In this document: positions 1 through 11,253 of the stretch, piece by piece
Numbering within the stretch: the first letter of the stretch is position 1
How the letters are laid out: the number at the start of each line of letters is the position of its first letter
NCBI GenBank assembly: GCA_019057375.1
Contig: DXJF01000144.1
Location: 1 to 11,253 of the forward strand
DNA: 11,253 nt
Source: Candidatus Heimdallarchaeota archaeon
GTDB taxonomy: Archaea > Asgardarchaeota > Heimdallarchaeia > Heimdallarchaeales > Heimdallarchaeaceae
Reading direction: 5' to 3'
Made by a program: the position numbers and the translations under genes
The notes under the pieces: model-generated
Databases searched by the model: none
What the model saw: the letters and a program-made list of their open reading frames with translations, nothing else
Told to the model about the DNA's origin: nothing

Positions 1-803
1 GAAGTAAGAATAATTCCTCGAGGAATGGGATATACGGTAGAGATTATTTATCATAAACATCTTCCAAAACAAGTGCTGAAAAACCAGAAAAGAAAAGGTG
101 CACTAGATTTAGGATTAACCAACCTCGTGACCTTTGTGGATAATATCGGCTCAAGACCGATTATTGTCAAGGACGAGGGAAAAGGAGTAAAATCAATAAC
201 ACAATATTATTTGAAGAAAATTAGTCAGTTACAGGAACAATATGCACAACAGCAAAGAGTAAATTTGAAGCAAGTCAACAAACTTCGTTATGGACCAGCG
301 TATTATCGAGCAAAAGAAAGATGGAGAAGAAAAGTTAAAGATTGTTTCCATAAGCTTAGTCATTTCTTAGCTGAGTTATGGGAGAAAAGAGGATTACATA
401 CAATCTATATTGGATACAATCCCCGGTGGAAACAGCAAGTAAGATTGAGGAAAAAAACACTCAGCTGTTTGTGATGGTGCCATTTCACAAATTAATCTCT
501 CTTCTTCAGTACAAAGCCAAGGAAAGAGGTATTACGATCGAGTTGATAGATGAGAGTTATACCTCCAAATGTAGCTTCTTAGATAATGAACCAACAACCA
601 AACAAACTAACTATGCTGGGCAAAGAATCCATCGTGGAATGTATCGTTCAGCTCAAAAGATTCTCATAAATGCTGATGTGAATGCAGCTTACAATATTTT
701 ACTCAAAAGCGATCCGCAAGCACTTCCTCCGCGAAGTGTGGGCGGGGTAGGAGGGTACGTGGTTTACCCACTTAGAGTGAGTTATCCAGCCATGAATCTC
801 TAG
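1..803 (+). pseudogene. tnpB: TnpB (IS200/IS605 OrfB-type RNA-guided nuclease), 5'-truncated by the window edge and split by a frameshift at the A7 run 451-457
   Basis: Frame 1 is open from base 1 (EVRIIPRGMGYTVEIIY), so the Met at 25 is internal. RuvC-I is ALDLG; after the shift come RuvC-II IDESYTSKCSFLD and RuvC-III INADVNAAYNI. Adding one A at 451-457 joins the two ORFs as RLRKKNTQLFVMVPF, matching the typical TnpB LGKKNNQxFVxIPF segment. Confidence 0.9.
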
Positions 804-840
804 GAAAGACAATGTTAATATGCAAATATGACAGAATCAA
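1..840 (+). mobile_element. Right part of an IS200/IS605-like (TnpB-encoding) element; candidate right end at 840
   Basis: tnpB is followed by an imperfect hairpin at 813-833 (TGTT-A-ATAT/GCAA loop/ATAT-GACA) and TCAA at 837-840, the arrangement known for IS608-type right ends. The end position is inferred, and IS607 association cannot be excluded without the left part. Confidence 0.55.
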
Positions 841-860
841 ATCATAGCTTTTCAATCACT
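720..860 (+). ncRNA. Candidate TnpB omega/reRNA (scaffold overlapping the tnpB 3' end, guide from about 841)
   Basis: GC-rich structured stretch in an AT-rich window: CCGC 729-732 pairs with GCGG 742-745, GGGTA 753-757 pairs with TACCC 765-769, plus the terminal hairpin 813-833. TnpB guide RNAs are known to derive from this position. Boundaries are approximate. Confidence 0.45.
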
Positions 861-1945
861 TTTTCAATATAGATCTTTATACCGATTCTATATTTTGGAT
901 TGTTTACATATCTGGTAGAAATAGATTGATTACATCTAGCACAGAGTCTTGATGTCTTAAACCAATTCATAAATTCGTCTTCATGTGCAGGATAACGACA
1001 GTGAGGGCATAAAATGATTCTTCTGCGGTCTTTCTTATCAAAATCCATATAGCATATTATACATTGCATCTCTTCTTTCTTGGGTGTACCAATTGGAAAG
1101 ATTTTTTTAGAGACTGTTGTAGTTTTGGATGTTTTCTTAGATGTAGTAGAACGAGTTGCTCTTACTTCTATTCCAGGATCAATTCTTGCACTTGAAGACC
1201 TAGAAGATCTACTAGCAGATGATGCAGAAGCTGTCGACCTTCTTGATCTAGTGGAAACAGATCTTTGGCTACTTCGAGTTGCTGAAGCTGTTGTTCTGCT
1301 TCTTCTGGTTGATGATGTAGTTCTAGATGAAGTAACCTGAGCTTGTTGGTTAAATCTCACTGCAAATGCAATAATGAAGTATCTAAAGATAAAAATGAAG
1401 TAAAAAATAACAAAAATGAAACTTACAAAATCGATTTGCCAATTGATAAAGAATCCAATTAATAAAATTGCAACATATGTTGTATGTATCAAAAAGGGTA
1501 TTTTTCTTCCTCTTCTTACTTTTCTGTTTACAGCAATAGCAGGCCATTTACCAGAGTAAAAGTTTCGAAAATAAAGAGAAAGAACAATCACAGGAAAAAT
1601 CAAAGATATAGATATGAGATTAAAAGAAGAATAAATTGAACTCCCACCAGATAAACCGATATCTATCCTGAAAATCTCATAAGTAGCAGCTATGGGAGAG
1701 ATATAATTTCCCATTAACATAATGCAAAATGGAAGTATTAGGAATTGAGTACTCGCTAGAATAGTTTTATGTTTTTTATAATGTCTTCTTTCAAGAAAGA
1801 ATCTCAGAGCAACAACAACATACAGAGTAATAAAGAATATTGTGAGGGTTTTTGGCAAATCATTTTGAATTGCCATATATAGTACTCCGACGGTTAATCC
1901 AACAATTCCAATTGCTAAATAGGTTTTGATGTTGTTTAGTTCCAA
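842..1945 (-). CDS. Polytopic membrane protein (~6 TM) with Ser/Thr/Arg-rich linker and C-terminal RING-type domain; putative membrane-anchored E3 ubiquitin ligase, 367 aa
   Basis: Six hydrophobic segments (approx. aa 9-26, 34-51, 62-82, 104-126, 149-169, 173-196). RING-like motif C295-x2-C298...C313-x2-C316-x4-H321-x2-E324-x3-W328...C335-x2-C338. Located next to JAMM and E2 genes. TTG start. Confidence 0.8.
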   Translation of the reverse strand: MELNNIKTYLAIGIVGLTVGVLYMAIQNDLPKTLTIFFITLYVVVALRFFLERRHYKKHKTILASTQFLILPFCIMLMGNYISPIAATYEIFRIDIGLSGGSSIYSSFNLISISLIFPVIVLSLYFRNFYSGKWPAIAVNRKVRRGRKIPFLIHTTYVAILLIGFFINWQIDFVSFIFVIFYFIFIFRYFIIAFAVRFNQQAQVTSSRTTSSTRRSRTTASATRSSQRSVSTRSRRSTASASSASRSSRSSSARIDPGIEVRATRSTTSKKTSKTTTVSKKIFPIGTPKKEEMQCIICYMDFDKKDRRRIILCPHCRYPAHEDEFMNWFKTSRLCARCNQSISTRYVNNPKYRIGIKIYIEKVIEKL

Positions 1946-1966
1946 TTAAAGCCCAACTTTCATTTT

Positions 1967-2686
1967 TTACGAATCATTTTCATATTTGTTTTTCATGAAT
2001 AGATTTATTGATTCATAACTTGCTTCACTACTCAAACCATGTACTTCACTTGAGAGTTCATAGTATGATTCTTTATCTTTGTGTATTCTGAAAACTCCAA
2101 CTCCAAAACTCTCAGGAGATATCATTAAAGGATCTAAAACAATAGCAACAGATTTATTCCAAAAGGTTTGATAACGGAGATGTGTTCTAAAGTCATCATC
2201 ACTTAGAAAGGGAGTATAGCTGGGATGTGAATGTGCCCATCCGATTATAAAATGTTCATTGTCCTTCTTGTGAAATATCTCTGTGAAAATCTTTTGATCA
2301 ACAATTTCTACACTGACTGCATCACCTTGATCTACTGGCCAATAATCTTCAACAAAAATCTGTTCTAAAGGAGTGTTTTCCTGTTTAATTCTCCCTGTTA
2401 ATAAACCAATAATTTCTACCCAATCTTTCTTAGGTATGTTTTCGTTTGCATAAGTTAAAGCATGTTTAGCTAATTTTAGATAAGCTTTGGGGGAGATAAC
2501 TATTTCATTTCTCACTTTGATTTGTAAATCATCTTCAGTGATTGTATCCTCACTTATTTCTTGTTTCACATCTATTTTTTCCTTAATAATGTCATCAACT
2601 TCATGAAGTCCTAGGGCTTTCTCAAGCGCTTCTATTTTTTTTAGAAGTTTTCTGTATTGTTCGGGAAATTCAGTTTCATTTTCCAT
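1967..2686 (-). CDS. JAB1/MPN+ (JAMM) metalloprotease, Rpn11-like deubiquitinase
   Basis: Catalytic E in EIIGLLTG and intact HxH-x7-S-x2-D motif (GWAHSHPSYTPFLSDDD). GDAVSVEIVD and AIVLDP resemble Rpn11 GVSVEAVD and AVVVDP. Start placed at ATG 2686 because AGGTGA lies 7 nt upstream; the track's TTG at 2716 is the alternative. Confidence 0.92.
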   Translation of the reverse strand: MENETEFPEQYRKLLKKIEALEKALGLHEVDDIIKEKIDVKQEISEDTITEDDLQIKVRNEIVISPKAYLKLAKHALTYANENIPKKDWVEIIGLLTGRIKQENTPLEQIFVEDYWPVDQGDAVSVEIVDQKIFTEIFHKKDNEHFIIGWAHSHPSYTPFLSDDDFRTHLRYQTFWNKSVAIVLDPLMISPESFGVGVFRIHKDKESYYELSSEVHGLSSEASYESINLFMKNKYENDS

Positions 2687-2718
2687 TATAGGCTCACCTT
2701 CTTCAGATTTACTCAATT

Positions 2719-3249
2719 CTACCAGTAGGATTTTGCATATTTCTTACTAATAGAATTTGCTTTTTTAATGAATTTCTTTTTATTATTCAAGAATTCCAGA
2801 GCTGCTTCTTTATTGAATACATCTTTGGGATTTACATAAGCTCCTTCAATATTAAACATTGCAAGGATAGAATAAATAACAGTCGTGATATTCTTAGCAG
2901 GAGACCAGCCATCATGCTTTCCTACTAATTCATTATCAACTAAAGCTAAACAAATATTTCTTTTATTAGGATATTCTTTAGGATTTGGCCAGAAATTGGG
3001 ATGCCAAATTGGTGTATGTAGTCTTACATATGGTGGTTTATATGGATAGTTTGACCCAAAGAGAATTTCAAGTTTATACTTACCACCAGCATAAGGTGTC
3101 TTCTCAGGTCCAACAAAACCTATAGCTAGATGTCCCATAGATTTCTTCTTACTTGGAAATGCTTTTACTTGAGCTAAAACACCTTCTTTATGGAGTTTTC
3201 TCAGTGCATCAAAATCTTTGATAATTCGTTGCTTTCTAATTTTTGTCAC
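2719..3249 (-). CDS. Ubiquitin-conjugating enzyme E2 (UBC fold)
   Basis: GPEKTPYAGGKY, YPYKPP, HPN (aa 83-85), catalytic Cys100 in ICL, WSP, and the C-terminal NKEAA helix. The start codon is uncertain (GTG 3249 or ATT 3240). Confidence 0.95.
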   Translation of the reverse strand: MTKIRKQRIIKDFDALRKLHKEGVLAQVKAFPSKKKSMGHLAIGFVGPEKTPYAGGKYKLEILFGSNYPYKPPYVRLHTPIWHPNFWPNPKEYPNKRNICLALVDNELVGKHDGWSPAKNITTVIYSILAMFNIEGAYVNPKDVFNKEAALEFLNNKKKFIKKANSISKKYAKSYW

Positions 3250-3432
3250 CTTTTATCAAGTGATATTTATGTATGGTTTGAACCACTTTCTAACAAGTAA
3301 GATAGCTGAATAATTGTTTAAAAAAGTTGTTTTGAAGGATATTCAAGCAGAGAAGCTTTGGATACTCTTTCTAAGAATTCTAAAGAAAAAATTAAGACAC
3401 TAGAAACATCCTTCACTAGTTTCTGGATCTGT

Positions 3433-3831
3433 TTACTCAGACAGTGATTCTGTGAATTTATCAGAATATTCTGTTTTAATCTGAGCTTCGGTTTTTTCCA
3501 TTTCAGCTCTAATTTTCTGGAATTCTAATTTCTTCTTTTCAATTTTCATTGAAATGCTTTGAATTTTAGATTTATTTTCTGCTATAAGTACTTCTTTTTT
3601 CTTAAATTTGGCTTCTTCCTTGAGAACTTTGTCTCCTATTCCACTCTCTTTCAGCTTATTTATCTTCACTAATCGTTCTTGTAAATCTTGATTGACTTCA
3701 GCATTCTCCTTCTTAAAATAAACTTTCTTTCCTTCCAACTCATCTAAATCCTCTTTAACATCAAAAAATTTCTCTTTAGTACCATAAAATTTAGCTAATA
3801 GTTTGTAATACTTAATCTCTCTTTCACTCAT
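3433..3831 (-). CDS. Hypothetical K/E-rich coiled-coil protein, 132 aa
   Basis: Long ORF with ATG start, a good upstream TATA/BRE, and heptad-like K/E/L composition interrupted by an SGIG turn. Confidence 0.75.
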   Translation of the reverse strand: MSEREIKYYKLLAKFYGTKEKFFDVKEDLDELEGKKVYFKKENAEVNQDLQERLVKINKLKESGIGDKVLKEEAKFKKKEVLIAENKSKIQSISMKIEKKKLEFQKIRAEMEKTEAQIKTEYSDKFTESLSE

Positions 3832-3853
3832 GATAATTAGAAATAGATTTGAG

Positions 3854-3869
3854 TATTTAAAACTCTTAT
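3854..3869 (-). promoter_or_regulatory. Archaeal BRE/TATA promoter, probably giving a leaderless transcript of 3433..3831
   Basis: On the minus strand TTTAAATA ends 22 nt before the ATG and is preceded by a purine-rich stretch. Confidence 0.55.
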
Positions 3870-3909
3870 CAAAGTGTAATCTAACTACCGGATTATAGAA
3901 ACTTTAAGA

Positions 3910-4785
3910 TTATTGATGTTCTTTCAAACTCCACATATTATCGAAAAACTCCTTAGATGGATGAATTAAATCATTGTTAATCCTGATATCATGAAGAACA
4001 CAATCACAATAAGGATACCCTTCTACTATTGTATGTTCCATGGTTAAAATGAAGTTCTCATTATTATTATTGTAACCCTGAAAATCTCCATAACATGCAG
4101 CTAGATATTTCAGTTCAATATCTGTTAAGTTAGTTATAGCATCTTTCCACATGCACGTATCTTTCCTCTGAGGAAACTTACCATCCTCAATCACTCCTTG
4201 AACAATTACCCAGCCTATACTTGGAGAATCATCATCCTTTGGAATTCTAGCATTTCTAAACTCTTCAAGAGTTTCATATTCGCTCCTTTCTGAGGATATT
4301 GATTTGACATAAGCGTCTAAATATCCTTTGAATAAGTCTATCGCTGTATTCCTTTGAATAATCTCTGTTAAAATCTGGACATTGTAATATCTGTGATAGA
4401 GAAATGACTGAACATAATTCCTATTAGGAATCTTAATTTTATCTTGAATCCAGCTCTTATTACTACTGAAGTCAAGTAATTGGAGATAATAATCAAAACA
4501 AGCACTCAATAATTCTGGAAAGACTTTCAAGTGAAAAAAATCCTTACTTAACTCTGCAAAATCTATATTCTGCTCTTTTGAAAAAGAAGTTTTGAGAAAC
4601 TGATTGATTTGATTTGTTAATCTAGTAACAAAACTATGCAAGATTTCTGGTTTTTCTTTCTTTATGTATCCAAGCAGATAATTCAATCTTTTCAGTACAG
4701 TTCTTTTAGCAAATTCTAGTGGTTGAATTTCCTGTAATCTTTCTAAATCACTAATATCATATTGACCTGTTCTAAAAACTTCCAT
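3910..4785 (-). CDS. L-2-amino-thiazoline-4-carboxylic acid hydrolase-like (V4R-related) domain protein, 291 aa
   Basis: C-terminal three-Cys pattern KDTCMW...AACYGD...LTMEHTIVEGYPYCD, typical of this family. True substrate unknown. Confidence 0.7.
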   Translation of the reverse strand: MEVFRTGQYDISDLERLQEIQPLEFAKRTVLKRLNYLLGYIKKEKPEILHSFVTRLTNQINQFLKTSFSKEQNIDFAELSKDFFHLKVFPELLSACFDYYLQLLDFSSNKSWIQDKIKIPNRNYVQSFLYHRYYNVQILTEIIQRNTAIDLFKGYLDAYVKSISSERSEYETLEEFRNARIPKDDDSPSIGWVIVQGVIEDGKFPQRKDTCMWKDAITNLTDIELKYLAACYGDFQGYNNNNENFILTMEHTIVEGYPYCDCVLHDIRINNDLIHPSKEFFDNMWSLKEHQ

Positions 4786-4788
4786 ATT

Positions 4789-5370
4789 TCATTCCTCCAA
4801 ATCAAAGAGTTGCCAAAGAATATATTGCTCTTCTTCTAACTTAAGCAAAAATATTTCTTGTAAATATACTTGTTCTATTTCTTGAATCTCTTCTTTAGAA
4901 GGTCTCATCCCTAGATAGTATAGTTTCTCATATGGCCATTCTTTCTTGAACCATTTAATTAGTTCTCTTAGAATTTTGCTAAATAGGCCTTGTTGCCAAC
5001 CTGATGGCGTTATCCAAAAAGAGATAGCAGGATCATTATCTTTGAGTTCCAGATGATCACACATTCTTTCATTAAAGAAAGCAAATTTCAAGAAAGGAGA
5101 TATTGGTTTAACAAATAAACACCCATAACATACTGTCTCATCTTTGTCTAGTATAGTGAAAGCAAATTCTATCTTATTATTATGATCCATTTCATGTTTA
5201 GCTATTTGTTCTAGATTTACTTCTTTAGGAAACCCTTCAGATCTAAAACCACTATCAATTGCAGCTTGATAATCAAGATCGTTATCTGTACTTAGTAACT
5301 GTCTAATCTTGATCTTATCAAATGTTAATTCCCTTGGAACTTCTTTATCTTTTGGAAAAAATGCTATCAT
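4789..5370 (-). CDS. GNAT-family (RimJ/RimL-like) N-acetyltransferase, 193 aa
   Basis: IRQLLSTDNDLDYQA...FAFTILDKDETVCYGCLFV...ISFWITPSGWQQGLFSKILRELIKW...WPY follows the GNAT strand/helix order with a motif-A-like WQQGL. Its stop is 3 nt from the next start, so probably co-transcribed. Confidence 0.65.
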   Translation of the reverse strand: MIAFFPKDKEVPRELTFDKIKIRQLLSTDNDLDYQAAIDSGFRSEGFPKEVNLEQIAKHEMDHNNKIEFAFTILDKDETVCYGCLFVKPISPFLKFAFFNERMCDHLELKDNDPAISFWITPSGWQQGLFSKILRELIKWFKKEWPYEKLYYLGMRPSKEEIQEIEQVYLQEIFLLKLEEEQYILWQLFDLEE

Positions 5371-5521
5371 GAAGAAAGGAAATTAGAAGCATTAATGAAT
5401 TCTTTCATATAGTCTTGAGCAATTTTCCGTATTTCTAATTACAAATCTTGCACCCATTTAATTCAAGTAGTTGATAGAGATTTTGCTCTTTATCAGCTTC
5501 TAAAAAGTGCACTTGTAATCC

Positions 5522-6388
5522 CTAATCAGCTTTCCCAATGTTTCTAGTGAATTCCAAAGATGGCTGCTCTGCATCTGGGTGAACATAATTATTCCAATAT
5601 AACTCATCACAGAATTTAGCATGATGAAGTGTCTGAGTTCTTCGAAGACGAATTATTTTACCTTTATTAAATTCAGGATGGTCTGTTAAGTAGCAAGAAC
5701 TCAAGTAGGCTATATCCGGATCATTAAATTCTTTCAGAGCTTCTGGTGTTAAACAACTATCAAAGCGATAAACCACTTTATAATCATCAAATATACAATT
5801 AGCGAAATCTGCAAGACCGCATTCACACCATGCCTCTATCTGTCTCTTGTTGAAATCCAGAATATTAACTGTTTTGGGATCTAGTGGTTTTTCTGTTTTA
5901 TCTTTAGACCTCATTTCTTTTATTAAATAGGGGACTATTTGTTTATAGATTCTTGTTCCTTCCTCTTTTCCGTAGGTATCAGCTAAAGCTTTTACCAAGT
6001 AATATGAGGTTCTTTCGAGAGCCTTGATGCGATCGAAATGAAATAATTCAATTTCTCCTTTATCTGATGTATAGTTATTAGGTAACTTGATTGTCTTACA
6101 TACAAAAAGAAAGACCGATTTCTCTAAGTCAGGGAAATTTGGTATCAATTCCAACCTTTCTCTAATTATTTTCCAATTAAAAGCATTATAATTAAAATCA
6201 TAATCACCTACAGCTTCACTAAACTTCTCTTTCAATTTTGAAATATAGAAACTAAGATCTTCTGGTAGAATCAATCTGAAAAACTTTGTAACAGAATCTA
6301 CTCGTTCTAGTCTAGCTTTTATTACATCTTCAGGCTTAGATTTTCCTTTCTTAGTTAAACTAAAACACTTATGGTTCTCAATTTGCAT
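5522..6388 (-). CDS. Second ATC-hydrolase-like (V4R-related) domain protein, 288 aa
   Basis: FDSCLT...SSCYLTD...LRRTQTLHHAKFCDE, and a C-terminal QPSLEF that parallels HPSKEF in 3910..4785. Confidence 0.7.
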   Translation of the reverse strand: MQIENHKCFSLTKKGKSKPEDVIKARLERVDSVTKFFRLILPEDLSFYISKLKEKFSEAVGDYDFNYNAFNWKIIRERLELIPNFPDLEKSVFLFVCKTIKLPNNYTSDKGEIELFHFDRIKALERTSYYLVKALADTYGKEEGTRIYKQIVPYLIKEMRSKDKTEKPLDPKTVNILDFNKRQIEAWCECGLADFANCIFDDYKVVYRFDSCLTPEALKEFNDPDIAYLSSCYLTDHPEFNKGKIIRLRRTQTLHHAKFCDELYWNNYVHPDAEQPSLEFTRNIGKAD

Positions 6389-6531
6389 TAAATTACATCT
6401 CTTGTTATTAGAAGCTTATTTGTAAACATTCACTTTAGTTTTCAAACCATTATTAATCTTTTGAGTGAATTTCTTTTTTAAACTCAGATATTTTCTCTGT
6501 TCTTATATGCAATTCTAATTTCACATATGAG

Positions 6532-6732
6532 ATGAAAAGTGAATTATTTACTAACTTATATGATACCGCAAAATGTAGTATTGATGGAAAAAATTGGTAT
6601 GAGATTTCTGAGATAGCTGCATTATGTTGCATAAATAATCATTATGCTCCAAAAGATTTAGATTCAGTTCTTCAGCATTACAATAAGGGGCACATTGTTC
6701 CTGTAGAATATGTTCTCTATAAGAAAGTCTAG
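6532..6732 (+). CDS. Small hypothetical protein, 66 aa
   Basis: ATG start with a TTATAT box about 25 nt upstream (6503-6508), ordinary soluble composition, co-oriented with the amidohydrolase. No recognised motif. Confidence 0.55.
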   Translation: MKSELFTNLYDTAKCSIDGKNWYEISEIAALCCINNHYAPKDLDSVLQHYNKGHIVPVEYVLYKKV

Positions 6733-6787
6733 TTAGAAATGTGTAAAATTATAACTTGACATTAAGAGTAAAGATAGATTTAATTAA

Positions 6788-11253: not shown

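Follow-up and report, generated by a model that had tools for sequence, protein, structure and literature searches.

A probable ubiquitin-like conjugation cassette with a candidate polytopic membrane RING ligase in Asgard archaea

Can an archaeal ubiquitin-like pathway have a ligase that is built into the membrane? This question is raised by a locus from a Heimdall-group Asgard archaeon, analysed here in a stretch of 11,253 nucleotides (the window). Membrane-embedded ligases such as Hrd1, gp78, Doa10/MARCH and Pex2/10/12 are the basis of ER-associated degradation, receptor down-regulation and organelle quality control and, to our knowledge, have hitherto been regarded as eukaryotic features. 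The archaeal ubiquitin literature deals with small soluble RING proteins; the candidate ligase of the Asgard operon is instead a polytopic membrane protein. The first-pass annotation of this DNA knew of no characterised archaeal membrane E3 of such form, and a literature search likewise found no description of a polytopic RING E3 in archaea. The features discussed are the following:

2719..3249, minus strand: E2 ubiquitin-conjugating enzyme, 176 aa, GTG start (Pfam UQ_con)
1967..2686, minus strand: JAMM/MPN+ isopeptidase (Rpn11-like), 239 aa from ATG 2686 (Pfam JAB)
842..1945, minus strand: polytopic membrane RING-type E3 candidate, 367 aa, TTG start (homologues with the same architecture, synteny)
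1346..1945, minus strand: six-helix membrane domain of the E3 candidate, residues 1-200, unclassified fold, predicted N-in/C-in (hydropathy, AF2)
1079..1345, minus strand: Ser/Thr/Arg-rich, Lys-poor disordered linker, residues 201-289 (pLDDT, composition)
845..1078, minus strand: RING-H2-like finger with a C-terminal strand and helix, residues 290-367 (invariant columns, model, Foldseek)
1..841, plus strand: TnpB-only IS200/IS605-type element, right-hand ~840 nt (Pfam OrfB_IS605 and Cas12f1-like_TNB)

Gene layout, genome context and synteny

The locus was initially read as a three-gene operon for conjugation, ligation and removal. An open reading frame check places the E2 (3249-2719), the JAMM isopeptidase or JAB (2686-1967) and the 367-aa protein (1945-842) on the minus strand of the window, and the gaps between these three co-oriented genes were reproduced as 32 nt between E2 and JAB and 21 nt between JAB and E3 when ATG 2686 is taken as the JAB start. 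The three genes do belong together, but the full unit appears to comprise six genes and is interrupted by an insertion sequence (IS) in this genome. The explanation preferred here, to which a probability of roughly 0.7 is assigned, is that these three genes belong to a dedicated ubiquitin-like conjugation cassette inherited across Asgard archaea, with six members: (i) a ubiquitin-like modifier (Ubl); (ii) an E1; (iii) the E2; (iv) JAB; (v) the six-TM RING protein (TM-RING); and (vi), in Heimdall-class genomes, a paralogue of its membrane domain that lacks the RING (the twin).

The E2 matches Pfam UQ_con (PF00179) at 1.8e-26 and 92.8 bits, which exceeds the cut-off. Its HPN motif corresponds to residues 83-85 (nt 2995-3003), and the catalytic Cys100 (nt 2950-2952), the sole Cys of the protein, is flanked by two insertions of about seven residues; neither H83-P-N85 nor C100 varies among 36 homologues. 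Identity among Asgard classes ranges from 52 to 98%. A Ubc7-like identity found no support: the nearest solved E2s are UBE2K (the closest, E 9e-36), Ubc1, Ubc13 and UBE2T, not UBE2G2/Ubc7. As for JAB, it matches Pfam JAB (PF01398) at 4.2e-13 and its JAMM motif E..HxHx7Sx2D (nt 2192-2233) is complete, with Glu101 and H162-S-H164-x7-S172-x2-D175 numbered from an in-frame TTG. This TTG, at 2716, would lengthen the protein by 10 aa; the ATG at 2686 is preceded by GGTGA, and the resulting 239 aa match the 235-240 aa of relatives.

The continuation of the cassette lies on another contig of the same genome, C151, which carries (i) the twin; (ii) a Ubl of 119 aa with an acidic N-terminal tail, a beta-grasp and the C-terminus ..STAG; and (iii) a ThiF-family E1 of 416 aa. 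The TnpB element has inserted immediately behind the stop codon of the E3, where it parts the E3 from the twin; its frame is broken in the window (ORFs 1-474 and 378-803). The two ends of an intact TnpB copy align to the end of C151 and to the start of the window contig (C97), with a gap of about 207 nt between them, and four relatives have the uninterrupted empty site, at about 95% identity. According to this empty-site alignment, C151 and the window are adjacent. Among the points that count against the preferred explanation, along with the unusual features of the finger and the non-exclusive pairings described below, the operon is cut by IS insertion in this particular genome, and the Ubl ends in Ala-Gly rather than Gly-Gly.

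Beyond this genome, Ubl, E1, E2, JAB and TM-RING are contiguous and co-oriented, as far as contigs reach, at 13 loci from at least 8 Asgard families. The gene order in the window's own family is E2-JAB-TMRING-twin...Ubl-E1. The TM-RING gene is always 3' of JAB (17 loci) and is the sole E3-like gene of the five-gene block common to families. Its membrane domain was found in 180 of the 400 Asgard genomes sampled, distributed over 11 of 33 families, and the cassette is carried by 115 of the 135 genomes of one family and by 22 of the 30 of the window's family. As judged by profile alignment, the twin is a paralogue of the TM-RING membrane domain (hhalign probability 95.5%, E 1.4e-8, 168 columns). 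Gene identities, catalytic motifs and cross-Asgard synteny hence agree with the originally suggested unit of conjugation, ligation and removal. Other E2s and soluble RING-like proteins are encoded elsewhere in the same genome and, in consequence, E2-E3 pairings are non-exclusive.

Membrane domain, linker and RING-like finger of the E3 candidate

The TTG start of the E3 candidate aligns with the MELNN or MDLNN beginnings of its homologues, 61 of which share its architecture without exception and are all named 'hypothetical'; the family spans 340-465 aa with one layout. The architecture first proposed, that is, about six TM helices, a linker and a C-terminal RING, was recovered by TM prediction: hydropathy and the AF2 model agree on helices at approximately residues 6-27, 30-52, 62-82, 105-127, 148-168 and 173-198, with a block-mean pLDDT mostly of 72-92 for the membrane domain. 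The positive-inside rule predicts an N-in/C-in topology with a cytoplasmic RING, which fits the basic loops after TM2 (ERRHYKKHK) and TM4 (NRKVRRGRK) and the Arg-rich tail past TM6, as had been noticed at the outset. Conserved residues of the membrane domain include F68, P72, G79, S83, S112 and P118.

Regarding its relationships, the membrane domain gave 78 clusters among 1.84 billion representatives, nearly all of them TM plus RING. It has no match in Pfam or NCBIfam, its TM-domain profile finds no PDB sequence at E <= 10, and a Foldseek search of the PDB with the full E3 model returned no membrane-domain match at E <= 0.001. An ESM Atlas shape search retrieved only the candidate's own family, and a language-model look-alike search gave no usable match. 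With VIA-align, human HRD1 (chain 9uav_B) ranks first among 48,161 chains, with a Z of 7.9 and an rmsd of 3.2 A over 114 aligned residues; this Z falls within the program's stated noise range for helical bundles and is tied with those of unrelated helical proteins in the same search (7.4-7.6). Yeast Hrd1 is absent from the best 50 VIA-align matches, and Foldseek's own candidate list, when re-examined, contained nothing above Z 7.1. A Hrd1-type fold is thus not supported and, given the noise-level Z and the null sequence searches, neither Hrd1 homology nor fold novelty is claimed. The label 'ERAD-like' of the first-pass annotation therefore holds as an analogy of layout, not as kinship of the membrane domain.

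The linker has a pLDDT below 50 for residues 208-280, and Ser and Thr make up 42 of 96 residues (44%). Part of it lies in a Lys-free run of 121 residues (149-269), and the family-wide K/(K+R) ratio is 0.31 in the linker vs 0.54 elsewhere.

The finger follows the pattern C295-x2-C298-x14-C313-x2-C316-x4-H321-x2-E324-x3-W328-x6-C335-x2-C338, and none of these nine residues varies among 70 diverse family members. The predicted zinc ligands are C295, C298, C313, C316, H321, C335 and C338, with E324 questionable; H315, the His of 'CPHC', was rejected as a ligand because it varies in the family. The sixth ligand position is an invariant Glu (E324) instead of Cys or His, the other seven being invariant Cys or His in the same 70 sequences, and the C3-C4 pair is a C-x2-C knuckle. 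The resulting Cys2-His-Glu site may bind zinc; owing to the Glu and to the non-canonical C3-C4 and C4-H5 spacings, one zinc site may be altered or lost.

The C-terminal domain is confidently modelled as a RING/U-box fold, as initially proposed. The domain-only AF2 model has a pLDDT of 93, and its top 50 Foldseek matches in the PDB are all RING, U-box or RING-like zinc fingers, with TM 0.45-0.73 and probabilities of 0.77-1.00 that mostly exceed 0.9. Structural alignment superposes it on RNF24 with an rmsd of 1.8 A over 51 columns and on RNF165 with 1.9 A over 51. Against the PDB, the family profile matches RNF24 (E 2.2e-6) and, at about 1e-3, Arkadia, RNF165, RNF4 and EL5; the HRD1 RING is among the weak matches of the E3 candidate, and the finger also yields weak zinc-ribbon matches. 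The zf-RING_2 score stays below the Pfam gathering cut-off of 27.3 bits with both the full-length protein (19.7 bits) and the finger domain (23.4) and, in consequence, relatives are annotated as 'hypothetical'; at E <= 0.01, Prok-RING_1 matches 31 and zf-RING_2 25 of 70 family members.

Complex prediction, a check suggested in the first-pass annotation, scores the E2-RING pair at 0.76, vs 0.02 for the best of three controls. This mark is attained by 58 of 80 solved complexes and by 2 of 110 mismatched pairs, and may partly reflect likeness to known structures, since E2-RING complexes have already been solved; the score speaks for likeness rather than for binding. The runs share at least 97% of contacts, with a partner pLDDT of at least 85, and bring RING residues I296-M300, E324, N327, W328 and L334-R337 against residues 4-11, 69-70, 109-112 and 116-120 of the E2. 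The finger is hence predicted to dock on the neighbouring E2 through the canonical textbook interface, a hydrophobic ridge made up of the Ile that follows C1, the helix Trp and the C7-C8 loop. The initial reading had been made to depend on a RING that folds and binds the E2, on synteny in relatives and on a host with ubiquitin and E1; a modelled RING fold with predicted E2 docking, a block shared by at least 8 families and a cognate host Ubl and E1 (on C151) were found. The in silico support covers gene identities, catalytic motifs, topology, RING fold, synteny, twin paralogy and the predicted E2-RING interface.

Proposed mechanism and rival explanations

In general terms, the cassette would work in four steps: (i) the E1 would adenylate the C-terminal Gly of the Ubl and the thioester would then be handed to Cys100 of the E2; (ii) the flexible, Lys-poor tether of about 90 residues would keep the RING at the cytoplasmic face of the membrane, and I296, W328 and the C335-A-R-C338 loop would bind E2~Ubl at helix 1 and at the PYKP and W-S-P-A loops of the E2; (iii) RING binding would stimulate Ubl transfer onto lysines of proteins recognised by the membrane domain, that is, membrane or membrane-proximal proteins, perhaps with the TM-RING and its twin working together as a heteromer; and (iv) JAB would remove the tag and would also mature the Ubl where an extra C-terminal residue is present. 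The TM-RING protein presumably has E3 activity, and its pairing with the twin is likewise presumed. The substrates might be degraded via Cdc48 and the proteasome (the host genome encodes two Cdc48 ATPases and a 20S proteasome), sorted or regulated. A more specific proposal is that TM-RING and twin form a heteromeric ligase, the ancestral built-in E3 of the Asgard Ubl operon, which tags integral membrane proteins for Cdc48 extraction and proteasomal degradation, or for sorting. This proposal is tentative and rather unlikely; if true, quality control of membrane proteins by ubiquitin, which is the functional logic of ERAD, was present at the archaeal plasma membrane before the eukaryotic ER, and fold kinship with Hrd1 is immaterial to it.

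Other explanations of the membrane protein deserve consideration. It is unlikely, although less so than the remaining rivals, that the six-TM domain is a transporter, channel or scaffold, i.e. an anchor or self-regulated protein whose RING recruits the E2 mainly to modify itself, the twin or the Ubl. In its favour, conservation of the membrane domain is high, no substrate-binding module can be recognised in it, the twin is retained alongside the TM-RING, and the Lys-poor linker points to selection tied to Ubl attachment sites; the Lys-free tether, however, argues for avoidance rather than use of self-modification, and a TM-RING without substrates would leave the pathway without a ligase, as it is the only E3-like gene of the conserved block. 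That the protein is a true Hrd1/gp78 homologue, with a membrane domain and twin related to the ERAD ligase/retrotranslocon and a cassette that extracts misfolded membrane proteins in ERAD-like fashion for degradation by the proteasome, is very improbable. The layout (multi-TM domain, linker and cytosolic RING-H2-like finger) is identical, human HRD1 tops the VIA-align matches and the HRD1 RING appears among the weak ones, but that top score is within noise, yeast Hrd1 is outside the top 50, and Foldseek, the PDB profile search and Pfam are all without a membrane-domain match. The presence of Cdc48 and proteasome in the host is non-specific, since they occur in nearly all archaea.

Two more rivals concern the cassette as a whole. 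Bacterial Bil operons have a composition resembling Ubl, E1, E2 and JAB, which could suggest an antiviral defence system (Bil-like or CBASS Cap2/Cap3-like) with a membrane effector, and the E1 adenylation domain matches PADLOC 'E1-E2' models (up to 1.8e-18), as JAB does weakly (6e-4). Nevertheless, these matches are partial and at superfamily level, none being full-length, and E2, Ubl, TM-RING and twin give none in PADLOC v2.0, a 2023 release that may omit newer defence systems. Broad carriage within the carrying families and the conservation of the E2 across classes point to vertical housekeeping inheritance rather than to a patchy defence island, and the defence reading is regarded as highly improbable. 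The least probable explanation is a sulfur carrier (MoaD/ThiS/SAMP/Urm1-like), in which thiolation would be the main task of Ubl and E1, with the finger protein as an unrelated membrane protein that bears a zinc ribbon. It draws on the ThiF-family E1, the single Gly after Ala at the Ubl C-terminus and the weak zinc-ribbon matches; against it, the block always includes a JAMM isopeptidase and a UBC E2 of canonical type with its catalytic Cys, and the finger is modelled as a cross-brace RING fold, not a ribbon, with predicted E2 docking.

A candidate membrane-embedded ligase in an Asgard operon suggests that membrane tagging predates eukaryotes. The TM-RING occurs in roughly half of the Asgard genomes sampled and has escaped annotation, since its RING does not reach the Pfam thresholds. 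If the membrane-ligase reading holds, the first eukaryote-like ubiquitin pathway may have operated at the membrane, the origin of membrane-protein ubiquitylation becomes directly testable with six small genes, and a defined target is offered for the few cultured Asgard archaea.

Comparison with known systems

Hrd1/SYVN1 and gp78/AMFR share with the Asgard protein a multi-pass membrane domain that is followed, after a flexible stretch, by a cytosolic RING-H2-type finger at the C-terminus for recruitment of a UBC E2, as well as the conserved I and W positions of E2 contact. By contrast, sequence similarity between the membrane domains is undetectable and structural similarity is at noise level, the Hrd1 membrane domain has eight helices instead of six, and, among solved E2s, the E2 of this locus is nearest to UBE2K rather than Ubc7/UBE2G2. 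For the finger, the best profile and structural matches are RNF24, Arkadia/RNF111, RNF165, RNF38 and the EL5/ATL family. The pattern of eukaryotic small RING-H2 E3s is C-x2-C...C-x-H-x2-H-x2-C...C-x2-C, whereas that of the Asgard finger is C-x2-C...C-x2-C-x4-H-x2-E...C-x2-C; the Asgard finger furthermore adds a C-terminal strand and helix and is joined to an Asgard-specific membrane domain.

Asgard ubiquitin-ESCRT clusters, some of which contain soluble RING E3s, have been described (Hatano et al., 2022, PMC9192718; UEV-Vps23 preprint, 10.1101/2023.07.25.550441), and they resemble the cassette in their Asgard hosts and in having a ubiquitin-like modifier with an E1. The first-pass annotation had offered 'ESCRT-sorting' as a possible role. 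The ESCRT cluster of this genome lies on a separate contig, C132, and carries its own 78-aa ubiquitin (..KGGL; 23% identical to the cassette Ubl), a 334-aa E1 and a UEV-Vps23-Vps28 fusion, while catalytic E2, JAB and RING were not found in it; because of this separate ubiquitin and E1, the ESCRT link was abandoned, nothing having been found to indicate that the cassette supplies this cluster.

The closest precedent is the operon of Ca. Caldiarchaeum subterraneum (Ub, E1-like, E2-like, a small RING finger protein and Rpn11), reconstituted by Hennell James et al. (2017; PMC5654768), who also reported the ubiquitylation system in Asgard archaea, with no mention in that paper of a membrane form of the RING E3. 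Both operons encode together a Ubl modifier, a ThiF-type E1, a UBC-type E2, a RING-type E3 and a JAMM/Rpn11-like protease, and both follow a eukaryote-like E2-RING logic; the five Caldiarchaeum-type genes are contiguous at loci from at least 8 Asgard families and split over two adjacent contigs here. The differences lie in (i) the Ubl of the present cassette, with an acidic N-terminal extension of about 45 residues and an Ala-Gly end; (ii) the Asgard RING, with Glu at the sixth ligand position and sub-threshold in Pfam; (iii) the pairing of the Heimdall-class E3 with a RING-less paralogue; and (iv) the E3 itself, which is small and soluble in Caldiarchaeum, whereas here it is a 367-aa protein with six predicted TM helices and a tether of about 90 residues.

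The gene trio and the cassette to which it belongs

The window is a complete contig of 11,253 bp from a genome of 3.47 Mb (159 contigs; completeness estimate 89%), and the homologues of its membrane RING protein carry the names Heimdallarchaeota or Heimdallarchaeaceae. As the first-pass annotation had described, three co-oriented genes are found head-to-tail on the minus strand:

3249..2719, minus strand: E2 of UBC type (Pfam UQ_con, 1.8e-26), HPN at residues 83-85, single Cys at 100
2716/2686..1967, minus strand: JAB/MPN+ protease (JAMM isopeptidase) of eukaryote type (PF01398, 4.2e-13), complete E..HxHx7Sx2D motif
1945..842, minus strand: membrane RING protein of 367 aa, the E3 candidate, third ORF of the trio

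The intergenic gaps of 32 and 21 nt are reproduced with the JAB start at the ATG at 2686, which has GGTGA just 5' of it and yields a product of 239 aa (235-240 aa in close relatives). The E2 shares 52-98% identity with Heimdall, Hod, Kari, Loki/Promethearchaeota, Thor and Sigyn entries; its closest solved structures are UBE2K/E2-25K (E 9e-36) and, next, Ubc13, UBE2T and Ubc1, compared with which its active-site Cys is flanked by insertions on either side. Two proteins of ~290 aa encoded upstream of the E2, likewise on the minus strand (3910-4785 and 5522-6388), have weak ATC_hydrolase-like matches (E 1e-4, under the cut-off). This neighbour is recurrent: an ATC_hydrolase gene follows E1 in one relative (L012), and two ~290-aa genes occupy that place in another (L011).

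The rest of the cassette, including the ubiquitin-like modifier (Ubl) and the E1 that the host needed to possess, is located on a second contig of the same genome (G000), C151, and a mobile element lies between both parts:

Window 1-841, plus strand, with G000:C151 11207-11541: TnpB-only IS200/IS605-type element, ~1.4 kb, right after the E3 stop codon
C151 11129..10545, minus strand: six-helix protein of 194 aa, the RING-less twin of the E3 membrane domain
C151 (locus L019) 9865-10500, plus strand: Lys-rich protein of 211 aa, between twin and Ubl
C151 9617..9258, minus strand: Ubl of 119 aa (Pfam ubiquitin, 2.2e-6), acidic N-terminal tail, C-terminus ..VSTAG
C151 9144..7894, minus strand: ThiF-type E1 of 416 aa

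C151 terminates within the N-terminal part of a TnpB gene, and a TnpB gene is likewise cut by the start of the window, both pieces being collinear with an intact copy on contig C146, with a gap of ~207 nt between them. The comparison of the empty site is decisive: the 3' end of the E3 gene (window 1100..841) and C151 11206..10900 form a single unbroken stretch in four relatives (~95% nt identity) and, in consequence, a TnpB-only element of ~1.4 kb must lie directly after the E3 TGA, parting the E3 from its twin. Both genes are intact despite the insertion. The inverted ends of the element are imperfect (TGATTCTGTCATAT and ATATGACAAAATCA), and some ten other diverged copies (66-81% identity) are present in the genome. 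The window copy has its TnpB frame broken into two ORFs that overlap (1-474 and 378-803), in contrast to the single 419-aa ORF of the C146 copy; the split reflects a frameshift in a pseudogene or else a mistake in the assembly.

The twin is paralogous to the E3 membrane domain (hhalign probability 95.5%, E 1.4e-8, 168 columns) and, among the sampled loci, is seen solely in those of the window's class. The Lys-rich protein, whose Lys content is extreme, is probably disordered, contains IPKQK and KIPK repeats and has no match in a Pfam search; genes of 243 and 253 aa are found at its position in L011 and L012. Being encoded in a Ubl cassette, it could be a putative acceptor. In the close relative L011, the Ubl (10727-11080) terminates in ..STAGK, not ..STAG, and this one extra residue would require removal prior to activation, which is consistent with a processing role for the JAB protein.

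The synteny claimed for the three genes is kept across Asgard families. The order E2-JAB-membrane RING is present in the three homologue-bearing contigs inspected (3/3), the most distant of which has Ubl, E1, E2, JAB and membrane RING in one block. Furthermore, among 14 additional loci from other Asgard families, compared by tblastn with the window's proteins, this five-gene block is unbroken and co-oriented wherever the contig is sufficiently long; loci of the window's own family read E2-JAB-membrane RING-twin, followed 1-2 kb on by Ubl and E1. With a profile restricted to the membrane domain, 78 clusters are retrieved among 1.84 billion representatives, nearly all of them 340-465 aa long with the identical C-terminal finger type; within the phylum, this profile is matched in 180 of 400 genomes, spread over 11 of 33 families and 32 of 85 genera. 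The named carriers are exclusively Asgard (Heimdall, Thor, Hel, Promethearchaeota). Given this conserved block and its wide spread, the membrane RING is a fixed E3-like part of the Ubl operon and not a local oddity.

Many loci have additional Ubl paralogues beside the operon, one or two per locus, with 31-77% identity to the query Ubls (L013, 2729-3315; L047, 3081-3769; L041, L042, L045, L049 and L052), which suggests that several modifiers may use a single set of E1, E2 and E3.

The RING finger and its predicted pairing with the E2

The C-terminal 80 residues of the E3 contain the pattern C295-x2-C298-x14-C313-x2-C316-x4-H321-x2-E324-x3-W328-x6-C335-x2-C338, whose nine Cys, His, Glu and Trp residues are invariant across 70 diverse sequences. 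H315 of 'CPHC', previously considered a zinc ligand, is dismissed, as this position varies among homologues. The zf-RING_2 score (19.7 bits for the whole protein; 23.4 bits for the domain alone) stays under the Pfam cut-off of 27.3 and, hence, every homologue bears the label 'hypothetical' and lacks a precomputed Pfam domain. In any case, several lines of evidence agree with the proposed RING fold: (i) the family profile matches the solved RING-H2 of RNF24 (E 2.2e-6) and, at 1e-3 to 6e-2, Arkadia, RNF165, RNF4, EL5 and RNF38, the alignment placing H321 at H5, E324 at C6 and W328 at the Trp that RING-H2 fingers conserve; (ii) at E <= 0.01, Prok-RING_1 is matched by 31/70 family members and zf-RING_2 by 25/70; and (iii) the finger modelled alone (pLDDT 93) has RING, U-box or RING-like zinc-finger domains as its top 50 Foldseek matches in the PDB, superposing on RNF24 at 1.8 A and on RNF165 at 1.9 A rmsd (51 columns each). 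The zinc site composed of C295, C298, H321 and the invariant Glu324 is the uncertain point of the assignment.

The finger runs on past the last Cys pair as a conserved strand and helix, NPKYR..Y359..EKVIEKL (window 845-950, residues 333-367). RINGs that dimerise via flanking helices (RNF8, Ring1B/Bmi1, Rad18, TRAF6) are among its best structural matches and, by analogy, it may itself dimerise. The finger-family profile (A4) also matches, in the PDB, the C-terminal zinc fingers of the IFT-A subunits WDR19/IFT144 (E 6e-4) and, in Pfam, the models Zf_2nd_IFT121 and zf-Vps39_C, which are RING-like fingers from protocoatomer-type membrane-trafficking proteins; this may reflect mere common RING-H2 ancestry.

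A fourth line of evidence for the RING is that it is predicted to dock on the neighbouring E2, as had been anticipated: when modelled together with two zinc ions, the pair scores 0.76 versus 0.02 for the best of three controls. Among 80 solved complexes, 58 attain this mark, compared with 2 among 110 mismatched pairs; the runs have at least 97% of their contacts in common, with a partner pLDDT of at least 85. On the E2, the contact surface would consist of helix 1 (residues 4-11) together with the P69-Y70 and W115-S-P-A-K loops, facing I296-M300, E324, N327, W328 and L334-R337 of the RING, a predicted interface that is the textbook one. Since many E2-RING complexes have been solved, the result is to be read as likeness to a canonical pair, not as proof of binding.

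The membrane domain and linker

Hydropathy and an AlphaFold2 model (24 homologues as input; block-mean pLDDT mostly 72-92 over the membrane part) are concordant in giving the E3 six transmembrane helices, with a beta-hairpin within the TM3-TM4 loop and a short second one within the basic TM4-TM5 loop. The loops that follow TM2, TM4 and TM6 are positively charged and, by the positive-inside rule, would place both termini in the cytoplasm. The linker (residues ~200-289) is disordered (pLDDT <50), has 44% Ser/Thr and belongs to a 121-residue run devoid of Lys; among 111 family members, K/(K+R) is 0.31 in the linker versus 0.54 elsewhere in the protein, a pattern that would fit lysines being selected against in the tether.

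No relative of the membrane domain is present in Pfam, NCBIfam or PDB sequences, and structural searches with it gave nothing exceeding noise. Human HRD1 (9uav_B; Z 7.9, rmsd 3.2 A, 114 residues) ranks first in the exhaustive structural search, its score level with those of unrelated helical proteins (Z 7.4-7.6) in a kind of search where helical bundles often hit Z 13-14 by chance; yeast Hrd1 is missing from the match list. Therefore, 'Hrd1-like' refers to nothing beyond the layout of the E3.

Cellular role and comparison with known systems

An ERAD-like or ESCRT-sorting role of the cassette is a hypothesis. The ESCRT-linked ubiquitin system of this host is a distinct locus (G000:C132, locus L020, 5730-12499) with a small GTPase, a 78-aa ubiquitin (..KGGL), a 334-aa E1, a 482-aa UEV-Vps23-Vps28 fusion, more ESCRT-like genes, Vps4 and ESCRT-III. 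A catalytic E2, a JAB and a RING are all missing from that cluster. Its ubiquitin and the Ubl of the cassette share 23% identity, and this ubiquitin may rely on an E2 from elsewhere, possibly that of the window. As for degradation, the host genome has Cdc48 and proteasome genes, which are found in most archaea. A defence island was also considered and is disfavoured by PADLOC matches at superfamily level only and by the near-universal presence of the cassette within its families.

None of the three points on which the first-pass reading could have failed counts against it: the finger is assigned as a RING and predicted to pair with the E2, the block is syntenic and the host has Ubl and E1. The E3 assignment of the 367-aa protein is well supported in silico. 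In the full-text literature on Asgard RING/E3 proteins, a body that mostly excludes subscription journals and thus makes an earlier description possible, no membrane-embedded archaeal RING ligase was found described. Archaeal E3s have been reported as 'small RING finger' or soluble RING proteins (PMC5654768; 10.1101/2023.07.25.550441), and an E3 survey was based on an unrelated InterPro family (PMC9192718). The cassette studied here is an archaeal Ub-E1-E2-RING-JAMM operon with a polytopic membrane ligase, whose membrane domain is unclassified and Asgard-specific.
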